64,000 bases of DNA, taken from the IMG/VR virus record IMGVR_UViG_3300037587_000312, positions 32,552 to 96,551 of that record; one strand, written 5' to 3'. The DNA is from a virus (Duplodnaviria > Heunggongvirae > Uroviricota > Caudoviricetes). The translations under genes were made by a program, and so were the position numbers. Positions 1 to 64,000 of the stretch are shown piece after piece. The notes beneath the pieces were generated by a model. That model was not told where the DNA came from. It ran no database searches and saw nothing but the letters and a program-made list of their open reading frames with translations. Positions within the stretch are counted from its first letter, which is position 1, and every line of letters begins with the position of its first letter.

Positions 1-7
1 ATTAATA

Positions 8-445
8 ATGATTACAAAACAAAAGAATTTAGAGATCCAAGTTGGCGATGAAAAGAAAGAGTTCATCAGTAATGCTTGGAGTCCAATGAAATGTTTCAGT
101 CACTTGCCTAAGATCGGAAAAGCTTTTGCTATACCGCTCTCAATGCTTACTACTGGTGATGAAGAAAGTATGGGTGAGTCTATCCCCCAAGCACTCTTTA
201 TGTTGTTTGAACAAATGGAAGAGCAAGATGTCTGGAAACTGTTCGAATTGATCGTGAGTGATGTCCATGTAGATGCTACTCGGAGACTAGATCTTAATAC
301 AGATCTGGATGGAGACTTAGGAGCTATTTTAACTATTGTTGCTGAATGTCTAAAGCATAACTACGGAAGTCTGTACTCGGGAAACGGTTTAAGCTCCCTG
401 ATGACCAATCTGATGGGAGTAACTCAAGCGGCTCAGATAGAGTAA
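8..445 (+). CDS. tail assembly chaperone (gpG-like); may be 5'-truncated at window edge
   Basis: Directly upstream of the tape measure gene. Slippery site near its 3' end with an overlapping -1 frame ORF. Confidence 0.4.
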   Translation: MITKQKNLEIQVGDEKKEFISNAWSPMKCFSHLPKIGKAFAIPLSMLTTGDEESMGESIPQALFMLFEQMEEQDVWKLFELIVSDVHVDATRRLDLNTDLDGDLGAILTIVAECLKHNYGSLYSGNGLSSLMTNLMGVTQAAQIE

Positions 446-672
446 CTATCTCTCCTGCTGTTCTAAAACTGATTGAGAAGTCATCATCCCTTGATTGGAT
501 GGATTATTTAATCATCCGGCTCGTTACCAAGACTAATGAGAATTATGCATCTCTTGAGGAGGCATCATTAGAGTATGCTATCAAGCTTCATGAACATCTG
601 GATATTCAAGAATACTTAGAAGATCATTTAGATAAGAAGCAGGAAACAATGACCAACCCTCTAGGAATGTAA
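8..672 (+). CDS. predicted GT-like frameshift fusion chaperone (8..385 joined to 385..672 after -1 slip)
   Basis: No stop codon in the -1 frame between 385 and 672. Ends 10 nt before the tape measure start. Confidence 0.35.
379..385 (+). other. candidate -1 programmed ribosomal frameshift slippery heptamer GGGAAAC (G GGA AAC in zero frame)
   Basis: X XXY YYZ heptamer in frame of ORF 8..445. The -1 frame is open from 385 to the stop at 670-672, the classic G/GT arrangement before a tape measure. Confidence 0.4.
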
Positions 673-681
673 GGTGACGGG

Positions 682-2496
682 ATGACCAGAAAAGTAATTG
701 GTAGTATAGTCAATACAGTTGGCTTTGAGATTGATAAAACATCTTGGAAGAATCTTAATAAGTTCCAAGAGAGAATTAGGGGTCTTAAGAAAGACATGAA
801 AGGTCTCTCTGGTGGAATCTCTATAAAGGGTTCAGGGGGATTTGGAGGGAGAGGAAATGCAAACCCCATTACACGGATCAAGAAAGAATCGGATGCCCAT
901 GTAGCTGCATATCATAAAGTTTTGAATATGAAGAAGAAGGCTCAGACTAAAGCGATCATTGAAGAGAGAAAAAGAACCCGTGCATCAGGAGCAGCCTCGA
1001 GAAAAGAGATTGCGAGTGATCATATTAAAGCCCTCTCTGAGAATATAAGAAGAAAGAAAGCAATAGCTAAGCGGAGCGAAACAGCTGATCTGAGAGATGT
1101 TGCTAGCAGTGATGTTCTTACTGGGATGAAAGGTAAACTGACACCAGCTGCCATTCAGTCTAAAAAGAAACAATTAGATGGTCTTTCCGAAGCCTATAGA
1201 AAAGGAACTATTTCCAAAGCCCACTACAGTCAAATGTCAAATAGGGTTGTAGCTGGGATGAGAAAGGAAGCCCGTGCGGCTGGTGGATTAAGTTCCAAGT
1301 TTATGGATCTGCGCCGGAACATGCTTGGTATAGGTATTGCTGGTACAGTTTTAGCTGGCGCGTCTGGTCTGATGAGAACTGGACAAAACTTTGAATCCAT
1401 GGGTGCTAAGATGCTCATGGCTACAGGTGGGGCCAAGCAAGCAGCAGAGGCTATGGATTTAGCTAGAAAGCAGAGTAAGAGATTAGGTCTTGATTTACTT
1501 TCAACAGCAGACTCACTAGCCCGTTTAGGTATTGCAGCCGATCAGAAATTAACAAAGGGTGAATTTAAAGAACTTTTTATCTCCTTCTCTGAATTAGGTG
1601 CAGCAGCTCAGCTACCAAAAGAGCAAATGGACCGTGGTCTTCGTGCTTTGGAGCAAATGCTGAACAAAGGCCAGTTAATGGCGGAAGAAGTAAAAGGTCA
1701 GTTCTCAGAAGCAATTCCCGGTGGTATCCGAATATTCGCTGATGCGTTAGGCATGTCAGAACAGGCATTTTTCAAGGCGATGGAAGCTGGTAAATTAATG
1801 TCGAAAGATGTTTTACCTAAAGTCGCCAAACAAATGGCCATAACAGCCCGTAAGGGTGGCGCTCTTTCCACAGCGATGGATACGAACAGAGCCTCCATGA
1901 ATAGAATGATTACTGCATTCCAGACTTTCCAGAAAAAGATTTTTGATGCAGGTTTTTCTAAAGTATTAACAGAATTATTTAATACCTTTACAGATTTGTT
2001 TACTGTTCTCGGTCCTCTTGCCACAACTACCATGGCAGCACTGACTACAGCTTTCCAAGTATTCACTTTCCCATTAAGAATCGCAGCAGCACTTATAGCG
2101 GATTTCATGGCATTCTTCGGGATGGATGAACAGAATAATGTATCCAAAATGACGGGTATTTTCATAGGTTTCGCTGGGGGAATATATATCCTAGTTAAAG
2201 CTATTCAGGCTCTAGCTAAGGCTAAATTAGTTCTGATGGCTATAGCGAGTCCCGGTAAGGCTCTTGCAGGAATAGCTGCAGTTGCAGCTATCTACGGAGG
2301 AGAGGCAGCTTATAATTACTATTCAGATAGGAACAAAGCATCTCAGAAAGGTTCTTCGATGAAAGCCAACTCCAAACAAGAGGTCTTTGTTAGGCTTGAA
2401 GGTGATATGGATAAACTGGATGGATTTGTTAAGTATAAGATTTCAAATAATAATGATGCGATAGCAAAAGAGCTTCTAACTAATATCCCGAGGTAA
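682..2496 (+). CDS. tail tape measure protein
   Basis: 604 aa, Ala/Gly/Lys-rich with predicted coiled coil and C-terminal hydrophobic segments. Sits between the chaperone frameshift pair and baseplate genes. Confidence 0.7.
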   Translation: MTRKVIGSIVNTVGFEIDKTSWKNLNKFQERIRGLKKDMKGLSGGISIKGSGGFGGRGNANPITRIKKESDAHVAAYHKVLNMKKKAQTKAIIEERKRTRASGAASRKEIASDHIKALSENIRRKKAIAKRSETADLRDVASSDVLTGMKGKLTPAAIQSKKKQLDGLSEAYRKGTISKAHYSQMSNRVVAGMRKEARAAGGLSSKFMDLRRNMLGIGIAGTVLAGASGLMRTGQNFESMGAKMLMATGGAKQAAEAMDLARKQSKRLGLDLLSTADSLARLGIAADQKLTKGEFKELFISFSELGAAAQLPKEQMDRGLRALEQMLNKGQLMAEEVKGQFSEAIPGGIRIFADALGMSEQAFFKAMEAGKLMSKDVLPKVAKQMAITARKGGALSTAMDTNRASMNRMITAFQTFQKKIFDAGFSKVLTELFNTFTDLFTVLGPLATTTMAALTTAFQVFTFPLRIAAALIADFMAFFGMDEQNNVSKMTGIFIGFAGGIYILVKAIQALAKAKLVLMAIASPGKALAGIAAVAAIYGGEAAYNYYSDRNKASQKGSSMKANSKQEVFVRLEGDMDKLDGFVKYKISNNNDAIAKELLTNIPR

Positions 2497-2500
2497 ATAT

Positions 2501-3154
2501 ATGTCATTTGTTATAATTGCTTCTGGAGGAGAGGGGTTCAGGACTTTAGATAATACTATCCCTCAAGTTTATAATTTTGATGCAACTGTTTCTTTAACTT
2601 CCAGACGAACAGCTAATGTAACTAGCCACCCCGTAGAGGGTGGTAGCACAGCGAGTGAACATGTTGTTGTTAGTAATACTATTGTAGATCTTGTTGGCAT
2701 TATCGTTCAAATCCCAATGCCTAAGCCTTATCATGAAATAAATAGGGGTAATGATGTAATAGAGGCATCAAGGGATGGTTTGGATTTAGATAGAATCCAT
2801 GCAGCCACTGACGTACTTGTGAAAGTATTCAATGATAGAGAACTTATTACAATATCCTCAGAGATTGATGTTTTCCCCAATTGTATCATCACAAGTCTCA
2901 ATTTACCGAGAACTGCTGAGATAGGGGATACTCTCAGAATAGAGATGACTCTCGAACAACTTCAAATAATCCAACTGGAGACTACAGAGGTTTCTAAAGA
3001 AATATTTGATTCAGCAGCGGCGAACAAGAAGATAGGTGGAACATCCTCTGTCGATTCTGATAACCCTGATAATAGTACTACAGAGAAAACAGTGTTGAGT
3101 TCTGTAGAGAAACAACTAGCTAACTTTTCTGGTTCGTTAGGATCGATATTATAG
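2501..3154 (+). CDS. tail/baseplate assembly protein (unassigned family)
   Basis: RBS gagg then ATG. In tail operon immediately after tape measure. Confidence 0.35.
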   Translation: MSFVIIASGGEGFRTLDNTIPQVYNFDATVSLTSRRTANVTSHPVEGGSTASEHVVVSNTIVDLVGIIVQIPMPKPYHEINRGNDVIEASRDGLDLDRIHAATDVLVKVFNDRELITISSEIDVFPNCIITSLNLPRTAEIGDTLRIEMTLEQLQIIQLETTEVSKEIFDSAAANKKIGGTSSVDSDNPDNSTTEKTVLSSVEKQLANFSGSLGSIL

Positions 3155-3166
3155 AGGATAGAATAA

Positions 3167-3499
3167 ATGCTTTTACTTCCAACAAGTACATTACCAGACT
3201 ATACACAGACTGTTGTTCTTGATGGTGTGAGTTATGATCTGAGACTTCAATGGAATACACGAGAAGAGGCTTGGTATGGGTATCTAGGTCCAACAGGACT
3301 TCCCTTCTTGATTAAAGTAAAGATTGTAAATGGTTGGGATCTATTACGACCATTCAAGTATATTGAGGGAATACCTAAAGGTGAACTCTACTTAATCGAT
3401 GTAGTGGCTAGTTGGGGAAGACCAACAAGATCAGAAGTTATCCAATTAGGAAGGTTCAATCTTGTGTATGTCACAAAGGAGGAATCTGATGCCGTTTGA
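3167..3499 (+). CDS. hypothetical tail protein
   Basis: ORF in tail operon; its stop overlaps the next start (ATGCCGTTTGA). Confidence 0.3.
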   Translation: MLLLPTSTLPDYTQTVVLDGVSYDLRLQWNTREEAWYGYLGPTGLPFLIKVKIVNGWDLLRPFKYIEGIPKGELYLIDVVASWGRPTRSEVIQLGRFNLVYVTKEESDAV

Positions 3500-4406
3500 T
3501 CGTCAATATAGACTCGAGATAGCAAAACCTGTAACAAAAGATATTGCTTTCCCTTTAAATGAGAATATGTTGTCTGGCTCAAGAGGTACGTCACTTATTC
3601 TTACTGACCACCAAATTACTTTTGAAATTAAGAAGACATCTGGTGCAGCTTTGAATCAGACTAAAATCGAAATTTCTAATCTGTCACCTGATAGTTTTGG
3701 ATTCATAAGTAATTTCAGGGGACAAGAGGTTTATTTAAAACTAGTAGGTGGTTATGTAGATGATATTAAAACTCTTCTAACTGGGCAAGTTGTTGCTGTT
3801 GGGGATACCTTCGAAGGTCATACTCGGAAGACAGAAATTACAGTTACTGAGGGGTTTACTAACGCAAAGGAGGCTAGATCCTCTTTTTCTTTTCTACCGG
3901 GAACCCTTCACTCAATTATACTTTCTGCACTAATGAATGATCTTGGTCTTCCTCAGGGTATCATTATTCGACCAAAAACTATTACCAAGGCTCCTTGGTC
4001 TTGGGAAGGAAAGACAATAGAGGCTTTGAAGAAACTAGCACTAGATACAAATTCTTCATTCAGTTTACAGAATTCTACAATACATTTTACTCCCCACCAA
4101 ACAAAAGATTTGGTTACTGTTAATAAATATACCCCGACGACAGGGTTGATTGGATCACCTTCTGCTCTCTCTGATGCGTCTAATGTTCCGCAAGATAATA
4201 AAAGTGCTCCCAAGGTGGGAATAAAGTTCAAGGTGGATCTTGATGGCTCTCTTTTACCAGATACACTGGTTAAAATAGAATCAAGAGAATATGAAGGTGT
4301 GTTTAGAATTCACAAGGTTAAGCATAGAGGTGACTACAGGGGAACAACTTGGGTCACTGAATGTGAAGCCTCTCAGCTATCCCCTTTTATTGAGGGAGAG
4401 GTATAA
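3489..4406 (+). CDS. putative baseplate hub protein (XkdQ / late-control-D-like)
   Basis: Start refined to ATG 3489 after RBS aggagg. Synteny with PBSX/P2-type baseplate clusters. Confidence 0.35.
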   Translation: MPFDRQYRLEIAKPVTKDIAFPLNENMLSGSRGTSLILTDHQITFEIKKTSGAALNQTKIEISNLSPDSFGFISNFRGQEVYLKLVGGYVDDIKTLLTGQVVAVGDTFEGHTRKTEITVTEGFTNAKEARSSFSFLPGTLHSIILSALMNDLGLPQGIIIRPKTITKAPWSWEGKTIEALKKLALDTNSSFSLQNSTIHFTPHQTKDLVTVNKYTPTTGLIGSPSALSDASNVPQDNKSAPKVGIKFKVDLDGSLLPDTLVKIESREYEGVFRIHKVKHRGDYRGTTWVTECEASQLSPFIEGEV

Positions 4407-4407
4407 C

Positions 4408-5091
4408 ATGGCACTACAAGATGGATTAGTGGATGCATTACAGGGAATGGTAGATTACAGACTTCTTAGTCTCTTTACTATCACACCTGCTAGGGTTACT
4501 AATGTTGATTATAATAACAACCACCTAAACGCTCAGCCACTTATTAGGACTAAGTATTCAGATAATAGTCAACAAACACCACCAGAACTTTTCCATATAC
4601 CAATCTTTATATTGAGTGCTAATGGTGGGACAGCAAGAGTCACACTTCCAGTGAAAGTTGGAGATACGGTTTTAGTTCTTTATTCTCAAAGAAGCCTAGG
4701 TGATTTCTATGAGAGTGATGGAAAAACGGTGGTTGATACAGATAGTCTGGTAACTCATGGTAGTTATCCCATTATGGCACTACCTTGTTTATTCACAAAG
4801 GCGAGTGCTAAGACAATAGATTCAGAAAATCTCGTAGTTGAGAATGGATCTACAAAAATGGTAATTAAGCCTAATGGTAATATTGAAACAACATGCCCAA
4901 CTTTTATAGTAAACGGTAATTTCGAAGTAAATGGGGATACAACCCATAAGGGTAATGAGACAACAACAGGAAATTCCGCAGTTGGTGGTACTATGACCAA
5001 TGATGGAACAGATGTTGGCAAGACTCATTCCCATACGCAAGCCAACGATTCAGGCGGTGATACACAACAACCAACCAGTACACCATCATAA
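4408..5091 (+). CDS. baseplate spike/central hub protein (gpV / gp5 OB-fold-like)
   Basis: Start refined to ATG 4408 (RBS gagggagagg). N-terminal region resembles phage baseplate assembly V family. C-terminus Thr/Gly/Asn-rich. Confidence 0.45.
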   Translation: MALQDGLVDALQGMVDYRLLSLFTITPARVTNVDYNNNHLNAQPLIRTKYSDNSQQTPPELFHIPIFILSANGGTARVTLPVKVGDTVLVLYSQRSLGDFYESDGKTVVDTDSLVTHGSYPIMALPCLFTKASAKTIDSENLVVENGSTKMVIKPNGNIETTCPTFIVNGNFEVNGDTTHKGNETTTGNSAVGGTMTNDGTDVGKTHSHTQANDSGGDTQQPTSTPS

Positions 5092-5117
5092 TAACATTCT
5101 AGTAGGGGTTAATAGAA

Positions 5118-5411
5118 ATGCCAGCAGAAGTAAGTTCAGATCCATTTGTTTGGAAAGCAATTGCAGGAGTTTTCGGAGTGATGACAACAATCTTTGGATA
5201 TTTCATTCGGAAACGTGATGAAAAAATCGATGAGAATACTAAAGAAGTGTTTTCATTAAGAGAGGAAGTCGCAATATTAAAAACCCATCTCGAGGTATTT
5301 TCTGCGGAACAGGCAGAGATGAAAGAGAGTATAAGGGGTATTGTAGATTGCGTCCAAGATATAAGGGTCTATATCGCAGGTATGCCCAATAAGAGTAATG
5401 ATACGAAGTAA
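5118..5411 (+). CDS. small membrane/coiled-coil protein in baseplate cluster
   Basis: N-terminal TM helix then coiled coil. Confidence 0.3.
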   Translation: MPAEVSSDPFVWKAIAGVFGVMTTIFGYFIRKRDEKIDENTKEVFSLREEVAILKTHLEVFSAEQAEMKESIRGIVDCVQDIRVYIAGMPNKSNDTK

Positions 5412-5419
5412 GGTGGGAT

Positions 5420-5848
5420 ATGACAGGTTTACTGCTTTCTGAAGAAACAAACGACCTACAGATAATTAATGGAGACCTCCAAATGTCTGTAGATTCCACT
5501 ACCGCGCTTAGGCAAAGGATTCTTATTACCCTGAGTGCTTGGTTAGGTGAGTGGAAATTAAACACAGCATTTGGTATTCCTTATAGACAAAGTATTTTTG
5601 TTAAAGGGGTAACGAAGGAAGGGGTGGATGCTATTTTCTTAGGGAAGATAGTTGAGTTTGAAGAAGTTGAAGTTGTTGAGGATTTTGAATCAACCTTTAA
5701 TAGTGCAACTCGTGAATATGATGTTACTCGTTTAGTAGTCAGAACCACAACAGTGTTTACTTCTCAAGTTACACAGTTCGATCCTGATGATGTAGATTAT
5801 CAACCATCACCGATTTCTCCCGTAGGAAATATATGTGTTGTTGTTTAA
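5420..5848 (+). CDS. baseplate wedge protein (XkdS/DUF2634, gp25/gpW-like)
   Basis: N-terminal NGDLQ...ALRQRI...GEWKLN..GIPY pattern typical of XkdS-like proteins. Precedes baseplate J. Confidence 0.5.
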   Translation: MTGLLLSEETNDLQIINGDLQMSVDSTTALRQRILITLSAWLGEWKLNTAFGIPYRQSIFVKGVTKEGVDAIFLGKIVEFEEVEVVEDFESTFNSATREYDVTRLVVRTTTVFTSQVTQFDPDDVDYQPSPISPVGNICVVV

Positions 5849-5885
5849 TTGGAATATTAATTAGTCCTTAGATAGGAGAGGGAAG

Positions 5886-7388
5886 ATGGCAGGTTTAACT
5901 GATACAGGTTTTACTCGGAAAACATTACCAGAGATATTAGACTCTCTTAAACAACGAGCAAAAGATGAATTTGGTACTGATTTCAATACAGCGGATGATT
6001 CAGTTTTTACCCAATTAGCGGGAGTCTTTGCACTAGAATGCGACGAGGCTTGGCAGGGTCTTGAAGGAGCCTATTCTGCATACACCTTAAACGGGGCAGA
6101 GGGGGTCTTTCTGGACGATATGTTCTCTAGGCATAACATCATAAGGCTAGATGCTACAGCAGGGTCTGGTGTGGCTTACATAGAGTCTGACAACACTACT
6201 GTCCTTCCGCAAGGGGTTACCCAAGCAAATAACACAGTTTTCTCCGCATCGAACAACATAAGCTATGATCTCTCAGTAGATAAAGTTATTGATATTGATG
6301 CTAGTGCAGCGTACAAAATAATCTCCAGTGATATTCTTATTGCAACTACGTATACGATCTTCTGTGAAGATGATCTAGGAGCAATCCAAGACACAGAGAT
6401 TATTGTTACTCTTGATACAGATAAAGCAGCTTTCGTAACAGCCGTTAAGGCGTTTGTTGATGCTACAAATACAAGTACATCTGGTAAGACTTTTGATTTT
6501 ACCACAGTAGGATCAGAAGAGTTCTATTTAGGATTCGATTCAAACAAGGGTCTTGATCCACTGGCAAGTGAAATAACTTTTTATACAAGTCCTGCTATAG
6601 GTAATAGATTCTCATCTGTATCATTGATAGCCAGTGAGATTGGTCATAATCCCCTACCAAGTAAAGGTATTAAGGATATGACACCTAAGTTCACTGGGTT
6701 CATATCAGCAGCTAATGTAGTGGCATTCGCATCAGGTACTGCGGTTGAAACAGATGCTGAATTCAGAGCTAGATTTAATCGTATAATTGATGCATCCGCA
6801 ACAGGTTGTGATAGGGCTTCTATTGAAACCGCTATTTCAAATCTAACGGGTGTAGCATCTGTACGTATTTATGAAAATCCTACAGATACACCAACAGCTG
6901 AAGTTGATACGGCGTATGCCTTTAATACTGTAGTCTCTGGTGGAGTCGCAGATGATATCGCACAAACTCTTTTTGATAATGGTCCTATCAATGTATTAAC
7001 CGCAGGAACAACCACAATTAACAAAACTACAACAGATGGAACAATCATCCCTGTAAAGTTTAGTGTTGCTATTTCTGCTGACTTGTCCTTGAGGATTACC
7101 TATAGCACCATCCTAAATACAGATTTTACTGAATTTGAAGAGCAGTCAATCAAAGATGAAATTGCTGTATTATCCCTGAATTTCGGGGTTGGAACTACAG
7201 TATATAATGCTCAATTGAACGGTGCTATTGTTTCATCTATTAATTATGGAAGATTATCAGGGACTCTTGTCGCTGAAACAAAATTGGTCTCCGAAGGAGC
7301 TGGGAGTTATACAACAGCAGACTTTGTACCAGCTTTTGATGAATTTCCACAAATAGCTGAAGTTGATATTACATTTGTGAGGGTCTAA
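5886..7388 (+). CDS. baseplate J-like protein (gpJ/XkdT)
   Basis: 500 aa. N-terminal region typical of baseplate J family. Follows gpW-like gene. Confidence 0.6.
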   Translation: MAGLTDTGFTRKTLPEILDSLKQRAKDEFGTDFNTADDSVFTQLAGVFALECDEAWQGLEGAYSAYTLNGAEGVFLDDMFSRHNIIRLDATAGSGVAYIESDNTTVLPQGVTQANNTVFSASNNISYDLSVDKVIDIDASAAYKIISSDILIATTYTIFCEDDLGAIQDTEIIVTLDTDKAAFVTAVKAFVDATNTSTSGKTFDFTTVGSEEFYLGFDSNKGLDPLASEITFYTSPAIGNRFSSVSLIASEIGHNPLPSKGIKDMTPKFTGFISAANVVAFASGTAVETDAEFRARFNRIIDASATGCDRASIETAISNLTGVASVRIYENPTDTPTAEVDTAYAFNTVVSGGVADDIAQTLFDNGPINVLTAGTTTINKTTTDGTIIPVKFSVAISADLSLRITYSTILNTDFTEFEEQSIKDEIAVLSLNFGVGTTVYNAQLNGAIVSSINYGRLSGTLVAETKLVSEGAGSYTTADFVPAFDEFPQIAEVDITFVRV

Positions 7389-7391
7389 ACC

Positions 7392-7985
7392 ATGGTTACA
7401 CCTGTAAATAATATTGTTTTAAAAGACAATGTTGTCGAGAGTGCCCAAAATAATCTGTTGTATCAGTTTAAAGACCTCCCCAACATTAATACGATGGTTA
7501 AGATCTTCGCCGCAGAACTTCAAGAGATAGAGAATGAATCTAATAACCTTTTATTATTTAGAACTCTTGAGGATGCATCTGGGAAACAACTAGATAATAT
7601 TGGTGAGGTTCTTGGTCTTGCAAGGCAAAGTACTAATGATGAGATCTATAGAAGTTTCTTAAAAATACGGAATGTTAGGCAGACAGGTGTGGGTAGTGCT
7701 GAGAGTGTAACCAGTCTACTCAAACTCTTTACTGGGGATGAGAATATCTCTTTTTATAAGGGTGAGAAATACCAAGTAGACGTGACGTATGATACAACAT
7801 GTAATCCTGCATCAGAGAGCCTCTCTGTTATTGGGGCATTCTTTCCAGTAGTTACAACAATTCGGGCGACAATTTCGAGTGGAACACCTTTTGGGTTTCT
7901 AGGCGATACAACTGCTCTAGGTTTCGGGTCTATTCATGATAGCGCGGCTGGTGGTGCATTTGTCAGCAACTTACAAGTAGTTTAA
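7392..7985 (+). CDS. tail protein gpI / XkdU-like
   Basis: Position after baseplate J and before tail fibre; ~200 aa. Confidence 0.4.
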   Translation: MVTPVNNIVLKDNVVESAQNNLLYQFKDLPNINTMVKIFAAELQEIENESNNLLLFRTLEDASGKQLDNIGEVLGLARQSTNDEIYRSFLKIRNVRQTGVGSAESVTSLLKLFTGDENISFYKGEKYQVDVTYDTTCNPASESLSVIGAFFPVVTTIRATISSGTPFGFLGDTTALGFGSIHDSAAGGAFVSNLQVV

Positions 7986-7999
7986 TTGAGGAATAATTA

Positions 8000-8665
8000 A
8001 TGGCGAAGCCAACCAATAAACCAGTAATCGCAGAATCAGATGTAAATCTGCCGAATACTGGGCAACCTAATAAATCCCAGCCAGTAGGGTCACTGCTTAC
8101 TGTTGGCTATGATAAGGGACAGAAACCTGCTGCCGAAGAATATAATTGGTTGTGGGATAATAACAAAGAGTGGATTGATTATTTCGAAGAAAAAGCATTT
8201 CCAACTGGCGGGATTATCATGTGGTCTGGATCTATCGGATCTATCCCAGCTGGGTGGTTCCTTTGTGATGGTAATAACAGCACCCCTAACTTACAAGATA
8301 GATTCATTGTGGGTGCTGGGTCTACTTATGCAGTAGATGCCACAGGTGGGGCGACTACAGATACATCCAGTTCTGACGGTGATCATAGTCATACAATTAC
8401 GGTTAATAATCACACTCTTACCGAAAGTGAAATGCCGTCACATACACATGATGTAACTAGGGTAGATGCTACAGGCGGCTCTTCTACCTTAATCGGTAAA
8501 ACCACCAGCGGATTAAGTACAATAAATGAAGCTAACGCTGCTACCTCTACAGGCGGCAGTAGTGGACACAACCATACAGCATCATCTAATTCTACTGGGG
8601 CGCATACCCACGAAGTAGATATTCTACCACCGTACTATGCTCTTGCATATATTATGAAGGCGTAA
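8000..8665 (+). CDS. tail fibre protein with phage tail-collar domain
   Basis: Motif GGIIMWSGSIGSIPAGWFLCDGNN...LQDRFIVGAG matches the tail collar domain. Has Thr/Ser/His-rich repeats. Confidence 0.65.
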   Translation: MAKPTNKPVIAESDVNLPNTGQPNKSQPVGSLLTVGYDKGQKPAAEEYNWLWDNNKEWIDYFEEKAFPTGGIIMWSGSIGSIPAGWFLCDGNNSTPNLQDRFIVGAGSTYAVDATGGATTDTSSSDGDHSHTITVNNHTLTESEMPSHTHDVTRVDATGGSSTLIGKTTSGLSTINEANAATSTGGSSGHNHTASSNSTGAHTHEVDILPPYYALAYIMKA

Positions 8666-8668
8666 AAT

Positions 8669-9232
8669 ATGAAAATTTCTATAGTTAATGGTAATGCTGG
8701 TGATGATACGGTTATTATTAATGGTGTCGCATCCAACTTTAACCTATCCCCATATATCGGTTCTTCTATATGGGCTATCCATTGGGATAGTGAGAAATCT
8801 GTAGGGGAGGTTGAATATACAGGAGGTATCAAACCAAACGAAGTTATCACAGATTTCACTGAATTTGATCCTGTTATCGCAGCTTATTATGAATCCTTAG
8901 AGCCTGTTCCCCTAACACAAGAGGAAACTAAAGTTCTTGCTATTAACCAAGCAAAAAATGTACGTAATACTGGAAGATATTCTCCTATCACAATTGGGAT
9001 AAATACTTTCGATGCGGATAAAGAGGCACAAAACAATATTAATTATAGTATCGATGGGTTCAATGAGATAACTAATCACTTAGGTTCCACAACGATTCCT
9101 TGGACATTAGCTGATAATTCAATCATAGATGTAACTCTTGATGCTTTGATGGCAGTTAAAACAGCTATCACTCTAAGAGCCATAGATCTTCATATCCAGT
9201 ATACAGTAGAAAAAGCTGCTATTGTCCAGTAG
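8669..9232 (+). CDS. tail fibre-associated/assembly protein (hypothetical)
   Basis: Immediately downstream of fibre gene. Confidence 0.3.
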   Translation: MKISIVNGNAGDDTVIINGVASNFNLSPYIGSSIWAIHWDSEKSVGEVEYTGGIKPNEVITDFTEFDPVIAAYYESLEPVPLTQEETKVLAINQAKNVRNTGRYSPITIGINTFDADKEAQNNINYSIDGFNEITNHLGSTTIPWTLADNSIIDVTLDALMAVKTAITLRAIDLHIQYTVEKAAIVQ

Positions 9233-9248
9233 CTCCACAGGAGATCTA

Positions 9249-9530
9249 ATGAATAAACTATTTTCCCGATTACTTGCTGGTCTTATCGGTATAGATCAGG
9301 CTTTTAATGGCTTCATTAACGGCTACCCTGATGAAACACTATCTGCTGCCTGTCATAGAAAAGCAAAATACGGAAAGAAGCGATGGATCTACTCAGAAAT
9401 TATAGTAGATATTCTTTTCTTTTGGGACAGGGAAGTCCGTAAAGGTAAGGTCTATAGACATTGCCAATTAAGTTATGAGTCAGAAATTTTAAAAAGACAT
9501 TTCCCTGAAGAATATAAAAAGAGATTATAA
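9249..9530 (+). CDS. hypothetical protein
   Basis: ATG 9249 with RBS aggag. The upstream TTG start in the ORF table is less likely. Confidence 0.3.
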   Translation: MNKLFSRLLAGLIGIDQAFNGFINGYPDETLSAACHRKAKYGKKRWIYSEIIVDILFFWDREVRKGKVYRHCQLSYESEILKRHFPEEYKKRL

Positions 9531-9532
9531 AA

Positions 9533-9766
9533 ATGAGTAATGCAAAGAAAAGAAACCTCGGGTCTATCAACCTAAAGAATGGCGCTGGAGATGATTCAGT
9601 TCACAACAACCTTGATGGTTTACAGGGCGGAACTACAGATGAGATGTTTCACCTAACCTCACAAGAGAATGATGATCTTGCTGCTGGTGCAACTGGTACA
9701 TTCACGACAGTTGATAGTAAAACAGTAACTGTTACAAATGGTATTATCACTGCTATCACTCCATAA
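9533..9766 (+). CDS. hypothetical small fibre-region protein
   Basis: ORF with tight spacing in operon. Confidence 0.3.
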   Translation: MSNAKKRNLGSINLKNGAGDDSVHNNLDGLQGGTTDEMFHLTSQENDDLAAGATGTFTTVDSKTVTVTNGIITAITP

Positions 9767-9778
9767 GGATAAACCCTA

Positions 9779-10126
9779 ATGACCCAGAAACGCACTAACC
9801 AACATAACCTATATGAATCACCTATTGAGACCGTGGCAACTACTCTCACTATTACGGATATTCTAAGGGATATGGAAAATCATTATATTGGTGTGAGGTA
9901 TTATTCGGATGCTATTGGTACACCTGTTACTCCTACTGCTGGAACTGTAGTTCTTAAAGTAGTGGATGAAGCTACTAATCAATTAACAGCTACGACTGCT
10001 GGACTAACAGCTACTGATATAACAGATAAGCAGACATATACAGGTAATATTACTTCAATGCAAGCAATACCTACTGGTATTCTAACTGCTACACATTGGC
10101 AACTATTCTCCTCATCTAACCTTTAA
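9779..10126 (+). CDS. hypothetical fibre-region protein (Thr/Ala-rich)
   Basis: ORF followed by intrinsic terminator. Confidence 0.3.
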   Translation: MTQKRTNQHNLYESPIETVATTLTITDILRDMENHYIGVRYYSDAIGTPVTPTAGTVVLKVVDEATNQLTATTAGLTATDITDKQTYTGNITSMQAIPTGILTATHWQLFSSSNL

Positions 10127-10144
10127 AATCAATCCGTAATCTAA

Positions 10145-10169
10145 AGAAGGGGCTATTGCCCCTTCTTTT
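10145..10169 (+). terminator. rho-independent terminator
   Basis: Hairpin aagaaggggc-tatt-gccccttctt followed by TTT. Confidence 0.5.
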
Positions 10170-10186
10170 GTCTAGAGAGGAACAAA

Positions 10187-10522
10187 ATGACAGATATTAC
10201 TATAGTCGCTGGTGATGATTATATTCTGACGCTTGTATATAAAGATAATGCTGGCGTTATTATTGATATCACGAGTGGCTCTGCACGAATGATGGTCAGG
10301 AAGAGTTATTATTCTACACCAGTTATTACTAAAGTAGCGACAATTGATGGACCTCTTGGTGAAATGGTTTTTGATTTTGATCCTGCTGATACTAATTCTC
10401 TCGTAACTCTCCTTTCCAAACAAATATATATTTATGATGTTGAATTAACCGAAGCCAATGGAGACATAACCACAGTCCTTACTGGTGATTTTATAGTTCA
10501 ACAAGCTGTTACAAGGGATTAA
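10187..10522 (+). CDS. hypothetical protein
   Basis: RBS gagagg, ATG start. Confidence 0.3.
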   Translation: MTDITIVAGDDYILTLVYKDNAGVIIDITSGSARMMVRKSYYSTPVITKVATIDGPLGEMVFDFDPADTNSLVTLLSKQIYIYDVELTEANGDITTVLTGDFIVQQAVTRD

Positions 10523-10524
10523 AT

Positions 10525-11322
10525 ATGACCACAGAAAATATTATTGAGGTTATTAAACCCAACATACGAACTATTGAAGTTAGTGCTGCCAAAGGAACAC
10601 AAGGTGATACTGGTGGTATAGGTTTAACTGGGGATACCGGAGATACTGGAGCTACTGGCGCAGATGGATCTACTGTTCTTAGTGGATTAGTTCCCCCAGA
10701 AGTCGGTGATGGTGTTGATGGGGACTTCTGGATAGATGTTATTACAAGCATTATTTACGGACCCAAAGCTTCTGGCGCATGGCCAGCAGGGGTTAATTTA
10801 AAAGGTGGTGATGGTAGCGATGGATCAGACGGTTCTGACGGAATAGATGGTGTAGGAGTCCCTGCAGGGGGTACTACAGGCCAACACCTGACAAAGATAG
10901 ACGCAACTGATCACAACACTGAATGGACTACACCAGCAACACCTGATGTAGAGGAAGCTCCTATTGATGGTTCTCCTTATGCCAGACAAGATACTGGGTG
11001 GGTATCATCTAATAGTGGTGTCACATTTACGGATATAACTGAAACAGTTCATGTTGCAACTACTGTCGATGTTGATCCAGCTGATGGTAACATACAGGTG
11101 AGAACCTTAGCTGGTAATGAAACACCAACATATTCTAATATTTCAACAGGCCAGTCTGTACTGATTAAATACGTGATTGGTGCTTTTATTTTAACCTTAA
11201 CCAATATCCCAAAATGGACCAATGATGGCACAGCTCCTAGCTCGATAGCTGCCGAGCATTGGTTAGTGATATCTAACGTAGATGGTACGATTGTTGGAAC
11301 TAATGTCGGAGGTGTTTCCTGA
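10525..11322 (+). CDS. collagen-like repeat tail fibre protein
   Basis: G-x-x triplets (GDTGGIGLTGDTGDTGATGADG; GGDGSDGSDGSDGIDG). Confidence 0.5.
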   Translation: MTTENIIEVIKPNIRTIEVSAAKGTQGDTGGIGLTGDTGDTGATGADGSTVLSGLVPPEVGDGVDGDFWIDVITSIIYGPKASGAWPAGVNLKGGDGSDGSDGSDGIDGVGVPAGGTTGQHLTKIDATDHNTEWTTPATPDVEEAPIDGSPYARQDTGWVSSNSGVTFTDITETVHVATTVDVDPADGNIQVRTLAGNETPTYSNISTGQSVLIKYVIGAFILTLTNIPKWTNDGTAPSSIAAEHWLVISNVDGTIVGTNVGGVS

Positions 11323-12011
11323 TGATGGCACGTAATCTTCTTAAAGCAGTCAGTGGTATCCCGATCACTTCACCTAATCACCCCGACCTGAAATGGCGGT
11401 ATTTGATGGGTAATATTAGCGGGTCAACGTTGAACGATGACTCCCCGAAGGGTGTGAATGGTACTATAACGGGAGCGGTATCCGGCACTGAGACAGGAGA
11501 TGACTTTCTTGATTTCTCCACATCAACCGACCGTGTGAATCTCCCAAATGGCGCTATGGCGAACTCCCCCAGCTTTGAAGGCGTATTTGTAATAAAAAAT
11601 GAGGATGGCTCGAACGGCGGCCTCTTCGATTATGACTGGGATATATTGGCGACTAAAGTCAGCGGGGACGTCATTCTGCTAAATGAGCCGTCGTCTTCTA
11701 GAGTGCGAATGTTATATCGACCTTCTGACCCCGGTGCTCCCGTGACAATTGTAACTACCTCGGCGTTATCGGTAGGAGTTAAGACGGTCATCTTTTTCGG
11801 GGTATCTTTTACTGGTATGTTTTTAGAACATGGTGGTGAAAGGGTTACAGCGGTCATAAGCCACTCAGGCGTACCCTCGGGGACATCTAAGTGTACATTC
11901 GGCAACAGAGGGTTAGAAAATGCCACGGCGGGTGGGAAAATCTATGATTTTGCTATGTTTAATCGGACTCTAACAACTGCAGAACGTCTAGAATGGGAGG
12001 CATCTATATGA
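11322..12011 (+). CDS. hypothetical structural protein
   Basis: Start overlaps the previous stop (TGATG). Confidence 0.35.
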   Translation: MMARNLLKAVSGIPITSPNHPDLKWRYLMGNISGSTLNDDSPKGVNGTITGAVSGTETGDDFLDFSTSTDRVNLPNGAMANSPSFEGVFVIKNEDGSNGGLFDYDWDILATKVSGDVILLNEPSSSRVRMLYRPSDPGAPVTIVTTSALSVGVKTVIFFGVSFTGMFLEHGGERVTAVISHSGVPSGTSKCTFGNRGLENATAGGKIYDFAMFNRTLTTAERLEWEASI

Positions 12012-12481
12012 TATATGTTGATTTAGATACAATGGAAGTATGTTCTCATATCTTCCTACAGAAAAAACATTCTGCATATAAGTTAACAGCTTTTACATCT
12101 GGTGAATTATTATCAATGAATGCAGCCCTCCTTGATGAATCTACATCGGGAGATGTGGCTACAGGTAATGCTATATCGGATAATGGAACATATAGACGAG
12201 AATATCGTAATTTTACCCCTGAAGAGATCTATAATAAAAATAAGGTAAATAGGTCGGAGTTAGTTAGTGAAATAACTGTAACCACCCTCTCAGGTAAAAC
12301 TTTCGATGGGGATGAAGATAGTCAGAACAGAATGGCCAGAGCCATTTCGGCAGGGAATGCCGGTGATACAACAGGTTGGAAACTTGCAGATAATACTTGG
12401 GAAGAGAATATTACTTGGGAAGAACTGCGTGAAGCGCTTCTTTTGGCGGGACAAGCTCAGACAGCAATTTGGAATATTTAA
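12008..12481 (+). CDS. hypothetical protein
   Basis: ATG 12008 with RBS ggagg 7 nt upstream. The longer ORF-table start lies inside the previous gene. Confidence 0.35.
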   Translation: MIYVDLDTMEVCSHIFLQKKHSAYKLTAFTSGELLSMNAALLDESTSGDVATGNAISDNGTYRREYRNFTPEEIYNKNKVNRSELVSEITVTTLSGKTFDGDEDSQNRMARAISAGNAGDTTGWKLADNTWEENITWEELREALLLAGQAQTAIWNI

Positions 12482-12513
12482 AGTATCTAAGTAATTATAT
12501 TCTGCACAAAAGA

Positions 12514-12543
12514 AAGGGGAGCCGATTGGCTCCCCTTTTTATT
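12514..12543. terminator. bidirectional rho-independent terminator between convergent modules
   Basis: 10-bp GC-rich stem aaggggagcc/ggctcccctt, loop gatt, with T-runs on both strands. Confidence 0.6.
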
Positions 12544-12548
12544 TCCCC

Positions 12549-13607
12549 TTAAAAAGGGATATCATCATCAAAGTCATCATCTACAGGCTGTGTAACCACC
12601 TTAGAAGAGGCTTTTGGTTTAGCCTTAGGCTTCGCCTTAGTTTCAGGCTTACTAGCCTCCTGAGGCTCTCCTTGTCCTTCTGAGGCACCTTTGTTGACAT
12701 ATCCTTTGTCGTTCACACCAACCTGATCGAAAGCCAACTTCATAGCACTTGGTTCGACTGGTTTAGATGGATCATCAAAGTTAATATTATCATAGTCCAT
12801 CGCAGACATGATCTTACGGCAAACTGCTGGACGGAAGAATTTAATATTCTCTACGATCTTCTCAACAGGTGAGTAGAAATTCAGAGCCAGAGGCTCAGCA
12901 TTCAACTCCCCAAGAGGCATACCCTCTATCAAAGGAGCATACGACTTAAGATTGACATTGGTGTAAACGATCAACTTCCCTGCATCATCTACCTTATCAC
13001 TCTTGTTCTGCTTGATGACACAATTCATCAGGAAAGGCTTACCAAGCAACCGAGTAATATCACTGCGAAGAGGGTTCTCCTCATCATACGTACCGGGATC
13101 AAGGATAACTTCTTCCTCTACCGCTTCAGCGATTTTAGCCCAACGGGAATTACTAGCAAGAGTCCAAGGAAGTTTGATCCACTCACCTGTTTTCTCATTC
13201 TTACCGTGACCAGTTTCAACGAAATTAATACCTCCATTCTTCTCGATCCGGCCTAGGAATTCATTATGCAGAGGCATACGGATTTGTTGTACACCGATAT
13301 CATCCCCGTAATCATGCTCATCTTGTAGCATATCTACATAAACACCCATCTGCTCAACAGGTTTAGGTGTATAGATATCAGGCTTACGCTCAGTGATACC
13401 TTCACCATTTACTACATCAACCCACTTCAGTTCACCAGTTTTATCATCAGTCTTCTGGAATGGATCGTTCTTATGCGTACCGAAAGATACCAAAAAGGAT
13501 ACTGCGACTTGGCGCAGACCTTTCTTTGGGATTGGTGTTACGAAAGGAGTATAATCCCCACCATCGCCCTGTGGAATCTCTTTACGCTTAGGTGTCATAC
13601 CGCCCAT
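12549..13607 (-). CDS. ssb: single-stranded DNA-binding protein
   Basis: C-terminal acidic tail DDDFDDDIPF identical in style to the bacterial SSB tip. Sits in replisome module. Confidence 0.6.
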   Translation of the reverse strand: MGGMTPKRKEIPQGDGGDYTPFVTPIPKKGLRQVAVSFLVSFGTHKNDPFQKTDDKTGELKWVDVVNGEGITERKPDIYTPKPVEQMGVYVDMLQDEHDYGDDIGVQQIRMPLHNEFLGRIEKNGGINFVETGHGKNEKTGEWIKLPWTLASNSRWAKIAEAVEEEVILDPGTYDEENPLRSDITRLLGKPFLMNCVIKQNKSDKVDDAGKLIVYTNVNLKSYAPLIEGMPLGELNAEPLALNFYSPVEKIVENIKFFRPAVCRKIMSAMDYDNINFDDPSKPVEPSAMKLAFDQVGVNDKGYVNKGASEGQGEPQEASKPETKAKPKAKPKASSKVVTQPVDDDFDDDIPF

Positions 13608-13907
13608 TTACTTCTCCTCTTTAGAGTTTAATTTAATACCACGATCAACAAAAGCCATAACAAAATCTAGACCATGTTGAGATTTACCTTTGATCTCCTT
13701 ACCCTTAGAAACTAGTTCATAGGTAGGCTCTCCGAGGGTTTTGCTGCCATCCTCATGGATGATCATTTCCCCATCAACTTTCTTGTACTTATCTTCAGTG
13801 ATGAGACCAACTTTAGTAACCCGATCCATACGTTGATGGACTTGTCGCTTAGTTAGTTGCTTCCCTTTAAACTTACCACCTGTCCGACGATTCCTACTTA
13901 CAGACAT
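13608..13907 (-). CDS. hypothetical basic protein
   Basis: ORF contiguous in replication operon. Confidence 0.3.
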   Translation of the reverse strand: MSVSRNRRTGGKFKGKQLTKRQVHQRMDRVTKVGLITEDKYKKVDGEMIIHEDGSKTLGEPTYELVSKGKEIKGKSQHGLDFVMAFVDRGIKLNSKEEK

Positions 13908-14136
13908 TTATTCCCCCCTTAGAGATTCTCTTCAATTTCTTCAGCAGCTTGTAATAACCTCGTTGAGTTTTAGGCTCAACACGGATGGTTATACTCTGAA
14001 CCCTCTCCAACTTCTTGGTCAAAGGATTGACCCGTGCAGTTGTCTTCTCTACAGTTTCGTAGTAAGCTCTCTCTGGCAAACCTTTAGCCAGCTCCCGAGC
14101 TTCCCGCCGCAGCTGCTTCGCTACCTTTCCTCTCAT
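13894..14136 (-). CDS. hypothetical basic protein
   Basis: ORF with operon context only. Confidence 0.25.
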   Translation of the reverse strand: MRGKVAKQLRREARELAKGLPERAYYETVEKTTARVNPLTKKLERVQSITIRVEPKTQRGYYKLLKKLKRISKGGINVCK

Positions 14137-14197
14137 TTACTTCTCCTCATTGAATTGAACCACATAACCGTAATTGTACAGCATGTGGCTCTGGTTG

Positions 14198-14698
14198 TCA
14201 AGCCTCAAAATGAACTTTGTGTGCATCGAATAATTCTTTGGCATCTTCATAAATGCAATCATAGAAGGATATTCCAGCACCTCTCTCAGATGGTTCATAT
14301 GCACACTCACCAAAGATCTGATGAAGGTCTTCTATTAAAGCATTCTGGGTCTGTTCTAATTCCTCCCCCTGTAGAAAGCATGATGACCCTGTGGCGACAG
14401 GAGTTTCAAAACGCATACCGCCACCAGCAACTCCTCCATAAAATAAAACCTCTGATGGGGCGTTCATCACTGATTCTTGTTTCCCCTCCCTATCAACCTT
14501 CATGACATTATCAACTGCATCAGCAGCTTCAATTCTGGTAATCCCTAGGAAGTACATATCTTTTGGTCGAGATGCTTCCGCCGAGATTAATGCATTACCA
14601 TAAGCCTCTGACCAAATGGAAACCTTATGAACACTGAGTAAATCTTCACCTTGCATACGCTCCTGTTTAAAACCATATAATGCTGTAAATTTTTCCAT
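14198..14698 (-). CDS. hypothetical protein
   Basis: 166-aa ORF in operon. Confidence 0.3.
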   Translation of the reverse strand: MEKFTALYGFKQERMQGEDLLSVHKVSIWSEAYGNALISAEASRPKDMYFLGITRIEAADAVDNVMKVDREGKQESVMNAPSEVLFYGGVAGGGMRFETPVATGSSCFLQGEELEQTQNALIEDLHQIFGECAYEPSERGAGISFYDCIYEDAKELFDAHKVHFEA

Positions 14699-14706
14699 TC
14701 ATCCTC

Positions 14707-15381
14707 CTAGTGTGTTTCCCTTAGTATACTCTCATTTAACTGCTTACGCTTCTTCCGTTGAACAGCTTTCTTTTTAGGTATTCCTGTTAGTTCACTCCAA
14801 TTCCTCCCTGTCCAAATATTGGAAACTGTTATTTGCTTCACTCCAAAAAGTTCTCCAATTGATTCTTGGGAAAGAGTTTTATTTTTAAGTAATTTAACAA
14901 TCTCAAGTACCTCCTTATTTGTAAGTACAGAGAGGACTGACTCTTCTCCTTTCTTTTGTTCTCGAGTACCCCTGACAAAAGAGTCTTTCAGATTATAACT
15001 CTGAGTACACCACTCAAGATTTTCAACCCTATTATCAGTACGGATACCGTTTATATGGTTGACAGCTACATAGTCTACTCCAGAGACTTTTGCCTCCTCC
15101 AAGAGAAAATCCGAAGGAGGCTCCAAAAAGCTTTCCGCTATTAATCTATGTACTCTTGCAGTTCGCACACCTCCAATTGTTAACCTTACTTGTGGGTATC
15201 CCGAGACATTCAGATTAAGCTCCATGATCATTTCAGGGTGTTTCTGTTCCCATGAAGTAACTTGATTTCTCCCTGTTGATATTACCTTGAGGCGCTTAAC
15301 ACATCCCAAAGAACTCACCTGATAAATCCCTATATGGGTTAATATATCTTTCCAAATTTCCATAGTTTCCTTTAAAATCAA
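14707..15381 (-). CDS. HNH homing endonuclease (NUMOD4 N-terminal motif + HNH_3 core + C-terminal HTH)
   Basis: MEIWKDIL..GIYQVSSLGCV (NUMOD4-like) and VAVNHINGIRTDNRVENLEWCT (HNH_3 signature). Its ATG overlaps the DNA polymerase stop (ATGA). Confidence 0.65.
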   Translation of the reverse strand: MILKETMEIWKDILTHIGIYQVSSLGCVKRLKVISTGRNQVTSWEQKHPEMIMELNLNVSGYPQVRLTIGGVRTARVHRLIAESFLEPPSDFLLEEAKVSGVDYVAVNHINGIRTDNRVENLEWCTQSYNLKDSFVRGTREQKKGEESVLSVLTNKEVLEIVKLLKNKTLSQESIGELFGVKQITVSNIWTGRNWSELTGIPKKKAVQRKKRKQLNESILRETH

Positions 15382-17957
15382 TGAGTTTCTGCAAGATTCA
15401 ATCCAATATCATATGTTGCTCCAAACGGTAGCGGCATATTCAGGAACTCCCCAGCCTTATTCAAACTCAAATTACCCAGTTCTCCAACCTGACAGTAGTA
15501 AACTTCGTAGTGGTTACCTACCCGATGTGGATTAGATAACAATCTCCCATCAGGATCTACATAAGCTTTAGCCTCTTCTTTTGCTTCCTTGTCACTATCC
15601 TCATCATCCTTGATCTTAATTTCAAAAGTAGCTACCAATTCAATCAGTTCATCAGGAACCTCATACTGGAACTCGTCGTGAACAAACGCTAATCGGTCCA
15701 CACCTTGATCCAGCAATCCTCTTCTCTTAAGCATATCATACATGTAACAAGCTGACAAGAACATAATGATACTTCCGCAACTCTGGAATAAAGCATTAAC
15801 CAAAGAGTGCTTAGAACGAGTAAAGATCTTACGTCCATCAATACCACGGATATATTTCTTACCTGTTGCAACCCAATACTCTTCCAGATCATCTCGCAGT
15901 AGCTTGAGACCATAGTTAGTGTCCCAGAAGGCGTCAATTACACGCTGAGCCGCTGATTGGATGATACCTAACATCTTGGCTACCTTAGCTGATTGGGCAC
16001 CATACAGGACAGCATACGTAATGTTCTTGCCCTCTGTTCGCGTTACCACCCGACAAGCAGCTATTGTATAAGCCTGTGCGTTGGTTTCGTGTGCATCCCC
16101 TTTAAGTTGGGCAGCATAATCACCGTTATCATAGTGGTAAGCATAACTAGCAGCTACAAACTGCTCGAGGTTAGATCCGTCATACCCTAATATCTTTTTA
16201 CCTTCAGGAGCAATGAAGTTAGCTCTCATTTCGTATCCAAGCAATACACTGGGATCAGCCTTAGGTAAGTTAACAATATCTCTGTGCTTATATCTATTGG
16301 TATTTGTTGGACCAGCATGCCCTTGGCCAATACGCCCATCAACTTTCAAACGCTTATTATTTAACCATCCAGTATCCTTTCCTTCAGCCTTAGTCTTGAT
16401 CGTACTACGCCTATTGCGCAGAGATAACCACTTGACGATGGCTTTCGCCATATCACCTTTCAGCATAGCCAATGAAGGGCATAGCTCACCACGTTCATCT
16501 TTAAATTTCGGTGTTGTAACAAGGTAACGTGCCTTACGCATTAACTTATCTACAATCTTTTCTGGTTGCCCACGTTCAAAATTAACACCCATCTCATCAT
16601 AGATATAAATTCTGTATGGAGATTCTTTTACATCCTCTACGTAAGCAGCAATCCTTTCCCATACTTCCTCCTCTGGACGATTCTGTTTCCTGTCATCTCG
16701 GGATACATCCTTTGTTCCCCAAATTGTGGGTTGCCAACCTTCATCACGGAACAGGTATAACTTAATATCCTTTTGGTTAGAAAGTTTCATCTCCGCTGTC
16801 ATATCAGGCATAACCTCATTTCTAAGGTCTTCCTTAGCCTGTTCAAGCAGTTCTGGATCTATTACCACAGGGTCAACTACAATACCTGCACCATCTCGGA
16901 TTTTACCCTTCAAACACTCAACATCTATATCCCTACTAATCTCCATTTTCTCTAACCAACTATAACCACTAGCAGAGATATCCCCATCTGCCTTAAAAGG
17001 TTTGGCTGGGTATTTGATTGGCTTATCAGTTTTAGTTTCCTCATCAATTTCATAACCCAGACGCTTCAACCAATTATAACCGTTAGCTGAAATACAACCG
17101 TCATCATTAAAAGGCTTTGCTGGGAAACTTGGTCGCTGTGAAGGTGGTAACTCTCTCCGTGGCAACTGAGGCTCAATATCCTCCTCAATCTCCTTCTGCA
17201 TTCTGTCAATACGGATAATCAGCCTCTCCATTGCCTCCTGATCAACGAGAATACCGCACTTATTCTGCACCTCCATTAAGTAGTCATTCTTGTTATTAAT
17301 CTTGAGAGCAGTTTTCCAACCAGAAGGTAATCCTAGTGGTGGTACAATATGCTCTCCAAGAGCAATATCTTGACTCTCTATAATCAATGCAGTCATAACC
17401 AGTTCGTTGATAATAACATCTTCAATACAACGGTGGAGATAGACCTCGAGTGGTTGGTTAACCCAATCATCTACATTAGGCTTTTTATTAGCCACACGAT
17501 AACCCCAAGCTGCCAATCCATGAGGACCAACAGTTCGGTATTTCTTATTCACAGGATCATACACTTTTGATGCACAACCATATGGAAGATATCGGTCTGG
17601 ATACAAAGCTCTGCTCATTGAGAGTGTATCAATCAACCGTACCTCTGAACCATCGATATTATCAGGTCCAAGATCATAGCTTTCAATATACCCTAGCTTG
17701 ACAAATAGGTCGAGATCGTAACCAAACAAATTGTGGATAGCCAAAGCACCTAGACTTCTAATCATCTGATTAAAGTCTTCGTGTTCTAGCCATTCAATAT
17801 TATATTTAGCTTCAATCTCATCAATGAATTCTTGTGGTAATTTATCTTTCTCACAAACAATCTGCCACTTATCTTTCTTATATCTCTTAACGACGAAGCA
17901 GTGCATTTTGGTCACTTCGTCAAGGAGACCATCAGCCTCCGCATCACCTATCCACAT
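15378..17957 (-). CDS. DNA polymerase, family A, T7 gp5-like, with 3'-5' exonuclease domain
   Basis: N-terminus MWIGDAEADGLLDEVTKMHCFVV parallels T7 gp5 MIVSDIEANALLESVTKFHCGVI. Motif A ILGYDGSNLEQ, motif B K..YAVLYG, motif C VHDE. Confidence 0.85.
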   Translation of the reverse strand: MWIGDAEADGLLDEVTKMHCFVVKRYKKDKWQIVCEKDKLPQEFIDEIEAKYNIEWLEHEDFNQMIRSLGALAIHNLFGYDLDLFVKLGYIESYDLGPDNIDGSEVRLIDTLSMSRALYPDRYLPYGCASKVYDPVNKKYRTVGPHGLAAWGYRVANKKPNVDDWVNQPLEVYLHRCIEDVIINELVMTALIIESQDIALGEHIVPPLGLPSGWKTALKINNKNDYLMEVQNKCGILVDQEAMERLIIRIDRMQKEIEEDIEPQLPRRELPPSQRPSFPAKPFNDDGCISANGYNWLKRLGYEIDEETKTDKPIKYPAKPFKADGDISASGYSWLEKMEISRDIDVECLKGKIRDGAGIVVDPVVIDPELLEQAKEDLRNEVMPDMTAEMKLSNQKDIKLYLFRDEGWQPTIWGTKDVSRDDRKQNRPEEEVWERIAAYVEDVKESPYRIYIYDEMGVNFERGQPEKIVDKLMRKARYLVTTPKFKDERGELCPSLAMLKGDMAKAIVKWLSLRNRRSTIKTKAEGKDTGWLNNKRLKVDGRIGQGHAGPTNTNRYKHRDIVNLPKADPSVLLGYEMRANFIAPEGKKILGYDGSNLEQFVAASYAYHYDNGDYAAQLKGDAHETNAQAYTIAACRVVTRTEGKNITYAVLYGAQSAKVAKMLGIIQSAAQRVIDAFWDTNYGLKLLRDDLEEYWVATGKKYIRGIDGRKIFTRSKHSLVNALFQSCGSIIMFLSACYMYDMLKRRGLLDQGVDRLAFVHDEFQYEVPDELIELVATFEIKIKDDEDSDKEAKEEAKAYVDPDGRLLSNPHRVGNHYEVYYCQVGELGNLSLNKAGEFLNMPLPFGATYDIGLNLAETH

Positions 17958-17960
17958 CTA

Positions 17961-18161
17961 TTATTCCTCGTTATCAAGTAAGTCTAATATTTCCTTAGCC
18001 TCTTTAGCCATTGAGACCATACCTGCATGATATCCCCAATGGTAATTAACCCCAGCAGGTTCTGAATCACTCTTCTTATTTACTTCCTCTCTCGCCCATA
18101 GAGTCACCCTCTTTTTCCAAATCTCTAATCTATCTGTCATCATTCCTCTCCCCTCTTCCAC
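17961..18161 (-). CDS. hypothetical small protein
   Basis: ORF in operon. Confidence 0.2.
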   Translation of the reverse strand: MEEGRGMMTDRLEIWKKRVTLWAREEVNKKSDSEPAGVNYHWGYHAGMVSMAKEAKEILDLLDNEE

Positions 18162-18343
18162 TTACCGATAATGTTTTGGAGTAACTGAGAAGCCAGTGAT
18201 CTCACGTACTTATGCTCTTTCTTCTTATCCCGAGACCTAGCCTTCTTACTCCTACGATTCTTGTAGGTATCATTGGGCCAAACATCATGGCCGGGACAGC
18301 ATTCATCTTGCTTAGGTTGAAGTTGCTTTAGTTCACGTTTCAC
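18140..18343 (-). CDS. hypothetical highly basic small protein
   Basis: Arg/Lys-rich ORF. Confidence 0.25.
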   Translation of the reverse strand: MKRELKQLQPKQDECCPGHDVWPNDTYKNRRSKKARSRDKKKEHKYVRSLASQLLQNIIGKWKRGEE

Positions 18344-18360
18344 ACTGGTTCCTCCTCTAC

Positions 18361-18573
18361 TTATGAATCCATAACTTCCTGAGGGATGATATCTCCTTGT
18401 TTACAGGTACGCCATTGGGATCTACTTTCATCTGTCACTTTAATACATTGCTCCAAGTAATAATGGAATACATGCTTCCCACAGGAAGATCTTCTAAATT
18501 TCTCAATACTATCCTTTGGTGCAAAGCCCCACATAGATAATTGCTGCCATTTATATTCTCCAACAGTATACAT
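18361..18573 (-). CDS. hypothetical small Cys-containing protein
   Basis: ORF in operon. Confidence 0.25.
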   Translation of the reverse strand: MYTVGEYKWQQLSMWGFAPKDSIEKFRRSSCGKHVFHYYLEQCIKVTDESRSQWRTCKQGDIIPQEVMDS

Positions 18574-18582
18574 ATTTCCCCC

Positions 18583-20394
18583 TTACATCATAGAATTTGG
18601 CCTACCGTTCTTTGGTTTCATCGAGGTTGTTCCTTCTGCCAATGGTGGGGTCACACCTCTCGTTTTATAATCCTCCCACTCACTTATGGTTTGGCAAGAA
18701 CTCTCAAGGAATCCCTCAGGTGGCTCCAGATAATCACCTGTAGCAACATCATAGAATACCTTAAAACGCCCTGTACGTCCATGCTTACGATCATCCAAGA
18801 CAACAAACCAGCTGGTGCTCTGCTCCTTTAATGATTTCTCTGGATCTTTATCACGTTCAATACCAATCATGTAATAACAAGACTGCATCATAGCACGACT
18901 ACCACGGAACTGCCCAGATTGAACTGCACCACCACGTTCATGAGGTGGACCTGAGTCAGGCTTCAACAAGTGGCAGAATACATAGAAAGTAAATCCTAGG
19001 TCTTTTGCTAACTTACTAATCTCATCACTGAATCTCTCCAACTCTGTGTTGGCATCTCCCGGTGACATACCTGAAGTCAAACGTGTCAATGGATCAATTA
19101 CAATATCCTCTACACCTTCAACTAATACAGCGTGACGGATAGCTCCTTTCAGTTCATCCCAGTATGCACGACCATAGTTGTTATAGTATATCACCTGATC
19201 ACCAACAGCGTCAACTGCTTCGTTCAAATCATTTTGAGTAAAGTATCCTCGCTCTCCTTCTGCGATAACCTCTCCCCACACATCTACCCAAGTCCCATCC
19301 TCAGTTTGGGTATAGATCTTCTCTGCATTAGTCAAGTCCTTATGATACATCTTACCAGCTATCTTCTGACAAGTGATACTGGGTTCTTCTTCAAATTTGA
19401 AGAGGGCAATCTTTTTCTTGTCGTGACGGATAACATACTCAGTAAACTGGTTCACCATCTCTGATTTACCCTGCTTTACACCAGCTCCTATGAAATAACC
19501 TTCCCCAAGCCGTCTACCTAGGGTTAATTTGGTCATAGTGGGCCATGGCCAAGGCTTACCCAGTTTTGGTGGCTCTTTAGCCTTCTTCTCAATCTGATCA
19601 TACGTAATAAAGCCTTCAGGCTTATATGAGATAGGCTTCATAACCGCCCAGAACAGCTGCTCAGCCATCCCTTCGTTGTACATGTCACAAGGATCATAGT
19701 CCTCTGGAAAGGTCGCTACAAGTATGTCAGGAAGCAATCCATAGACCGCTGCAACTGCATCTTGCCCTTTCATGATCTTCTTTTCTTTCTCAGAGGGAGT
19801 TGCTTTATCAGCATCAAAAGCCAAAATGATCTCTCGGAACTTGTCAAGGTATTTAATAGTTTTCTTCTGTCCCAAATTTTGGACAGCATTACTAGTTCCA
19901 TTACCAATTGACATCACTGATGGATTTCCCCTCCCATCATTCTTATCTTTCATTACTTGCCAAGTGATAGCACAATCGTATTCACCCTCAGTAATAACTG
20001 CTTTCTTTCCTCCTGTCTTATTACATGACATCATTCCAAAAAGATCACACTGTACACTCTGGAACCCAACAACAGTGAAATGGGTCTTCTGCTGTTTAGG
20101 AACAGTTAGGTCACGTTTTTTAAATCCCACAATACGCCCATCAAGTGTATATGGGAAGTAGTGTGCTATATGGGTCAAACCATCAGATGTATCTAATTTA
20201 GTCCGTATCCCAAAATGTTCACTTGTTCGTTGGTCAATACCTCTCTCTGGTATAGCTAAAGCTGGTAACTGTAGAATATCATCCACAGTCTCTTTTTTAT
20301 ATCTATCTCTTGGATAATTACCATTACTCACTTCTGCTCTTGCCTCTCTATTAAAATTATCGGGTCCGTATCCCCCAAAACTTCCATCATTCAA
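18583..20394 (-). CDS. DNA primase/helicase (TOPRIM primase fused to DnaB-like SF4 helicase, T7 gp4-like)
   Basis: TOPRIM EGEYD and FDADK motifs. Walker A GAGVKQGKSE, helicase H2-like VIDPLTRL, and a C-terminal region resembling T7 gp4. Confidence 0.75.
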   Translation of the reverse strand: MNDGSFGGYGPDNFNREARAEVSNGNYPRDRYKKETVDDILQLPALAIPERGIDQRTSEHFGIRTKLDTSDGLTHIAHYFPYTLDGRIVGFKKRDLTVPKQQKTHFTVVGFQSVQCDLFGMMSCNKTGGKKAVITEGEYDCAITWQVMKDKNDGRGNPSVMSIGNGTSNAVQNLGQKKTIKYLDKFREIILAFDADKATPSEKEKKIMKGQDAVAAVYGLLPDILVATFPEDYDPCDMYNEGMAEQLFWAVMKPISYKPEGFITYDQIEKKAKEPPKLGKPWPWPTMTKLTLGRRLGEGYFIGAGVKQGKSEMVNQFTEYVIRHDKKKIALFKFEEEPSITCQKIAGKMYHKDLTNAEKIYTQTEDGTWVDVWGEVIAEGERGYFTQNDLNEAVDAVGDQVIYYNNYGRAYWDELKGAIRHAVLVEGVEDIVIDPLTRLTSGMSPGDANTELERFSDEISKLAKDLGFTFYVFCHLLKPDSGPPHERGGAVQSGQFRGSRAMMQSCYYMIGIERDKDPEKSLKEQSTSWFVVLDDRKHGRTGRFKVFYDVATGDYLEPPEGFLESSCQTISEWEDYKTRGVTPPLAEGTTSMKPKNGRPNSMM

Positions 20395-20771
20395 TGCATA
20401 GTCCTCTTTACTAGTATCTTTTCATCAAAGAAAATCTTCGCTACTTCTCCTCCTAAAACAGTATCCGCATAATCAAAGAACCTCTGATATTGCTCTGCGA
20501 TAGCGTGGTGCAAATAAAGACTCTGTATCATCTTAAACCCCGCAGAAAGGTCTGGATTCTCCATAATCTTTTTATTCTCATCCCACATTAATATAAGGGA
20601 TTCTCCAAAGGTACAGGATTCAAATGTCAGAAGATTAAGATTTTTACCCTCTGCCTCAATCATCTCTGAAAGTTTTTCCATATACTTTTTATTATCTTCA
20701 AAAGATAATTCAAATTTACTCTTCTTCATCAAAGAACTCCTCGAAAAGTAAAGGCATGATGGTATCCTCAT
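20391..20771 (-). CDS. hypothetical protein
   Basis: ORF in operon. Confidence 0.3.
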   Translation of the reverse strand: MRIPSCLYFSRSSLMKKSKFELSFEDNKKYMEKLSEMIEAEGKNLNLLTFESCTFGESLILMWDENKKIMENPDLSAGFKMIQSLYLHHAIAEQYQRFFDYADTVLGGEVAKIFFDEKILVKRTMH

Positions 20772-20897
20772 CTAAGAATTCATCATAATCTGATAAGATA
20801 TCCTGCCCTCTTTTAAGTTTTGGTGGTGACAAATCTAAACCACGTAAATGATCCCATAGGATCTGTTGTTTCAAGTCCTCCAGTACAACCTTACCCA

Positions 20898-21083
20898 TTA
20901 GACCCCCTTTTCCTGCCCAAGCTCAAATGCTTTATCTGCGACCTCTTGAAGCATCACCAGAAACACTTGCATGTTATTGTTGTAATCATCGGAAGGACCA
21001 TAGAGCGCCCTGACCTTACTCTCAAACAGGGTGGTTATCTGCTCCCCATCTCTATCTAAATCAACACTTTTAACTACCTTCAT
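20898..21083 (-). CDS. hypothetical small protein
   Basis: ORF. Confidence 0.25.
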   Translation of the reverse strand: MKVVKSVDLDRDGEQITTLFESKVRALYGPSDDYNNNMQVFLVMLQEVADKAFELGQEKGV

Positions 21084-21324
21084 CCAGTGCCTCCTTCTTT
21101 ATATCTTCAGCTGCCTGAATCAATACGCTTTCCTGCATAATAGGAACCAGCACCCACTTCCCACGACTCTCAATTACCTGTTCGTGAAAGATATAACATA
21201 CATCATTTGCCTCTTCCTCTGTAGAGAAACCGAAAGCTTCTAGACCAAATTGTTTGTCAGTATACACACCAACAACACAATCCCATCCGAGTTCTGTACA
21301 GATCATAACATAGACCTTATTCAT
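21070..21324 (-). CDS. hypothetical acidic protein
   Basis: ORF. Confidence 0.3.
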   Translation of the reverse strand: MNKVYVMICTELGWDCVVGVYTDKQFGLEAFGFSTEEEANDVCYIFHEQVIESRGKWVLVPIMQESVLIQAAEDIKKEALDEGS

Positions 21325-21325
21325 A

Positions 21326-21553
21326 CTACGCCCCTTTTATTAACTCATAAACTTCCTTTGCACAGATCTCACAAATATACGCAGGATGTTTCATTGTACC
21401 ACCCGCCACATATTTCACATTGTTCTTTGCTCCTTCTGTGTGGGAATAACCACCTTTACAGAAACTGCATTGCCATGTGTATATAGTTGGAGTCTGTGTT
21501 CGATTTACAACCTCTCTCTTCTTAAAGTCAACCTCAATTATCTCTGCTGTCAT
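21326..21553 (-). CDS. zinc-ribbon protein (CxxC...CxxC)
   Basis: Start refined to internal Met (MTAEII). Has CSFC and CEIC pairs. Confidence 0.3.
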   Translation of the reverse strand: MTAEIIEVDFKKREVVNRTQTPTIYTWQCSFCKGGYSHTEGAKNNVKYVAGGTMKHPAYICEICAKEVYELIKGA

Positions 21554-21818
21554 TAGATACCTCCTCACCAAAGAGTTTAGTTTCGTTATTATTAAAGGCA
21601 TGCAACATATCATCACAAGCCATAAGTAGTTGAGGTCCAGAGAAATCACCAGCTAGGTATATCCCTGCATCAACCACCATACATGAAATAGCATCCGCAA
21701 GTAATTCTCTTTGCCTCTTAAGATCACGTATCTCTTTCCGAGCCTCAGCCATATCTCTTCGATACTGACGACTCTTCTCCCTTTGATACGTGATCACTTT
21801 ACAATTTCTACAGGACAT
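21534..21818 (-). CDS. hypothetical protein with N-terminal CxxC
   Basis: ORF. Confidence 0.3.
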   Translation of the reverse strand: MSCRNCKVITYQREKSRQYRRDMAEARKEIRDLKRQRELLADAISCMVVDAGIYLAGDFSGPQLLMACDDMLHAFNNNETKLFGEEVSNDSRDN

Positions 21819-21821
21819 TAC

Positions 21822-22226
21822 CTACTCCCTATACCCAACTTTATCCAGACCCTTGACAAAACTCCTCAGGAATGTCCACTCACAACTGAGATGATGGATA
21901 CCCGTCCCGTTGAATTTACTTTCCAGTAGAGCTTCTTTCATCTGGTTAGCTAAATGACATACAGCAACTACATTGTGCGGATGATACCCAATTGAGTTAT
22001 CAATCCTGTCCATAGTTCTGTCAGTAGCCTGAGGAGTCACAGGAGTCCCCTGAACAGCCGTTACAGCTTCAGTGAGGGAAACACCCGTGTAAGCGCATTT
22101 CTTTCGTCTGAGAAGCTTACGAACGTCCTGAAGGGTCAGACTGAACTCCTTCTTACGTTTGTTGGCACTGTTCATCAAAGAAGTGAACTTCCGAGCTACC
22201 TTAGCATCTTCATCGTTAAATCCCAT
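21822..22226 (-). CDS. HNH endonuclease (McrA-like)
   Basis: CAYTG...DRIDNSIGYHPHNVVAVCHLANQMK matches a classic HNH core. Confidence 0.5.
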   Translation of the reverse strand: MGFNDEDAKVARKFTSLMNSANKRKKEFSLTLQDVRKLLRRKKCAYTGVSLTEAVTAVQGTPVTPQATDRTMDRIDNSIGYHPHNVVAVCHLANQMKEALLESKFNGTGIHHLSCEWTFLRSFVKGLDKVGYRE

Positions 22227-22229
22227 TAA

Positions 22230-22652
22230 TCAGATCCCCAGCTTATCTAGACGTTCCTGTAGTTTCTGCATCTCAGCGACGATAGCATCCTTTTCAATCT
22301 CTTGTGGAGATTTACTTTGTTGTTCTTTGACCCGATATTCTGTGTGAAGAATCCAAGAAGGAAATTCTACAAGAAACCAGTTATCAGCAATAGGTTCTTT
22401 ACATTCAATCGCCGCTCCATCAGCCCAAGCCTTGATAACTTCAGCATGTTTATGGGGAGGATTCGGATAGGTTTGTGGTGCCAACTCAAAACCCCTACGC
22501 ATATCATATTTATGATACTCATCAATCTCCTCAAAAGAGAAATAAATACGATCAACTTCTGCGACAGTGTAGACTTCCCCTTTTTGAAGGAAGCAATAAT
22601 CACCCCTCCCATCTGTGCAAAGTACCTTCTCACCTTCTTCAAACTTTCTCAT
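22230..22652 (-). CDS. hypothetical protein (KOW/SH3-like N-terminus FEEGEKV)
   Basis: ORF; motif shared with several + strand genes. Confidence 0.35.
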   Translation of the reverse strand: MRKFEEGEKVLCTDGRGDYCFLQKGEVYTVAEVDRIYFSFEEIDEYHKYDMRRGFELAPQTYPNPPHKHAEVIKAWADGAAIECKEPIADNWFLVEFPSWILHTEYRVKEQQSKSPQEIEKDAIVAEMQKLQERLDKLGI

Positions 22653-22897
22653 TCTATATCCTCCACAGTTGTATTCACATCCACTTTATAGGATTCTTGA
22701 TCAACTGTCAAGGGGAATTCCCAGTAGCCGTGACCATCTTCTCGTCCATAACCTGCTGTATGGCTTCCACAATTACTGATAGAGAATGAAGGCTCTGCTC
22801 CTTCCTTATACATACCGACAGCGAAGTGACCATTCTGTTCGTACTCTTCGTCAGGGATATCCAACGTATCAAATTTATTACTCATAGTTTCCTCCAT
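22649..22897 (-). CDS. hypothetical acidic protein (first gene of leftward operon)
   Basis: ORF adjacent to divergent promoter region. Confidence 0.3.
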   Translation of the reverse strand: MEETMSNKFDTLDIPDEEYEQNGHFAVGMYKEGAEPSFSISNCGSHTAGYGREDGHGYWEFPLTVDQESYKVDVNTTVEDIE

Positions 22898-22956
22898 TAC
22901 TTCTGATTTCTATCTATTCTACACGAAAATAGTTGTATGTCAACAGTAGAAAGCAC

Positions 22957-22984
22957 TTGACACAGGTATAAATAGGGTTAAAAT
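22957..22984 (+). promoter_or_regulatory. sigma70-like promoter TTGACA-N16-TAAAAT
   Basis: Near-consensus hexamers ~25 nt upstream of the small ORF at 23010. Confidence 0.4.
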
Positions 22985-23009
22985 GTAACTATTAACCGAG
23001 GAGAGACCT

Positions 23010-23189
23010 ATGTACTGCATCCAATGTAAAGAGAACAGAGAATTTGATATGAGGTACATTGGATTTGCCGGTAGCGGAGAGTACTGTCTTACTTGTGAAG
23101 CCATCAAACATAACAGGGTTATTCCCACACCAAGACTCTTAACTGGAATCTTCTGGACCACCAAAGAATTTAAGATAATTAAGGAGTAG
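23010..23189 (+). CDS. small zinc-ribbon protein (59 aa)
   Basis: RBS gaggagag. CIQC...CLTC pairs. Below the 60-aa cutoff of the ORF table. Confidence 0.4.
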   Translation: MYCIQCKENREFDMRYIGFAGSGEYCLTCEAIKHNRVIPTPRLLTGIFWTTKEFKIIKE

Positions 23190-23405
23190 AATTAGAGGTA
23201 ATATGGAGGCAGAGAAAGGGTAGATATGTATAGGTATAGCATAAGGGGACTACAAGGAACCCTGAAAAGGGTAGATTTCGTTCGTAAGCCGTGGATCTAA
23301 TTGAACTTTTAGTTTCGGAAACCCATGTTTTCATTTGCGCCTCGTTGATATATGTCAACTAATTCCAGTACTTTCATGGTGTTGAAATTATTTTCAAAAT
23401 AGGGG

Positions 23406-23433
23406 TTGCAAACCTAGAAAATGTGTGTATAAT
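23406..23433 (+). promoter_or_regulatory. strong sigma70-like promoter TTGCAA-N16-TATAAT
   Basis: Consensus -10 hexamer. ~30 nt upstream of RBS aggagg and ATG 23467. Confidence 0.5.
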
Positions 23434-23466
23434 TCGATGAAAATTTGTACAGAAAGGAGGATTAAG

Positions 23467-24108
23467 ATGGGTTGTGATATACACTGTTTTGTAGAGCAGA
23501 AAGCTGATGATAGGTGGGAACAGATCGGGGATTTCCTCTCTGATTGGTATGAGGAAGGTGATAAGTATTTCGGAGAAGAGAGATTCAAATATTCTGATTC
23601 CCCTATTGATTGTCGGAACTATTCCCTGTTTGGTGTATTGGCTGGTGTACGGAGGGATTTTACACCAATAGCCGATCCTAGAGGTATCCCAGAAGATGTC
23701 TCTGATTCAATTGGAGAGGATTACAAAGGTTGGGGATGTGATGCTCATACCCCTTCGTGGCTAACTGTTAAAGAACTGTTGGATCATGACTGGGATCAGC
23801 TCATCCGTGTAGGTGGTCTAGTGGATCAATCGGGATTCAAGGAGTACATTAAGCGAGGAGAACCTTCCATATGGTGTGGTAATGTATTTGGTGGGGATAC
23901 TAAAATCATCAGTCAGGATCGTATGATGGTTGGAATTAAAGGGTTGATCCCATTACCAGAAGGACACACTTACTACTGTGGGATTGAATGGACTAACAAA
24001 CTATCCGATTATTTGGGTAAATTCTTGAAGGATACCTTGCCACAGCTTGAGAAGCGATGTAATGGCGATCCTGAGAATTTCCGTATCGTATTCTGGTTTG
24101 ATAACTAA
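23467..24108 (+). CDS. hypothetical early protein
   Basis: ATG 23467 with aggagg at 6-nt spacing. ORF-table start 23425 precedes the predicted transcript start. Confidence 0.45.
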   Translation: MGCDIHCFVEQKADDRWEQIGDFLSDWYEEGDKYFGEERFKYSDSPIDCRNYSLFGVLAGVRRDFTPIADPRGIPEDVSDSIGEDYKGWGCDAHTPSWLTVKELLDHDWDQLIRVGGLVDQSGFKEYIKRGEPSIWCGNVFGGDTKIISQDRMMVGIKGLIPLPEGHTYYCGIEWTNKLSDYLGKFLKDTLPQLEKRCNGDPENFRIVFWFDN

Positions 24109-24116
24109 GGAGTAAC

Positions 24117-24545
24117 ATGAGTAAGATTATACAATTCTCAGGTGAACATAGATACCTGTCAAACTTCTATGATAAGGCACCTTTTCGTTTGTTTGGGTAT
24201 GCTTGGAGAAATTCCGAGAATGCCTACCAAGCGATGAAAAGTTCGGATCAAGATGTGTGGGAATCTATGACAGATCTCTCACCTTTTGAGTCAAAGAAAA
24301 TAGGTAAACGGATCTACCTGCGTCATGATTGGGATGAGGTTAAATATCGAACTATGTACCTTATTGTCAAAGCAAAATTCACACAGAATCGTGATATTGC
24401 AGAGATGCTCATTGCTACAGGTGATTGTTTGATTGAAGAAGGTAATACATGGGGAGATGTTACATGGGGTATTAGCCCTCCTGATACAGGGACAGGGACT
24501 AATTGGTTAGGTAAGATTTTAATGGAAGTGAGGGAGGAACTATAA
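24117..24545 (+). CDS. NADAR-domain protein (YbiA-like; putative ADP-ribosyl hydrolase)
   Basis: FSGEHRYLSNFY...ENAYQAMK...WG signature of the NADAR/DUF1768 family. Confidence 0.6.
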   Translation: MSKIIQFSGEHRYLSNFYDKAPFRLFGYAWRNSENAYQAMKSSDQDVWESMTDLSPFESKKIGKRIYLRHDWDEVKYRTMYLIVKAKFTQNRDIAEMLIATGDCLIEEGNTWGDVTWGISPPDTGTGTNWLGKILMEVREEL

Positions 24546-24546
24546 A

Positions 24547-24816
24547 GTGAAACAACGTACAGGTTTTGTAAGTAATAGCTCGAGTTCCAGTTTTATAATC
24601 TTCAAGCGATTTCTGACACCAGAACAGGTTGATCAGATCAAAGATCACCAACGTTTAGGTAAGGAGTGGAAACTAGATTGGCCAGAAGATTATTGGAATA
24701 TATATGATCATCCAATGGATATATCAGGTTATACCACTATGGATAATTTTGATATGAATCAATTTTTGGATTTAATTGGGGTTGATCCCCAGAAAATAAC
24801 TTGGGAGTACGATTAA
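24547..24816 (+). CDS. paralog 1 of conserved-N-terminus family (MKQRTGFVSNSSSSSFII...)
   Basis: GTG start after gggagg. N-terminal 17-mer shared with four other genes. Confidence 0.5.
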   Translation: MKQRTGFVSNSSSSSFIIFKRFLTPEQVDQIKDHQRLGKEWKLDWPEDYWNIYDHPMDISGYTTMDNFDMNQFLDLIGVDPQKITWEYD

Positions 24817-24817
24817 T

Positions 24818-25315
24818 ATGAAATGTAGAAGTGGGTTTGTGAGCAATAGCTCGAGTAGTAGTTTTATTATCGGAATTGGTATTGTTGAAGATGTCAGTAC
24901 CTATAAGCATGATGATGCCGAGATTGTAACTATTGGTGCATTACGGGAGTGTGACAAACAATCACAAATTCGTTATCAAGAGTGCTTGAAAGAGAAAGCG
25001 TCTGGCACTAGACGTTACTGCTGGTCCCCAGAAAATAATATCAATGTACGGGGTGAGCGTGAATATATTCGCACAACTGCCTTCGATGATTCTGAGGTCT
25101 CTCTGGATATCACAGGTATGTCTGACGATACCACAGTAGCTATCCTAAGCACTGGCGGTGAATTGGATGGTGATCATGATTTTTGTGATGATGAAGATGA
25201 TTATGAGCCAGACTACAGTTTATCCCCAACAGAGCAAGATTATGAGGTGATGAGCGATTTTGAAACAGGGTTGAAATCATCAGAATGTTATGGTGGTGCT
25301 GGCCGTAACGGTTAG
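24818..25315 (+). CDS. paralog 2 of conserved-N-terminus family (MKCRSGFVSNSSSSSFII...), acidic C-terminal region
   Basis: Same 17-mer; divergent acidic tail. Confidence 0.5.
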   Translation: MKCRSGFVSNSSSSSFIIGIGIVEDVSTYKHDDAEIVTIGALRECDKQSQIRYQECLKEKASGTRRYCWSPENNINVRGEREYIRTTAFDDSEVSLDITGMSDDTTVAILSTGGELDGDHDFCDDEDDYEPDYSLSPTEQDYEVMSDFETGLKSSECYGGAGRNG

Positions 25316-25340
25316 TCCCCACAAATAGAGGAGCAATATT

Positions 25341-25772
25341 ATGAAAAGTCGTACAGGTTTTGTGAGCAATAGCTCGAGTTCAAGTTTCATTCTATATGGA
25401 GCAAATTTCCATGGAGATGAGGACGTAGTTGATGCTATCGGTAAACTTTTAACGGAGGAACAGACCCAAGAAGCTCTATCTAAGAGCCGTGATTGGGGTA
25501 ATGATAAACAACCATATGAGTCCATCAAGCTTTGGCTGGAGGATGATTGCTACGAGGTAACCGAGTCTGTAAATAAATATCTCCCTGATGGCATCAATAT
25601 CGAATGTGACGAAGGTGAGTGGTCCATAGGCTCTGATCAAGATCCAGAGTATATTTCCATGGAGCAGGCTCGTAATGGTTTCTGGACCAAAGAGCAAATG
25701 GAAACTGTTGATAAACTTCTGGAAAGTATTGGCAAAACTGCCAGTGTTTTCGGTGGAACACGTATGTGTTAA
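25341..25772 (+). CDS. paralog 3 of conserved-N-terminus family (MKSRTGFVSNSSSSSFIL...)
   Basis: RBS gaggag; same 17-mer. Confidence 0.5.
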   Translation: MKSRTGFVSNSSSSSFILYGANFHGDEDVVDAIGKLLTEEQTQEALSKSRDWGNDKQPYESIKLWLEDDCYEVTESVNKYLPDGINIECDEGEWSIGSDQDPEYISMEQARNGFWTKEQMETVDKLLESIGKTASVFGGTRMC

Positions 25773-25786
25773 GGGAGGATTGTTAA

Positions 25787-26346
25787 TGAAATATAGAACA
25801 GGTTTTGTAAGTAATAGTAGCTCCAGCTCATTCATCTGTGATATCTCAGGGAGATCTGAATCTGGATGGGATATGTGCTTCTCTGATGTTGGTATGTATA
25901 GCTGTGAGAACGGGCATACATTTGACGAGGATTATGCCTTATACAGTGATGAGATCAAGATTCATCTGTTGGAGGAACTAAAAGACACCATCTTAGAGTA
26001 TCACGATGAGGATCTCTGGGAATCATTGCAAGAGGCTGATGATATAACAGACTTCCATGATATTGATGATTTTGTGTATGAATTACCTGAGTGTTGCTGC
26101 CCAATCTGCACATTCAAGGTGTACTCTGAATCAGATATGAAAAGGTTCATGAAGAAGAAGTATGGCACCAGTGAGGAGGATGCATTCGCTGAAGTAAAAG
26201 CCTTGAACAAGCGCCGTAAGAAGTTGTACGATACTGAATACGTGACTTACGTCTGCAAGACTGAGAACACTACAGTTGATGCAGAATTTGATGAGATGCA
26301 GAAGTTTGGTGTCTACAGCAAGTTCAGAGAATACCTAAATAGTTAA
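25787..26346 (+). CDS. paralog 4 of conserved-N-terminus family (MKYRTGFVSNSSSSSFIC...), Cys-containing C-terminal region
   Basis: RBS gggagga then ATG 25787, internal to the longer table ORF 25675..26346. Same 17-mer. Confidence 0.5.
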
Positions 26347-26357
26347 AATAATCACCA

Positions 26358-26383
26358 AAGGGGCTTTACAGCCCCTTTTTCTT
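26358..26383 (+). terminator. rho-independent terminator
   Basis: aaggggct-ttac-agcccctt followed by TTTCTTT. Confidence 0.55.
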
Positions 26384-26387
26384 TGTG

Positions 26388-26408
26388 TAGACTACTCGCA
26401 TCTTAATT
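26388..26408 (+). promoter_or_regulatory. conserved 21-nt motif TAGACTACTCGCATCTTAATT (copy 1), candidate promoter -10/5'UTR element
   Basis: Near-identical copy at 37193..37213. Both lie exactly 39 nt upstream of an ATG and directly after a terminator or the tRNA cluster. Confidence 0.35.
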
Positions 26409-26426
26409 AAACAAGAGGCACACAAT

Positions 26427-26642
26427 ATGACAAATACTTTGGACAAACTATTTAAAATTTTCTTCTCTGCCGCAGGTTTCCTCCTAGCAGCGCAAGTATT
26501 ACAAGGTATGATGGTTGCCCAGAACCAATCACCAGATTTTACACTGTCTATTCTGTTCACTGTAGGGATGTTGGGTGGTATCGGCAACCTCGTAGCTGTC
26601 TGCCTGATTGCCCATGAAGACAACAAAAAGGAGTCAAAATAA
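26427..26642 (+). CDS. small membrane protein (2 TM)
   Basis: Hydrophobic segments. RBS aagagg. Confidence 0.35.
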   Translation: MTNTLDKLFKIFFSAAGFLLAAQVLQGMMVAQNQSPDFTLSILFTVGMLGGIGNLVAVCLIAHEDNKKESK

Positions 26643-26643
26643 T

Positions 26644-27759
26644 ATGAAATTACTTCAAGCCGTACAAGGTGATATCAAAGCAGTTCGTTCAGAGAACTAC
26701 AACTACGAATTCAACATGGAGAATGGTGCGTTCATGCGCTGGGGTAAGACATTCGAAGATGATCCTGACTATGCACCGTTCCCAGAGATTCTGGATATTG
26801 AGATCACATCCAAGTGTAATGGTCCAGCGGGAAAGTTGTGTAACTTCTGTTACAAGAGTAACAATCCGAAAGGTCACAACATGCGTTTTGATATGTTCAA
26901 GAACATCATTGATAAGATGCCCTTCCTGACTCAGATTGCCTTAGGTGCGGATGCACAGGGTATCACCAATCCAGATATGTTCAAGATGATGGGTTACGCC
27001 CGGAGCAAGAACATTATCCCAAACCTGACCATTGCTGACGTATCTTGGGAAGTAGCTGAGAAATTGAGTAAGGTTGCTGGTGCTGTTGCAGTCTCTGTCT
27101 ACAAGCATGCAGGCTTCGATGTAGCATTCGATTCTGTTAACCGTCTGGCTGTATCTGGACAGAAGCAAATCAACTTGCACTACATGATCTCTAAGGCAAC
27201 CCTTGCAGATGCCTATAAGGTTGTTGACGCGATGATGCTAGATTCTCGTCTAGAGAAGGTCAATGCCATCGTATTCTTATCGTTAAAGCAAAAGGGTCGT
27301 GGACTGCGGCATGAGTATGTTACTCAAGAAGAATACAAAGCCTTGGTTGATCATTGTTTGAAGAACAAAATCCCATTTGGTTTCGATTCATGTTCAGCCC
27401 CAACCTTCTTAGACTCAGTAAAGGAACATGAACACTTTGATAAGTTCAACCAAATGGCTGAGCCTTGTGAGAGTACGTTGTTCAGTTCCTATGTGAATGA
27501 GTACGGTCATTTCTACCCTTGCTCCTTCACTGAGAAGTGGAAGGAAGGTGATTGGTTAGAGGGTATCGACGTTGTTGCAGCAGAGAAATTCATCGAAGAT
27601 GTGTGGAATCACCCAAAAACTGTTGACTTCCGTGAGACTTTGATTAATAATAAGGACTCTAACGGATGCCGTCAATGCCCTGCGTATAACGTATGTGGTA
27701 AAGAGTCCATCCCAGACAAATATAAGAAGCAGACTATTGAGGTGGTTAATATTGGGTAA
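26644..27759 (+). CDS. radical SAM enzyme with C-terminal Cys-rich SPASM/twitch-like domain (putative peptide/protein-modifying maturase)
   Basis: EITSKCNGPAGKLCNFCY core (non-canonical CX7CX2C). C-terminal DSCSAP, EPCES, YPCSF and GCRQCPAYNVCG cysteines. Start refined to ATG 26644 after aaggag. Confidence 0.55.
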   Translation: MKLLQAVQGDIKAVRSENYNYEFNMENGAFMRWGKTFEDDPDYAPFPEILDIEITSKCNGPAGKLCNFCYKSNNPKGHNMRFDMFKNIIDKMPFLTQIALGADAQGITNPDMFKMMGYARSKNIIPNLTIADVSWEVAEKLSKVAGAVAVSVYKHAGFDVAFDSVNRLAVSGQKQINLHYMISKATLADAYKVVDAMMLDSRLEKVNAIVFLSLKQKGRGLRHEYVTQEEYKALVDHCLKNKIPFGFDSCSAPTFLDSVKEHEHFDKFNQMAEPCESTLFSSYVNEYGHFYPCSFTEKWKEGDWLEGIDVVAAEKFIEDVWNHPKTVDFRETLINNKDSNGCRQCPAYNVCGKESIPDKYKKQTIEVVNIG

Positions 27760-28205
27760 ACATCACGGGATGTGTGGAACTCCTACATATTGGTCTTGGC
27801 AGGGTATGAAGACTAGGTGTAATAATAGTAATAGGGATTTTACTGATATTTATCTTCAACTGGATTACGACTCTAAATGGGAGAATTTTCTAGGGTTTAT
27901 AGAGGATATGGGGGAAAGACCTGAAGGAACAACCTTGGATAGGAAAGATAATGCTCTTGGGTATACACTTGAAAATTGTAGGTGGGCTGATCTGAGCCCC
28001 CAATGCGCTAATAGAACTAAATTCAAAAGTAATAGCTCGGGGTTTACTGGTGTAAGGCAGCATGGTAGTAAATGGAGGGCGTAGGTTAATTGGAAAGGTA
28101 AACCCATTATAATAGGTTCTTATTCAGACCCATATATGGCGGCTGTTGAAAGAGATAGGTATATAAAAGATAATAACCTACCTCACACCTTAAATTTTAT
28201 AGAGG
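27752..28205 (+). pseudogene. HNH-AP2 type homing endonuclease gene interrupted by in-frame amber codon (TAG at 28082-28084)
   Basis: N-terminal half GKHHGMCGTPTYWSWQGMKTRC...LDRKDNALGYTLENCRWA. The AP2 strand GFTGVRQHGSKWRA is followed by TAG, then the frame stays open with AP2-like continuation VNWKGKPIIIGSYSDPYMAAVERDRYI to TAA 28205. Confidence 0.5.
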
Positions 28206-28216
28206 GGGATTAAATA

Positions 28217-28393
28217 ATGTTTAAATTTGTAATGGGTACGGCGTTGACGGCGGTAGTTTTTCTTGGCTGCCTCCACTTAACTGAGATGGGTCAGGCATAC
28301 AAGAAAACACAAGAGTCCATTTTTGAATGTACTAAGCAAAAGAAGGATACTTGTGTGGTAATCATTGATATGAAACCTTTCTTGGAGGATTAA
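28217..28393 (+). CDS. small lipoprotein (58 aa)
   Basis: Signal peptide MFKFVMGTALTAVVFLGC with lipobox L-G-C. RBS gggggattaaataATG. Confidence 0.4.
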   Translation: MFKFVMGTALTAVVFLGCLHLTEMGQAYKKTQESIFECTKQKKDTCVVIIDMKPFLED

Positions 28394-28396
28394 ATA

Positions 28397-28600
28397 ATGC
28401 GTAACGGGACAATCAAGATTATAAATTTCACTCGCGTAGGACACTATCAGTTAATTACTGACAGGATTGATGATCTTGATTGGGAGAAACTAAAGAGTTC
28501 CTATCGTAAAGTTGGTGTCAGAACTGGACGGGGACTTAGCATCTATGTTACATTCTCCGTTGAGAATGATGTTCTTATTGCAGAGGGGAGTGTAGAATAA
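28397..28600 (+). CDS. hypothetical protein
   Basis: RBS ggaggattaaataATG, a near-duplicate of the preceding initiation region. Confidence 0.35.
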   Translation: MRNGTIKIINFTRVGHYQLITDRIDDLDWEKLKSSYRKVGVRTGRGLSIYVTFSVENDVLIAEGSVE

Positions 28601-28806
28601 TGGAAGTCAATAGCCAAACAACTTATAAATTAAGTGAAAACGATATCAAAGAGGCTATCGCCCATTATATGATTGATCAGTATGGGGTTTGTATAGGAGA
28701 CGTTAACTTCAATGTAAAAGAGTTGACAGAGGATTACCCTATTGGTAACTTTGAGTCTGGTACTCGTCATGTTGGTTATGAGATTACAGCGGAGGGTAAG
28801 GTATGA
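28600..28806 (+). CDS. hypothetical protein
   Basis: Start overlaps the previous stop (TAATG). Confidence 0.3.
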   Translation: MEVNSQTTYKLSENDIKEAIAHYMIDQYGVCIGDVNFNVKELTEDYPIGNFESGTRHVGYEITAEGKV

Positions 28807-29282
28807 AACAGCGTAGTGGATTTGTGAGTAATAGTTCAAGCAGTTCCTTTATTATCGGTCTTCCAAAGAAGCCTGAGACTGAAGCAGAATTGGCTGAAAT
28901 GCTGGGGGATTGTGCTCCATTATGTGGATATGGTACACAATTAACCTCTGAGGAAGTGGTTCACCGAGTGTTTGGGGATATTCAGGGAGAGGATTCTCTA
29001 ACGCAAAGGGGATTAGATGTACCTTTCGACGCAGATTTATGGATTGATTCGGAGATAGATCATTGGAGCTTCGCGTATGATAGGGATAAGGAGGGGATGA
29101 CTTTCCTTGACGCAATTGAGGAGCTGAAGGCTAGTATCCTAGAGACTCAGAGCCAGAAGTTTAAAGGGTTTGACGGGCTTGTCTGTTATGAGCTATCCTA
29201 TTCAGATGATGGTGGGGAGAGTTCTCTTGAGCACGGTGATATCTTCCGTAACATCCCCCACAATCGGGAAAGCCACCACTAG
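28803..29282 (+). CDS. paralog 5 of conserved-N-terminus family (MKQRSGFVSNSSSSSFII...)
   Basis: Same 17-mer. RBS ggagggtaaggtATG. Confidence 0.5.
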   Translation: MKQRSGFVSNSSSSSFIIGLPKKPETEAELAEMLGDCAPLCGYGTQLTSEEVVHRVFGDIQGEDSLTQRGLDVPFDADLWIDSEIDHWSFAYDRDKEGMTFLDAIEELKASILETQSQKFKGFDGLVCYELSYSDDGGESSLEHGDIFRNIPHNRESHH

Positions 29283-29291
29283 GAGTTTACT

Positions 29292-29525
29292 ATGGACCTT
29301 TATACAGACTACCCTATCCATTTACTCGGTGATGAACCCTATCAGGAAGCACCAATCCGAAAGTGTGAGATTCTTAACTGGGATGGAGATAAATATTGTG
29401 ATGTTCTGGTTGAAGGTGTTGTAGTGAACTTCAAAGCAGGGTATATTTACACGGAAGAATGTACTTGGAAACAGGAACATGTGGTCCCTCTCGAATATTT
29501 AAAGACTAAGGAGAATATACTCTAA
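29292..29525 (+). CDS. hypothetical protein
   Basis: ORF. Confidence 0.3.
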   Translation: MDLYTDYPIHLLGDEPYQEAPIRKCEILNWDGDKYCDVLVEGVVVNFKAGYIYTEECTWKQEHVVPLEYLKTKENIL

Positions 29526-30037
29526 TGGATAGTACCCAACAGGCTTATGAACAGAAGATGGAAGAGATCGGTAAATACTATCTTCAGGTGGTTGGCCTAG
29601 TAATTCTTGACTTCTTGAGTGTATTCCCACACAATACGATGGAGATTAAGAAGCTGAAAGCGAATAACGCAGCGTACCAAGCCAGTAGTATTGTGTGGGA
29701 GAGTTACCCTGCTGTCCGTGAAGCTGTTAATGCTATCGAGAACACCCTCTATCTTGCCTGTAATGAGGTGTTCATACCATCCCTATGCAATGAGGTGGCT
29801 AAGTTACAACTATCCACAGAGGCTCTCCTAGAGGCTTATAGGGGGACTAAGAATAATCCTCACATGCAAGGATATTGTAAGGGATTCCCAACTATTTTCG
29901 GTAGACCGAAGGATCTAGTTGCACTTTTAGTTTCAGATTTGAAAAAGATGAATTTTGTAGTGGATCTAGATGAGAAGTTCGTTTATACTCTCTACAAAGA
30001 GGAATACCAAAAGGAGAAAAAGAATGCAAAAGTTTGA
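29525..30037 (+). CDS. hypothetical protein
   Basis: ORF. Confidence 0.3.
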   Translation: MDSTQQAYEQKMEEIGKYYLQVVGLVILDFLSVFPHNTMEIKKLKANNAAYQASSIVWESYPAVREAVNAIENTLYLACNEVFIPSLCNEVAKLQLSTEALLEAYRGTKNNPHMQGYCKGFPTIFGRPKDLVALLVSDLKKMNFVVDLDEKFVYTLYKEEYQKEKKNAKV

Positions 30038-30887
30038 GGCTGGTGATAAAGTTGAGGTTGTTGGTTGCTCCGATAAGGATCTCAGGAATTTTAACTGTAA
30101 CAGTAGAATTGTTGTTGGGTATAAGGGAACCGTAATACGAAACCACGGCAGTAAGGATCATGTCTTGCTTGACGACCTTGACAAAGGTTGGATACACTGT
30201 GATTGGATTAAGAAAATCAAATCGAATAAACAAGAGGAAACAAAAATGAGTAATAAGACTATTGAAGTAGGCGATACCGTAGAAGTTATTGCAAGTGGAG
30301 GTGGATTATTCCACTCAGATAATAAAGGAAAGCAAGGGGTTGTCACTAAAGTTAGCGGGCAGGATAGCGATGATCGTTTATATGTATCTTTTGATGAGGA
30401 GTCTGATTACGGGCATATTGAGGATGTGAAACTTATCACCAAACAGAAAGGAGGGCAGAAAGTGAAACACTATAACCCAGCTGGTGGCGGTAATGTTGTA
30501 CGAATCGAAGTTCTTTACAACGACAACACTCGGTATAATGTAGCTTCTTTAACCAATTTCGAGTATGATGTACGGGATTCGAACGGTGTTTATTGCTTCA
30601 AGTACACTAAGCCTATCAACGAAGATGTCGATTGCGATTTCTACATTAAGAAAGAGAATGTAGCAGCCATTATCATGCGGTCTGATAATGGTAAGACTGA
30701 AATCCACGAGTTTGTTGAGAAAGTTGTTGACACTGTGCAAATTCGGATGCAAAATCGTCCTGCCAAGACTGTTCTGACGCCAGAGCAGGCTGCTGAACGT
30801 GCAGAACGTCGAGGTGAGAAGGCAGCTAAGCGTCTTGATCCTACTAAGGTTCCAAAGGCGAAAGCGAAGGCGAAAACATCTAAATAA
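30024..30887 (+). CDS. hypothetical protein with tandem KOW/SH3-like repeats and Lys/Ala-rich C-terminus
   Basis: ATG 30024 after aaggag. Repeats FEAGDKVEVVG and IEVGDTVEVIASGG. Confidence 0.4.
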   Translation: MQKFEAGDKVEVVGCSDKDLRNFNCNSRIVVGYKGTVIRNHGSKDHVLLDDLDKGWIHCDWIKKIKSNKQEETKMSNKTIEVGDTVEVIASGGGLFHSDNKGKQGVVTKVSGQDSDDRLYVSFDEESDYGHIEDVKLITKQKGGQKVKHYNPAGGGNVVRIEVLYNDNTRYNVASLTNFEYDVRDSNGVYCFKYTKPINEDVDCDFYIKKENVAAIIMRSDNGKTEIHEFVEKVVDTVQIRMQNRPAKTVLTPEQAAERAERRGEKAAKRLDPTKVPKAKAKAKTSK

Positions 30888-30945
30888 AGTTATCCGTTTA
30901 CACGGATCAAAATTGAAAATTTTGACATCTTTGATGTAATAAAGG

Positions 30946-30974
30946 TTGACTATATTAACTGAGGTCTGTACACT
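30946..30974 (+). promoter_or_regulatory. sigma70-like promoter TTGACT-N17-TACACT
   Basis: Located in the 120-nt gap upstream of 31006. Confidence 0.4.
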
Positions 30975-31005
30975 GGGCTTCAGTTAATAAGGAAGGAGGG
31001 GTTAA

Positions 31006-31200
31006 ATGGCTATTGTAATATTCGTATTCTTGATTGTGTGCTTTATTGTTTGGTGGAGAACAGCACCCTATCGAAAATACGGCGGAGCAAAAAGGAGTCT
31101 TCAGGATGCCAAGGTCAATAAGGCAACCCGTGAAGTAGAAAGCGAAACTAATGAAATGGAGGATGATTATGTTAAATCAACTACTGAGCAAGAAGACTAA
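31006..31200 (+). CDS. small membrane protein
   Basis: N-terminal TM helix. RBS aaggaggagg. Confidence 0.35.
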   Translation: MAIVIFVFLIVCFIVWWRTAPYRKYGGAKRSLQDAKVNKATREVESETNEMEDDYVKSTTEQED

Positions 31201-31414
31201 AACGGTCTCTGGTGTATGTGATGCATTCACACAGGATCTAGAAGAAATTCGGGAATTACAGCAAGCTGAACAGACCAAATTGGCTACTCAAATTGCTAAC
31301 CTGAATACCAAGCACGAAACTGCGACGAAAGAAGTGGTTGAAGCAACAAACGCTATCGCGAACATTCGTAATATGTTCCGTGGTAACACAACTCAAACTC
31401 AAGAGGAAGTATAA
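31151..31414 (+). CDS. hypothetical coiled-coil protein
   Basis: ORF; start uncertain. Confidence 0.25.
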   Translation: MKWRMIMLNQLLSKKTKTVSGVCDAFTQDLEEIRELQQAEQTKLATQIANLNTKHETATKEVVEATNAIANIRNMFRGNTTQTQEEV

Positions 31415-31415
31415 T

Positions 31416-32699
31416 ATGAATCTATCAGGCAAACAAATTCTAGGATGGGGTGGCTCAGCAGTAGGTGCTATTGCTCTGGCTGTCGTAATGGCTACAACAA
31501 TGGGCATCAACAACGCGGGTTATCGAACGGTAATTCAGGGTGTCGGAGGTGATATGAGCGTCAAGTATGATGCCGGTATTTACTTCCCGATGTTTGGTAA
31601 GACCACTGAGTATCCTGATTACCTGACGTATGACTTCAGTGCAAAGGATAAGTCCTGTGACTTTGAAGAGAACGATGGTATCAAGGTACGGTATCAGGAT
31701 GGTGGTGAGGGTGTAGTATGTGGGATGGCTAACGTAATGTTGCCTGTTGCTGGTGATGAGGAAGCCATGATCGCTTTCCACAAACGTTATCGTTCTGAGG
31801 CCGGTGTGCGAGCTAAGCTGCTGAACCAGACGTTCCCTAAGGCTCTGAACCTGACTGCTGTACTAATGAGTTCTGAGGAAGCCTATGCTACCAAACGTTC
31901 TGAGTACATTTCGATGGGTCGTGATCAGGTGGAGAATGGTTTGTATAAGACCAAACTCGTTGAGAAGAATGTACAGGTTGGTATTGACTCTGATGGCGAG
32001 CCTGAGATGCAGTTGAAGGAAGTCCCTCAGATCGTTATGGTCGGTGGTCTTGCTCAACATGACGCTAGTGATCTAACTCAGTGGGGTTTAACCCTCTCTC
32101 AATTCGACTTGAAAGCTTGGGACTTTGAGCCTAACACTCTGACCCAAATCCGTAAGAAACGTGCTGCTGAGATGGCTATCGTAACTGCTAAGGCTAATGC
32201 TAAGAAAGCTTATTGGGAGGAGCAGGAAGTTGTAGCTAACGGTGCCAAGAATGCTGCTGCAGCTAAGGCAGATGCTATTACCGCCGCACAACCGTTGATC
32301 GAGAACAAACTGCGCGACAAGCAATTGGCGATCATTGCAGCTGAGCAACGTACCGCGACTGCTATTGAGAACACTTTGGCCGCTAAGGAAGAAGAGAAGC
32401 GTCAACGTGCATTGGCTAAGGCCGCAGTTCAGGAAGGTAAGAAGATCAAGACCTTGGCCTCTGCTGAGAAGTTCCGTCTTGAGTCTATCGCTGAAGGTGG
32501 TGAACTACAGATGCGTCTGCACACTGCTGAAGTCATGAACAAGGATGCTTGGGTAGAGATTGGTAAGCAGAAATGGACTCCTGAGATCGTTATGGGTGGT
32601 GGTGAAGGTGGTCAGTTGAATGAAGTACAGGCAATGGTACAGACACAATTGATTAAAAACCTTCAGAATGTGGGTATCAACTCTGGTATTCCTAAGTAA
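31416..32699 (+). CDS. SPFH/band-7 (flotillin/prohibitin-like) membrane protein
   Basis: ATG 31416 after aagaggaag. N-terminal TM helix. Long Ala/Glu/Lys-rich coiled-coil region typical of flotillin/HflK-like proteins. Confidence 0.45.
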   Translation: MNLSGKQILGWGGSAVGAIALAVVMATTMGINNAGYRTVIQGVGGDMSVKYDAGIYFPMFGKTTEYPDYLTYDFSAKDKSCDFEENDGIKVRYQDGGEGVVCGMANVMLPVAGDEEAMIAFHKRYRSEAGVRAKLLNQTFPKALNLTAVLMSSEEAYATKRSEYISMGRDQVENGLYKTKLVEKNVQVGIDSDGEPEMQLKEVPQIVMVGGLAQHDASDLTQWGLTLSQFDLKAWDFEPNTLTQIRKKRAAEMAIVTAKANAKKAYWEEQEVVANGAKNAAAAKADAITAAQPLIENKLRDKQLAIIAAEQRTATAIENTLAAKEEEKRQRALAKAAVQEGKKIKTLASAEKFRLESIAEGGELQMRLHTAEVMNKDAWVEIGKQKWTPEIVMGGGEGGQLNEVQAMVQTQLIKNLQNVGINSGIPK

Positions 32700-32718
32700 G
32701 AAATAGTTTGACACAAAC

Positions 32719-32751
32719 AAGGGGATAGCTTATGCTATCCCCTTACTCGTT
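32719..32751 (+). terminator. terminator-like hairpin
   Basis: aaggggatagc-ttat-gctatcccctt then a weak T-tract. It overlaps a possible TTGACA-N17-TATGCT promoter (32708..32736). Confidence 0.4.
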
Positions 32752-32765
32752 TAAGGAAGAAAATT

Positions 32766-33209
32766 ATGAAAGATCCAGCAGGTTTTGCATACCAAGTTGC
32801 ACTGAATGGTCATGATGGTCAGATGTATGGCACTGAGCCTTATATCCACCATGTTATTGATGTGAATGATAGGCTGAAGGAACTGTTCCCAACTCTCTCT
32901 GAGATCTCCCTCCCTATTGCAGAGGCTGTCTCCTTCCTACATGATGTTGTAGAGGATACGGATATCACCTTAGAGAACCTCAAGGTGTTTGGCTTTCCTC
33001 AGGAAGTTATCGATGGTGTTGATGCCATGACAAAACGTGATGGTGAATCCTATGACGAATATATAGAGCGTTTATCTGGGAATCTAATAGCTGTTATGGT
33101 TAAGATTGCTGACTCATATTCTAACCTGACAGCATCTATCATCTCAGGTGGAACCAAGCGTATCGCTAAGTACACAAAGAACATCGAAATTCTGTCAAAA
33201 TTCCTTTGA
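32766..33209 (+). CDS. HD-domain small alarmone hydrolase (SpoT/Mesh1-like (p)ppGpp hydrolase)
   Basis: H...LHDVVEDT signature (HD..ED) in a 147-aa stand-alone protein. Confidence 0.55.
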   Translation: MKDPAGFAYQVALNGHDGQMYGTEPYIHHVIDVNDRLKELFPTLSEISLPIAEAVSFLHDVVEDTDITLENLKVFGFPQEVIDGVDAMTKRDGESYDEYIERLSGNLIAVMVKIADSYSNLTASIISGGTKRIAKYTKNIEILSKFL

Positions 33210-33233
33210 CATAGGGTATACTTGGTGTAGAAT
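33206..33233 (+). promoter_or_regulatory. sigma70-like promoter TTGACA-N16-TAGAAT
   Basis: Near-consensus hexamers upstream of 33265. Confidence 0.45.
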
Positions 33234-33264
33234 GGACTCATCTTAAATATCTGAGGACAAGAAT

Positions 33265-33459
33265 ATGGCTTACTATTCAACTGATAGTGAAGAACACCTT
33301 GTTAATATTGGTGCTATGCAAGATCCAAATGAAGCTGCAATGATGGATTGGTGGTTTGAAGATCCCTATGATTATTCCGGTGAGGATATGGATTGCGCCT
33401 TGAATCCTGAAGTAGAGGCACACAATGATGAAATTATGGCGGAGGGGAGTGGACTATGA
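33265..33459 (+). CDS. hypothetical acidic protein
   Basis: ORF. Confidence 0.3.
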   Translation: MAYYSTDSEEHLVNIGAMQDPNEAAMMDWWFEDPYDYSGEDMDCALNPEVEAHNDEIMAEGSGL

Positions 33460-33725
33460 AATATATCTGTGTTGAAAAAGAAGACGGCAAACAAGAGATT
33501 ATTGTTTTCCCCAAGACCATTGACCATGATGTTATGGCTGAAAGCGTAGGTCGTATGAAGAATAGTACATACGGTAACTGGAAGCGTGAGTGGCGTACCC
33601 CTGTATCAGCTGGATTTGTGACAATGGATTGGAAGTGCTACGGACGTAGTGAGACACTAGATCTTGATTCGCGGCCCGAAGAAGATACAGAAATTCTACA
33701 GAACCATTTTCCTTTTGGAGGATAG
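33456..33725 (+). CDS. hypothetical protein
   Basis: ORF. Confidence 0.3.
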   Translation: MKYICVEKEDGKQEIIVFPKTIDHDVMAESVGRMKNSTYGNWKREWRTPVSAGFVTMDWKCYGRSETLDLDSRPEEDTEILQNHFPFGG

Positions 33726-33728
33726 AAT

Positions 33729-34649
33729 ATGACTTGGGATACAATTAATCGGATGGATAGTACTGACACAGATGTTTGTAAGTTTGTGTTCACCAAAGAC
33801 GATGCCGTAGCAGAGGCAGTTCTCTATAAGTATGGATCTTATAAGGACCGTACTGTTATCTGCTGCTCTACTCAATCAGGCTGTCCTATGGGCTGTACAT
33901 TCTGTGGAACAGGTAAGCAGTTTATTCGTAATCTGACTACAGATGAAATTGTTGCTCAGGTTAAAGCATGTCTTGATCATGCGTTCTATAATCACGGTAC
34001 ACTCTATTCCGATATTGATAAGTTCCAGATCATGTTTATGAGTATGGGTGAGCCTATGCTTAACTGGAAAGCCCTTAAAGACGCCATCCAGATCCTTCAC
34101 TATTCTTATCGGAATGCTGCACTGTTGATTTCAACCAGTGCTCCTGAAACTATTGTGGCGTTCGGTGAGCTTATTGAATTGTCGAAAGAGATCCCACAAA
34201 TAGGTCTACAATTTTCAGTTCACGAATCTTTACAGGAAGAACGTGACAAGCTGATACCTTTCAAAAAGAAACTCTCATTACGGGGGTTGGCTGCGACAGG
34301 AGAGGCATGGGCATATCAAACAGGTCGTAAGGTTTACTTTAATTACTGTGTCCATGAGAAGAATAATGGTGTGGAGGACGCTCAGCGGCTCTCTGAACTG
34401 TTTAAGCCTGAGATGTGGGAAGCCACCATCTCCGTGATCTGTGAGGCTGATGAAAGTGTGTCTGCGTCCATTGAAAGGCAGGAGGAATTAGCTACAGATT
34501 TCTCTGGACTTCTACTTGAACAGGGTTATAATACACGAGTATTCAATCCAGCAGGTCAGGATGATATCGGAGGTGGCTGTGGTCAACTTTGGTTCACCCA
34601 AGAATGGATGAAGAACAACCCTGACAAAGTACGTAAAACACGAGGATAA
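33729..34649 (+). CDS. radical SAM RNA methyltransferase, RlmN/Cfr family (N-terminally shortened)
   Basis: VICCSTQSGCPMGCTFCGTGKQFIRNLTTDEIVAQV parallels the RlmN motif [33 protein letters not shown]. Also MSMGEPMLN (GEP) and a C-terminal GGGCGQL. Confidence 0.6.
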   Translation: MTWDTINRMDSTDTDVCKFVFTKDDAVAEAVLYKYGSYKDRTVICCSTQSGCPMGCTFCGTGKQFIRNLTTDEIVAQVKACLDHAFYNHGTLYSDIDKFQIMFMSMGEPMLNWKALKDAIQILHYSYRNAALLISTSAPETIVAFGELIELSKEIPQIGLQFSVHESLQEERDKLIPFKKKLSLRGLAATGEAWAYQTGRKVYFNYCVHEKNNGVEDAQRLSELFKPEMWEATISVICEADESVSASIERQEELATDFSGLLLEQGYNTRVFNPAGQDDIGGGCGQLWFTQEWMKNNPDKVRKTRG

Positions 34650-34655
34650 AGAACT

Positions 34656-35051
34656 ATGAAATTACTACAACGAATTAAAGATGATCGCTTGGTAGCTCGT
34701 AAGGCCAAAGACACTACCCGCGCAACACTACTCACTACCTTGGTAGGAGAGGCTGAGACTGCGCTGAAGGGCAAGCAAGCAGCTAAGTTTGATACGCTCA
34801 GTCTGGTTAAGAAGTTCATGGCTAACTGTCAGGAGACACTCGCTGTTCGCTATACACCAGCTATCCAAGATGAGATCGATATCCTCAAAGAATATATCCC
34901 AGACCAGTTGACTAAGGAGGAGATTCAAGATATTCTTGCTTCTAAGTTCACAGGTGAAACACTTGGTAAGTTCATGGGCTTCATGAATAAAAACTATCGA
35001 GGAAAGTTCGATGGTAAACTTGCAAGTGATGTGTATAAAAGTACAGGATAA
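34656..35051 (+). CDS. GatB/YqeY-domain protein
   Basis: Length and sequence pattern (KDTTRATLLTTL...IDILKEYIPDQLTKEEIQDIL...GKFMGFMNKNYRGKFDGKLASDV) match the YqeY family. Confidence 0.5.
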   Translation: MKLLQRIKDDRLVARKAKDTTRATLLTTLVGEAETALKGKQAAKFDTLSLVKKFMANCQETLAVRYTPAIQDEIDILKEYIPDQLTKEEIQDILASKFTGETLGKFMGFMNKNYRGKFDGKLASDVYKSTG

Positions 35052-35080
35052 CTCTAAAGGTACTCATGAGGATATAGAAA

Positions 35081-35293
35081 ATGACTAAATCTAAAGCTTA
35101 TCTAACCACAACAGTGGTTTCAATCCTCCTAGTTATTGCATGGTTCACCCAAGTATGGTATCTTGCACTGAACAATGAAAGCTATTCTGGGGATCAAGGA
35201 TTTGTAATATTCGTCTTGTGTTTTGCGGAGGCAGCTGGTATCATATGTCTTACTACCTTTGTGGTTGACATCATCAAGAAAATGAGGGTTTAA
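35081..35293 (+). CDS. small 2-TM membrane protein, tandem paralog A
   Basis: MTKSKAYL...DIIKK; 40-50% identical to the next ORF. Confidence 0.35.
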   Translation: MTKSKAYLTTTVVSILLVIAWFTQVWYLALNNESYSGDQGFVIFVLCFAEAAGIICLTTFVVDIIKKMRV

Positions 35294-35295
35294 TT

Positions 35296-35511
35296 ATGAC
35301 CAAATCTAAAGCTTATCTATATACAGCGATTGTTTCAGGTACCCTCTGTATCGGATGGTTCATCCAAGTGTGGTATGTTATGCTGAATTCCACTGTATAC
35401 TCAGCACCCCAAGTACTCGGGATGAGTTGCTTGTTTCTTATAGAGGCGTGTGTTATCATCTTTCTTACTGCTTATATAATTGACATAATTGACAAGAAGA
35501 GGGATTGGTAA
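35296..35511 (+). CDS. small 2-TM membrane protein, tandem paralog B
   Basis: MTKSKAYL...DIIDKK. Confidence 0.35.
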   Translation: MTKSKAYLYTAIVSGTLCIGWFIQVWYVMLNSTVYSAPQVLGMSCLFLIEACVIIFLTAYIIDIIDKKRDW

Positions 35512-35891
35512 TGGAAATTTCAGCAGAGTACTTTAAAGAAGCCACAGGTCACGATCCGATCCAAGATGACCTCGAGCGTAGCAACTGTAAAGAGGCTGGC
35601 GAACTGGGTCATGGTTCCTGTGGATGGAATCACCAGCGAGATATGCCGGTGTTTATGGTTGGGGTTGAGACTACCCTTGAGAAACTAACTCAGGAAGAGG
35701 CTGCACTTCTCCTTGGACAAGCCTCTACTTTAGCTAGGTTAAATGATTGGCGTTTGGGGCAATCCCTATGGAACCTATTACCTCGTGACTTAATAGGTAA
35801 ATACACAGCTACTGTGTATGACTTCTTCTATTGGGGAAATAATGAGAAAGTGATTGAATGTTTCTACAAGATTTTCGTGAAAACCAGTTGA
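35505..35891 (+). CDS. hypothetical protein
   Basis: ORF. Confidence 0.3.
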   Translation: MVMEISAEYFKEATGHDPIQDDLERSNCKEAGELGHGSCGWNHQRDMPVFMVGVETTLEKLTQEEAALLLGQASTLARLNDWRLGQSLWNLLPRDLIGKYTATVYDFFYWGNNEKVIECFYKIFVKTS

Positions 35892-35925
35892 CTTTAAGTA
35901 AGAAATCTGTATAATGGAGGAATAA

Positions 35926-36174
35926 ATGATCAGTGCTTGGTGGTTGATTGTAATATTTGGCGGAGTTTTCCTTTACTCCTTCCACTTAAAGGATGTATAC
36001 TATGGGTATGGTCGTGCTAATGCATTGATCTGGGATCTGAAGTGTAAGGTTGAACAGGGTAAGGATGGAAGTCTAAGGTTTATTTCTCCGGTAGGTAAAG
36101 GTACGGAGAGTTATGTAGGGTATTTAGGAAAATCAGTTGGCAAGCTTTTACGGAAAGACGGTACGTTGAAATAA
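35926..36174 (+). CDS. hypothetical small membrane protein
   Basis: ORF with RBS ggagg. Confidence 0.3.
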   Translation: MISAWWLIVIFGGVFLYSFHLKDVYYGYGRANALIWDLKCKVEQGKDGSLRFISPVGKGTESYVGYLGKSVGKLLRKDGTLK

Positions 36175-36183
36175 GGAATTTAG

Positions 36184-36271
36184 ACTCGGTGTTCCCCTAC
36201 CAGCCTTCTAAGCTGATGACATAAAACCGGGGGATGGAAGTCGAGAGGTTCGATACCTCCACCGAGCGCCA
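36184..36271 (+). ncRNA. degenerate tRNA-like element (acceptor + T-arm + Arg-TCT-like anticodon hairpin, no canonical D-arm)
   Basis: 3' end GAGG-TTCGATA-CCTCC-ACCGAGC-G-CCA pairs with 5' ACTCGGT. Hairpin CAGC-CTTCTAA-GCTG could present anticodon UCU. No D-arm found by eye. Confidence 0.2.
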
Positions 36272-36276
36272 TTTTA

Positions 36277-36362
36277 GGAAGATTGGCAGAGTGGTAATGC
36301 AGCTGGTTGCTAACCAGTAGTGTCGAAAGGCACCGTAGGTTCGATACCTACATCTTCCGCCA
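36277..36362 (+). tRNA. tRNA-Ser (anticodon GCT), class II, CCA encoded
   Basis: Acceptor GGAAGAT/ATCTTCC, 3-bp D-stem, anticodon loop TTGCTAA, long variable arm, T-loop TTCGATA, 3' GCCA. Confidence 0.6.
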
Positions 36363-36372
36363 GTTTAATATA

Positions 36373-36465
36373 CCCCGCGTGGTGGAATGTATACGCACCG
36401 CAATTAAAATGCGACGACTTCGGTCATGAGGGTTCGAGTCTCTCCGTGGGGACCATTTTAGGGTA
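36373..36465 (+). tRNA. tRNA-Leu (anticodon TAA), class II, CCA encoded
   Basis: Acceptor CCCCGCG/CGTGGGG (one GU), anticodon loop ATTAAAA, variable hairpin GAC-TTCG-GTC, T-arm GAGGG-TTCGAGT-CTCTC, 3' ACCA. Confidence 0.55.
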
Positions 36466-36475
36466 AGGGAAACAA

Positions 36476-36982
36476 GTGAAGATGATTTGGAAAGATGTAG
36501 TTGGTTTTGAGAACTACTTTAAAATAAGTAATCATGGGGATATCTATTCATATAGAAGTGCTAGGGTTTTAAAAAGAGTTAAAGACAAATCGGGATATCT
36601 CACACTACCCACCAAAATTGGTGGTCGGGAAGGTAAGGATTATTGTTTTAAGATCCACAGGTTAGTGGCCATAGCTTTTATTCCTAATCCTAAGGGGAAA
36701 CCTTGCGTAAACCACAAAGATGGGGATAAGGAGAATAATCATATCTCTAATCTAGAATGGTGTACTGTTAAGGAGAATACTCAGCATGCTTTTGACACAG
36801 GGTTATCGAAAGCCTTAAAAGGGGAGAAGAATGTAGGTTCGAGGATTTCCCAAGTAGATGCCGATACTATAAGATTGGTATATACCCCATATTGTAGAAC
36901 CTACGGAGCACGGGCATTAGGAAGAAGATTTGGTATCTCTCACTCCAATATACTCAAAGTTATAAATGGTATTTCATACTAG
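36476..36982 (+). CDS. HNH homing endonuclease (NUMOD4 + HNH_3) inserted in tRNA cluster
   Basis: WKDVVGFENYFKISNHGDIYS (NUMOD4) and HRLVAIAFIPNPKGKPCVNHKDGDKENNHISNLEWCT (HNH_3). Confidence 0.65.
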   Translation: MKMIWKDVVGFENYFKISNHGDIYSYRSARVLKRVKDKSGYLTLPTKIGGREGKDYCFKIHRLVAIAFIPNPKGKPCVNHKDGDKENNHISNLEWCTVKENTQHAFDTGLSKALKGEKNVGSRISQVDADTIRLVYTPYCRTYGARALGRRFGISHSNILKVINGISY

Positions 36983-36988
36983 AATTTT

Positions 36989-37078
36989 AGGACTGACGCA
37001 GGTATTGGTTTGCCTGCACTCGCCTCATAAGCGAGTCTCTTCTGAGCGTTGTGGGTTCAATTCCCTCCGGTCCTACCA
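36989..37078 (+). tRNA. unusual tRNA with anticodon CAT (Met/Ile2-type) and a 15-nt variable region
   Basis: Acceptor AGGACTG/CGGTCCT, D-arm GCAGG-N10-CCTGC, anticodon arm CTCGC-CTCATAA-GCGAG, T-arm GTGGG-TTCAATT-CCCTC (one mismatch), 3' ACCA. The long variable arm is atypical for CAT tRNAs. Confidence 0.35.
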
Positions 37079-37086
37079 CCTATTAA

Positions 37087-37163
37087 GCGCCGGTGCCTCG
37101 AATGGATAAGGGCTGGGATTGCAAATCTCATGTTTGGCAGTTCAAGTCTGCCACGGTGCTCCA
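37087..37163 (+). tRNA. tRNA-Cys (anticodon GCA), CCA encoded
   Basis: Acceptor GCGCCGG/ACGGTGC (6 of 7 pairs), anticodon arm TGGGA-TTGCAAA-TCTCA (same loop as E. coli tRNA-Cys), T-arm GGCAG-TTCAAGT-CTGCC. Confidence 0.55.
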
Positions 37164-37192
37164 CTTTCTCTTGACTCTAAGTCTCCCTCCTG

Positions 37193-37213
37193 TAGACTAC
37201 TCACAACTTAATT
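37193..37213 (+). promoter_or_regulatory. conserved motif TAGACTACTCACAACTTAATT (copy 2); preceded by TTGACT at 17-nt spacing
   Basis: Same motif and same 39-nt spacing to ATG as at 26388. TTGACT-N16-TAGACT would make TAGACT a -10 element. Confidence 0.35.
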
Positions 37214-37231
37214 GATTAAAGGATCTTCATT

Positions 37232-37492
37232 ATGAATATAGAGTCAATTCTAGTAGTTGCCGCAGGTATTATTATTCTCGGTTATTTCATTGAAAGGGTA
37301 ATAGCCTATAAAAAGAAAGAGGACTATGAAAATGATCTATTCACCCTTGCCATTGATAGGAAAACCCCTATCCGAAATCTCCACTTCAATACGATGATCC
37401 GTCTTAAGAGCCTAGCCCTAAAAAAGCAGATTAAGTTTAGTGTTACTAGGCAATACGGAGTGATCCTTAAGGAAGAATCTCATGACTCATAA
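37232..37492 (+). CDS. hypothetical protein (N-terminal TM)
   Basis: ORF. Confidence 0.3.
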   Translation: MNIESILVVAAGIIILGYFIERVIAYKKKEDYENDLFTLAIDRKTPIRNLHFNTMIRLKSLALKKQIKFSVTRQYGVILKEESHDS

Positions 37493-37682
37493 GTGGATTC
37501 CTCATAGCTGGATCAGTGGGGACAAAGAGCCTCGTAAGGGTCAGTATCAGGTTTCATTTGAGAGGGATGATTTTTCTACTGAGACCATCAACCTCACTGA
37601 AGATAATTTAAAATTTGTGACAGAAGCACTTGACTCAGCTGGAATATACAATTACACTACTCATCAAGTCATTAGGACTTAA
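37482..37682 (+). CDS. hypothetical protein
   Basis: ORF. Confidence 0.3.
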   Translation: MTHKWIPHSWISGDKEPRKGQYQVSFERDDFSTETINLTEDNLKFVTEALDSAGIYNYTTHQVIRT

Positions 37683-37705
37683 AAGAAATTACAGAGGATA
37701 AAGTC

Positions 37706-37843
37706 ATGGCAAAATTTGAATCAGTAAACCCTGTAGTACGTAACCTGCAAAGTAAGCCTGTAGGTAATGCAGCTAAGAAAGCTGTTAAGGCTTATCGTAA
37801 CAACCGTCAGAATGCCCGTGGTCGTGGTTGGACTACTGTTTAA
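37706..37843 (+). CDS. small basic protein ending NRQNARGRGWTTV (45 aa)
   Basis: RBS gaggataaagtcATG. C-terminal motif shared with 48914..49000 and partly with 37910..38080. Confidence 0.35.
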   Translation: MAKFESVNPVVRNLQSKPVGNAAKKAVKAYRNNRQNARGRGWTTV

Positions 37844-37850
37844 ATAACCC

Positions 37851-37878
37851 TTGACACCAACAACACACGCTGTACAAT
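37851..37878 (+). promoter_or_regulatory. sigma70-like promoter TTGACA-N16-TACAAT
   Basis: Near-consensus hexamers upstream of 37910. Confidence 0.45.
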
Positions 37879-37909
37879 AGATTCAAATCAACCCAGAAAG
37901 GTAATCAAC

Positions 37910-38080
37910 ATGAAAATCTTCTTCCCAACTCGTCAAGAGATGCGTACCTTCACCAAGACTGCCCCTGCGTTCAAGAACTCAGCGGCGAAGGAAATTGGTA
38001 AGACTCGAGGTGGTCAATGGGCTGCTGTACGGAAGACCCACGAAGTTCAGGGTAAATTCAAATTCTCAGGAGCTAAATAA
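37910..38080 (+). CDS. small basic protein (56 aa) with TRGGQW motif
   Basis: RBS aaaggtaatcaacATG; ORF below table cutoff. Confidence 0.35.
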   Translation: MKIFFPTRQEMRTFTKTAPAFKNSAAKEIGKTRGGQWAAVRKTHEVQGKFKFSGAK

Positions 38081-38081
38081 T

Positions 38082-38306
38082 ATGTCCCTTATTCCAATTG
38101 AATCAGTTATCAAAGAGGCGAATATCAAGTTGCTTAAGATTCTACAAAAGAATCTACCCGAAACAACGTGGGAGGATATCATGGATGATGAAACTTTTGT
38201 GAGAGATGGTGAGTATGGTGGATATCTGGCGGGGTATCTATCAGCTCTTGATGCTTTTGTGGATGGCATGGACCTCTCCAAAGAAACCAATGGTTGGAAT
38301 ATTTAA
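38082..38306 (+). CDS. hypothetical acidic protein
   Basis: ATG 38082; the longer table ORF start 37995 overlaps the upstream gene. Confidence 0.3.
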   Translation: MSLIPIESVIKEANIKLLKILQKNLPETTWEDIMDDETFVRDGEYGGYLAGYLSALDAFVDGMDLSKETNGWNI

Positions 38307-38320
38307 ACAGGAGATAGATT

Positions 38321-38545
38321 ATGTTTGGAAGTTTTATGGATTCAGTAGTAAACACAGTAGATGATTTCGTAGATGACCCTATCGGAGTGTCGGTTAATAT
38401 TGCCACACAGCCCCTTAGGGATGCCCTAGAGGTAGTTGATGGACTAACCGAAGGGGAACTGCGGCATAAGGCTGCTATCCGACTAGGTACTGATGTCGCT
38501 GGTGGTATGGCATTGAGCGAACTGCTTGATTGGTACGCTGATTAA
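38321..38545 (+). CDS. hypothetical protein
   Basis: RBS aggag. Confidence 0.3.
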   Translation: MFGSFMDSVVNTVDDFVDDPIGVSVNIATQPLRDALEVVDGLTEGELRHKAAIRLGTDVAGGMALSELLDWYAD

Positions 38546-38548
38546 AAT

Positions 38549-38583
38549 AAAGGGGCTTGCTATTGCAAAGCCCCTTTTTCTTT
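38549..38583 (+). terminator. strong rho-independent terminator
   Basis: aaaggggcttgc-tatt-gcaaagcccctt followed by TTTTCTTT. Confidence 0.6.
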
Positions 38584-38623
38584 GGTAAAGTATAATCTCA
38601 GTCAACGGAACAGGTATAAAAAT

Positions 38624-39127
38624 ATGATTTCTATCATCAAAATCCAGCACGAATACAATCTGGTTTGCCACGACTTGAAAGAAAAATTCCCCCACTATGC
38701 CAAAACTATCCGTGCTGTTTATCTAAGTACAAATGGAAGTAAGAAAACTGTTTTCGGGACATACAACAGAATTCATCATAAAGTAACCATTTATCCCCAT
38801 ATGTATGTATCTGATGACATAGTTAAACTGAGAGATACTATCCGCCATGAATTGGCACATGCTGTAAATCATAAGCAACTGGGTGGTAGAGGACATGATA
38901 GATCTTGGAAGAGTGTAGCTCGTCAATTTGGTGCTGACCCTCGTGCAACCCATAAAGTTAGTAGGGCGGTTTATGATAGTATTGATTATAAGTATCGACT
39001 CATGTTCGGTGATGAATTTATCAGAGGGTATCATCGCAGACCTAAGTGGGCAGGAAGGGTTAAGTCTATCCGCCTACCAACTCGTCCAGAAACTGACGGC
39101 AAACTTATTCTGGTACAAATGCGATAA
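38624..39127 (+). CDS. SprT-like zinc metalloprotease domain protein
   Basis: RDTIRHELAHAV (HExxH) followed by GGRGHDRSW, typical of SprT/Mig-14-like domains. Start chosen at Met MISIIKIQ. Confidence 0.45.
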   Translation: MISIIKIQHEYNLVCHDLKEKFPHYAKTIRAVYLSTNGSKKTVFGTYNRIHHKVTIYPHMYVSDDIVKLRDTIRHELAHAVNHKQLGGRGHDRSWKSVARQFGADPRATHKVSRAVYDSIDYKYRLMFGDEFIRGYHRRPKWAGRVKSIRLPTRPETDGKLILVQMR

Positions 39128-39186
39128 AGTCTTGACACAGGGTTATTGTCATGGGATGATGACCCTACCTTAATAACAGGAGATAT

Positions 39187-39519
39187 GTGATGGCTGAAGA
39201 ATTTAAGTTTGGGTGTATATCTTTCGTAATAGGCGCTTGCTTGGCTGGCTTCATTGGATATAATATCAGTAAGGATTCTATCCAAATGAAAATTGATCAC
39301 GAAGCAGCTATTAAAACCTGTGAAGCAACCCTCCCTCGTAATCGTCATTGCGATGCAGTCTGGACAGCCTCTGTAAGGCCACTGAAGGTCACTTTGACTG
39401 GTCGGGGTACTAACGGTAAGGATATCGTAATTGAGCAGGAACTGGACGCTAAGGGGAAGCCTGTAAAGGCATCTAAGAAGGTTTCTAAGAAGAAGTCTAA
39501 GAAGAAGGGGAAATCATAA
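39187..39519 (+). CDS. membrane protein with Lys-rich C-terminus
   Basis: ORF with an N-terminal TM helix. Confidence 0.3.
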   Translation: MMAEEFKFGCISFVIGACLAGFIGYNISKDSIQMKIDHEAAIKTCEATLPRNRHCDAVWTASVRPLKVTLTGRGTNGKDIVIEQELDAKGKPVKASKKVSKKKSKKKGKS

Positions 39520-39860
39520 TGAATAAGACTATCCAATTGTTCATTCGAGCTTGTAAGGCAAAGGATGCAGATAAGCGTTTGCGTAGTGTATATCGACGCT
39601 TCTATTACTCAACTGATTGTAAGAAAACGCAGGATGCTGCCCTTGTCCATATCCTGAGTAAGATTTGTGAGGACCATGCACCTATTAGGTTGACTATTCT
39701 TATGGATCGGTTGAACCCTGAAAACCATTGGCAATATGGGATTACCTCAGATGAAGGGTTCAACTCCGCTGCCATAAAAATTCTGACTTCTCATCTCAGG
39801 TTCCTTAAGAAGGATGACCTAAAAGGGTTGACTTCTCCAAGGAGGTTCCGAGATGACTGA
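39519..39860 (+). CDS. hypothetical protein
   Basis: ORF. Confidence 0.3.
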   Translation: MNKTIQLFIRACKAKDADKRLRSVYRRFYYSTDCKKTQDAALVHILSKICEDHAPIRLTILMDRLNPENHWQYGITSDEGFNSAAIKILTSHLRFLKKDDLKGLTSPRRFRDD

Positions 39861-40059
39861 TAGGCCATATCCACCGGCACCTCCCGAGCCGCCACCCAAC
39901 AGGAAAATGTGCGGGTTCTGTGGGCATACAGATACAGCGGATAAATATAAGCATTTCTGTAAGTCTGGATTTGCACTGATGATAGGGCTTGCATCTTTAC
40001 CTGCTATATTGATTGCACTCTTCGGGGTAAAACTTTTACAGATGGGAGGTTTACTATGA
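39853..40059 (+). CDS. small proline-rich membrane protein with CxxC
   Basis: ORF. Confidence 0.3.
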   Translation: MTDRPYPPAPPEPPPNRKMCGFCGHTDTADKYKHFCKSGFALMIGLASLPAILIALFGVKLLQMGGLL

Positions 40060-40253
40060 CTACACTCCTTACTATACATATCTGCACTTGTGATAAGTCG
40101 GGTCGAACTGAGACTCATATTCTTGGTCTATTTGACAACCAACAGAAGATTGATCAAGTGACAGATGCTGCTAAGAAAAGGTATGAGCGATACCAGCATG
40201 CTATTGTCAAACGCGTATTGGATACTAATTCTCCTGTGGACATTAAGGTCTAA
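40056..40253 (+). CDS. hypothetical small protein
   Basis: ORF. Confidence 0.25.
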   Translation: MTTLLTIHICTCDKSGRTETHILGLFDNQQKIDQVTDAAKKRYERYQHAIVKRVLDTNSPVDIKV

Positions 40254-40279
40254 AAGGGGTTGACACCACCTATTTGAAC
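40251..40279 (+). promoter_or_regulatory. sigma70-like promoter TTGACA-N17-TAAACT
   Basis: Upstream of monocistronic gene 40324..40647, which is followed by a terminator. Confidence 0.45.
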
Positions 40280-40323
40280 CTGTAAACTAGTCTTATCAAA
40301 TCAATAAACAAAGGTAATAAACC

Positions 40324-40647
40324 ATGACTACTCCAAACACTGTTCTGACTGCTGAAGCTCAATCTGCCAAAGAAGCTATTGAGTTTGCTGGCTCCAAAGG
40401 CAAGATCTTCACTGTCACCTTCAAGAAGAAAGATGGTTCTGTTCGTGAGATGAATGCCCGACTGCATGTGGCTAAGTACACCTCAGGTGGTACTCGCTCC
40501 ACCGCAGGTAACCCGAACATCATGGGTCTGTATGATATGAAGCTCCGCAAAGAGTTGACTGAGGCAGAAGGCAAACGGGCTTACCGTTCACTGGACCTTA
40601 ACCGAGTTATCTCTGTTAACGGTCGTGGCTTTCGACTGACCAAGTAA
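40324..40647 (+). CDS. hypothetical protein, likely abundantly expressed (own promoter and terminator)
   Basis: RBS aaggtaataaaccATG; flanked by promoter and terminator. Confidence 0.4.
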   Translation: MTTPNTVLTAEAQSAKEAIEFAGSKGKIFTVTFKKKDGSVREMNARLHVAKYTSGGTRSTAGNPNIMGLYDMKLRKELTEAEGKRAYRSLDLNRVISVNGRGFRLTK

Positions 40648-40657
40648 ATCGAATCTA

Positions 40658-40690
40658 AGGGACTGCCAAATTTGGTAGTCCCTTTTTATT
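40658..40690 (+). terminator. rho-independent terminator
   Basis: agggactgccaaa/tttggtagtccct palindrome followed by TTTTATT. Confidence 0.5.
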
Positions 40691-40934
40691 GGGAGAAAAT
40701 TATGTACGGCTTTGAGAGTATGATCGATATGGGTTTGGATCTTGGTGGTGAATGGACAACACCGGATCATCGAATTGTCGCAGTCAATGCATGTATCTGC
40801 AATCCAAATGTTGCATGTATGGATGATCTGATGAAGAATGTAGAGATCATTAATAATATCCCTACAGAGGATATCCGCACGATTACTCTTGAAGGATTGC
40901 TCACTCTCGGTTGTTATTTATAAAGGAGAAAACT

Positions 40935-41111
40935 ATGATTATTTTGTGGACAGTTGTTGGTGTTATTCTTGGCTGGATGTCCGTTGAGGTGTTGACTTCA
41001 ATGACCAAAATGTTTTTCTCATCATTAATCAACATTGGAATGGCCTTTGTTGGTGGTGTGATTGCCTATACTTGGGTATCGGGGGGACTCAATGCCTGTA
41101 TGCAGCGTTGA
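40935..41111 (+). CDS. small 2-TM membrane protein
   Basis: RBS aaaggagaaaactATG; overlaps the channel gene start region. Confidence 0.3.
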   Translation: MIILWTVVGVILGWMSVEVLTSMTKMFFSSLINIGMAFVGGVIAYTWVSGGLNACMQR

Positions 41112-41514
41112 TGAATACGGTGTAAAGAACTACAGTATCACTAGTCTGATGGCTCTCGGTGTAGGGTTAATCATTGCAGCTATCTTTGGATTTGCTTGGG
41201 TCTTCCTACAACTGGAAGCAGGGCATCCTGATGCTAACGTGACCACTTATAGTGATGCTGTGTGGCTAATGGCGATGGCATCAAGCACAATTGGCTTTGG
41301 TGACTTCTACCCTGTCAGCTTAGGTGGTCGATTCATTACCTTTATCATGTTTATCCTAGGTATTGGATTAATGGGCTTTGTTGGTGGACTTGTCGCATCG
41401 AAGTTGTTAGGATGGTCCGATACAAATGTAAAGAACCGTGAATTGCGTAGTCAAAATGCAGAGATCCTTGAAATGCTAAAGGATCTTAATAGACGAGCTG
41501 ATACCAACAGCTAG
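41092..41514 (+). CDS. minimal 2-TM potassium channel (Kcv/KcsA-type pore)
   Basis: TM1, pore helix and selectivity filter TIGFGD, then TM2. Start uncertain (TTG 41062, ATG 41092 after gggggg, or ATG 41149). Confidence 0.6.
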   Translation: MPVCSVDEYGVKNYSITSLMALGVGLIIAAIFGFAWVFLQLEAGHPDANVTTYSDAVWLMAMASSTIGFGDFYPVSLGGRFITFIMFILGIGLMGFVGGLVASKLLGWSDTNVKNRELRSQNAEILEMLKDLNRRADTNS

Positions 41515-41588
41515 TAGTGTTGTTCCTCTATGACGGGAAGTAAGGTGGTACTTACAAGGAACTAGGTAGATGATCCTATAATCATCTC

Positions 41589-41617
41589 TTGACAGGGCAA
41601 GAAAGGTTGGATAGGAT
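41589..41617 (+). promoter_or_regulatory. sigma70-like promoter TTGACA-N17-TAGGAT (with upstream TATAAT at 41577)
   Basis: Lies in the 175-nt gap before 41691. Confidence 0.35.
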
Positions 41618-41690
41618 GGAGTTCGATTAAGCAGTCGGGCGAGGAAGTCTCCCAACCACCCTCCGAATTTATATCTTAAGAGGTAGTAGA

Positions 41691-41927
41691 ATGGCTAAGC
41701 AGTATAAGAAAAAAACACCAAAGACCACTCCATTCTCCCACTTGGGGGTCATTATTAACTGGTCTGGTGTTAGGGTCTGTAAAGCTGAATATAAAGGCTT
41801 GGAATTAGAAATTAGAGGTAATGGAATGTACTCACGATCATTATATATTGATGGACGCAAAGCGCATTCTAGTGATACAATTGATTCATTGAAGCGGTAT
41901 GCCGCTGAATACTTAAAGGGAGGTTAG
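41691..41927 (+). CDS. hypothetical basic protein
   Basis: ORF. Confidence 0.3.
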   Translation: MAKQYKKKTPKTTPFSHLGVIINWSGVRVCKAEYKGLELEIRGNGMYSRSLYIDGRKAHSSDTIDSLKRYAAEYLKGG

Positions 41928-41930
41928 TGT

Positions 41931-42299
41931 ATGTTATTTTTAAGAGTTTTATTGACAAATTGTGTACTGTGGGGGTTATTTTATCTCTCAGAATTTAAAG
42001 ACATAAGTGGTGTTGGTGGTCTACTTACCATCTTCATCACAATAATGGCTATTTGTATCCTTATTGGTGGTTGTGTTATAGTATATACCGATAAGTGGGA
42101 TAGTAAGGATATTGAAAAGGCGTTGGAAACACCCATAAGATCAGCGATAGTTCAGACCCTCGGCATGACCTCTTCCTTTTCAATGGTTTATCTTATGCTA
42201 AGTCATGGTTGGGGTTATACAGGGGTTGTGTTACTCTTACAGATGATAATGGTATGTACTCTTCTAACCAAATTCTATAAACAGGTATTTAATAAATAA
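41931..42299 (+). CDS. multi-pass membrane protein
   Basis: Three to four hydrophobic segments. Confidence 0.35.
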   Translation: MLFLRVLLTNCVLWGLFYLSEFKDISGVGGLLTIFITIMAICILIGGCVIVYTDKWDSKDIEKALETPIRSAIVQTLGMTSSFSMVYLMLSHGWGYTGVVLLLQMIMVCTLLTKFYKQVFNK

Positions 42300-42309
42300 G
42301 GAGATAACA

Positions 42310-42582
42310 ATGAACACAGTTTCTAAGGTAGAAGAGGCAATGAAGACTCTGATTGATTGCACCAACGTAATGGGATCTGATAAGGCGGTTGCTGAAGGGA
42401 TGGTACTTGGTCTGCTTCATTGCCACCCAACCCTAGTCCAGAGCTTCTTCAGAGCACTGAGAACCTCTTGTCAGGATATCAACGACAATACCCCTTACTG
42501 GCTCGAGGATGGACGACTGCAAGGCTCTGATAAGCTTGTGAAGGCTATTGCAGAATTCGATCAAGCTATTCCGTTTATCTAA
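42310..42582 (+). CDS. hypothetical protein
   Basis: RBS aaggagataacaATG. Confidence 0.3.
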   Translation: MNTVSKVEEAMKTLIDCTNVMGSDKAVAEGMVLGLLHCHPTLVQSFFRALRTSCQDINDNTPYWLEDGRLQGSDKLVKAIAEFDQAIPFI

Positions 42583-42592
42583 GGAGGCCTAT

Positions 42593-42805
42593 ATGGGTAA
42601 ATTACTAGATGTAAATGAGGCGCAAGCCAACTTCATATCAATCCTCTTGTATGGATTATCCATCTATCTGTTGTGGGGTGCCGATTGGTCATATATTCTC
42701 GGGGCTGTGTTAGTGTTACCAGCTGCAATATTCGCTACAAGGTCTAACCAATTGAAAAGGGAGAAACAGAATGGGTCACAAACGCAGACAGAAACGGGAT
42801 CGTAA
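42593..42805 (+). CDS. small membrane protein
   Basis: ATG 42593 after aaggagg. Confidence 0.3.
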   Translation: MGKLLDVNEAQANFISILLYGLSIYLLWGADWSYILGAVLVLPAAIFATRSNQLKREKQNGSQTQTETGS

Positions 42806-42930
42806 GCTCCGTCAGAAGGTAGAGTTGTCTGTTCGTAAGCAGACACCTTCACATGGTCGTAGTCAGCTCCACAAGGACAAAAAGAAGGCGTCTAAGGGTG
42901 GCTATCAGAAGCACAAGGGAGAAGTATAAT
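42772..42930 (+). CDS. very basic small protein (52 aa, Arg/Lys-rich)
   Basis: ORF below table cutoff. RBS gggagaaacagaATG. Confidence 0.25.
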
Positions 42931-43159
42931 GGAAGCTATACTAATTGCTCATTTCTTTTACCAATCTGCATTCACGAAGATAGCATATCAGTCTTTTGAT
43001 GTGGAATACTTCCCTACGATTGAACTGTGTGAAGAGGCTAAGACCTTGGTTCTACAGGAGATTGTAGGTCCACGGTTTGATATCAAGAAGGTTTCTTGTA
43101 AAAAGATCGGTAAAGGGTTGACTCAGACACCCATGGGGAATAAGATAGCTACATCTTAA
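42929..43159 (+). CDS. hypothetical protein
   Basis: ORF. Confidence 0.3.
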   Translation: MEAILIAHFFYQSAFTKIAYQSFDVEYFPTIELCEEAKTLVLQEIVGPRFDIKKVSCKKIGKGLTQTPMGNKIATS

Positions 43160-43180
43160 ACAGAACAGGGGATTTCACCA

Positions 43181-43350
43181 TGGTTAAAGTATCCAAGGCA
43201 GCTTTCGATCAGTTGAAGGAAGACTTCAAATTAACCCCTAAGTACAGCCGTGTGCGTAAGTGGGAACAAGAAACACTCCCTCTGTGCAAGGAACAGGGAT
43301 TCCGGTTCTCTCCTGCTCAGATCCGTTCTATTGAAAACTTAGTCTACTAA
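43181..43350 (+). CDS. hypothetical small protein (56 aa)
   Basis: ORF below cutoff. RBS caggggatttcaccATG. Confidence 0.25.
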
Positions 43351-43365
43351 TACAGGGATAAATTT

Positions 43366-43758
43366 ATGAAAGAGCTACTCAATGTTCTGTTGGCACTAGT
43401 ACCGGGGAAAGAGTATAAGAATAAGGTTGGCTTCCTTATCGGACTCTTAATTGGAGCTGTGATCTTCTTTGGTGTCAGGTCTCTTGGTCACCCCGTATTT
43501 CTCGATGAACCTTCAAAAGTTTACCTCCTTAATTGCCCTGATGATCAAGATGAAGAACTAGTGGGTTTGGGTTATCACATGATCCCTTGGGAGTGTAGTG
43601 TCATAACTTACTCAAAGGACCGCACCTATGATACCAATGTTGGAACTACCTACCCGTATCCACTCTCACCGGAAAAATGCGAGCTGGTATCTATTGAGGG
43701 GACTACTGCTAGAGAAATTTGTGGTGAGAGTATTGACACCCCCTATAATATTCGATAA
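43366..43758 (+). CDS. membrane-anchored protein
   Basis: N-terminal TM helix. Confidence 0.3.
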   Translation: MKELLNVLLALVPGKEYKNKVGFLIGLLIGAVIFFGVRSLGHPVFLDEPSKVYLLNCPDDQDEELVGLGYHMIPWECSVITYSKDRTYDTNVGTTYPYPLSPEKCELVSIEGTTAREICGESIDTPYNIR

Positions 43759-43794
43759 GATAGATCCATCTTAATCAATACAGGGATTCACATC

Positions 43795-44607
43795 ATGATC
43801 ATTTCATCCACTCCGATGTACTCTTTCATCTCCACTGGTGAGAAGACCGCTATGTACACTTTGAAGACCATGAGCAAGGTGGTTGGTGTTAACCCTTTCG
43901 GAGTTCGTGAGTATTACAACGATTCCTTCTATATCCAAAACCTGTCTACTGACAAGCAAACTGCAGTTGATAAGGCTAACAGCCTCTCCGCTGCCATGGG
44001 TATCCCTTTCCGTGACAATGCAGACTTCGATCTGAATGAGATCAAGCGCCGTAAGGCTGGTGAAGTTAAAGCTGAGCAAGAGGCTCGTGAAAAGGCTCAC
44101 CGTGAGTATGAAGCCAAAATGGCAGATGAGTTCCAATCAGAGGTTGATACAGGTTTCATGGTCTGTGGCAAGCACATGGGTAAGACTGCTCAAGAAACTG
44201 TTGATGCCGGTGATATCGATTATGTATTGTATTGTGCTTCTCAGTTCGTTGTAGATTCAATCAATATGGGTGCATGGCGCATCAACTGTGCTATCTGCTC
44301 TCAGTGGCTCTCAGAGAACCCACAGCCAGTGTCTGATTACGTTGGTGTGGTTGGCAGTGTATTGGAAGAAAAGGTCACTGTGAAGCGTGTGAGTGTCTGT
44401 AATGGACGTTTCTACACTGTAATGTTCCTTTGTGTCACTGCCGAAGGCAATCTAATCAAATTCTTCACTACTGCTAAGGCTTTTAATGATACCGAACGTG
44501 GTGATGTGTTCACTGTCAAGGGTAATGTCAAGGAGCATGCCAAAGATCACTATGTTGATGGTAGCCCAAAGGTTACTATGATCAATCGTCCAAAAATGGT
44601 GAAATAA
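43795..44607 (+). CDS. hypothetical protein
   Basis: 270-aa ORF; start uncertain. Confidence 0.35.
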   Translation: MIISSTPMYSFISTGEKTAMYTLKTMSKVVGVNPFGVREYYNDSFYIQNLSTDKQTAVDKANSLSAAMGIPFRDNADFDLNEIKRRKAGEVKAEQEAREKAHREYEAKMADEFQSEVDTGFMVCGKHMGKTAQETVDAGDIDYVLYCASQFVVDSINMGAWRINCAICSQWLSENPQPVSDYVGVVGSVLEEKVTVKRVSVCNGRFYTVMFLCVTAEGNLIKFFTTAKAFNDTERGDVFTVKGNVKEHAKDHYVDGSPKVTMINRPKMVK

Positions 44608-44673
44608 AGGGTTGACTCCAAGGGGGGCTGTCTATTAAGATGGTTCCAACTTCACTGATAAAGGTACTCCCAT

Positions 44674-45045
44674 ATGAAAACCAAGAACTGTAAAGTCCGA
44701 GTCAAAGATATCAAACAGGGTGTAACAGTGTATCGTGCCAATTTCTACGGTACTGAGAAAATCTTTATCACTGGTCGCCCTCACCTGAATAAATCCACGA
44801 ATAGTTTGTTCGTGGATGGGAAAAATGAAGACGGAAGGAAAATCTGGTTCAGCCTGAATGATGCAGGTATCACTGCTGGTGAGAGTGTTAATGATAAGCG
44901 CACATTCTTTAAGCGGAAACATGCCGATGGGTATATCCGTAAGATGTCTACAGATAAACGGGTAGCTGCTCGTCGTGAGGATCATGATCGTCGTTGTAGG
45001 GAGCATGATGAGTGGCAGTTTGAGATGGATGGGTATAAATTATGA
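44674..45045 (+). CDS. hypothetical basic protein
   Basis: ORF preceded by a TTGACT promoter-like site at 44611. Confidence 0.3.
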   Translation: MKTKNCKVRVKDIKQGVTVYRANFYGTEKIFITGRPHLNKSTNSLFVDGKNEDGRKIWFSLNDAGITAGESVNDKRTFFKRKHADGYIRKMSTDKRVAARREDHDRRCREHDEWQFEMDGYKL

Positions 45046-45257
45046 ACACATTTAAAACTGGTGATAAGGTTGTCATTGAACGCACTGAAGGTGCTTTTGA
45101 TTACAACAAAGGAAAGACAGGGGTGGTAGTTGGTCTTGATCTCAGTTCGGATCTCGATGTGCATGTTGAACTGGATGAACCCCATCCTGATGATGCACAT
45201 GACTGGGTATTCAGCTCAGATCTTGAGTTGATTGTGGAGATGGAACCTAAACCATGA
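45042..45257 (+). CDS. hypothetical protein (KOW/SH3-like FKTGDKV N-terminus)
   Basis: ORF. Confidence 0.3.
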   Translation: MNTFKTGDKVVIERTEGAFDYNKGKTGVVVGLDLSSDLDVHVELDEPHPDDAHDWVFSSDLELIVEMEPKP

Positions 45258-45475
45258 AAATGACCCCTTGGATACGCATTATGCTTACAGCTGAGAGTAA
45301 GGTCAGTCATGTTGATGGTAGAGTATATACTGCCTACCTGACCCCTATGGAGATTATTACACTCCGGTGCCACTCAGATTACCTTTTCAAGGGGCGGGAT
45401 TGGTCACTGGCTACAGAGGATAAGGCTAACGGCATCTGTAATAGCCGTTGGATTACATTCACAAAGAGAGGATAG
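45254..45475 (+). CDS. hypothetical protein
   Basis: ORF. Confidence 0.25.
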   Translation: MKMTPWIRIMLTAESKVSHVDGRVYTAYLTPMEIITLRCHSDYLFKGRDWSLATEDKANGICNSRWITFTKRG

Positions 45476-45479
45476 AACC

Positions 45480-45785
45480 ATGAATAAGCCTTGGCCTTGG
45501 CCCCAATTCCACTGTGGCGTGAAGAAAGGAGAGATGTCTGTGATAAGTGCTGGCAAAGGAGTAGGGAGAACTATGAACAAAGCTGAACAATTGGAAAGCG
45601 TAGTGGGTGAAGATATTATGACCCTCGCAGAACGGGCTACATTCGATTCTGTGGCTACTGGTATCTGTATGAACGAAGGGTGTGACTATACCACTGAAGT
45701 CGAGCCAGACGCATCTGAGGGGCATTGTGAAGAGTGTAGAACACCTACCGTCATGTCATGTTTAGTACTATTGGGGATTATCTAA
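45480..45785 (+). CDS. zinc-ribbon protein (paralog of 46873..47190)
   Basis: GICMNEGCDYT...CEECRTPTVMSCLVLLG. Confidence 0.3.
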   Translation: MNKPWPWPQFHCGVKKGEMSVISAGKGVGRTMNKAEQLESVVGEDIMTLAERATFDSVATGICMNEGCDYTTEVEPDASEGHCEECRTPTVMSCLVLLGII

Positions 45786-45794
45786 GGGGTATTT

Positions 45795-46139
45795 ATGTTT
45801 TTCGGTAAATCAAAAAGGATTAAGGAACTAGAGGAAGAACTTAAGAGGACGGCGCTAGGAGAAGCCACCTTCCGAGATCACTGGTTGACTGCTAAATATA
45901 GATTGGATGAGGCTCATAAACTCCTTGAGAATGTAACTGATCGTATAGATGAATTAGATCTCTGGGACTACATGCAGGGGCGTGGTGAGAGACCACCCGA
46001 GAAAGAACAACCTATTTCTTTTAATGAACAAGTCTTGAAACGGTTAATACGCCTCTGTCATCCCGATAAGCACGGAGATAGTAAAATGTCTACCGATATG
46101 ACCAAATATCTACTGGATCTGCGTAAAACAGTTAAATAG
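45795..46139 (+). CDS. J-domain (DnaJ-like) protein
   Basis: LIRLCHPDKHGD contains the HPD tripeptide in J-domain context. Confidence 0.45.
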   Translation: MFFGKSKRIKELEEELKRTALGEATFRDHWLTAKYRLDEAHKLLENVTDRIDELDLWDYMQGRGERPPEKEQPISFNEQVLKRLIRLCHPDKHGDSKMSTDMTKYLLDLRKTVK

Positions 46140-46153
46140 AAAGGAGAAATCAA

Positions 46154-46609
46154 ATGAGTAAATTCAATGCAGGGGATAAAATTCGTCTTTTGGAGACCCC
46201 GATGGGTGCTATGGATATCGGAGATATTGTTACAGTGAAACGTTATGTAGCAGATGACTCTTTTCATATCAAGGAGAAGGTAGGAGATCGTGATCCGTAT
46301 ATCTTCGGAGATAAGTTCTTTGAATTAGTTGAACCAGCTACTGCTGCTCGTGATGAGATTGTAAGGATAATGCTGGCTGTTATGGGAGGAGACCGCGTAG
46401 GGTATGGGGATTTATCTTACAGCGATCTTGTGTCTCCCGACAACTCTATCAGTAGAGCTGCACACCATCTCAATGAGGCGCTTAAGTCTCTGTATGGTGG
46501 GAATGAGTATACCCTTGAATCAGAGGATATTGAAAAGGTTAAACAGGGGAAAGCAACTGCTATTCAAGAACAAATCAATGAACTGCAGGCTCAATTACTG
46601 GAACTTTAA
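46154..46609 (+). CDS. hypothetical protein (KOW/SH3-like FNAGDKI N-terminus)
   Basis: ORF. Confidence 0.3.
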   Translation: MSKFNAGDKIRLLETPMGAMDIGDIVTVKRYVADDSFHIKEKVGDRDPYIFGDKFFELVEPATAARDEIVRIMLAVMGGDRVGYGDLSYSDLVSPDNSISRAAHHLNEALKSLYGGNEYTLESEDIEKVKQGKATAIQEQINELQAQLLEL

Positions 46610-46610
46610 T

Positions 46611-46913
46611 ATGGAAACAAACAGCACAGCGCAAGAAACACTGACAATGGAGAAATTCCTTTCTATTGTTGATGAGATCAATGCGGATGACCTCAAGAGG
46701 CAACAAGCACTCCAAGAAGCTCTCAGCAGGGCAGGAATAGACGTTGATCTATCTACCCATACCGTTATGGTAGGAATGGACCTAGAGTGTCTTGCAGTCC
46801 ACCCTGAGATCACCTGTAGTAAGTTACTTGGACCTAATCAGGTAATACTCTTGCCTACCCCAAAAAGTTACTTTGATGATATATTCGATGCGGGAGGTTC
46901 TATTGGCTGGTGA
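46611..46913 (+). CDS. hypothetical protein
   Basis: ATG 46611 in the same frame as table ORF 46404..46913. Confidence 0.3.
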   Translation: METNSTAQETLTMEKFLSIVDEINADDLKRQQALQEALSRAGIDVDLSTHTVMVGMDLECLAVHPEITCSKLLGPNQVILLPTPKSYFDDIFDAGGSIGW

Positions 46914-47190
46914 ACTAGGTAAGGCACTCGAGCTGTCACATAAACTGAAAAAGACTGTCGGTGATTTAGTGGCGGCGGGGCTTATATCTGGGAAGCCTCA
47001 GGGGATCTGTTTGAATACTAACTGTGAATTCACCGTACAACTGCCTGAGAGGACAGAGACAAGGTATTGCCCCCTGTGTAAGACTGCTACAGTACAGGAT
47101 GTACTAACCTTGTGTGTGCTACCTGAGGGAGCTTCAGGGACTAGCTACGGGGAACCACCAAAGAAGAAAAACAAGTGGAGATCTAGATAG
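46873..47190 (+). CDS. zinc-ribbon protein (paralog of 45480..45785)
   Basis: GICLNTNCEFT...CPLCKTATVQDVLTLCVLPEG. Confidence 0.3.
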   Translation: MMIYSMREVLLAGELGKALELSHKLKKTVGDLVAAGLISGKPQGICLNTNCEFTVQLPERTETRYCPLCKTATVQDVLTLCVLPEGASGTSYGEPPKKKNKWRSR

Positions 47191-47277
47191 CTTTTTCGTT
47201 CTGAGATCTAGATAGGTATTTCGTTTGGGAAAAGTGAAAGCATAAAATAAGCCGTGGATCTAGATGGCTTTTTCGTT
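47181..47277. repeat. three direct copies of palindrome-containing ~20-bp repeat ATCTAGATRGSTWTTTCGTT(T) in a GATC-rich segment
   Basis: Copies at 47181-47200, 47206-47226 and 47258-47277. Each has the palindrome ATCTAGAT. Four GATC within ~110 bp. Confidence 0.5.
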
Positions 47278-47817
47278 TGAGGGATCTGTAAATTTGTACA
47301 GAATACAGTTTCCGTATATACACCCTATTCCAACCATTTCACTCGGGTATAATACGAAACTTTTTCCCCTCACAAGAAACACCTTATAAATCAATCATAT
47401 AGTCTGGCGTGATATCAAAACAGGATACATTTATTTCATGAATAGGTAATTTTACCTACAGAAAAATCTGCCGGATAATAACCCACCAAAAAGATAAGGT
47501 ACTATTCCGCTGTTTCTTGCTTATGCTTTCAAGTTATAAAAGAGCGAGCAATATATAATTTATTTACATATTGCCCGTATACAATAACAAACCAAAATTT
47601 TGACGCCCTAACGTTTTTTTATGACATTTTGATCTATACAACCAAACTTTTAGTTATATGACAATTATCAAATTATTTCGGATACAACGGCAATTTCCTA
47701 GCAGGTATCATGCCAACTCTTCGGACTATTAAAAATCCGCATGTTAAAAGTTTCAAAGTGAATCAAATTAATAAACAGCGGATTTGCTCTTTTGAGGGCA
47801 AAATTTATCGATTACAC

Positions 47818-47847
47818 GCCCTCTAATTTGCCCCGTATCAATCAATC
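47818..47847. repeat. ~30-bp direct repeat A (GCCCTCTAATTTGCCCCGTATCAATCAATC), followed by gcTATAGG at 47864-47871
   Basis: Imperfect copies at 51838-51863 and 52053-52079. Confidence 0.45.
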
Positions 47848-48177
47848 TTTTTCGGCTTGCCTTGCTATAGGTAAAATTCGAGACGCCTTAGCGGCTATTC
47901 TAGGCCATACCAGATCGATATAAGAGAATCCTAATATACACCTAAAATGAAATAAATTTGTACTATTCGAAAAAGTGTGTTATCACGCGCACGCGGTCTA
48001 TCTATAGTTAAAAATCACCCTCTAAAATTAATTTCCCCTATATGGTTGCAATGCTCTGAAATAGGACTAGTATTCATTTCAACAACGGGGCGAGGCTTAA
48101 GCCTAATCCCCTAGGGATTAACCCTAAAACGCTTTTTAACAAAATGACTTTTAACACTTTGTTGATTTAACATCATA

Positions 48178-48200
48178 GCCGCTAGAAATAGCGGTTATTT
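48178..48200 (+). promoter_or_regulatory. AATAGCGG-family hairpin 1 (ccgcta-gaaa-tagcgg + TTATTT), terminator-like
   Basis: One of three related hairpins confined to the 48-51 kb cassette. Confidence 0.35.
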
Positions 48201-48384
48201 GTAAACCAACCAAGCGAGAGTAAAACAATGTCTATATACAGGCGTCGTCAGGCAAAGATAAACCGACACAATATGATCGTTTTAGCATGGTCCCTAGTGT
48301 TGTTACCACTTGCCGCTTTTCTTTCTTATGCGGTTGGTCTATCACTAGTTAGCTAACAACAACCCACAATAAATAGGCTACACA

Positions 48385-48699
48385 ATGGCACAATATAAAA
48401 AGATTGTTGATATATGGCCAATTACAACCGCTATCATGGCGGGTAAAATCAAACTGCAATCAGGTCAACCAATCAGGTGCGGTTGTGATAAAAACGGCTG
48501 TATCAGTGTTTTCGACTATGCCACGCCGACATATATCCGCGCTTTTCATGGCGGTAATTACAGGCAAGCGAGGGCAAAGTATCTCAGCGTTAAACGAACC
48601 GAGCGTATCAATACAGCCGCAGTTGCTGGCAAGTTTCCGAAACACTTAATACATGCTGCGCATATGCATAGTATGCGAATGTTTCAACCGATCAACTAA
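48385..48699 (+). CDS. hypothetical protein (cassette gene 1)
   Basis: ORF after a 1.2-kb ORF-free leader. Confidence 0.3.
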   Translation: MAQYKKIVDIWPITTAIMAGKIKLQSGQPIRCGCDKNGCISVFDYATPTYIRAFHGGNYRQARAKYLSVKRTERINTAAVAGKFPKHLIHAAHMHSMRMFQPIN

Positions 48700-48759
48700 A
48701 GGGCGGCTTTAGCCGTCGATATAATCGACCCCGTAAACGGGGCTAAACAGGCCGACATA

Positions 48760-48894
48760 ATGAAGCGTTTTATTGATACCAAAATAAAAGAGTATTTAAA
48801 AAAGCGTTATCATCAGCAAATTAATAAGGGATTGATAAGCGAGCAAGTTTACAGTGCTTTAATTAATCGCCTTCAATATGTCCGTTTCATCTAA
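48760..48894 (+). CDS. hypothetical small protein (44 aa)
   Basis: Short ORF below cutoff. Confidence 0.2.
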   Translation: MKRFIDTKIKEYLKKRYHQQINKGLISEQVYSALINRLQYVRFI

Positions 48895-48913
48895 TCAAAA
48901 AGGTAAACAAATC

Positions 48914-49000
48914 ATGAATAAGCCAAACAAAGCCGAACGCAAAGTAATTAAACAAAACCGCGACAACCGTAAAAATGCACGGGGTCGTCAGTGGGTTTAA
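48914..49000 (+). CDS. small basic protein ending NRKNARGRQWV (28 aa)
   Basis: C-terminal motif shared with 37706..37843. Confidence 0.3.
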   Translation: MNKPNKAERKVIKQNRDNRKNARGRQWV

Positions 49001-49010
49001 AGGTTTAAAT

Positions 49011-49037
49011 AATAGCGGTTTGAATAAAGCCGCTATT
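49011..49037 (+). promoter_or_regulatory. AATAGCGG-family hairpin 2 (aatagcgg...ccgctatt)
   Basis: 8-10 bp inverted repeat immediately after the small ORF. Confidence 0.35.
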
Positions 49038-49078
49038 GATAAACTAAATAACCAAAATCATTAATAACAGGTGATACC

Positions 49079-49468
49079 ATGTCAAAAGCAATTGAATTAA
49101 CCTTTACGCAATGCAAACAGCTAATCGAAAAAGATATTGATTTGCGTGATTTTATCGAGTCAATCGAAAATCAACCCACCTTTATTAAATCGATGGGGGC
49201 GATTGATTCAATCAGCGAATTACAGGCCATTCAAGAGGGCGGCTGTGCAAGCGGGGCGTATATGCCAGCCGTTACTTACCATACTGCTAATAAGTGCATG
49301 ACGGATCATAGCGACGAGGTAGAAACCTTACTAGTACAGCACGGCGTCGAAGCCTTTACGTTTAACCCTGAAACAGATTCATGGTACTGCTTTGCTTCGA
49401 AGCTTGTATCCGCTGCCGTCGAATTGTGGGTCAATCAATTCGATCTAGATGGGGTCGATTGGGACTAA
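49079..49468 (+). CDS. hypothetical acidic protein (cassette gene)
   Basis: RBS aggtgataccATG. Confidence 0.35.
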   Translation: MSKAIELTFTQCKQLIEKDIDLRDFIESIENQPTFIKSMGAIDSISELQAIQEGGCASGAYMPAVTYHTANKCMTDHSDEVETLLVQHGVEAFTFNPETDSWYCFASKLVSAAVELWVNQFDLDGVDWD

Positions 49469-49551
49469 TGAAAAAGATCATCAAAGGGGCGTCAATTTTC
49501 GCCCTCTCTTTTATCTGGTTTTGTTCAATAATTTATTTTGGAGTTTAGATC

Positions 49552-49821
49552 ATGCGCGTACTAGGAATTCATTTAACAGCTGAGCAACAAAAACAGGTTT
49601 TATCCTCTTATACCTATCGTTACACTGGGGACAATAAGCCGAGCTGGGCAAATGCTGAATGGAAAAATGGCCAGCCATACCCGTTACAGTTTAAAGATGA
49701 TCAGGATTGGTTGGCCAATACGGATTTTAATGTTACTCAAAAGGGTAAATTATCCCTTACTGATACTGACTGCTATAGCCGTCAAACATGGCCAAACAAC
49801 CCTGAATTAAGAAAAGGTTAA
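49552..49821 (+). CDS. hypothetical protein
   Basis: RBS ggagtttagatcATG. Confidence 0.3.
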   Translation: MRVLGIHLTAEQQKQVLSSYTYRYTGDNKPSWANAEWKNGQPYPLQFKDDQDWLANTDFNVTQKGKLSLTDTDCYSRQTWPNNPELRKG

Positions 49822-49825
49822 AATC

Positions 49826-50032
49826 ATGCGAATATCTAAATTAACCGCTAAGCAATTAAACGAACTGCAAAACGAAAAATATATTGATATTGAATATAAA
49901 GGAAACGAATTCCGAATAGTAAAGCGAGGCGATATACTAACACCGTTTAAAGTTTACGATTTTAGCAATGACGGCGTTTATTCGGCGGCTAATTTATCAG
50001 ACATTAAATTTTACATTTGTGATCTGATTTAA
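49826..50032 (+). CDS. hypothetical protein
   Basis: ORF. Confidence 0.3.
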   Translation: MRISKLTAKQLNELQNEKYIDIEYKGNEFRIVKRGDILTPFKVYDFSNDGVYSAANLSDIKFYICDLI

Positions 50033-50035
50033 AGT

Positions 50036-50074
50036 TTTATTAATAGCGGTTTTGATTAAAGCCGTTATTAATAA
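50036..50074 (+). promoter_or_regulatory. AATAGCGG-family hairpin 3 (13-bp stem ttattaatagcgg / ccgttattaataa)
   Basis: Long inverted repeat between cassette ORFs. Confidence 0.35.
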
Positions 50075-50105
50075 AACAAACCAAAACAGAATAGAGAATC
50101 GAATT

Positions 50106-50798
50106 ATGATCATTGCAACCATTAAGCAAGCCAAGCTAGTAAGCGGCGTCGTTACAGCTGGGAATTCAAAGGTGCATGGTTCGACTTTTTCAGTTGACCC
50201 TACGCAATGCAAAGTCGGTAGCAAGCTAGCAAAGATTAAAGGGAGTACATGCTCAAAATGTTACGCGATTAAATTGAGCCGGGTTTATCCTACTGCGTTA
50301 AAAAGCTGGTCTGATAACCTAGCTATTTTTAATACTCACAAGAAAGTCGATACCCTAGACCATTGGGCAAAAGGTATAGCAAAACAAATAACCCAACATA
50401 GCCAACGCAAAGCCAAAAAGGGTATCGATGGGGCGCGGTATCATAGATGGTTTGCAGCTGGGGATTTATCTTGTATTGATATGCTCAGAGCTATTGTAAA
50501 GGTTGCAGAGCAGACGCCAGACATTAACCATTGGTTACCAACGCGTGAAGCTGGAATCATTCGCCAGTATAAAAACATGCTTGGTACTATCCCTAACAAT
50601 CTGATTATTCGTGTTAGTAGCGCAATGGTAAATGCATCGCCTAACAAGCAATTCAAAAATACCTCAACCGTTCATGGTAAAACAGATAACAAAATAGGCG
50701 CGTTTAGTTGCCCCGCATATGATAACGAAGGGTCTTGTGGTTCCTGTATTAGTTGCTGGGATAAGAAAGTATCAAACGTATCGTATAAACAGCATTAA
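50106..50798 (+). CDS. Cys-rich hypothetical protein (TCSKC, SCPAY, SCGSCISCW motifs)
   Basis: Start moved to ATG 50106 because the upstream part overlaps hairpin 3. Confidence 0.35.
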   Translation: MIIATIKQAKLVSGVVTAGNSKVHGSTFSVDPTQCKVGSKLAKIKGSTCSKCYAIKLSRVYPTALKSWSDNLAIFNTHKKVDTLDHWAKGIAKQITQHSQRKAKKGIDGARYHRWFAAGDLSCIDMLRAIVKVAEQTPDINHWLPTREAGIIRQYKNMLGTIPNNLIIRVSSAMVNASPNKQFKNTSTVHGKTDNKIGAFSCPAYDNEGSCGSCISCWDKKVSNVSYKQH

Positions 50799-50864
50799 GC
50801 TTTAAAAGTATATAGGGCCATTACAGGCGGCCTTATAGCCGCCACAACCAAAAGGATTAAAACC

Positions 50865-51179
50865 ATGCTGTCATATGATGAAGTTTTGAAGCGAGCCATA
50901 ACGTGGTACGTCTTGGCAACATACAACGAAGGCCATCCAAACAACTCAACCGCCTACTCTAAAGCTCATGCTTATATTGATGTTTTGAATCTGCCGTATC
51001 ATAAGTGCTGCGGCATTAAATGCGCCGAAAATTTAAAGGAATATGCAAAGGGTTTAGCTTATGGCTATAAAACTTTTGAGATAATACACGACCACAACCC
51101 ACCAATTATGATAAACGAATATATAAGAGAAAGATTAGATCTGAATTTTTGGGATAACCTAACAAACAAAAAGGTTTAA
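50865..51179 (+). CDS. hypothetical protein
   Basis: RBS aaaggattaaaaccATG. Confidence 0.3.
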   Translation: MLSYDEVLKRAITWYVLATYNEGHPNNSTAYSKAHAYIDVLNLPYHKCCGIKCAENLKEYAKGLAYGYKTFEIIHDHNPPIMINEYIRERLDLNFWDNLTNKKV

Positions 51180-51183
51180 AACT

Positions 51184-51534
51184 ATGTCACATTTAACCGC
51201 TCAATCAAGCTCTGAATTTTCTTTTAAATATATCTGCGCACGTTTAAACAAAAACAACCCTGCTGCTAAGAAAACAATTGAACGGGCTATTAGAAACGCT
51301 AACGACAGCGAAGGTAATTACAGCTGCTCATATAACCAATACGTTGACAAGGAGACAAAGAACGCGGCTTGGTATTCAGTAGCAGACGGCTCGTTTTTCG
51401 GAATTATTGAAGATATGGAAAAAGGTAATTGTAATTCAATGTTTACACCACAACAAATAAACGGGTTTATTAGAGCTTATAACAATGCTGCCGCTATGGC
51501 GTATGGTATGATTAAGGCGAGGGGATTAAAATAA
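51184..51534 (+). CDS. hypothetical protein
   Basis: ORF. Confidence 0.3.
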   Translation: MSHLTAQSSSEFSFKYICARLNKNNPAAKKTIERAIRNANDSEGNYSCSYNQYVDKETKNAAWYSVADGSFFGIIEDMEKGNCNSMFTPQQINGFIRAYNNAAAMAYGMIKARGLK

Positions 51535-51776
51535 TGATTAAACCAACTGTTGAAATTAAATGCACTATCACTTTTTCAGATCTTATAGATTATCTAATGG
51601 CAGCGACTGGCAAAGATTACAGCACAATCGAAAACAGTTTACCGGATTGGATTTATGAGGATAATTATCACCTATCCGCCGATGGTGTTGGCAACTCTGC
51701 TGGCGAATGGTTTAAACCTTTGGGGGAATGGCTTACTAATAATAATATTGAACGTATTTATATGTACCACGATTAA
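51534..51776 (+). CDS. hypothetical protein
   Basis: Start overlaps the previous stop (TAATG). Confidence 0.3.
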   Translation: MIKPTVEIKCTITFSDLIDYLMAATGKDYSTIENSLPDWIYEDNYHLSADGVGNSAGEWFKPLGEWLTNNNIERIYMYHD

Positions 51777-51800
51777 TTAACAATCAATACCAGATATAAA

Positions 51801-51838
51801 GGCTAATCCTAACGGGTTAGCCTTTTTGTCGTTTAGGG
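51801..51838 (+). terminator. rho-independent terminator closing the cassette
   Basis: ggctaatcc-taac-gggttagcc followed by TTTTTGTCGTTT. Confidence 0.55.
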
Positions 51839-51870
51839 CCGTCTAGTTTGCCCCATATCAATCGTATAGG
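51838..51870. repeat. direct repeat B (GCCGTCTAGTTTGCCCCATATCAATCG) fused to cgTATAGGG
   Basis: About 25 of 30 positions match repeat A. Confidence 0.45.
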
Positions 51871-52052
51871 GCCATACCTTGCAAACCATACCACTCAACA
51901 ACGGCATAGCCTTAGCTGTACGCATACAGCCGTATAGAATACGGCGCTATCCCCAGAATCAACCCTTTACAGTATGGACAGCATGAAATGATCATTTATA
52001 TGGTTTCTATTGTCTTCAATGGTCTTTTAAGAGGCTCTATGCACGGGCTAAC

Positions 52053-52152
52053 GCCCTCTAATTTGCCGTGTAGCGGCTGTTTAGCTATAGGGCAATGCAT
52101 TCGTATAGGTACAATTGAACAGGGCTTAGAGGGCGTTATATGGCGTTATAGG
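52053..52152. repeat. direct repeat C (GCCCTCTAATTTGCCGTGTAGCGGCTG) plus three closely spaced (g)cgtTATAGG(g/t) motifs at 52086, 52104, 52147
   Basis: Recurrent TATAGG core with conserved 5' flank. Confidence 0.4.
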
Positions 52153-53390
52153 GTTATTTGTGGCAAGGACATTACATGGTGCATTCTGGCAAGGGTACAT
52201 TGTGGCGGGGCTATATATGGGGTTATATATGGCTTAGATGCTAAACAATCAGAAATTACCACTTCCTTCCTTTAATCGATGTTATTTGATCAATGTTACC
52301 CACAATGGGTGAATGAGTATAATTGGCATAACATATGCATAGTAATCAATCGAATGGATGAATCAGATAATAATGTAATTGTCAACGAATAATAATCCTC
52401 CTAGCAATAGGCATGCCAACATGATCAATCAGGCTGATTGATCTAATGCTACGCATAACCTGTATTATGTTAAATGAGTATTATTGAATGTAATGATTGG
52501 CAAGGGTATCGGGCAAAAGTGATCCATTGATTTAGTTATATCTGAGGGGTGTTCATATGCTAAATCGGTCTTGTGGATATTTTCAAATTCTGGTAAAATA
52601 GAGAGTCGGGCACCAGTTCGTGTCAAGCACCAAAACTGTGGAATTAGGGGAAGCACCCAAATTGTGAAATAGTGGTATAGGCTACTGATCGAGGATATTT
52701 CCTTATCTGAATACTCGGAACTTTATGCCCCGTAAAAGGGGTAGCCGTAGGCTAACAGCTGCGCTGTCATTTCAATGCTGAAGTCCCTCCCAATTTACAA
52801 AATTATGATATTCCACCACATGATCCTGCCTGAGTATCTCCCCAACGTATACTTCCTATAGATACAGATATTTCCCCCATCACAACACCAACAAAGTACC
52901 TCCTAACAAAATCCCACATTAGTTAGGGTAAACATACATCCACACAAATATACACACATCAACACAAAGACACATATCCCTATATTTAATGGATTCGGGG
53001 AGGGTACTATGATCTACCACATCTACGGTGTAACTTTAAACCTAGACCCTATAAACACTCTAAGGAAACAATAACCCCCAACTGTACACTAATAATGAAC
53101 AATAGTAACAAAAGGTATTTGAATCAAAGTCTTACCTAAGAAGAGTTAAAACTTAAGAGTGTTTATAACTAATAGGAATACCTATTCAAAGCTGACGCTT
53201 TAGCCAAGGTCAAGAGCAAAGATCCTAGTCTGCTGACATACGGATCTCCTAGGGTATTTCTTTCTCTCTTTTAATGTTCTTTTAATCTACAGAGTGTAGA
53301 CCTATTGATCTGACGATCAGAAAGGGTATACTATTGTTGGGGAGTGTAACCACACAGATACATTCATGGCAATATTAGAAGTTGCTAATA

Positions 53391-53930
53391 CTAGATATTC
53401 TCGTATAGGGATCTTCCTTCATAAGTATACTCAAGAAGGGCTTTGTAGATAGAGGGTTTCAGTTGGTCCTTATATTCCTCTGCAAGCTTTTTAATATTAG
53501 CTTCTTTCCTGTCTCCATATACTTTAATTTTGTGTGGGTTATCTGTTGTTACTTTTTTATATTTCCCCCTGTAGAGCAGATGATTGGCAAGTGTCGCATT
53601 TATAATCTGTGGAAGAAAGCAACAAGTCTCAGGTGAATATACTTTTACCTTCATACCTGAGAGGAGATCCTTATCTATAGACCAACCCTCTACATAGTTC
53701 TCTAGATACCATCTCCTGAAGTTTTCATACACTAACCACTCATCACAGACAGTTACCTCTAGATATGTAGGGTTCAACAGTGAAAATCTTCTGTCCGTTG
53801 CCCTCTTCATGACACTAGCATACCTACTTTTTATTCTCTTCTCTTCTTTACTCATAACCATATATATTCTCCTCACGTAAAGAAAGGAGCCTATGGCTCC
53901 TTGTATGTGTTCATTCTGGGTAAGGTACAA
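53391..53930 (-). CDS. AP2-domain homing-endonuclease-like protein, paralog 1
   Basis: N-terminal Y..W..M..R and CDEW...F..W motifs, then an AP2-like region. Paralogous to 53911..54690 and 59899..60504. Confidence 0.45.
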   Translation of the reverse strand: MYLTQNEHIQGAIGSFLYVRRIYMVMSKEEKRIKSRYASVMKRATDRRFSLLNPTYLEVTVCDEWLVYENFRRWYLENYVEGWSIDKDLLSGMKVKVYSPETCCFLPQIINATLANHLLYRGKYKKVTTDNPHKIKVYGDRKEANIKKLAEEYKDQLKPSIYKALLEYTYEGRSLYENI

Positions 53931-54690
53931 TCTCCCAGTTCATTAATGTGTTGTAGGCCTGTTCAGAGATATCACCCTGATCGAAGTACTTCTGAGCTAC
54001 CTCTTTGATATACTTTTCCTTGGCTACTTTGTATACTTGGAAAGCTAGTTCAGGTGTATTGAAGTACCCTAGATATTCCGAGCCAGCCCCCCTGTTCAAA
54101 CTAGCTTGGAACTTCTTCTCGTGTTTGGACACACCGATAGGATATTTCCCTCTTTCAGCTCGTCTATTTGTTAAAAGAATATTTATCTCTTTTGGAACAA
54201 ATTCACAGGTCTCAGGTGAATATAATAGGCTCCCCCTAATCCTTAGGTCTTTATCAATATGAAAACCATACCTTGAATTCTCTCCATACCACCTAGCAAA
54301 GTTCTGGAAATTATGCCATTCATTGCAGACTACCACTCCCCTACCACCATACCAGCGATATCCCTTATTTCCCCTGTTATAGCACCTCCTGAATATATTA
54401 TACCACGCATCATATGCAGGGGTATTCTTACCTAGAATTTTTGCGCTATACCGTCCCTCACCTAGGTAGCCCACACCACAAGTGGAAGGTACATACGGGT
54501 CTCTGACCGCCCCACTACGGAGCTGCCCAGCTGTCACTGTGGTTGAATAGCTGGTACAAGAGAATATAACCATTATCTCACCACACCCTTTATAGGAAGT
54601 TACGATACACTTTCCACAATGAACTGTTTCAAATTCATCCCCTACACCAATACCCGGTTTACTCATTGTTCTCCTCACTACCGCCCTCAA
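53911..54690 (-). CDS. AP2-domain homing-endonuclease-like protein, paralog 2
   Basis: TPAYDAWYNIFRRCY...YGGRGVVVCNEWHNFQNFARW, AP2-like GVSKHEKKFQASL...YLGYFNTPELAFQVY. Confidence 0.5.
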   Translation of the reverse strand: MRAVVRRTMSKPGIGVGDEFETVHCGKCIVTSYKGCGEIMVIFSCTSYSTTVTAGQLRSGAVRDPYVPSTCGVGYLGEGRYSAKILGKNTPAYDAWYNIFRRCYNRGNKGYRWYGGRGVVVCNEWHNFQNFARWYGENSRYGFHIDKDLRIRGSLLYSPETCEFVPKEINILLTNRRAERGKYPIGVSKHEKKFQASLNRGAGSEYLGYFNTPELAFQVYKVAKEKYIKEVAQKYFDQGDISEQAYNTLMNWEIVPYPE

Positions 54691-54819
54691 GTGTATATAT
54701 TGCCTCTTTAGACCACTTAAGGATAGTCACAATGTGCTGACGCTCAAGGGTGTCCTCCTGAGTGTTATCCAGCAGCCACTGTATATCCTCATCAACCATC
54801 AAAGCGTATGTGTGTTTTG

Positions 54820-55092
54820 TTAGTTTACCGCCCACTGATATCTCCTGTATATTTCTCTGTAGTGTTTGTTTCGGAAAAGAACAGGCTGACCCTTATTCTT
54901 CTTCCTTAGGTGTGTCTGTTTCTGAATGAGTTTGTTCATAAGAATCTTATGGCGAGTAGCCCTTTCATGTGCAGCTAAACCCACTTCCGGTTTGGGGGAT
55001 TCCTCTTCATCCTCATCGTATAATTCTTCGAAGGCGAATGGGGATTCGAATAGATCATCTTCTGGATTTAGATCACTTTGCTCAGTTCCCAT
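54820..55092 (-). CDS. hypothetical acidic/basic protein
   Basis: ORF. Confidence 0.3.
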   Translation of the reverse strand: MGTEQSDLNPEDDLFESPFAFEELYDEDEEESPKPEVGLAAHERATRHKILMNKLIQKQTHLRKKNKGQPVLFRNKHYREIYRRYQWAVN

Positions 55093-55289
55093 TTATCCCC
55101 CTTATGATCTACAAGGATTCTTCTCCCGCTATCACTAACGAACATAACACCCTCAAGGAATTCCCCGATCTTCCAGTCATGGGCTAGGAAGTCAGCTACA
55201 TAGTACCTGCCCTTCTCATTGAAGGGTCGCACTAAATGCTCATAGGCTTCTTTATCTAATTGTACCATATGGTCCCCTCCGTTTCCCAA
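55068..55289 (-). CDS. hypothetical protein
   Basis: ORF. Confidence 0.3.
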   Translation of the reverse strand: MGNGGDHMVQLDKEAYEHLVRPFNEKGRYYVADFLAHDWKIGEFLEGVMFVSDSGRRILVDHKGDKWELSKVI

Positions 55290-55524
55290 GATATTCTTTT
55301 CCTTTCCGCTCTAAGTTTCTATGGCAGATACGCCACTTGAGTTGGGGCATTACCTCTTTATGACCTAACGCAACACACAGTTTAGCTTTCAGAGCGAATT
55401 CCTGACCACACTCACAGAAATAATACCTGTTACCGAAGTCAGCTACGTGGTACTTAGAATAGATGTGGCATTTCTGAGCACCCAATACCCACGAGCAGAG
55501 TGCATAGGGTCTAGGTCTACTCAT
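55252..55524 (-). CDS. zinc-finger protein
   Basis: CECGQEF...C...H...H pattern. Confidence 0.3.
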   Translation of the reverse strand: MSRPRPYALCSWVLGAQKCHIYSKYHVADFGNRYYFCECGQEFALKAKLCVALGHKEVMPQLKWRICHRNLERKGKEYLGKRRGPYGTIR

Positions 55525-55724
55525 AATCTCTCCTTTGTATCTACTTTATCCAACAAGTAAAGGAAACCTGCAGTTATCAATGCTGCTGGCCATAAACCAA
55601 TATGCAAGAGATCTACCCGATCAAGATTAAAATTGGGTTTACCTTTCCATGGGAGTTGTGCCAATACAGTACAAGCAATAGCACCTGCCAAATAAATATA
55701 TGATAGAATTATAAATGTGTTCAT
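55521..55724 (-). CDS. small 2-TM membrane protein
   Basis: Hydrophobic ORF. Confidence 0.3.
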   Translation of the reverse strand: MNTFIILSYIYLAGAIACTVLAQLPWKGKPNFNLDRVDLLHIGLWPAALITAGFLYLLDKVDTKERL

Positions 55725-55828
55725 GTATCTCCCCTAATCATGATAAAAGTCAACCGTATGTTCATTCCTAGTTACATAGATTATGATGAGGAATGGACCA
55801 AGGAAGACTAGTGTTTGGATTAGTCCCA

Positions 55829-56239
55829 TCATACCAGTTCCCAATCCCCCTCTGCATTAGTAAACCTAATCTCAATCTCTACAATATCCTCCACCATATA
55901 GAATGTTGGTTGTACATTATGTTCTGTTGCCCAATCATCAATAACTTTATGGACACGGTTTATAAGATCATTCTTACATTTATTATCTAATCCACTGAGC
56001 CAATCATCAGCAAACTCTCCACACTCATCATACGCATTCTCTGCCAGAGTGTCAATCAAATAATTAGGTGAATAATCAGAAGCCACGCTCTCTATGACCT
56101 TACCTTCATAGATTGTGACGATATCCCCTACTGCCAACGGATCTGGCCAATGAACATCAGCCATATCTATTGCCGCTTCACTGATACTATCATAGTTGAA
56201 CATTTCTTGATCGACACTATAAACTCGTCTACTCATCAT
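55829..56239 (-). CDS. hypothetical acidic protein
   Basis: ORF. Confidence 0.3.
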   Translation of the reverse strand: MMSRRVYSVDQEMFNYDSISEAAIDMADVHWPDPLAVGDIVTIYEGKVIESVASDYSPNYLIDTLAENAYDECGEFADDWLSGLDNKCKNDLINRVHKVIDDWATEHNVQPTFYMVEDIVEIEIRFTNAEGDWELV

Positions 56240-56672
56240 TATCTCCTATATTCTGGTAAATAAAAATAGCTTCTTTACTGTCGAGGTATACGGGATCACC
56301 AAGCCTTCCACACGCATGTAGTCTCCCCGCGACATCGAGGAGGTCGTCAGTTAGTTTGACGGCATTGTGGTGTGGGTGACGACTATCATATTTTGTAGTC
56401 CCGTGAAAAGTTAAAACTCTATCAATCTTTGATTGCCAGAATGAACCCCCATCTAATGAATCAAACTTCTGTTTCTGAGTAAATTGCTTATGACCTGTCA
56501 TTTTCTCGGAGCTAATCCATTTAGAGAACCAACTATGATTATCAAAGACGTTCTCCGCTAGGAGGTAAGCCTCTTTTTGTAAGAAGTCTGCCTCGGCTAC
56601 AGAAACCTTTGAAGCTTCCGTTAATTGGGTTGCTAGGGATAAAGCCCTTTGTGCCGATATCTGTGTTTTCAT
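56229..56672 (-). CDS. hypothetical protein
   Basis: ORF. Confidence 0.3.
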   Translation of the reverse strand: MKTQISAQRALSLATQLTEASKVSVAEADFLQKEAYLLAENVFDNHSWFSKWISSEKMTGHKQFTQKQKFDSLDGGSFWQSKIDRVLTFHGTTKYDSRHPHHNAVKLTDDLLDVAGRLHACGRLGDPVYLDSKEAIFIYQNIGDNDE

Positions 56673-56905
56673 TAAAAGACCCTCTCTACCATTTGGTACA
56701 TTCGTAAATTACCATCCGGTGTTGTTTCAAAAGACTTTGCTATCCTTTCATTCATATCCACCTTCCGATGCGTCATATCATAGACCGTTAGCTTCTCTGG
56801 TGTATTAATAAGTTCATAGAAAGCCCCTTGCCTGAAATCCATATATTCATCATTCTCCCTTGAGCAGGCTTCAGCACACCGTATGTAATCAGTATTAAGT
56901 TTCAT
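56672..56905 (-). CDS. hypothetical protein
   Basis: ORF. Confidence 0.3.
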   Translation of the reverse strand: MKLNTDYIRCAEACSRENDEYMDFRQGAFYELINTPEKLTVYDMTHRKVDMNERIAKSFETTPDGNLRMYQMVERVF

Positions 56906-57224
56906 CTCTAGCCACCACCTTCTGACCTGTTTTCATGAGTGCCTCTTGTAATACAGCAGAGCCTACGTTTGTAGATAGCCACTGGAACGTGGTGAAGGCT
57001 GCTTTAAGTGCTACTGGATCATTACCTACAATATTGGTCAGGTTCGATCCACACCCTTCGTGGAAGTCTTTTATGACATCACTATAGATACGATCCCGCT
57101 CACCCTGTTTGTCATCAATAAAGGCTCTATTGATAAAATGATCACCTCGGTTCTGGAAATACTCCAGCGACAGTAGTTGATCCTCAGGTATATGCTTAAG
57201 ACTCAATGATAATTGTTTGTTCAT
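56895..57224 (-). CDS. hypothetical protein
   Basis: ORF. Confidence 0.3.
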   Translation of the reverse strand: MNKQLSLSLKHIPEDQLLSLEYFQNRGDHFINRAFIDDKQGERDRIYSDVIKDFHEGCGSNLTNIVGNDPVALKAAFTTFQWLSTNVGSAVLQEALMKTGQKVVARDET

Positions 57225-57402
57225 TATGTTTCTTTATCCTTTTATAAGGTTGAGGGCGATAGTCTTCACATCCAGCTCCAGATGGACAACTCCAATCATG
57301 GCTCGGGTGTTGGCAAAGACCTCCTATACGGCACCCACCGCACATTCTTATTCTAACCCAATACTGACAACCACCACAAGTCTTTTTACGCGTCTTTGAC
57401 AT
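57196..57402 (-). CDS. Cys-rich small protein (CGGCxYW...CGGCRIGGLC...C)
   Basis: Eight or more cysteines in 68 aa. Confidence 0.3.
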   Translation of the reverse strand: MSKTRKKTCGGCQYWVRIRMCGGCRIGGLCQHPSHDWSCPSGAGCEDYRPQPYKRIKKHNEQTIIIES

Positions 57403-57532
57403 CTACAAAACCTATTTCCTATTTATATGAATCTTGGGTGTTTCAAGCCACCCACACCTATCACAAGATAATAAGAGTTGTGTGGCACCAGTTTGTGTTT
57501 TAGTATTCTTGTTCTTACACCGTGGGCACATA

Positions 57533-57718
57533 TTATACCCAATCCACTGTTACTTGCCAATCACAACCTTCATCAGCTGATCCCTTCTTATCTACCTCAA
57601 GAGTCTGTAAACGATCACGCTCCTTGAGTGCCTTCTTAGGACAAGAGAAAGTAGTCTTCTTTGTTTTAGCTGTGACGTTACCATACATGTAGTATGTTCC
57701 TTGCAAAATGTATTCCAT
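57533..57718 (-). CDS. hypothetical small protein
   Basis: ORF. Confidence 0.25.
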   Translation of the reverse strand: MEYILQGTYYMYGNVTAKTKKTTFSCPKKALKERDRLQTLEVDKKGSADEGCDWQVTVDWV

Positions 57719-57719
57719 A

Positions 57720-58424
57720 TCAAATCTCCAATAAAGTTAAATCGTTATTAAAAACACCACCTGTATCGATGTAATAGACATTACCAAATTGTTGTATGCC
57801 TTGTACAGGTGTATGGCCAACAAAGACCTTATCGATATCCTTGACAGGTCTGCTGTTCTTAGCTGCAATACGATCTCTGCCCCAGAGAGTCTTCATACGA
57901 CAATCCCTGATAAGAGCCTCATTCCAGAATTCAGGAGCATCCCCATGTAAGACACCTATAGTCTCACCTGAGTTAGTGTCAATCTGGAAAGCCAGAGGCA
58001 TGACACTCTGACAAGCCATAAGAGTATCTACGAAGGTCTGATCCACATGGTTCATCTCTATAAAATCTAAAGCCCATGTGCCACCGTTCTGCATCCAACA
58101 CTGGAATTCACCCATGGAACTCTCTAAGACGCCATTGAACATCATTTCACAGTGATTACCCAGCACTGAGTGGAACCAATTTTCAAACACAAGACTTAGA
58201 CACTTAAGTGATTCCGGTCCTCTGTCAACGAGATCACCTACAGCAAAGATTCGGTCTTTAGACTTATCGAAGTCCACTTTCTTCATCTCTGCCACAAGGA
58301 GATCATAGCATCCATGGAGGTCTCCCAGAACGAAGTCCCTCCCATGGTAGTTCTCTCTAAATTTCTGTATTACCATCATAGATTCCATATAACCAACATA
58401 ACCGCTATAGCAAAGGAGGCACAC
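57720..58424 (-). CDS. Ser/Thr protein phosphatase (lambda-PPase / calcineurin-like metallophosphoesterase)
   Basis: Motifs GDLHGC, GDLVDRGP, GNHE. Confidence 0.6.
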   Translation of the reverse strand: MCLLCYSGYVGYMESMMVIQKFRENYHGRDFVLGDLHGCYDLLVAEMKKVDFDKSKDRIFAVGDLVDRGPESLKCLSLVFENWFHSVLGNHCEMMFNGVLESSMGEFQCWMQNGGTWALDFIEMNHVDQTFVDTLMACQSVMPLAFQIDTNSGETIGVLHGDAPEFWNEALIRDCRMKTLWGRDRIAAKNSRPVKDIDKVFVGHTPVQGIQQFGNVYYIDTGGVFNNDLTLLEI

Positions 58425-58570
58425 ATAGTCACAACAAGCCCACCGAAAAACATATCAATTTTCTGATATGTGGATTTTTCCACACTCTTCTCAACCTCTT
58501 TAGCAAAGACTGCTACAAAGAGAAGTAGGATTAGGAGGCTCCCGCTCAACTTAAAAAGAAATTCTATCAT
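58376..58570 (-). CDS. small 2-TM membrane protein
   Basis: Hydrophobic ORF. Confidence 0.3.
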   Translation of the reverse strand: MIEFLFKLSGSLLILLLFVAVFAKEVEKSVEKSTYQKIDMFFGGLVVTMCASFAIAVMLVIWNL

Positions 58571-59883
58571 ACATTAAATACCTCCTTAATTCTCTCTAGT
58601 GTGTCAGCGGTATCCTTATCATTACAACGCCAATCTTCATGACGAGGTAAGAACAAACTCCACAGTGGGTTAGTCTTACTTGGTGGCAATGGTCCATTAC
58701 TCTTAACACCCATCACCTTGTACTGATAATAGTCCCAATTCTCGAAGATTTCAAGTCTTAGTTTATCAGAGAATCCAGTACAGGCTACTCGTAATAGTCC
58801 ATCCTCACTCTCACAGAGGATACTACCAAAGGTGTTCTCATTCTTCTTACCTTCACCACCGGGAATTAGTGCGATAGCACGAAGCTCTACAACCTCCTCA
58901 ACTTTATTCTTGATCTGACCTTTGGATGTACCATCCTTATAGGGGGCATCCATATCCTTATCGATAGTTCCTTCACCACCAGCGGCAACAATCTCGCGAT
59001 AGTAGTCATCAGCTTCTTTCCGGCTGTTCACAATCCGGTATGGGGTAAGGAAAAGACTCTCGAGGTTAGCCCTCATCAGTTGATCTTCGAGTGCGAATAG
59101 ACGAGTAGCTCGGGGGACAGCCCACAGCCCAACCCAGTAATCTTTCTCTGGGATAATCTCCCACAACTGTACACGGAGTTTCTGGTTGGATTCAAGGTCA
59201 CGTTTCCCGTGAAGGAAACAAGCATTGATGATACCATTACCGATCTCGCGAGGAAGTACTTTACCATCCTCTTCAATTAGCATCTCTCCTTCATAAACCG
59301 CTTGCTTAATCTCACTGAAGTCAGAAATAACGTAGTCAGGGATATTAATCAAGGGTGTTCCATTACGGGTCTTAGCCTCAATACCTTTTTCCCGATTAAA
59401 CCAACGAGAGAATATTCCATCACCTTTCAACTCACTGATTGCAGGGAATGGGACTTCACCTTTCGAACTGCAACGCATATAAGGATAATATGGGAACAGA
59501 TCTGGCCATACACTGAGGATACTCTTAGCACTAATGCCAGCCTTTACATCACGCTTGATCACGTAGGTCAGGCACTCTCTGTCATCCTGTGATAAGGTTT
59601 GGAATAAGTCCTTCACAGCAGATTTAGCCGCTTTACCTGTAACCTTACGCTTACTTAGTTGGTCAACCATGACACTGAGTGCGTATTCCAAAGTATTAAG
59701 ACCTTTCACTGGTCCTAGATTCTTTGGAATAACTGTTGTGTAGTAATTAAAACTCTTGTCATATGCAAGCTTTAGAACAGCCTTCAATTCTGTATTGAAT
59801 TCATTATCTTTCAGGATCTGACGCTTGTCATTCTTACCAGCTGTAGCTCTGATCTCTTTAATTACATCTGCTGTATGCCTCAT
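58567..59883 (-). CDS. ATP-dependent nucleic-acid ligase (KxDG nucleotidyltransferase motif; DNA vs RNA ligase unresolved)
   Basis: SELKGDGIF motif I-like lysine-nucleotidyl site; 438 aa. Lacks the Arg at +2 usually seen in DNA ligases. Confidence 0.5.
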   Translation of the reverse strand: MRHTADVIKEIRATAGKNDKRQILKDNEFNTELKAVLKLAYDKSFNYYTTVIPKNLGPVKGLNTLEYALSVMVDQLSKRKVTGKAAKSAVKDLFQTLSQDDRECLTYVIKRDVKAGISAKSILSVWPDLFPYYPYMRCSSKGEVPFPAISELKGDGIFSRWFNREKGIEAKTRNGTPLINIPDYVISDFSEIKQAVYEGEMLIEEDGKVLPREIGNGIINACFLHGKRDLESNQKLRVQLWEIIPEKDYWVGLWAVPRATRLFALEDQLMRANLESLFLTPYRIVNSRKEADDYYREIVAAGGEGTIDKDMDAPYKDGTSKGQIKNKVEEVVELRAIALIPGGEGKKNENTFGSILCESEDGLLRVACTGFSDKLRLEIFENWDYYQYKVMGVKSNGPLPPSKTNPLWSLFLPRHEDWRCNDKDTADTLERIKEVFNV

Positions 59884-59898
59884 AGAATATCCTCTCTA

Positions 59899-60504
59899 TT
59901 ATTCGGGGAAGGGGGTAATTACCCAATCCATCAGTGTATTGTAGATCTCCTCAGAGATCTCATTATTACCAAAACATTCTTTGGCAACAACTTTAATATA
60001 GTCTTCCTTCTGTCTTTTGTAAGCAGAAAAAGCCGCTTCAGAAGTCTCAAAGGAACCTATATACTTCCTCTTCCTACCTAGATTAATATCTGTGTGAAAT
60101 CTCCCTCTTCTTTCATAAACACCCACGGGGAGGCTCCCTCTCGTTTTGTTATTACTTATTAAAAGTTTATTCACCTTTTGAGGAATAAACTCACAAGTCT
60201 CCTCAGAGTACACCCTTGATCTTGGTTTACGAAGATCTTTATCCATAACAAACCCCAACCTGTAATTTTCTTCATACCATTTTGCATAGGTCTGGAAGTT
60301 ATGCCACCCACCACATACGGTAATCCCTCTCCCACCGTACCGTGGGTATCTCCAATCAGCTACATTGTAGCACCGCCCAATCATGTTTTGCCAAGCCCCA
60401 TATGATTTGGTCTTTTTTCCAGAGCTAAAAGATTTGTATTGGCCTACACCTAAGTACCCCACCCCGTGCATAGTTGGCGTGAAACGGTTTTTCCTAGGTT
60501 TCAT
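59899..60504 (-). CDS. AP2-domain homing-endonuclease-like protein, paralog 3
   Basis: KSYGAWQNMIGRCY...YGGRGITVCGGWHNFQTYAKW, AP2-like GVYERRGRFHTDINLGRKRKYIGSFETSEAAFSAY. Confidence 0.5.
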   Translation of the reverse strand: MKPRKNRFTPTMHGVGYLGVGQYKSFSSGKKTKSYGAWQNMIGRCYNVADWRYPRYGGRGITVCGGWHNFQTYAKWYEENYRLGFVMDKDLRKPRSRVYSEETCEFIPQKVNKLLISNNKTRGSLPVGVYERRGRFHTDINLGRKRKYIGSFETSEAAFSAYKRQKEDYIKVVAKECFGNNEISEEIYNTLMDWVITPFPE

Positions 60505-60745
60505 TTTGTCTCCCTAAAGCTGTTTCCGCTATATCCACTATCCTGTAAACACTATTAGAGGCAATTATAGCCTCCAGTGCCATTTCGTATCTGATCATTT
60601 TATCTCTATCAGATAAGGTATTTCCCATTTTAGAAATCTCTGCTTTACATTTACTGCACTTACCACATGCATTCCCCAGATTGAAACTACCTTTACAAGT
60701 GGCTTCAGAGTTTTTGGGTATCAAGTGATCTGCTGATGTTGTCAT
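60494..60745 (-). CDS. zinc-ribbon protein
   Basis: CKGSFNLGNACGKCSKC. Confidence 0.3.
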   Translation of the reverse strand: MTTSADHLIPKNSEATCKGSFNLGNACGKCSKCKAEISKMGNTLSDRDKMIRYEMALEAIIASNSVYRIVDIAETALGRQNET

Positions 60746-61050
60746 TTTACTCTCCCTCTCTTTATCAGATTTTTGAATATTGTCCCATTCTTTTTAATAC
60801 CCTTGCTACGGGAATTATCGAAACATTTATCACAAAGGCAATACTCAGCCTCTATGTCGAATTTTGGTCGTGCGGGGTCATGATGCCAACTAAAACCTCT
60901 TCTCTCACACTCACTTCTTGCAATCCTCTTGATACCATCCCAGTCTAATTTCACAAAGTGTATCGTGCAACACAAAGGTATCCCACTTCGTACACCATTG
61001 ATCGAGTGATAGGTTGCCCTTTTGACTTTCTGGGTGAGTGTAAGTTTCAT
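60742..61050 (-). CDS. Cys-rich hypothetical protein
   Basis: LCCTIHF...CLCDKC. Confidence 0.3.
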   Translation of the reverse strand: MKLTLTQKVKRATYHSINGVRSGIPLCCTIHFVKLDWDGIKRIARSECERRGFSWHHDPARPKFDIEAEYCLCDKCFDNSRSKGIKKNGTIFKNLIKRGRVK

Positions 61051-61059
61051 TTATTCCTC

Positions 61060-61380
61060 CTACTTAAGTTTAAGATACCCATTACCCATATCTCCAAGGT
61101 AAAGATGGTTATTTCTCAAATTCCTTTCGATAGAGCTGTTTACATCCCATCCATATTGACCACGAGCCTTAGAGGCTAGCATATCTTCCCAAAATTTTTC
61201 AATCCGCTCTGATACAGGTGGTAGGTCTACAAGTAAACTCTCCGCAGCAGCTTCATGGGACAGAGTACGTAAATTACCGTTATCCTCTCGCAGTACCACA
61301 GATTTCGCATCATGAGCCACATAAGTCAGGGATAAATCTGTCCCTCTTATTGTGTATTTCACTTTATTATTGAATTTCAT
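61060..61380 (-). CDS. hypothetical protein
   Basis: ORF. Confidence 0.3.
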   Translation of the reverse strand: MKFNNKVKYTIRGTDLSLTYVAHDAKSVVLREDNGNLRTLSHEAAAESLLVDLPPVSERIEKFWEDMLASKARGQYGWDVNSSIERNLRNNHLYLGDMGNGYLKLK

Positions 61381-61919
61381 TTATCCTCCTTAATTTTACC
61401 TGTTTCAAAGTCAATATCTTTACACAGTTGGCAGGTCTTTGTCAACCACAGAGGAGCCTTAAGATTAGAGATCCAATTACCAAGCTTATCCCAACCACTG
61501 AAACCCCCAAACCACCTAAAGATATCTTTAATGAATTGTAACTTGATCAAATACCAAATTGCATAAGATACTGCGGCTGCGAGTAGGGCGACAACGGAAA
61601 TTAATCCCGCTATGTACCCCCAGAGACCGCTGAGTGCAATAACAACTTGGATCGTTAGCCCCGGCAAACCTAACATGGTAATGAAATCCTCTATAGGATA
61701 GAGGTCTCCGTGTACCTCCATACCTAACCACGTTGTAGTAAACCCTATATAGAATAAAGTGATAAAACCAACAATTGCCAAGGCTACATGGAGCCATACA
61801 AAGACATTAAATACTGTCTGAAGGAAATACCAACAAATATTGGAGGGAATACCATACTTTCCCCACATAAATTTACTTAGTTTATATGACCAGCTTGCCT
61901 TGGTTGGGAAAATTTTCAT
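61377..61919 (-). CDS. multi-pass membrane protein
   Basis: Four or more hydrophobic segments. Confidence 0.35.
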   Translation of the reverse strand: MKIFPTKASWSYKLSKFMWGKYGIPSNICWYFLQTVFNVFVWLHVALAIVGFITLFYIGFTTTWLGMEVHGDLYPIEDFITMLGLPGLTIQVVIALSGLWGYIAGLISVVALLAAAVSYAIWYLIKLQFIKDIFRWFGGFSGWDKLGNWISNLKAPLWLTKTCQLCKDIDFETGKIKEDK

Positions 61920-61922
61920 AGT

Positions 61923-62183
61923 TTAAAATACTCCTTTGTCTTCTGAATATGATAGTTTACCACAAAGATCACACTTATTGTGATAATTATCCTCCCCTTT
62001 ATGGTAATCACGGAAGTAGTCTGATCTGAAAGACTCGTGGGAACAGAGATCCTGTATTTTCATGAGATCTTTGTTCAAGATTTCCTTCCGTTTATAAATT
62101 TCCTTATCGAGGAGTTCCTTCTCCTTCAAATACTCATTCATAAGAATCCCTATAGCCACTTTATTACTCATCATTCCCTCCAA
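61923..62183 (-). CDS. hypothetical protein with C-terminal HxC...CDLC
   Basis: ORF. Confidence 0.3.
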   Translation of the reverse strand: MEGMMSNKVAIGILMNEYLKEKELLDKEIYKRKEILNKDLMKIQDLCSHESFRSDYFRDYHKGEDNYHNKCDLCGKLSYSEDKGVF

Positions 62184-63247
62184 TAGATGTCTTGAACAGT
62201 CATAAGTACCTTAGATGCCAATTTTACATCAGGCTTTCGCCGTAAGCAAGTGTTTTTGTACAATTCACCACGAATTAACTCATCTTTCCCTTCAGCCATA
62301 GCCAAAAGCTCATTATAGGTGTACTTCCCTGCTCGGATATCCAACAACTCCTGTGCATCTGGACGTTTTACGATGACTTCACCCGTTGTAAGGATTTCCT
62401 CACCCATACGGAGCAACCTGATTAGATGAGATGCGTGTTTGGTGTCATATCCGTGGTGTTCCTCTAGTACGCTACGCTTTTTGTTACGATTAGCCTTCCA
62501 ATTCCAGTAGTTTTTATGGTCATCGTTCTCCCTGAGGTACTCATCCTTGTTAAACTTGACGATAAGATGAGGAGCACCGTACTCTGACCTTGATTCATCA
62601 TCAAAAACAGTGTTCAAGGTAAAATCATCTGAGAAAGTTTCATACCCTTTGGCTTTATCTGAAAATTCCCCAATATAGAGACCAAAAAGATTATTCCCGA
62701 AGGGTACTAACCGCCCATGACGGAATGATTCAAGTGTGAACATCCTTGATAAGATCTTAGCACTAGTAAAGTTCTGCACCATACTAACGAAATCAGTCTG
62801 ACGAGGTGGTTCTGCCGACTTTGGATTGTTAATGAACTTATTATGACCCTTGATACGCTTCATCTGGCTCATTGCATAACCTGAGAAGGTAAAAGCTACC
62901 TTACTAGATAGTAAATCCTTACGATAGTGCTGTAAAACACCGTATGCTTCACTGGATTGAATGATAGACTCTTCTGGAACCCACAACGTTTCAATAATAT
63001 TGGGGTTACAGTCCAAATATAGCTTCATGAAGTTGGTCAGTTCATAAACTTTGGCATCTTCCATCTCTGGGATAGTCTGTTCACGACAAGGGAACCAAGG
63101 TGTACGGATATTCTCCTGTGTTCCACAGAAAATACCCCTGACATCTACATCAGACTCGGGTGTGCTCATGCCGTAGGCATGTGAACCAGCTAAATGTGAG
63201 ACAATTAGGTTATCTACTCCTGTAATTTTGTGTTCAAATCTATTCAT
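62171..63247 (-). CDS. pol-beta-superfamily nucleotidyltransferase (RlaP-like, GS...DxD motif)
   Basis: LAGSHAYGMSTPESDVDVRGIF matches the GS-x-AYG...D-x-D nucleotidyltransferase signature. Confidence 0.5.
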   Translation of the reverse strand: MNRFEHKITGVDNLIVSHLAGSHAYGMSTPESDVDVRGIFCGTQENIRTPWFPCREQTIPEMEDAKVYELTNFMKLYLDCNPNIIETLWVPEESIIQSSEAYGVLQHYRKDLLSSKVAFTFSGYAMSQMKRIKGHNKFINNPKSAEPPRQTDFVSMVQNFTSAKILSRMFTLESFRHGRLVPFGNNLFGLYIGEFSDKAKGYETFSDDFTLNTVFDDESRSEYGAPHLIVKFNKDEYLRENDDHKNYWNWKANRNKKRSVLEEHHGYDTKHASHLIRLLRMGEEILTTGEVIVKRPDAQELLDIRAGKYTYNELLAMAEGKDELIRGELYKNTCLRRKPDVKLASKVLMTVQDIYWRE

Positions 63248-63476
63248 AGGTATATGAAACCTTTTTTACCTTCACACTGAGGGTGAAATAATCGATAGCT
63301 TTGAAGCCATCATCTTGGGCATCAAAGTTAAGCCAGTGCTTTTGGTTATGATCAGTGAGTATGTAAGTCTTATCTGGATAACCAAATACTTCATATTCTT
63401 TTTCTAAAGTCAGGTCGTTTTCATGATCACCATCATCCATCAAAAATGCTTTTGTGTACTTAGCAAAAATTTTCAT
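63240..63476 (-). CDS. hypothetical protein
   Basis: ORF. Confidence 0.3.
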   Translation of the reverse strand: MKIFAKYTKAFLMDDGDHENDLTLEKEYEVFGYPDKTYILTDHNQKHWLNFDAQDDGFKAIDYFTLSVKVKKVSYTYE

Positions 63477-63480
63477 TATG

Positions 63481-63996
63481 TTACCTCTCCATTAAAGCGT
63501 CAAGTCTTCCAATACATTTATCCAAGAACTCAACCATATCGTATTCAGAACAATCCTGCAAGAATTTTTTAGTTCCACCTTTCCAATTGGTCGCTACAAT
63601 AGCTGATTGTTTAGGTGATAGCTCCCCGTATTTATAAAAGTGTGTAGCAAAGCCTTTCAGGAAGGTCAGGGTCTTAACCTCTTTGCCAAGTTTAGCCTTT
63701 ACACTTGTGGATATCTTCTTTACTGGTGCAGAAGACTCCCTTCCCGCAGCATCATCGGCTTTATAGAAGTCTAATTGGGCTTTATAGAATGCAGCCTCAT
63801 GATTAAAGGTTCTTTCACAGACATCATCCCAAGCTCTTTGCATTCCTTCCTGTTCAACACCTTGCTCATCTACGAATCCATGTTCATAGGCTTCTAAGAT
63901 GTCCATATTACCGCTTGCAAAGTCATCGCGGAGGAATTCCATGGTCTGAGTATCCTCAAGAGCCATATCTGCCATCTCACCCATAGGAGACCTCAC
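63481..63996 (-). CDS. hypothetical acidic protein (possibly continues beyond window end)
   Basis: ORF abutting the window edge. Confidence 0.3.
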   Translation of the reverse strand: MRSPMGEMADMALEDTQTMEFLRDDFASGNMDILEAYEHGFVDEQGVEQEGMQRAWDDVCERTFNHEAAFYKAQLDFYKADDAAGRESSAPVKKISTSVKAKLGKEVKTLTFLKGFATHFYKYGELSPKQSAIVATNWKGGTKKFLQDCSEYDMVEFLDKCIGRLDALMER

Positions 63997-64000
63997 TTAA

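Follow-up and report, generated by a model that had tools for sequence, protein, structure and literature searches.

Why should five small proteins that begin with nearly the same 17 residues, and then diverge, be encoded around a single radical SAM (rSAM) enzyme in a viral genome? The original prediction for this locus, which lies in a window of 64,000 nucleotides (the whole stretch of DNA that was analyzed), proposed a phage protein-modification system with four paralogs in tandem upstream of the enzyme gene and a fifth about 1 kb downstream. All five paralogs with the common N terminus MK.R[ST]GFVSNSSSSSFI (p1 to p5) are present on the plus strand and flank the rSAM gene (Table 1), with p5 starting 1,044 bp past the rSAM stop codon. 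The start positions held for p1, p2, p3, and p5, whereas p4, placed at 25787, begins one base earlier; its tag ATG is preceded by a GGGAGG ribosome-binding site, and the mechanically called ORF extends back to 25675. The hairpin that follows the upstream array has a minimum free energy of −14.1 kcal/mol (z-score, −3.0), and none of 200 shuffled sequences was equally stable. It is uncertain whether orf71 is part of the module: the gene was also called on an independent assembly, it had no family match, and it is not conserved at other loci. Between the rSAM gene and p5 are three small ORFs and one ORF for an HNH homing endonuclease.

Table 1. Features of the locus, with positions counted from the first nucleotide of the window
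Feature	Position	Strand	Description
Tag protein p1	24547-24816	+	GTG start, 89 aa; tail cluster c2; net charge −6
Tag protein p2	24818-25315	+	165 aa; tail cluster c5
Tag protein p3	25341-25772	+	143 aa; C terminus FGGTRMC-COOH
Tag protein p4	25786-26346	+	186 aa; Cys-rich tail, cluster c0
Terminator-like hairpin and T-run	26357-26388	+	11 nt past p4 stop, between tag array and orf71/rSAM
orf71, small hydrophobic protein	26427-26642	+	between tag array and rSAM
Radical SAM enzyme	26644-27759	+	371 aa; ATG 9 nt after AGGAG
Tag protein p5	28803-29282	+	159 aa; phrog_7397

In the five copies and in two homologues from Klebsiella phage PMBT1, the shared N terminus (here called the tag) is invariant at M1, K2, R4, G6, F7, V8, S9, N10, S11 to S15, F16, and I17. 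A degenerate DNA pattern for GFVSNSSSSSF matched exactly the five tag genes and had no match in 100 shuffles. The serine codons of the tag switch between AGY and TCN from one window copy to another, indicating that selection acts on the tag protein. Together with the absence of conservation in the DNA upstream of the five genes, this switching shows that the repeat is maintained at the protein level and rules out a DNA recombination cassette as its cause. The triplet F7-V8-S/T9 is invariant in the window and at other loci, while 16 of 261 tag copies, including whole arrays, have T, S, or F in place of G6. Because this conservation lies far above that usual for the recognition sequences of known maturases, the tag may have a further or different role. 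In an AlphaFold model of p5, residues 1 to 12 form a protruding, low-confidence coil and residues 13 to 20 supply one strand of a domain that has only three, a strand call that comes from this single model (pLDDT, 80). The model thus disfavors the earlier suggestion of a classical leader, and the tag is probably not removable.

The rSAM enzyme begins with a β domain of four strands, continues with a cluster loop and a barrel, and ends in a reduced SPASM/twitch domain. The CX7CX2C core that had been predicted was found at C58-X7-C66-X2-C69; C69 occurs in all of 31 homologues, and C58 and C66 each occur in at least 90% of them. Loop spacing ranges from CX3 to CX16 across the family, and bacterial members have CX3CX2C, so that the window enzyme carries a variant spacing. 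Its C-terminal domain contains C250, C275, C293, C342, C345, and C351. The seven-Cys SPASM signature CX9-15GX4C ... CX2CX5CX3C ... C (two auxiliary clusters) is complete only in the bacterial clade; the window enzyme has C275-X12-G288-X4-C293 and C342-X2-C345-X5-C351 and lacks the last two SPASM cysteines, and the only auxiliary cysteines conserved family-wide are C250, C275, C293, and C345. This incomplete set makes the phage enzymes twitch-like. The proposed SPASM/twitch-like region was upheld, with a marginal Pfam SPASM match (22.4 bits against a cutoff of 21.5), a TIGR04085 match of 23 bits that falls under the cutoff of 27, and an auxiliary domain that is reduced.

A search of the window protein with Pfam PF04055 (Radical_SAM) gave no match; a bacterial homologue scored 49 bits against a cutoff of 29.5 (SPASM, 28 bits), and two phage homologues carry precomputed PF04055 assignments. 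The AlphaFold model of the window enzyme (pLDDT, 94) shows a partial (β/α) barrel like those of solved rSAM enzymes. In a Foldseek comparison with the PDB, the top 22 matches were all rSAM enzymes (SuiB, TigE, EpeE, PqqE, HydE, and AbmM), with HydG and RlmN lower; the best solved neighbor was SuiB (E value, 4e-10; TM score, 0.66), accompanied by TigE, EpeE, and PqqE. The best NCBIfam matches of bacterial homologues were MftC, WgkB, and PqqE, all subthreshold, and no named NCBIfam family reached its cutoff with the window enzyme. Assignment to a housekeeping rSAM family, the first outcome named in advance as fatal to the maturation proposal, is contradicted by the lack of a named-family match, the SPASM/twitch C terminus, and the structural proximity to SuiB, TigE, EpeE, and PqqE. 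From its sequence and model, we class the protein as a divergent enzyme of the peptide-maturase type that has a single conserved auxiliary Fe-S site.

The second such outcome was a tag family widespread without a neighboring rSAM gene. Starting from the enzyme, we found that 61 of 73 phage loci (rSAM identity, 34 to 67%) hold 1 to 14 tag genes; all 265 tag ORFs at these loci lie on the strand of the enzyme, mostly directly adjacent to it. Searches with the tag alone yielded 211 DNA chunks, of which 92 also contained the enzyme (43 of the 118 viral chunks and 49 of the 93 from genomes); tag and enzyme shared a strand in 91 of these 92 and lay a median of approximately 400 nt apart. At least 14 further viral chunks came from contigs with the enzyme elsewhere, and several large chunks had no enzyme nearby. 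Slopekvirus and RB43-type phages carry tag genes and enzyme gene in the same genomes, approximately 20 kb apart, and among cultured phages the two families (173 and 175 records) have identical taxon distributions. A scan that covered 125 of 127 kb of Vibrio phage 277E43-1, the nearest cultured relative, found neither gene. The tag family is thus tied to the enzyme, and across 74 loci no other gene family was conserved, including any protease, exporter, or RRE gene. Full SPASM motifs go with T9 tags and reduced ones with S9 tags, a co-variation that shared ancestry alone could explain. At 50% identity the tag proteins form 21,925 clusters, and at 90% identity the enzymes form at least 3,387.

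The module, first proposed as a phage system, is not specific to phages. Bacterial chromosomes carry cassettes of the enzyme with a single-copy tag gene, three of which adjoin defense genes (Avs-like, SIR2-HerA, and restriction), and the pairing persists down to approximately 28% enzyme identity and across transfer between phages and bacterial chromosomes.

The tails that follow the tag fall into 189 sequence clusters across loci, 98% of them acidic, and matched no known domain. In line with the original description of mostly acidic tails, the net charges of p1 to p5 are −6, −20, −15, −20, and −18. The proteins range from 89 to 186 aa in the window and from 66 to 269 aa at other loci. The tails of p1 ("LTxEQI...MDNFDM" family), p2 ("IIGIG...GAGRNG-COOH" family), p4 ("F[IV]C[DN][IV][CS]G" family, the largest of all), and p5 belong to four different large clusters, and that of p3 lies outside the 16 largest. 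Profile comparison related the p2 cluster to c13, the PMBT1 gp243 type (96% probability), and found the tail families mostly unrelated to one another. The p5 family has the conserved C-terminal motif YxxxYSD..G...LEHG.IFRN..H...SHH-COOH, and many otherwise unrelated tails share similar ends (G-x-[RY]-[ND]-[GH]-COOH or GG[YW]-COOH). Overall, the tails look like arms-race proteins.

Hundreds of uncultured phages, as well as defense islands of bacteria, share this pairing, which points to an undescribed protein-modification system; we found no account of the module in Pfam, NCBIfam, or PADLOC or in the literature that could be searched. We consider it reasonably probable that the enzyme recognizes, and probably modifies, the exposed tag of a diversifying group of effector proteins, so that the two components form a maturation module. 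The rSAM would bind the exposed N-terminal tail (approximately residues 1 to 12, MK.R.GFVSNSS) of every co-encoded paralog and, via a 5'-deoxyadenosyl radical, would most likely modify a residue within it or immediately adjacent. The tag would then stay on the protein, uncut because its second half, SSSF[IV][IV], appears to serve as β-strand 1 in every folded domain. The common tag would let one enzyme service a whole set of small, strongly acidic, fast-diversifying proteins, and the terminator between array and enzyme gene would keep these substrates in excess. Points that speak against this reading are the 20-kb separation in Slopekvirus and RB43-type phages, the large tag chunks with no enzyme nearby, the exceptional conservation of the tag, and, in the window enzyme, the missing Radical_SAM match, the unusual CX7CX2C loop, and the incomplete SPASM cysteines. 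We infer that the enzyme physically recognizes the tag and that serine may be the acceptor; that a covalent modification occurs, and at which residue (F7, S/T9, and N10 are the invariant candidates), is speculative, as is the idea that the tag proteins act as host-takeover or counter-defense effectors. The enzyme class and its linkage to the tag genes thus agree with the rSAM protein-maturation reading first put forward, while a removable leader conflicts with the p5 model.

The linkage data would fit equally well if the tag plugged the paralogs into the rSAM as interchangeable specificity or regulatory subunits, with host proteins, nucleic acids, or metabolites being modified rather than the paralogs. 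The family-specific four-stranded β domain that precedes the barrel could accept the tag strand, and the variety of the tails would suit target recognition. We nevertheless think this arrangement unlikely. The closest structural and sequence relatives of the enzyme all modify the peptide that they bind, and up to 14 tag genes per enzyme, together with a terminator upstream of the enzyme gene, predict a large excess of tag proteins, which fits substrates better than subunits.

Alternatively, the Ser-rich N-terminal loop could be a small-molecule or metal site, with the rSAM making or altering the ligand and the paralogs acting as binders or sponges. In the p5 family, D135, E143, H144, and H159 are invariant alongside the invariant N-terminal residues, the similar C-terminal motifs recur on unrelated tails, and PADLOC models for prokaryotic viperins (pVip), a group of rSAM enzymes that modify nucleotides, give a weak match to the rSAM core of a bacterial homologue. 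The tail families, however, are mostly unrelated and so offer no common pocket; residues 1 to 12 are predicted to be unstructured; the neighbors of the enzyme mature peptides instead of acting on nucleotides or cofactors; and fold comparison of the tag protein gave no match to any known binding domain. We therefore give this reading only a small chance.

Very little speaks for a capsid-targeting, injection, or degradation signal like that of T4 internal proteins, with the rSAM as a merely co-inherited accessory, a possibility that the original prediction had kept as its alternative. A conserved N terminus on unrelated, variable small proteins clustered in a plastic part of a large phage genome does resemble T4-type internal-protein loci. 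However, none of the 261 tag copies contains Glu within the 17-mer, and direct reading of the tag found no L/I-x-E prohead-protease site. The tails are acidic, and DNA-packaged phage internal proteins are basic. Bacterial cassettes carry a single-copy tag, the 8-kb loci read around them contain no capsid genes, and obligatory rSAM linkage at a median of 400 nt over approximately 28 to 67% enzyme identity is not expected of unrelated genes. Chance expansion of paralogs beside an rSAM gene in a hypervariable region, conceivable for five genes by one enzyme in the window alone, is effectively refuted by pairing in well over 100 independent loci across different phage lineages and bacterial phyla.

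Among known systems, the RiPP rSAM-SPASM maturases (SuiB for streptide, PqqE, MftC, and EpeE/YydG-type epimerases) provide the best structural or sequence neighbors of the window enzyme and its bacterial homologues. They also share the placement of an enzyme gene by several substrate genes that have one common recognition sequence and otherwise differ, as well as the CX12GX4C hairpin of the auxiliary-cluster domain. Unlike their short peptides, the partners here are predicted folded proteins, and the common sequence is extremely N-terminal, near-invariant, and apparently part of the fold instead of a cleavable leader. RiPP clusters also differ in that no RRE/PqqD, peptidase, or exporter gene is conserved at our 74 loci; there was no PqqD/RRE Pfam match, and the N-terminal domain of the modeled enzyme consists of four β-strands without RRE helices. 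The auxiliary domain reduced to four conserved cysteines, the cluster-loop spacing, and the number of putative substrate genes per enzyme in large, apparently virulent phages set the module further apart.

For protein substrates with a Ser-rich acceptor, the best precedent is anSME/AtsB, an rSAM enzyme with auxiliary clusters that acts on a short near-N-terminal motif of whole proteins and can oxidize Ser. The tag, in contrast, lacks a (C/S)xPxR or (C/S)-x-(P/A)-x-R motif, no anSME model was among the NCBIfam matches, only one auxiliary site is conserved, and the partners are unrelated to sulfatases. The invariant F7-V8-S/T9 reads FxS, a likeness at the sequence level only to the FxS triceptide, or three-residue cyclophane, systems (FxsB, YhhB, and XyeB). 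FxSxx motifs are C-terminal and repeated in peptides, whereas the tag holds a single N-terminal motif on proteins. Bacterial conflict systems include FxSxx peptides that are paired with rSAM-SPASM enzymes (PMC7159879). Weak C-terminal matches of the window enzyme to YhhB (E value, 0.017; 14 bits against a cutoff of 445) and FxsB (E value, 0.054; 12.5 bits against 370) fall far too low for membership in the FxsB/YhhB/XyeB family. A glycyl-radical protein with its activase was also rejected: the R-x-G-F of the tag is one residue short of RVxG[FWY], and G6 is replaceable. So was mycofactocin (MftA/B/C): a bacterial homologue scored 93.8 bits against the MftC cutoff of 265, the window enzyme had no match, and no RRE protein (MftB) was found nearby. 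The mycofactocin substrate ends in Gly-x-Tyr-COOH, and of 58 M-type tag proteins, which look ancestral, 47 have a C-terminal aromatic residue, typically in GGY or GGW-COOH, an ending absent from most other tail families and from all five window paralogs.

Should modification of the tag by the enzyme be real, the module would be, as far as we found, the first rSAM protein-maturation system described in large, apparently virulent phages, and a very large one by its tag-protein and enzyme cluster counts. One enzyme would service up to 14 unrelated protein scaffolds via a 16-residue handle. This would matter directly to phage-host biology, to enzymology for the new radical chemistry on Phe, Ser, or Asn, and to protein engineering as a source of a portable tag. 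More tentatively, and with considerable doubt, the enzyme may install a hitherto undescribed posttranslational modification on a universal N-terminal "arming tag" through which phages activate or protect a rapidly diversifying acidic effector arsenal and bacteria use the pair in defense islands; phage-host conflict would then involve protein weapons of a new class, matured by an enzyme. The system is directly testable because cultured model phages carry the module, namely, Klebsiella and Enterobacter Slopekviruses such as PMBT1 and Escherichia coli phage RB43.

The five plus-strand genes that share a near-invariant N-terminal 17-mer (the tag) were found where the original prediction had placed them, except that p4 starts at 25786 and not at 25787. 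In an alignment of the five ORFs and two PMBT1 homologues (PMBT1 is a Klebsiella phage), M1, K2, R4, G6, F7, V8, S9, N10, S11 to S15, F16 and I17 of the tag proved invariant; the net charge of the divergent remainders (the tails) ranges from −6 to −20 in the window proteins. A degenerate DNA pattern for GFVSNSSSSSF matched the 64-kb window five times, exactly at p1 to p5, and gave no match in 100 shuffles. Comparison of the five copies at the DNA level revealed that the serine codons of the tag alternate between AGY and TCN, while the ribosome-binding site is the sole element common to the upstream DNA, indicating that the repeat is kept by selection on the protein. The synonymous codon switching and the unconserved flanks also ruled out a repeat, or a recombination cassette, at the DNA level. 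For G6, the idea of a glycyl-radical site was discarded after tag copies from other loci had been compared.

Features of the tag module and its surroundings in the window
Feature	Position	Strand	Remarks
Divergent promoter region	22916-22984		module lies directly past it
227-aa protein of unknown function	23425-24108	+	phrog_10141; precedes NADAR gene
NADAR-domain protein	24117-24545	+	Pfam 88.7 bits; stop 1 nt ahead of p1 start
p1, tag protein	24547 (start)	+	
p2, tag protein	24818 (start)	+	
p3, tag protein	25341 (start)	+	
p4, tag protein	25786 (start)	+	
orf71	26427-26642	+	before rSAM gene
rSAM enzyme	26644-27759	+	371 aa; ATG 9 nt past AGGAG
HNH homing-endonuclease ORF	27695-28084	+	overlaps last 65 nt of rSAM gene; between rSAM gene and p5
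p5, tag protein	28803 (start)	+	
SPFH/Band-7 domain protein	31338-32699	+	453 aa; about 2 kb downstream of p5; Pfam 25.4 bits; phrog_11908
Second rSAM gene, RlmN/Cfr type	33729-34649	+	
YqeY-like gene	34656-35051		after RlmN/Cfr-type gene
Four tRNA genes (Ser-GCT, Leu-TAA, Met-CAT, Cys-GCA)	36277-37163		after YqeY-like gene
tRNA-Ser(GCT)	36277-36362		
NUMOD4-HNH gene	36476-36982	+	by tRNA cluster

The cluster loop of the window's radical SAM (rSAM) enzyme reads C58-X7-C66-X2-C69. Within this one enzyme family the spacing between the first and second cysteine varies from 3 to 16 residues (CX3 to CX16), CX7 being the most frequent in the phage enzymes among the rSAM homologues of retrieved loci L003 to L286. 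The Pfam SPASM match of the window enzyme is marginal (22.4 bits against a cut-off of 21.5), and C250, C275, C293 and C345, which include a CX12GX4C hairpin, are the only cysteines conserved family-wide in the C-terminal half. This conservation pattern suggests that enzymes of the phage clade carry one auxiliary cluster, a twitch-like state. An AlphaFold model of high confidence (pLDDT 94, pTM 0.90) places four short β-strands (residues 4 to 33) ahead of the barrel and the conserved cysteines in the C-terminal domain. Searched against the PDB with Foldseek, this model retrieved SuiB first (E 4e-10, TM 0.66), followed by TigE, EpeE and PqqE; all four are rSAM enzymes that modify peptides and contain a SPASM or twitch domain. 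At the sequence level, neither the enzyme alone nor its profile gave more than noise against the PDB, and thus the family is very divergent.

The original prediction had called for the co-occurrence of tag and rSAM to be examined across phages, and we observed it from both sides. No loci were obtained with the single rSAM protein as query; an alignment of 31 homologues retrieved 73 IMG/VR loci whose enzymes are 34 to 67% identical to that of the window. Using a six-frame scan for ORFs beginning with M[KR].R.GFVSNSSS[ST]SF, we identified 265 tag ORFs in 61 of these 73 loci, each of the 61 having between 1 and 14. Every tag ORF shares the strand of the enzyme, and most lie in tandem immediately up- or downstream of it. 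Eight of the 12 loci that lack adjacent tag genes belong to Slopekvirus or RB43-type genomes, in which the tag genes lie about 20 kb from the enzyme in the same genome (in RB43, L167 and L010). From the other side, the search used a DNA pattern derived from the tag and took no account of the enzyme. Although the retrieved chunks span just 1 to 15 kb, the enzyme was present in 92 of 211 (43 of 118 viral and 49 of 93 prokaryotic-genome chunks), on the same strand in 91 of the 92 pairs and at a median distance of about 400 nt. These figures are poorly compatible with tag genes standing beside the rSAM gene by chance.

Clustering of the ORFs of 74 loci gave no third conserved gene, and no peptidase, exporter or RRE protein was among them. 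The NADAR and phrog_10141 genes are not kept beside the module in other loci. An HNH gene also adjoins the orthologous rSAM gene of Slopekviruses; in one phage this rSAM gene is split in two, a stretch with a GIY-YIG-domain gene overlapping its N-terminal part (PMC9960720). Among cultured phages, the enzyme occurs in 173 to 174 records and the p5-type tag protein in 175, with an identical taxon distribution; p5 is the only tag protein type found in isolates. Cultured phages gave no match to the region by megablast, nor by tblastn to p1, p2, p4 or a composite M-type query in which the N-terminal tag was joined to the C-terminal part (M is the bacterial tag protein). When 1.84 billion cluster representatives were searched with a profile of the tag proteins, 21,925 matched at E ≤ 1e-3, the weakest of which may include false positives from serine-rich sequences, and 2,609 at E ≤ 1e-10. 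Contigs of 100 to 250 kb (e.g., L215/L233, L232/L234, L247 and L251) carry multi-copy tag arrays with a phage-type rSAM; their assignment to Omnitrophota, Nanoarchaeota, "archaeon" or Patescibacteria MAGs is probably a binning error, and they are probably genomes of large phages.

The genes of the window include those for a DNA polymerase of the PolA type, a primase-helicase, and tape measure and baseplate proteins. Its polymerase is nearest to those of Vibrio phages 277E43-1 (57% identity) and PWH3a-P1 (53%), which have myovirus-type genomes of about 127 to 129 kb. A T4-like phage was therefore ruled out. The module lies within a block of small plus-strand genes. In 277E43-1, which is syntenic with the window around the polymerase, both the enzyme and the tag genes are absent from the 125 of 127 kb scanned; the module is thus an accessory unit, present or absent as a whole.

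The tag-side search also recovered chromosomal loci in Veillonella parvula, Acetatifactor muris DSM 23669, Lachnobacterium bovis DSM 14045, Verrucomicrobiota and Sulfuricurvum, as well as in Acidobacteriota and Fimbriimonadaceae, on contigs of up to 1.9 Mb. The bacterial cassette is represented by L194 (A. muris), L257/L210/L224 (V. parvula), L250 (L. bovis), L222 (Verrucomicrobiota) and L242/L249 (Sulfuricurvum). Each locus that we read in detail encodes a small protein, A, a single tag protein, M, of 137 aa (MKIR.GFV[ST]NSSSTSF ... aromatic-COOH) and an rSAM enzyme, R, followed in the Firmicutes by a fourth protein, D. The bacterial enzymes have a canonical CX3CX2C loop and a full SPASM motif (Pfam Radical_SAM 49 bits, SPASM 28 bits) and are 27 to 31% identical to the phage enzymes over their full length; their best NCBIfam matches, MftC, WgkB and PqqE, are all far under the cut-offs. 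Defence genes adjoin the cassette in three of the loci read: an Avs-like metallo-β-lactamase and protease-STAND NTPase in the first and, judged from ORF sequences alone, a STAND protein with fragments of type I restriction genes in the second and a pair resembling SIR2-HerA in the third. No PADLOC model covers A, M or D, and the cassette is a candidate uncharacterised conflict system. The M-type tail family (cluster c1) also occurs within phage arrays and looks ancestral. Full-SPASM enzymes are accompanied by tags with threonine at residue 9 in 29 of 35 copies and reduced-SPASM enzymes, with nearly no exceptions, by tags with serine there, which may reflect co-adaptation or mere shared ancestry.

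The original prediction had read the tag as a conserved leader, and the modelled p5 structure speaks against its being cut away. In a single AlphaFold model (pLDDT 80, 46-sequence alignment), residues 1 to 12 form a low-confidence coil and the only strands are residues 13 to 20 (SSFIIGLP), 127 to 134 and 153 to 158; this makes the second half of the tag a probable core strand, which would not be compatible with a removable leader. We found no solved or viral structural relative of this fold. Besides the tag, D135, E143, H144 and the C-terminal H159 are invariant in the p5 family.

The 593 distinct tag proteins fell into 189 BLAST tail clusters, and profile comparison of 16 tail families led us to mostly reject a hidden core common to all tails: the only links were c5-c13 (96%) and c5-c12 (79%), with c1-c4 weak (18%). 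None of the ten major tail families had a meaningful Pfam match. In the enzyme-first set, 98% of 252 tails are net negative (median charge −11). The charge density of these tails is −0.096 per residue, that of small proteins neighbouring in PMBT1 −0.016 (p = 2e-15). The C-terminal endings G-x-[RY]-[ND]-[GH]-COOH and GG[YW]-COOH recur in many unrelated tails. Among tag proteins of L003 to L286 (e.g., L019 +14686 and L194 −4561), the endings GAGRNG, GGGYDG, GTRMC and GG[YW]-COOH are alike despite no detectable sequence relationship. The last residue is aromatic in 47 of 58 M-type members. The C-terminus may pack against the tag or itself be a target.

The reading with the best support is a maturation module of two components, in which the enzyme would recognise the exposed N-terminal tail common to all paralogs and probably modify one residue in it. 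A strong hairpin-plus-T-run terminator (−14.1 kcal/mol, z −3.0) lies between p4 and the orf71/rSAM genes and would leave tag-protein transcripts in excess over enzyme transcripts, a ratio that suits tag proteins as substrates. Rival readings take the tag as a docking element and the tag proteins as adaptors, or the tag proteins as ligand binders; a sorting tag is poorly compatible with the data. For the maturation module, a role of the tag proteins in host takeover or counter-defence is a speculation suggested by their acidity and rapid diversification, by the position of their genes among small unknown plus-strand genes adjoining replication genes, and by the defence genes adjoining three bacterial cassettes.

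Neither the tag family nor its pairing with the enzyme is described in Pfam, NCBIfam (June 2026) or PADLOC, and full-text literature searches that included the motif strings gave no description either. The paralogs, the ten major tail families and bacterial A, M and D gave no meaningful match in Pfam, NCBIfam or PADLOC, and PHROGs holds only families of "unknown function" (phrog_7293 and phrog_7397). An rSAM maturase whose substrates have a common recognition sequence is already known; new are the protein-sized partners, the near-invariant N-terminal tag that is integral to the protein, the arrays in large phage genomes, which reach 14 genes, the module without accessory genes and the counterpart adjoining bacterial defence genes.

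The second rSAM gene of the window is unrelated to the tag-associated enzyme. Of the RlmN/Cfr RNA-methyltransferase type and without the N-terminal part of RlmN, it scores 121.9 bits against TIGR00048, below the cut-off of 290, and 30.9 bits against Pfam Radical_SAM. A phage RNA-methylating rSAM enzyme adjoining tRNAs may be worth a separate look. The phage tRNA-Ser(GCT) reads AGY codons, which are heavily used in the serine runs of the tag, a match that may be coincidental.

Follow-up and report, generated by a model that had tools for sequence, protein, structure and literature searches.

Gene content of the locus

The window analyzed here is a 64,000-nucleotide stretch of the IMG/VR virus record IMGVR_UViG_3300037587_000312, and its positions 32,766 to 37,163 carry an HD hydrolase, a radical SAM (rSAM) enzyme, a YqeY-family protein and a tRNA cluster (Table 1). 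The first three ORFs are present exactly where an earlier note on this DNA, made from the sequence alone, had placed them. About eight further ORFs that the note did not mention lie in the same block, including those of 64 aa and 89 aa, the 70/71-aa paralogs, those of 128 aa and 82 aa, and an HNH/NUMOD4 endonuclease. The 89-aa ORF matches two families of unknown function, phrog_3988 and phrog_8320, and tblastn found no homolog of it adjoining the rSAM in other rSAM loci; it is in the frame of the rSAM gene with a TAG between them, and the rSAM gene has its own GGAGGA Shine-Dalgarno sequence. The tandem membrane proteins have no family matches in Pfam or PHROG. The "four or five" tRNA genes previously counted are four by ARAGORN, with no fifth; Rfam confirms the Ser, Leu and Cys genes but not the 90-nt CAU "Met" gene, and the homing endonuclease splits the cluster into two pairs.

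The genes of the block do run in one direction as had been claimed, but this is not specific to the block, since the whole ~30-kb arm is co-directional: all ORFs of at least 180 aa from about 23.4 to 51 kb of the window are on the plus strand, and GC skew is positive over 22-52 kb. Promoter-like sites, which are consensus matches only with a regional total not above shuffled expectation, fall between the HD gene, the rSAM-YqeY pair and the tRNAs. With the site at the HD stop codon, the 64- and 89-aa ORFs, rSAM and YqeY would form a unit of their own.

Table 1. Features of the 4.4-kb block and its upstream gap (window coordinates)
Feature	Position	Strand	Evidence or remark
Sigma-70 promoter-like site	32708..32736	+	10/12 consensus matches; gap upstream of HD gene
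Stand-alone HD pyrophosphohydrolase, SAH type, 147 aa	32766..33209	+	phrog_990, 4e-44
Sigma-70 promoter-like site	33206..33233	+	11/12 consensus matches; directly 3' of HD stop codon
Two small ORFs, 64 aa (33265-33459) and 89 aa (33456-33725)	33265..33725	+	
Short RlmN/Cfr-like class A rSAM methylase, 306 aa, without N-terminal HhH2	33729..34649	+	
Codons C45 ... C52-X3-C56-X2-C59	33861..33905	+	Resolving Cys and cluster motif
Codons D279-L287, loop DIGGGCGQL	34563..34589	+	Methyl-carrier Cys284
YqeY-family (GatB/YqeY-like) protein, 131 aa	34656..35051	+	phrog_1460, 5.6e-29
Tandem small membrane proteins, 70 and 71 aa	35081..35511	+	Sequences plainly paralogous
ORFs of 128 aa and 82 aa	35505..36174	+	No function assigned
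Promoter-like site	35888-35915	+	11/12 matches; between 128-aa and 82-aa ORFs
tRNA-Ser(GCU)	36277-36362	+	ARAGORN; Rfam RF00005, 59.9 bits
tRNA-Leu(UAA)	36373-36455	+	ARAGORN; Rfam RF00005, 36.6 bits
HNH/NUMOD4 homing endonuclease	36476..36982	+	PF07463, PF13392; phrog_59, 4e-51
Atypical 90-nt tRNA-like gene, CAU anticodon ("Met")	36989-37078	+	ARAGORN
tRNA-Cys(GCA)	37087-37163	+	ARAGORN; Rfam, 31.7 bits

The HD hydrolase and the YqeY protein

The HD protein was rightly called a SpoT/Mesh1-like hydrolase: it matches the N-terminal spoT_relA region model TIGR00691 (5.6e-11) and RelSeq (1VJ7, 1e-9), and among solved structures it is closest to Aph1, a (p)ppApp hydrolase (PDB 7SMG, 7.6e-15). The HDxxED motif is real (H59 D60 ... 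E63 D64), and the metal and catalytic residues are intact on alignment (H29, H59-D60, E63-D64, D116, N120), giving the H...HD...ED...D...N set found in other stand-alone small alarmone hydrolases (SAHs). Like Aph1 of a Bacteroides prophage and PaSpo of Salmonella phage SSU5, the protein is phage-encoded (PMC10083569; PMC9712102). However, the specificity signature of Aph1 is kept only in part; R96 and the K-Y pair (K133/Y134) are retained, but Aph1 positions D24, D116 and R119 are changed to Y, T and I. As D24 and R119 have been shown to determine specificity for ppApp, a preference for adenine or guanine cannot be assigned. The 3'-pyrophosphates of (p)ppApp or (p)ppGpp-type nucleotides most likely would be removed.

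The YqeY assignment also stands, with a full-length match to the YqeY/GatB C-terminal family PF09424 (3.8e-11, scoring 43.7 bits where the cut-off is 27) and membership of phrog_1460, a common phage family. A tRNA-binding role is generally ascribed to domains of the YqeY/GatB type. The gene starts 6 bp past the rSAM stop, and the two are probably co-transcribed; its closest relatives, in loci L159 (66%) and L160 (59%), occur without the rSAM.

A short rSAM with retained class A chemistry

As judged from its sequence and predicted structure, the rSAM keeps the fold of RlmN and class A chemistry. RlmN/Cfr HMMs match it at 1e-35 to 1e-29. The best of these, TIGR00048 for the dual-specificity 23S rRNA A2503/tRNA A37 C2-methyltransferase RlmN (2.9e-35), gives 122 bits against a curated cut-off of 290 and spans only model positions 77-343 of 355; thus the N-terminal domain is missing, and matches begin at about position 77 in the longer members of the family as well. 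Cfr, the 23S rRNA A2503 C8-methyltransferase of antibiotic resistance that has its class and mechanism in common with the rSAM, matches at 1e-29 with a score of 103, lower than those of RlmN and against a cut-off of 530, and nothing points to the rSAM as a resistance gene. In Foldseek searches with an AlphaFold model (pLDDT 89.9), RlmN and Cfr are by far the closest solved folds (1e-20 to 1e-15; next rSAM at 1e-5), led by RlmN structures 6FZ6, 3RFA and 5HR7, with Cfr 9P0P at 9.5e-15. HMM and structure comparison thus both place the protein with RlmN/Cfr rather than with non-RNA methyltransferase families, which bears out its description as a shortened RlmN/Cfr-family enzyme with a CX3CX2C motif in RlmN-like context.

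The rSAM shares with RlmN this motif, the "CGQL" Cys loop (one residue longer in the rSAM), the beta-sheet extension, the partial TIM barrel and the SAM-binding motifs. C45, C52, C56, C59 and C284, invariant in an alignment of 40 family members, correspond to RlmN C118, C125, C129, C132 and C355, and 36 near-invariant columns, including the GEP, ST and SxH motifs, are common to the family and its full-length relatives. These conserved residues suggest a reaction in which one SAM would methylate Cys284 and the [4Fe-4S] cluster at C52/C56/C59 would split a second; activated by the 5'-dA radical, the S-methyl group would then be added to an sp2 carbon in a ring of the substrate, for which C2 or C8 of an adenine is the most plausible candidate, and Cys45 would resolve the covalent intermediate.

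Enzymes of this kind form a family of ~300-aa proteins, mostly phage- and prophage-borne, found on 278 IMG/VR contigs in >120 clusters at identities of at least 57%, and at 68 loci in GTDB genomes. Vibrio phage 496E54-1 and Salmonella phage Arash are examples of phages with such a gene. The family is acidic where RlmN is basic (median pI 5.5 and net charge -6 vs. 9.1 and +9), and K98, R250 and R270 are newly invariant in it. An acidic protein can still have a local RNA-binding patch, and the new invariant basic residues could form one.

Rebuilt substrate recognition

The N-terminal HhH2 domain of RlmN is absent from the rSAM, as is Cfr's N-terminal domain, which anchors H91/H92; this domain is positively charged and serves as an anchor for RNA (PMC13001441). 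In the family, A and F invariantly take the place of RlmN R206 and R344, respectively, two arginines that do not vary among relatives of RlmN/Cfr; R206 binds tRNA G29 (PMC5130265) and R344 is equivalent to Cfr R327, which contacts the A2503 ribose (PMC13001441). Cfr W101, S187, R184/R185 and R327 are likewise not conserved. The missing HhH2 domain, the acidic charge and the replacement of both arginines together indicate that substrate recognition has been rebuilt. The loss of these RNA-holding features makes the proposed RlmN-like action on 23S A2503 or on A37 of tRNAs doubtful. The tRNAs also fit poorly: E. coli RlmN modifies tRNAs for Arg, Asp, Gln, Glu and His, and a U38 to A change abolishes their methylation (PMC5130265). 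All four window tRNAs (Ser, Leu, Met?, Cys) have A37-A38 and are not of the kind modified by E. coli RlmN.

To our knowledge every characterized class A methylase acts on RNA, and the prior therefore favors an RNA target. An RNA recognized in a non-RlmN way is a reasonable if tentative candidate; a free adenine nucleotide or NAD-related metabolite is a more doubtful one, some other target would be unlikely, and DNA or a dNTP distinctly so.

Gene neighborhoods and alternative explanations

When 84 further rSAM loci were searched by tblastn with the proteins of the window (1e-4, a threshold that can miss very divergent HD or YqeY homologs), an HD homolog turned up near the rSAM in one (L049) and YqeY in three (L009, L021, L039); tRNAs lie within 5 kb of the rSAM in 10 of 85 loci, the window included. 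De novo clustering of flanking genes yielded no universal neighbor, the HD-rSAM-YqeY-tRNA grouping is not conserved in 23 YqeY-anchored loci, and no other genes are common to the window and the compared rSAM/YqeY loci. The rSAM differs from RlmN in being carried by phages and in lacking a constant genomic partner. Each of the pairings rSAM-YqeY, rSAM-HD and YqeY-tRNA-HD is seen one more time in unrelated phages, and a weak functional affinity among these genes may still exist.

Probably, then, the 4.4-kb stretch forms no module and belongs to a long arm of co-directional accessory genes in a tailed phage of about 122 kb, with an rSAM that combines class A chemistry with rebuilt recognition and an HD protein of SAH type. 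It would hold independently acquired genes, the YqeY gene and endonuclease-interrupted tRNAs representing ordinary accessory content of large phages.

A possible but rather unlikely alternative is that the substrate of the rSAM is a free nucleotide, adenine-containing or pyridinium, linked to NAD+ salvage or ADP-ribose metabolism, with NAD+, NMN, ADP-ribose and a nucleotide signal as candidates. Among the recognizable neighborhoods of the family, the commonest is formed by phage NAD+ salvage cassettes (NadV/NAMPT with the NMNAT-Nudix NatV, or of PncA-PncB-NadD type). Counting Pfam-confirmed NAPRTase-family (NAMPT/PncB), NMNAT, NMNAT-Nudix, NrtR-type Nudix, PncA and PRPP-synthetase genes, NAD genes flank the rSAM in 32 of 127 non-redundant loci (at no more than 3 kb in 30, as the adjacent ORF in 17) and in 10-17 of 43 rSAM lineages at 70% identity; the closest relatives of the window rSAM (L086, L007, L006, L009) are NAD-linked. 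One member, P0129, is an rSAM-Nudix fusion in the order Nudix ... [rSAM-Nudix] - NAPRTase - NMNAT, P0205, a distant member, carries a fused dNTPase-like region of HD + HD_assoc type, and the lost RNA-docking features would fit a small substrate. However, NAD-salvage genes also lie near YqeY in 8 of the 23 YqeY-anchored loci, including loci without the rSAM, so that NAD proximity is largely a property of large-phage accessory islands. Moreover, the rSAM-Nudix fusion is represented by just one cluster, on one contig, and may reflect the merging of two genes in the gene call, and about 75% of rSAM loci have no NAD gene nearby; these include the window, where the cassette is absent and only a NADAR gene occurs, about 9.6 kb off. 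Class A methylases are slow, two-SAM enzymes and would be poorly suited to bulk metabolite conversion, and no literature support for this reading was found. The link of the rSAM to NAD salvage is thus only suggestive; if true, it would make the enzyme an add-on to phage NAD-reconstitution genes against NAD-depleting defenses.

The coordinated module proposed in the earlier note, read here as one in which the rSAM methylates A37 of phage tRNAs or A2503, YqeY helps in tRNA handling and the HD protein counters alarmones, has in its favor the family links of all four components to translation or the stringent response, the close rSAM-YqeY spacing, the A37 of all four tRNAs, and the tRNAs that surround the rSAM in Stenotrophomonas phage ANB28 and in the related L030; YqeY could in principle stand in trans for the lost N-terminal domain. 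Hosts are already equipped with their own RlmN, however, and the separate promoter-like sites, as consensus matches, also speak against a module. RlmN and Cfr work on 23S rRNA while it is still naked, at the assembly stage (PMC13001441), and this would suit lytic infection poorly. Together with the rarity of the grouping, the lost RNA-docking features and the ill-fitting tRNAs, this leaves the module unsupported and unlikely.

C-methylation of adenine by the rSAM, in DNA or at the level of dATP, as a hypermodification against restriction is highly improbable. DNA base modification is frequent among phages, some rSAM loci have genes for a DNA methylase, a polymerase, a primase-helicase or a ribonucleotide reductase within 10 kb, and the dNTPase-like HD fusion recalls the dATP-clearing enzymes of Z-genome phages, but the rSAM is not consistently linked to genes of replication or nucleotide synthesis, that of the window lies in the accessory arm 15-20 kb from a polymerase and primase on the opposite strand, we know of no phage DNA with m2dA or m8dA, and the flux demand would be high for a slow enzyme.

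Significance for the phage

Phage SAHs neutralize toxSAS toxins (PMC9712102), and by analogy hydrolysis by the HD protein would weaken stringent or toxSAS-type responses of the host. Within the known class A radical SAM methylases, the rSAM is a member of a large phage branch that is strongly conserved and uncharacterized.

A short RlmN/Cfr-like radical SAM protein

The radical SAM protein (rSAM) encoded in the window has its closest solved sequences and folds in RlmN and Cfr, as HMM and structure comparison bear out for the family call made in the earlier note. It matches the RlmN model TIGR00048 at 2.9e-35 over model positions 77-343 of 355 and the Cfr models at ~1e-29, but the scores (121.9 and 101-103, respectively) are all far below the curated cut-offs (290 for TIGR00048 and 468-550 for the NCBIfam Cfr models), so that at the equivalog level the protein is neither RlmN nor Cfr proper. 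The proposed RlmN-like CX3CX2C motif, which in class A enzymes ligates the [4Fe-4S] cluster, is in place; C52/C56/C59 align to RlmN C125/C129/C132 and are invariant in 40 members of the family of ~300-residue RlmN/Cfr-like proteins to which the rSAM belongs, here called the short family. The mechanistic cysteines are also invariant: C284, the methyl carrier within "GGGCGQL", corresponds to RlmN C355 and Cfr C338, and the resolving C45, seven residues before the first cluster cysteine, to RlmN C118 and Cfr C105. The AlphaFold model (pLDDT 89.9) predicts a partial TIM barrel with a beta' extension and a C-terminal Cys loop, and Foldseek comparison of the model with the PDB places RlmN and Cfr nearest (TM-scores 0.62-0.76, E-values 1e-20 to 1e-15), the next radical SAM protein following at 2e-5. 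In all, 36 near-invariant columns are common to the short family and to 27 full-length RlmN/Cfr-type relatives, and these include all catalytic and SAM-binding motifs. Judged from sequence, there is high confidence that the rSAM would retain class A chemistry.

Missing N-terminal domain and a probable change of recognition

HMM comparison shows the N-terminal HhH2 RNA-binding domain to be absent from the rSAM, in agreement with the earlier note; the match to the RlmN model begins at ~77 of 355, and the same start is seen in longer family members. The rSAM gene carries a start codon and a GGAGGA ribosome-binding site of its own. An in-frame 89-aa ORF upstream was considered as a split or read-through N-terminal domain, but it is separated from the rSAM by a TAG and a strong Shine-Dalgarno sequence, shows no likeness to RlmN and does not recur at other loci. 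Nor do the extensions of the longer members hide an RlmN N-terminal domain, the HMM match still starting at model position ~60-95. Because of the separate ribosome-binding site, the unrelated and non-conserved upstream ORF and the non-matching extensions, the missing domain is taken to be a family trait rather than the product of a mis-called start.

The HhH2 domain of RlmN and Cfr carries a positive charge and anchors the RNA, whose shape the two enzymes read through numerous contacts with its backbone (PMC13001441). Members of the short family are acidic, with a median pI of 5.5 and a net charge of -6 (n=114), whereas the 27 full-length relatives are basic (pI 9.1, charge +9), even without their first 65 residues. 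Two positions that are 100% K/R in the full-length relatives are replaced, R206 by alanine in 66/67 short-family sequences and R344 by phenylalanine in 67/67. RlmN R206 hydrogen-bonds G29 of tRNA (PMC5130265), and Cfr R327, the equivalent of RlmN R344, touches the ribose of the target adenosine (PMC13001441). The short family has in addition its own invariant basic residues (K98, R250 and R270) and a Cys loop that is one residue longer. These features argue with moderate confidence for a substrate recognition that differs from that of RlmN and Cfr. The rSAM would still methylate an sp2 ring carbon in the RlmN fashion, the target base being probably adenine and the position most plausibly C2 or C8, on a substrate that would be docked otherwise than 23S rRNA or tRNA is in RlmN and Cfr. 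An RNA target like that of RlmN and Cfr appears doubtful, and confidence in any particular substrate identity is low.

Distribution and architectures of the short family

A relative of the rSAM is encoded on 278 IMG/VR contigs, and the short family comprises more than 120 clusters at >=57% identity, nearly all of 295-335 aa, together with a second subfamily of ~295 aa. An exhaustive search returned short members down to ~1e-24 and full-length RlmN/Cfr proteins (340-370 aa, alignment starting at their residue 65-95) only from ~1e-27. Cultured phages of Stenotrophomonas, Xanthomonas, Aeromonas, Vibrio and Salmonella carry rSAM proteins of 50-57% identity, variously labelled hypothetical, "radical SAM, partial", "RlmN" or even "prohibitin". 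GTDB genomes add 68 loci, many of them MAG contigs; chromosomal copies are found in cultured Mycolicibacterium, Duganella, Rhizobium, Bradyrhizobium, Cupriavidus and Curvibacter, where the surroundings resemble prophages. A protein identical to the window rSAM comes from a 121,737-bp JGI contig. No literature on phage RlmN-like enzymes was found. The description that fits the rSAM best is that of a new, uncharacterised form of class A radical SAM methylase with a wide occurrence among large phages.

Several unusual arrangements were seen among family members. One viral locus (L010) has two short-family ORFs ~6 kb apart. Of the distant members, one (P0205, 759 aa) joins rSAM to a dNTPase-like region of HD plus HD_assoc, and another (P0206, 434 aa) has a weak receiver-like N-terminus followed by rSAM, while a 3261-aa protein (P0189) shows 18 short repeated matches to rSAM residues ~202-245.

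The gene block around the rSAM

The window is from a tailed phage, which encodes a tape measure protein, baseplate wedge, Pol I-type polymerase, primase-helicase and ATP-dependent ligase. INPHARED contains no near-identical DNA except for a 74-bp tRNA-like match, and hence no annotated close relative. The HD, rSAM and YqeY ORFs read in the earlier note are all present as listed in the table.

Features of the block at 32766-37163 and related positions in the window
Feature	Position	Strand	Size	Remark
NADAR-domain ORF	24180-24542			31% identity to NADAR proteins recurring near rSAM in other phages
SPFH/Band 7 (prohibitin-like) protein	31338-32699		453 aa	immediately upstream of HD gene
Sigma-70-like site	32708-32736	+		before HD gene
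HD protein	32766-33209	+	147 aa	
Sigma-70-like site	33206-33233	+		after HD gene
Two small ORFs	within block			between HD gene and rSAM
rSAM	33729-34649	+	306 aa	
YqeY	34656-35051	+	131 aa	6 bp from rSAM
Small membrane protein	35081-35293		70 aa	begins MTKSKAYL; tandem paralogue of next
Small membrane protein	35296-35511		71 aa	begins MTKSKAYL
Sigma-70-like site	35888-35915	+		before 82-aa ORF/tRNAs
Two further ORFs	within block		128 aa, 82 aa	
HNH/NUMOD4 homing endonuclease	36476-36982			separates the two tRNA pairs
CAU tRNA-like gene	36989-37078		90 nt	ARAGORN "Met"
Sigma-70-like site	37851-37878	+		
phrog_388 nucleotidyltransferase	62171-63247	-		1.6e-75

The HD protein is a SpoT/Mesh1-like hydrolase as proposed, with profile matches to phrog_990 (4e-44) and to the RelA/SpoT hydrolase region (TIGR00691 positions 1-119, 5.6e-11), the Pfam HD match alone being below cut-off (14.4 vs 22). 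Its catalytic residues are in place: H29, H59-D60, E63-D64, D116 and N120 align to RelSeq and Aph1. The best solved relative is the 149-aa (p)ppApp hydrolase Aph1 (7SMG, 7.6e-15), whose signature residues for (p)ppApp are D24, R96, D116, R119, K133 and Y134, with D24 and R119 conferring ppApp specificity (PMC10083569). In the alignment only R96 is kept (as R102), whereas D24, D116 and R119 are replaced by Y21, T122 and I125; K135-Y136 lie at a position similar to that of K133/Y134 but beyond the aligned stretch. The protein thus lacks the Aph1-type (p)ppApp-specific signature, the specificity-determining D24 and R119 being Tyr and Ile. Phage small alarmone hydrolases (SAHs) are already known, e.g. 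PaSpo of phage SSU5, which neutralises toxSAS toxins (PMC9712102). The YqeY assignment likewise stands; residues 5-129 match profile positions 2-141 of 143 of PF09424 with 43.7 bits against a gathering score of 27. For neither of the small membrane proteins was a family match found, and 0/7 proteins matched a defence system in PADLOC.

Four of the four or five tRNA genes claimed earlier were called in the block by ARAGORN, as Ser(GCU), Leu(UAA), Met(CAU) and Cys(GCA), and a fifth was found by neither ARAGORN nor Rfam. Rfam also recognises the Ser, Leu and Cys genes; the CAU gene, whose anticodon stem is 6 bp and whose variable arm is long, is without an Rfam match at E<=0.1 and could be either a degenerate tRNA or an unusual one, for example of the Ile2 type. 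CCA is encoded in each of the four genes, and each has A37-A38. The E. coli RlmN substrates are Arg, Asp, Gln, Glu and His tRNAs, and their methylation is abolished by U38->A (PMC5130265), whereas the window tRNAs are of different identities (Ser, Leu, Met(?) and Cys). Mobile endonucleases typically invade phage tRNA clusters in this way, as the endonuclease between the tRNA pairs has done here. Elsewhere, CUA-anticodon (amber-suppressor type) tRNAs lie 7-8 kb from the rSAM in three loci (L025, L054, L066), a hint of stop-codon-recoded large phages among the carriers.

Two further observations concern the surroundings. Homologues of the SPFH/Band 7 protein are found 4-5 kb from the rSAM at five further loci (L019, L020, L022, L045, L060), and in two INPHARED records the rSAM gene itself is labelled "prohibitin family protein", apparently an annotation slip. 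The phrog_388 protein, possibly a tRNA nucleotidyltransferase, is translation-related and distant from the block.

Probably a loose accessory island rather than a fixed module

The earlier note proposed that HD protein, rSAM, YqeY and tRNAs form one coordinated translation-directed module. The block is indeed co-directional, but this is not specific to these genes because all sizeable ORFs of a ~30-kb arm are on the + strand. The proposed components do not recur together in independent genomes, as examined in 84 other rSAM loci (80 viral, from the 278 IMG/VR contigs, and four INPHARED phages) and 23 YqeY-anchored loci. Near the rSAM, an HD homologue of the window type occurs in 1/84 (L049) and YqeY in 3/84 (L009 at +1.5 kb, L021 and L039 at 8-9 kb), and with the window included a tRNA is within 5 kb in 10/85; de novo clustering of neighbouring genes yielded no universal rSAM neighbour. 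Anchoring on YqeY gave rSAM in 3/23 and HD in 2/23 loci, and no rSAM adjoins YqeY in its two nearest relatives (66% and 59% identity). The rSAM-YqeY, rSAM-HD and YqeY-tRNA-HD pairings each recur exactly once, in phages otherwise unrelated, which points to a loose accessory island and not to a fixed unit.

Near-consensus sigma-70-like sites lie in the gaps before and after the HD gene and before the 82-aa ORF and tRNAs; these and the site at 37851-37878 are the four best consensus matches (10-11 of 12) and are all exactly intergenic, the total count of such matches being not above shuffles or chance. The placement of the four resembles an early region with multiple host-type promoters. The sites in the gaps suggest that the block may be divided into separate transcription units, and only rSAM and YqeY are likely to share a transcript. 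There is high confidence that no fixed module of HD, rSAM, YqeY and tRNAs exists, and YqeY, HD hydrolase, tRNAs and homing endonuclease are ordinary accessory content.

NAD-salvage neighbours and the substrate

Among the recognisable neighbours of the rSAM, genes of NAD salvage are the most common: the NAPRTase family (NAMPT/PncB), NMNAT, NMNAT-Nudix (NatV-like), NrtR-type Nudix, PncA-like isochorismatase and PRPP synthetase, with identities confirmed by Pfam. After one clonal group was collapsed, such a gene was found in the flank of 32/127 rSAM loci, within 3 kb in 30 and as the directly adjacent ORF in 17, and the linked loci are spread across 10-17 of 43 rSAM lineages (70% identity), including the closest relatives of the window protein. 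This adjacency, together with an rSAM-Nudix fusion in the gene order Nudix ... (rSAM-Nudix)-NAPRTase-NMNAT and the distant HD plus HD_assoc fusion, suggested that the rSAM acts on a nucleotide or NAD-linked substrate. The Nudix fusion, however, is a singleton, one cluster on one contig, and so counts for less as a recurrent Rosetta stone; neither NAMPT nor NatV is encoded in the 64 kb of the window, where the only NAD/ADP-ribose-related gene detected is the NADAR ORF at ~24.2 kb. NAD-salvage genes were moreover near YqeY in 8/23 YqeY-anchored loci, including loci without rSAM. Since this rate is similar, NAD proximity is largely a property of large-phage accessory islands, and its value as proof of rSAM function is weakened. 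No paper linking such an rSAM to NAD salvage was found in the literature, and a nucleotide or NAD-linked substrate is considered unlikely. Also improbable is a fuller version, in which the short family would be the first class A methylase without an rRNA or tRNA target. C-methylation would fall on a nucleotide immune signal or on a free nucleotide, with adenine or pyridinium as its base, from the NAD+/ADP-ribose network, and the family would travel with phage NAD-reconstitution genes as counter-defence.

YqeY itself is often beside NAD-salvage genes (Nudix +1 kb, NAMPT +2.4 kb), and in a ~360-kb jumbo phage group a Macro-domain gene always follows it, at +1095; the loci that show this link of YqeY to NAD/ADP-ribose genes are L166, L167 and L169-L171 together with L174, L176, L177, L179 and L181. 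On Saccharibacteria MAG contigs (L092, L096, L097, L101) the rSAM is on the opposite strand between PncA-PncB-Nudix and an NrtR-like Nudix plus a NAPRTase-family gene (~630 aa).

Significance

To our knowledge, class A radical SAM methylases have been represented by RlmN and Cfr alone, both of which act on RNA; as a determinant of resistance, Cfr has clinical importance. The short family delineates a third class A branch, large, strongly conserved and mostly phage-borne, that appears to have kept the chemistry and discarded the RNA-docking apparatus. Its members are currently labelled "23S rRNA (adenine2503-C2)-methyltransferase" or "hypothetical" in databases; the former label probably misstates the substrate and could let these genes pass for Cfr-like resistance genes in viromes. 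Cultured phages that carry the rSAM make the substrate question directly testable, and the real substrate, once identified, would constitute either a new phage RNA-modification strategy or a new small-molecule reaction for class A enzymes.

Follow-up and report, generated by a model that had tools for sequence, protein, structure and literature searches.

The locus examined here raises two questions: whether a small open reading frame (ORF) of a phage encodes a potassium channel, as a sequence-only reading had proposed, and what a phage would gain from one. The window, that is, the whole 64,000-nucleotide stretch of viral DNA analyzed, carries tape measure, baseplate, tail, DNA polymerase, primase-helicase, and ligase genes along with tRNAs, and is that of an uncultivated marine contractile-tailed phage. 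Its nearest cultured relatives are Vibrio phages 277E43-1 and PWH3a-P1 (DNA polymerase 53–57% identical; 57% for 277E43-1), and the channel is absent from both. A megablast search of GenBank returned no near-identical phage, and 277E43-1 has nothing in common with the 33–52 kb block of the window. Phages of this type can thus dispense with the channel, their nearest cultured member being without it. Tailed phage particles contain no internal membrane; given the tail and baseplate genes, this phage therefore has none either, and its channel must be produced after infection.

The coding sequence extends from ATG 41092 to the stop codon ending at 41514 (+), according to both the ORF list and the sequence, and specifies 140 aa, exactly where a channel of ~120–140 aa had been proposed. 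The longest version of the ORF begins at TTG 41062 and would yield 150 aa. The ATG is favored because a G-run resembling a ribosome-binding site lies 5 nt upstream, because the 140-aa product was called independently on two public assemblies, and because homologues likewise start 5–7 residues ahead of the conserved DEYGVKNY motif. The gene and the predicted elements of its product are as follows:

41081..41086, + strand: G-run GGGGGG, ribosome-binding-site-like (sequence)
41092..41514, + strand: K+ channel coding sequence, predicted pore subunit of the KcsA type with two transmembrane helices (TM1, TM2), 140 aa (sequence; KcsA, Pfam, and PHROG matches; AlphaFold; Foldseek)
41101..41133, + strand: cytoplasmic N-terminal β-hairpin, aa 4–14, motif VDEYGVKNY, D7 and Y14 invariant (35-homologue alignment, model)
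41137..41217, + strand: TM1, outer helix, aa 16–42 (model; hydropathy peak at aa 21–39)
41248..41286, + strand: pore helix, aa 53–65, with an invariant W58 and with M62 where KcsA has E71 (model, KcsA alignment, homologue alignment)
41287..41304, + strand: selectivity filter T66-I67-G68-F69-G70-D71, aligned with KcsA T75-V-G-Y-G-D80 (sequence, phmmer alignment)
41320..41409, + strand: TM2, inner helix, aa 77–106, glycine-rich, G90, G92, G95, and G98 invariant (model; hydropathy aa 84–102)
41410..41457, + strand: post-TM2 motif G107-W-S-D-T-N-V-K-N-R-E-L-R-S-Q-N122, in the region of KcsA E118–E120 (homologue and KcsA alignments)
41419..41508, + strand: cytoplasmic C-terminal helix, aa 110–139, counterpart of the KcsA bundle helix (model; Foldseek; length comparison)

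When sequences of the Protein Data Bank were searched with phmmer, KcsA was matched with an E-value of 3.6e-12 over aa 24–110, the filter being aligned with TVGYGD. Pfam PF07885 (Ion_trans_2) scored 42.7 bits (E 5.1e-11, profile positions 2–75 of 79), against a gathering cut-off of 22.5 bits, and PHROG 15627 matched with an E-value of 8.9e-27, only positions 11–138 of its 227-position profile being covered. As sequence matches, these are far beyond chance. The JGI annotation of the exact same protein reads "voltage-gated potassium channel"; NCBIfam yielded only weak, sub-threshold matches to larger voltage-gated channels, and thus no curated bacterial family name fits. The AlphaFold monomer model (mean pLDDT 87.4) comprises TM1, pore helix, loop, TM2, and C-terminal helix, with strands at aa 4–6 and 12–14 forming the N-terminal hairpin. 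In this model the filter motif sits directly after the helix of aa 53–65 and ahead of TM2, so that the order TM1, pore helix, TIGFGD filter, and TM2 read from the letters was upheld by KcsA homology, Pfam, and the predicted fold alike. The top 50 Foldseek matches in the PDB were all KcsA chains (probability 1.0), with TM scores, normalized to the target, of 0.77–0.86 for truncated chains and 0.57–0.59 for two full-length chains; full-length KcsA (3eff and 3pjs) was aligned over 120 columns. Superposition of the model on KcsA gave a TM score of 0.81 and an rmsd of 2–3 Å, and its viral structural neighbors were phage and giant-virus K+ channels. It is very probable that 41092–41514 encodes a K+ channel protein. 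Most likely, by homology, the protein assembles in the inner membrane of the host as a homotetramer around a K+-selective pore, its N and C termini lying on the cytoplasmic side; its gating and membrane insertion, like its K+ selectivity, are predicted from homology. Identity and general action taken together, i.e., a K+ conductance in the membrane of the infected cell, are considered likely and are weighted above any specific benefit to the phage.

The closest relatives of the protein are bacterial. Among 644 homologues, the best are 133–181 aa long and 50–56% identical over 88–99% of their length; some of these lie on megabase chromosomes (Psychrobium, Thalassotalea, Thalassomonas, and Motiliproteus), and the one short-form locus checked has a plainly cellular gene context. 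Species-representative genomes contained 185 relatives, the best 80 loci all being from marine Gammaproteobacteria by label save one, and none from Vibrio. Every one of the 28 invariant columns of a 35-sequence alignment, both cytoplasmic motifs included, is present in the phage channel. Across these 35 homologues, T66 to G70 of the filter are invariant and D71 is nearly so (90% or more). The longest conserved run apart from the filter is the post-TM2 motif, invariant at G107, D110, T111, K114, N115, R116, E117, L118, R119, Q121, and N122. The features that mark the short family, a length of ~130–180 aa, DEYGVKNY, and G[FW][SA]DTNVKNRELRxQN after TM2, are all found in the phage protein. In a neighbor-joining tree (122 columns, KcsA as outgroup, 100 bootstraps), it falls into the short-form clade in 100/100 replicates, apart from the long forms of vibriophages. 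By its sequence, the phage channel belongs to this short channel family of marine Gammaproteobacteria, and its gene was captured by the phage from marine bacteria. Two differences set it apart from its cellular cousins: the C-terminal helix is 10–30 residues shorter than in most of them, and residue 108 is tryptophan in the phage channel and in the phage-context proteins P0003 and P0008 but phenylalanine in the cellular proteins.

No cellular homologue exceeds 56% identity, and the transfer is therefore old. The GC content of the gene and its GC3 (0.41) match the phage background, and pN and pS values of 0.28 and 0.59 (compared with L011) and of 0.28 and 0.73 (compared with L012) indicate purifying selection. 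A second copy of the short form, P0003 (52–59% identity, depending on the alignment), resides on another uncultivated phage-like contig, where at least six of the surrounding genes correspond to those of the window in the same order, among them a SprT-like gene, one for a 74%-identical WYL_2-like protein, and the one that follows the channel; on this diverged, syntenic contig, the neighboring genes are 27–74% identical, with the channel itself at ~52–53%. Further phage-borne copies did not turn up among 80 metagenome loci. Those of at least 8 kb all have genes of cellular size, with a median ORF of 180–330 aa versus ~90–105 aa in phage-like loci, and none has another gene in common with the window. 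Scans of IMG/VR by alignment and with a single protein, both relying on a few exact peptide patterns that diverged copies may escape, produced pattern matches and no confirmed relative; the short form thus looks rare in catalogued viral contigs.

In bacteria, the channel gene has characteristic company. The order PspA/IM30, two proteins without known function, and then the channel was found in 30–33 of the 38 metagenome loci and, among 80 loci from genomes, in 35; it recurs in Psychrobium and on the Thalassomonas viridans chromosome. The genes upstream correspond to the PspA/YjfJ set (DUF350, spermine-synthase-like, DUF2170, and PspA, among others), with the channel often the last gene. Because the link is missing in about 30 of 80 to roughly half of the cellular loci, the Psp neighborhood is common in the family but does not strictly define it. 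A K+ channel within PspA/YjfJ polyamine operons has been mentioned, as an operon association only (Ravi et al. 2024, PMC11237479). None of the ORFs of the window is a Psp partner gene, and the channel is flanked by phage ORFs instead of lying downstream of PspA; its link to membrane stress is thus by ancestry only.

On the phage genome, the channel sits between replication modules, away from structural or lysis genes, and is surrounded by many small membrane-protein ORFs in a promoter-rich accessory block. The window contains 12 sigma70-like promoter patterns versus 3.15 expected, a number reached in none of 100 shuffles, and all nine in the plus-strand block at 22.9–44 kb are co-oriented with the genes. 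Around the channel, the following features were recognized:

40260..40288, + strand: nearest upstream sigma70-like promoter, TTGACA-17-TAAACT (pattern scan)
40657..40684, + strand: hairpin resembling an intrinsic terminator (stem of 12 pairs, then TTTTATT) that separates the channel unit from the gene before it (sequence)
40702..40923, + strand: 73-aa ORF of no known family, followed in a putative unit of three genes by the 58-aa ORF and the channel
40935..41111, + strand: 58-aa small membrane-protein ORF with two hydrophobic segments and an AGGAG-type ribosome-binding site (ORF list, sequence, hydropathy)
41589..41617, + strand: sigma70-like promoter TTGACA-17-TAGGAT, within the spacer of 176 nt behind the channel, where the next unit begins (pattern scan)

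The promoter at 40260 drives the gene at 40324–40647 and possibly, by read-through, the channel unit too. Directly upstream of the channel no recognizable promoter was seen, and a strong terminator-like hairpin follows the nearest one, so that level and timing of expression are uncertain. The spacer behind the channel holds, besides its promoter-like site, a weak hairpin; Rfam detected no RNA element there, its matches being to tRNAs only. A small ORF with two transmembrane segments had been said to overlap the 5′ end of the channel gene, and the 58-aa ORF is indeed there, in a different frame but in the same putative transcription unit, its last 20 nt running into the start of the channel gene. 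It was considered as a conserved partner or auxiliary subunit and rejected, being absent beside the channel in L011 and L012, where the upstream genes are unrelated. Its sole homologue, P0122 (62% identity), is encoded on another phage-like contig without a channel beside it, and it had no match in Pfam, PHROG, or phage tblastn searches.

What the channel might do can be pictured as follows. It would be transcribed early or constitutively by the host's sigma70 RNA polymerase, within a co-directional accessory region rich in TTGACA-N17-TAnnnT promoters, probably only weakly and by polymerase reading through the terminator at 40657–40684. Four subunits would then assemble into a K+ pore in the inner membrane of the infected cell. 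Seawater with ~10 mM K+ and an internal concentration of ~0.4 M would set the K+ equilibrium potential (E_K) at ~ −95 mV; as long as the membrane potential is more negative than that, K+ would flow in through an open pore and draw the potential toward E_K, the direction of flow depending on the membrane potential and internal K+ of the host. Free of host regulation, such a phage-supplied conductance could refill and hold cytoplasmic K+ and buffer the potential of an envelope-stressed cell, much as the cellular homologues may do, to judge from how often they close a PspA/YjfJ cluster. Hindrance of superinfecting phages through partial depolarization might be a by-product or, alternatively, the benefit itself. 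Infection by T4 and T5 perturbs the K+ conductance of the host (Greiner et al. 2018, PMC6163359). Since an open K+ pore in seawater would carry K+ inward, this buffering of K+ and membrane potential is the role held most likely, tentatively, with a probability of roughly 0.35.

Several other roles have to be weighed against it. Superinfection exclusion, in which an early-made channel lowers the membrane potential and thereby blocks DNA entry of later phages, is the best of them and nevertheless unlikely. It would suit the accessory block in which the gene lies, which has numerous sigma70 promoters, is presumably expressed early, and encodes many other small membrane proteins, and general electrophysiology predicts that an open K+ pore would shift the potential from ~ −150 mV toward E_K. 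In chloroviruses, depolarization driven by the channel Kcv limits multiple infection (Greiner et al. 2018, PMC6163359). Kcv, however, works from the internal membrane of the virion at entry, which tailed phages do not possess, and a K+-selective pore clamps only near E_K, so that depolarization in seawater would be partial. Moreover, PADLOC assigned no defense family to the channel, its four neighbors, the WYL_2-like protein, or the Band-7 protein, and no known exclusion gene was found beside the channel among the scanned neighbors.

Still less likely is a counter-defense role, in which the channel stabilizes potential or K+ against membrane-collapsing abortive infection of the RexAB type, i.e., in a functional sphere like that of rII. 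Such a role is suggested by gene neighborhoods: in KVP40-like phages a long-form channel gene lies ~0.7–1.3 kb downstream of rIIA-rIIB; in L011, a related phage contig with a short-form channel, rIIB lies 8.4 kb upstream of it in the same co-directional block; and the cellular homologues are placed in PspA membrane-stress clusters. However, neither rIIA nor rIIB homologues were detected in the 64-kb window, closeness of two genes says little in T4-like hyperplastic regions, and the literature searched holds no experiment tying any K+ channel to anti-abortive-infection activity. A bolder and rather improbable idea builds on the same ancestry: the phage took the ion-conducting end piece of a host PspA/YjfJ module and placed it under its own control, pre-empting or short-circuiting the envelope-stress response. 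If true, K+ and potential would be fixed, so that Psp-type signaling or depolarizing abortive-infection responses could not engage; the cytoplasmic hairpin and DTNVKNRELRxQN would be docking or gating sites for host Psp-cluster proteins; and the phage copy, with its shortened C-terminal helix and F108W exchange, would be deregulated and constitutively open.

A function in lysis timing, whereby the channel feeds into the potential threshold at which holins trigger or is itself a late, holin-like depolarizer, is very doubtful. Membrane energization governs holin triggering, and a small oligomeric inner-membrane protein adjoining other small membrane-protein ORFs could fit such a part. Yet the genes scanned up to ~3 kb away in both directions matched no family of endolysins, holins, or spanins, the gene is placed among replication modules in the early-type promoter block and not near structural or lysis genes, a strict K+ filter with conserved cytoplasmic motifs is unexpected for a holin, and the channel family is overwhelmingly cellular and chromosomal. 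Membership in the holins or pinholins was accordingly rejected, on the lack of a nearby lysis-gene family, the canonical K+ filter, and the K+ channel fold. Least likely of all is a passenger gene, a recent host-derived pick-up in a hypervariable region with no adaptive role or in decay: its absence from the nearest cultured relatives, the block not shared with 277E43-1, and the lack of a close relative in the IMG/VR pattern scans would be in keeping with this, but the age of the transfer, the phage-like base composition, the syntenic position kept on a diverged phage contig with pN well below pS, and an intact ORF with all family-invariant residues speak against it.

With KcsA from Streptomyces lividans, which is pH-gated (PDB 1K4C, 3EFF), the phage protein has in common two transmembrane helices, the pore helix, the TxGxGD filter (TIGFGD in the phage channel versus TVGYGD), and a cytoplasmic helix after TM2, at an identity of only 24–30%. 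Methionine 62 and leucine 59 replace E71 and W68 of KcsA, the residues that control its inactivation. At the position of the KcsA pH sensor His25, the phage protein has Y14 and no histidine, according to a low-confidence MAFFT alignment. The N-terminal DEYGVKNY hairpin and the DTNVKNRELRxQN motif after TM2 characterize the family of the phage channel and are absent from KcsA.

Kcv of chlorovirus PBCV-1 is likewise encoded by a virus and consists of a minimal pore module whose filter reads TxGFGD, and the pore regions can be aligned (pairwise BLASTP: E 4e-6, 26% identity over 66 residues from TM1 through the pore helix to the filter). At 94 aa, however, Kcv is nearly devoid of cytoplasmic parts, and channels of its type are miniatures of ~80–125 aa without cytoplasmic domains; the phage protein has 140 aa and conserved cytoplasmic elements at both ends, a ~30-residue C-terminal helix and the N-terminal hairpin. 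The "Kcv/KcsA minimal architecture" of the sequence-only reading therefore holds in its KcsA-like part and fails in its Kcv-like part. Kcv is located in the internal membrane of the virion and does its work when the virus enters its eukaryotic algal host (Greiner et al. 2018, PMC6163359), and the phage channel, unlike Kcv, derives from bacterial channels.

Channels of other phages are the remaining comparison. K+ channel genes were described in at least nine vibriophages as well as in mycobacteriophages and in Acinetobacter, Pseudomonas, and Streptomyces phages (Greiner et al. 2018, PMC6163359); phage K+ channels have thus been catalogued since 2018 and have PHROG families, and the category is already known. 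Calling them rare and poorly studied was fair, but they are not new, the JGI label being likewise in place. The literature searched contains no report of expression, recording, or knockout of any phage K+ channel, nor any functional measurement for the cellular short-form family or the phage channel itself. The channels of vibriophages KVP40, phi-pp2, nt-1, ValKK3, VH7D, phi-Grn1, 1.081.O, 1.084.O, and others (PHROG 15627) are phage-borne like the window gene, share its (T/S)T(I/V)GFGD signature (here S65-T-I-G-F-G-D71), and carry recognizable variants of its N-terminal and post-TM2 motifs. Identity is 30–41% by tblastn and 28–38% in the core. However, these channels are 197–228 aa long owing to an extra C-terminal domain of ~90 aa with a GQDDSG motif (present in six of six phage channel sequences examined), whereas the window protein ends at aa 140 without it, and the two forms fall into separate clades with 98–100/100 bootstraps. 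Assignment of the window gene to the published long-form vibriophage type was rejected on these three grounds: no C-terminal domain, the core identity, and the separate clade. Compared with the long forms, it is an independently acquired variant that extends a known category and leaves current understanding unchanged. With 140 aa, an intact filter, close cellular cousins, and a second phage copy, it makes a compact test case, and its ancestry offers a concrete hypothesis, control of K+ and membrane potential under envelope stress, for the phage channel and the bacterial family alike.

Where the sequence-only reading had placed a minimal phage K+ channel, an ORF of 140 aa indeed runs from an ATG at 41092 to a stop at 41514. 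This start is favored over the TTG at 41062, from which the longest possible ORF (150 aa) would be read, because a G-run lies at 41081–41086 (5 nt 5′ of the ATG), exactly the 140-aa product was called independently in two public annotations, and homologues start 5–7 residues ahead of the conserved DEYGVKNY motif. An identical protein is on record from a 121.7-kb metagenomic contig, where JGI labels it "voltage-gated potassium channel". Its order is MPVCSVDEYGVKNYS, a hydrophobic helix, QLEAGHPDANVTTYSDAVWLMAMASS-TIGFGD-FYPVSLGGR, a second hydrophobic helix, and SKLLGWSDTNVKNRELRSQNAEILEMLKDLNRRADTNS.

Channel gene and predicted elements of its product (aa positions from the AlphaFold2 model)
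41092–41514, plus strand: channel ORF, ATG to stop, 140 aa
41287–41304, plus strand: selectivity filter T66-IGFG-D71, from the channel sequence
aa 4–14: short N-terminal beta-hairpin
aa 16–42: TM1
aa 53–65: pore helix
aa 66–76: extended filter and loop
aa 77–106: TM2
aa 110–139: C-terminal helix

The pore aligned with those of both KcsA and Kcv, as anticipated from the sequence. The first phmmer matches among all PDB sequences were KcsA entries (E 3.6e-12 to 1e-9, residues 24–110), with STIGFGDFYPV paired to TTVGYGDLYPV of KcsA and the pore-helix tryptophan kept; Kcv of PBCV-1 was 26% identical over TM1, pore helix, and filter (pairwise BLASTP, E 4e-6). Pfam Ion_trans_2 scored 42.7 bits (gathering cut-off 22.5), and PHROG 15627 ("cAMP-dependent Kef-type K+ transporter") matched with an E of 8.9e-27. 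The AlphaFold2 model, computed from a 35-sequence alignment, had a mean pLDDT of 87.4; when compared with the PDB by Foldseek, ranks 1–50 were KcsA chains only (probability 1.0, KcsA-normalized TM-score ∼0.8, rmsd 2–3 Å), and 120 columns, including the C-terminal helix, aligned with full-length KcsA (3EFF, 3PJS). The closest predicted viral structures were phage and giant-virus K+ channels. KcsA match, Pfam score, and predicted fold agree on the proposed TM1–pore helix–TIGFGD–TM2 architecture; the filter follows the pore helix in the model and lines up with the pore region of K+ channels, so the identification as a K+ channel stands. The protein is homologous to K+ channels, and its pore is intact.

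Cultured phages encode a different form. A tblastn search of phage genomes with the channel yielded 45 records with at most 41% identity, of which 37 are Vibrio phages (among others KVP40, phi-pp2, nt-1, ValKK3, VH7D, phi-Grn1, 1.081.O, 1.084.O, VPMCC14, and VCPH). They correspond to the putative channels with the signature (T/S)T(I/V)GFGD whose function Greiner et al (2018, PMC6163359) call untested. The six vibriophage channels translated here, 197–228 aa long, all have a further C-terminal domain (∼90 aa; GQDDSG-like motif, conserved as G(Q/E)D(D/S)SG) that the short form lacks. KVP40 has no annotation for its channel gene, and the start annotated in phi-Grn1 removes the N-terminus and part of TM1. 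In VPMCC14, a glutathionylspermidine-synthase-family gene, of a family that some bacterial loci also have close to the channel, lies directly 5′ of the channel (L007 1709–2986); in 1.084.O, three TerD-domain genes and one for a Na+/Ca2+ exchanger lie on the 5′ side (L009 128–2973). These groups resemble islands of phage genes for "ion and membrane stress".

Long-form channel genes with the C-terminal domain (cultured-vibriophage loci)
L005 2468–3151
L006 2480–3166
L007 3001–3657
L008 2989–3582
L009 2989–3648
L010 3001–3660

The closer relatives of the window protein are found elsewhere. The top matches in a set of 5.8 billion proteins were 133–181 aa long (50–56% identity, 88–99% coverage), some of them on megabase chromosomes (Psychrobium, Thalassotalea, Thalassomonas, and Motiliproteus), others in Ferrimonas, Colwellia, and Oceanospirillaceae assemblies and many marine metagenomes. 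Scanning one genome per species gave 185 relatives, of which the best 80 were, with one exception, labeled marine Gammaproteobacteria, none of them Vibrio, with a maximum identity of 54%. One such locus is plainly cellular (purE/purK and similar genes around), and all 38 metagenome channel loci of at least 8 kb have genes of cellular size and, apart from the channel, no gene in common with the window. In a neighbor-joining tree (122 core columns, KcsA outgroup), the window protein grouped with the short forms in 100/100 bootstraps, separate from the two clades of long vibriophage forms. Its nearest neighbors were P0003 (78/100) and P0008, the latter on a short contig made of small ORFs; these three proteins have W108 where cellular ones have F. 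The 54.8-kb contig of P0003 (L011; GCA_028254655.1, JAOKOV010000001.1) was deposited as a "bacterium" MAG but is phage-like, with rIIB, a SprT-like gene, and small co-directional ORFs by the dozen; it is probably a misbinned phage genome fragment. Window and L011 share a gene order that includes radical-SAM-like, SprT-like, WYL_2-like (74% identity, far above the conservation of its neighbors), channel, and the gene 3′ of it. The channel gene corresponds to the phage background in GC (0.437) and GC3 (0.411), and pN/pS was 0.28/0.59 against L011 and 0.28/0.73 against L012, another phage-context channel locus. Within a phage lineage the channel is thus conserved; the simplest reading is that an uncultivated marine phage lineage captured a bacterial short-form channel long ago, independently of the long-form vibriophage genes, and has kept it under purifying selection.

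The channel sits in a phage. Besides a tRNA cluster, the window has genes for a tape-measure protein, a baseplate wedge/J protein, a family-A DNA polymerase, a primase-helicase, an ATP-dependent ligase, and a nucleotidyltransferase, and 22.9–52 kb is filled with small co-directional ORFs. No close DNA match was present among 50,697 phage records; the polymerase is 57% identical to that of Vibrio phage 277E43-1 and 53% to that of PWH3a-P1, both myoviruses of ∼128 kb. Compared over the whole genome, 277E43-1 shares baseplate, tail, and replication genes (25–58% identity) but nothing of the 33–52 kb block, and lacks the channel. ARAGORN called four tRNAs at 36277–37163 (Ser-GCT, Leu-TAA, Met-CAT, and Cys-GCA), only the first two of which reached the Rfam gathering score; a NUMOD4/HNH homing-endonuclease ORF (36476–36982) separates the two pairs. 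Also present are two radical-SAM/SPASM-type proteins (26608–27759 and 33729–34649) and a 453-aa SPFH/Band-7 membrane-scaffold protein (31338–32699; Pfam 25.4 bits, cut-off 23.6; PHROG 11908, E 1.4e-69), a class also linked to PspA systems (Ravi et al, 2024, PMC11237479).

Beside the filter (T66–G70), W58, and several TM2 glycines, two cytoplasmic elements are invariant in the 35-sequence alignment, namely D7 and Y14 in the N-terminal hairpin VDEYGVKNY and a run after TM2 (G107, D110-T111, K114-N115-R116-E117-L118-R119, and Q121-N122); the long vibriophage channels have weaker versions of both (KYDEHGVxQY; FDKSIQNRVLKSQN). The N- and C-termini are both predicted on the cytoplasmic side, since seven K/R follow TM2 and the loop between TM1 and pore helix is acidic. 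HMMER aligned G107 with KcsA G116, which places S109-D110-T111 at the gating residues E118–E120 of KcsA; M62 occupies the position of KcsA E71 and, in a low-confidence MAFFT alignment, Y14 that of H25. Published KcsA work predicts a filter without KcsA-like inactivation and a bundle-crossing gate different from the histidine-glutamate pair that serves KcsA as pH sensor.

Sites of the type TTGACA-N16-18-TAnnnT occur 12 times in the window (3.15 expected, ∼4-fold; 0/100 shuffles reached 12), spanning 14173–56055 (e.g., 33206, 37851, 40260, 41589, and 43733). Nine lie in the plus-strand block at 22.9–44 kb, all co-oriented with the genes there, which fits transcription of this block by host σ70 RNA polymerase. 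Such transcription is usually early in phages, and the channel is probably within an early block. A divergent, back-to-back promoter pair lies at 22916–22984, where the minus-strand replication module gives way to the plus-strand accessory block. The sites nearest the channel precede the WYL_2-like gene (40260) and follow the channel (41589).

Features 5′ of the channel
40324–40647, plus strand: WYL_2/Sm-like SH3 protein gene, 107 aa, with its own TTGACA promoter and then a strong terminator (40260–40684)
40657–40684, plus strand: terminator-like hairpin, 12 pairs and T-run, 3′ of the WYL_2-like gene
40935–41111, plus strand: upstream overlapping ORF, 58 aa, AGGAG-type ribosome-binding site, two hydrophobic segments

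The WYL_2-like gene has the highest GC3 of the region (0.48), which suggests that its product is an early protein made in large amounts; this product had no match in cultured phages at E 1e-8. No good promoter was found between the hairpin and the start, at 40702, of the three-gene unit (40702–41514). Expression of the channel therefore probably relies on read-through of the terminator, giving a modest level, or on a weak promoter-like site at 40911–40939. The small two-TM ORF noted at the 5′ end of the channel was recovered; it overlaps the channel start by 20 nt in another frame and probably is a genuine gene. The only homologue of this ORF (62% identity), on a separate 157-kb phage-like contig, has no channel nearby, and the genes 5′ of the other phage-context channels are unrelated to it; a two-component system of ORF and channel was therefore rejected. 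The overlap is what the usual packing of phage genes produces, possibly with translational coupling. Within ∼1.5 kb of the channel, four small ORFs with predicted TM segments (39853–40059, 68 aa; 40935–41111, 58 aa; 41931–42299, 122 aa; 42548–42805, 85 aa) had no family match.

In bacteria, the channel often is the last gene of a co-directional Psp cluster, following after a gap of 12–13 nt. Between 30 and 33 of the 38 metagenome loci have the same upstream trio on the same strand, PspA/IM30 (Pfam E 1.7e-37) and proteins of ∼210–234 and ∼110–116 aa, neither with a Pfam match. The full order, read from precomputed Pfam labels and present in Psychrobium and on the Thalassomonas viridans chromosome, is DUF350, spermine-synthase-like, DUF2170 (YjfI), PspA_IM30 (YjfJ-like), two unknowns (∼215 and ∼112 aa), and channel.

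Psp-cluster loci
L097 1–5417
L098 1–5471
L107–L118 ∼2260–4400
L016–L092 (metagenome)

The small protein directly 5′ of the cellular channel is 75–82% identical across five example genomes and looks, by eye, ribbon-helix-helix-like. YjfJ-type PspA/polyamine operons have been described, with a K+ channel mentioned in one class at the operon level only (Ravi et al, 2024, PMC11237479). Among the best 80 of the 185 species-genome loci, 35 showed the PspA-type arrangement, ∼13 an ornithine-cyclodeaminase or DUF350-DUF1190-glutathionylspermidine-synthase arrangement, and 30 neither; the association is thus frequent, not universal, and partly known already. Of this cluster, the phage window has the channel only.

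As a tetramer, the channel subunits would make up a K+-selective pore of the inner membrane. Seawater has ∼10 mM K+ and the cell interior several hundred mM, which puts E_K at about −95 mV. Since a respiring cell has a potential more negative than this, K+ would enter through an open pore and the membrane potential would be drawn toward E_K. The benefit judged most likely, with a probability of roughly 0.35, is K+ upkeep and membrane-potential buffering in the infected, envelope-stressed cell, which echoes the membrane-stress ancestry of the gene and the reported loss of K+ upon infection by T4 and T5 to which Greiner et al (2018, PMC6163359) refer. Superinfection exclusion through partial depolarization is a less probable alternative, and counter-defense against depolarizing abortive-infection systems is somewhat more doubtful still: in KVP40-like phages the long-form gene comes directly after rIIA-rIIB (membrane-integrity/Rex-exclusion genes; ∼0.7–1.3 kb 3′), and in L011 rIIB lies 8.4 kb 5′ of the channel in the same block, but the 64-kb window has no rII homologue.

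rII regions near channels
L005 1–1787
L006 1–1160
L010 1–1989
L011 93–1619

A role in lysis timing is improbable, as no lysis genes were found near the channel. Least likely is a neutral passenger gene, against which conservation and base composition argue.

The channel is a good experimental candidate, not a surprise: phage K+ channels are a known category (Greiner et al, 2018; PHROG families; automatic annotation), albeit as poorly studied as had been supposed, the literature searched holding no functional study of any of them. New here are a phage lineage with the short bacterial-type channel instead of the long type, its independent acquisition, and a source family tied to PspA/YjfJ clusters.
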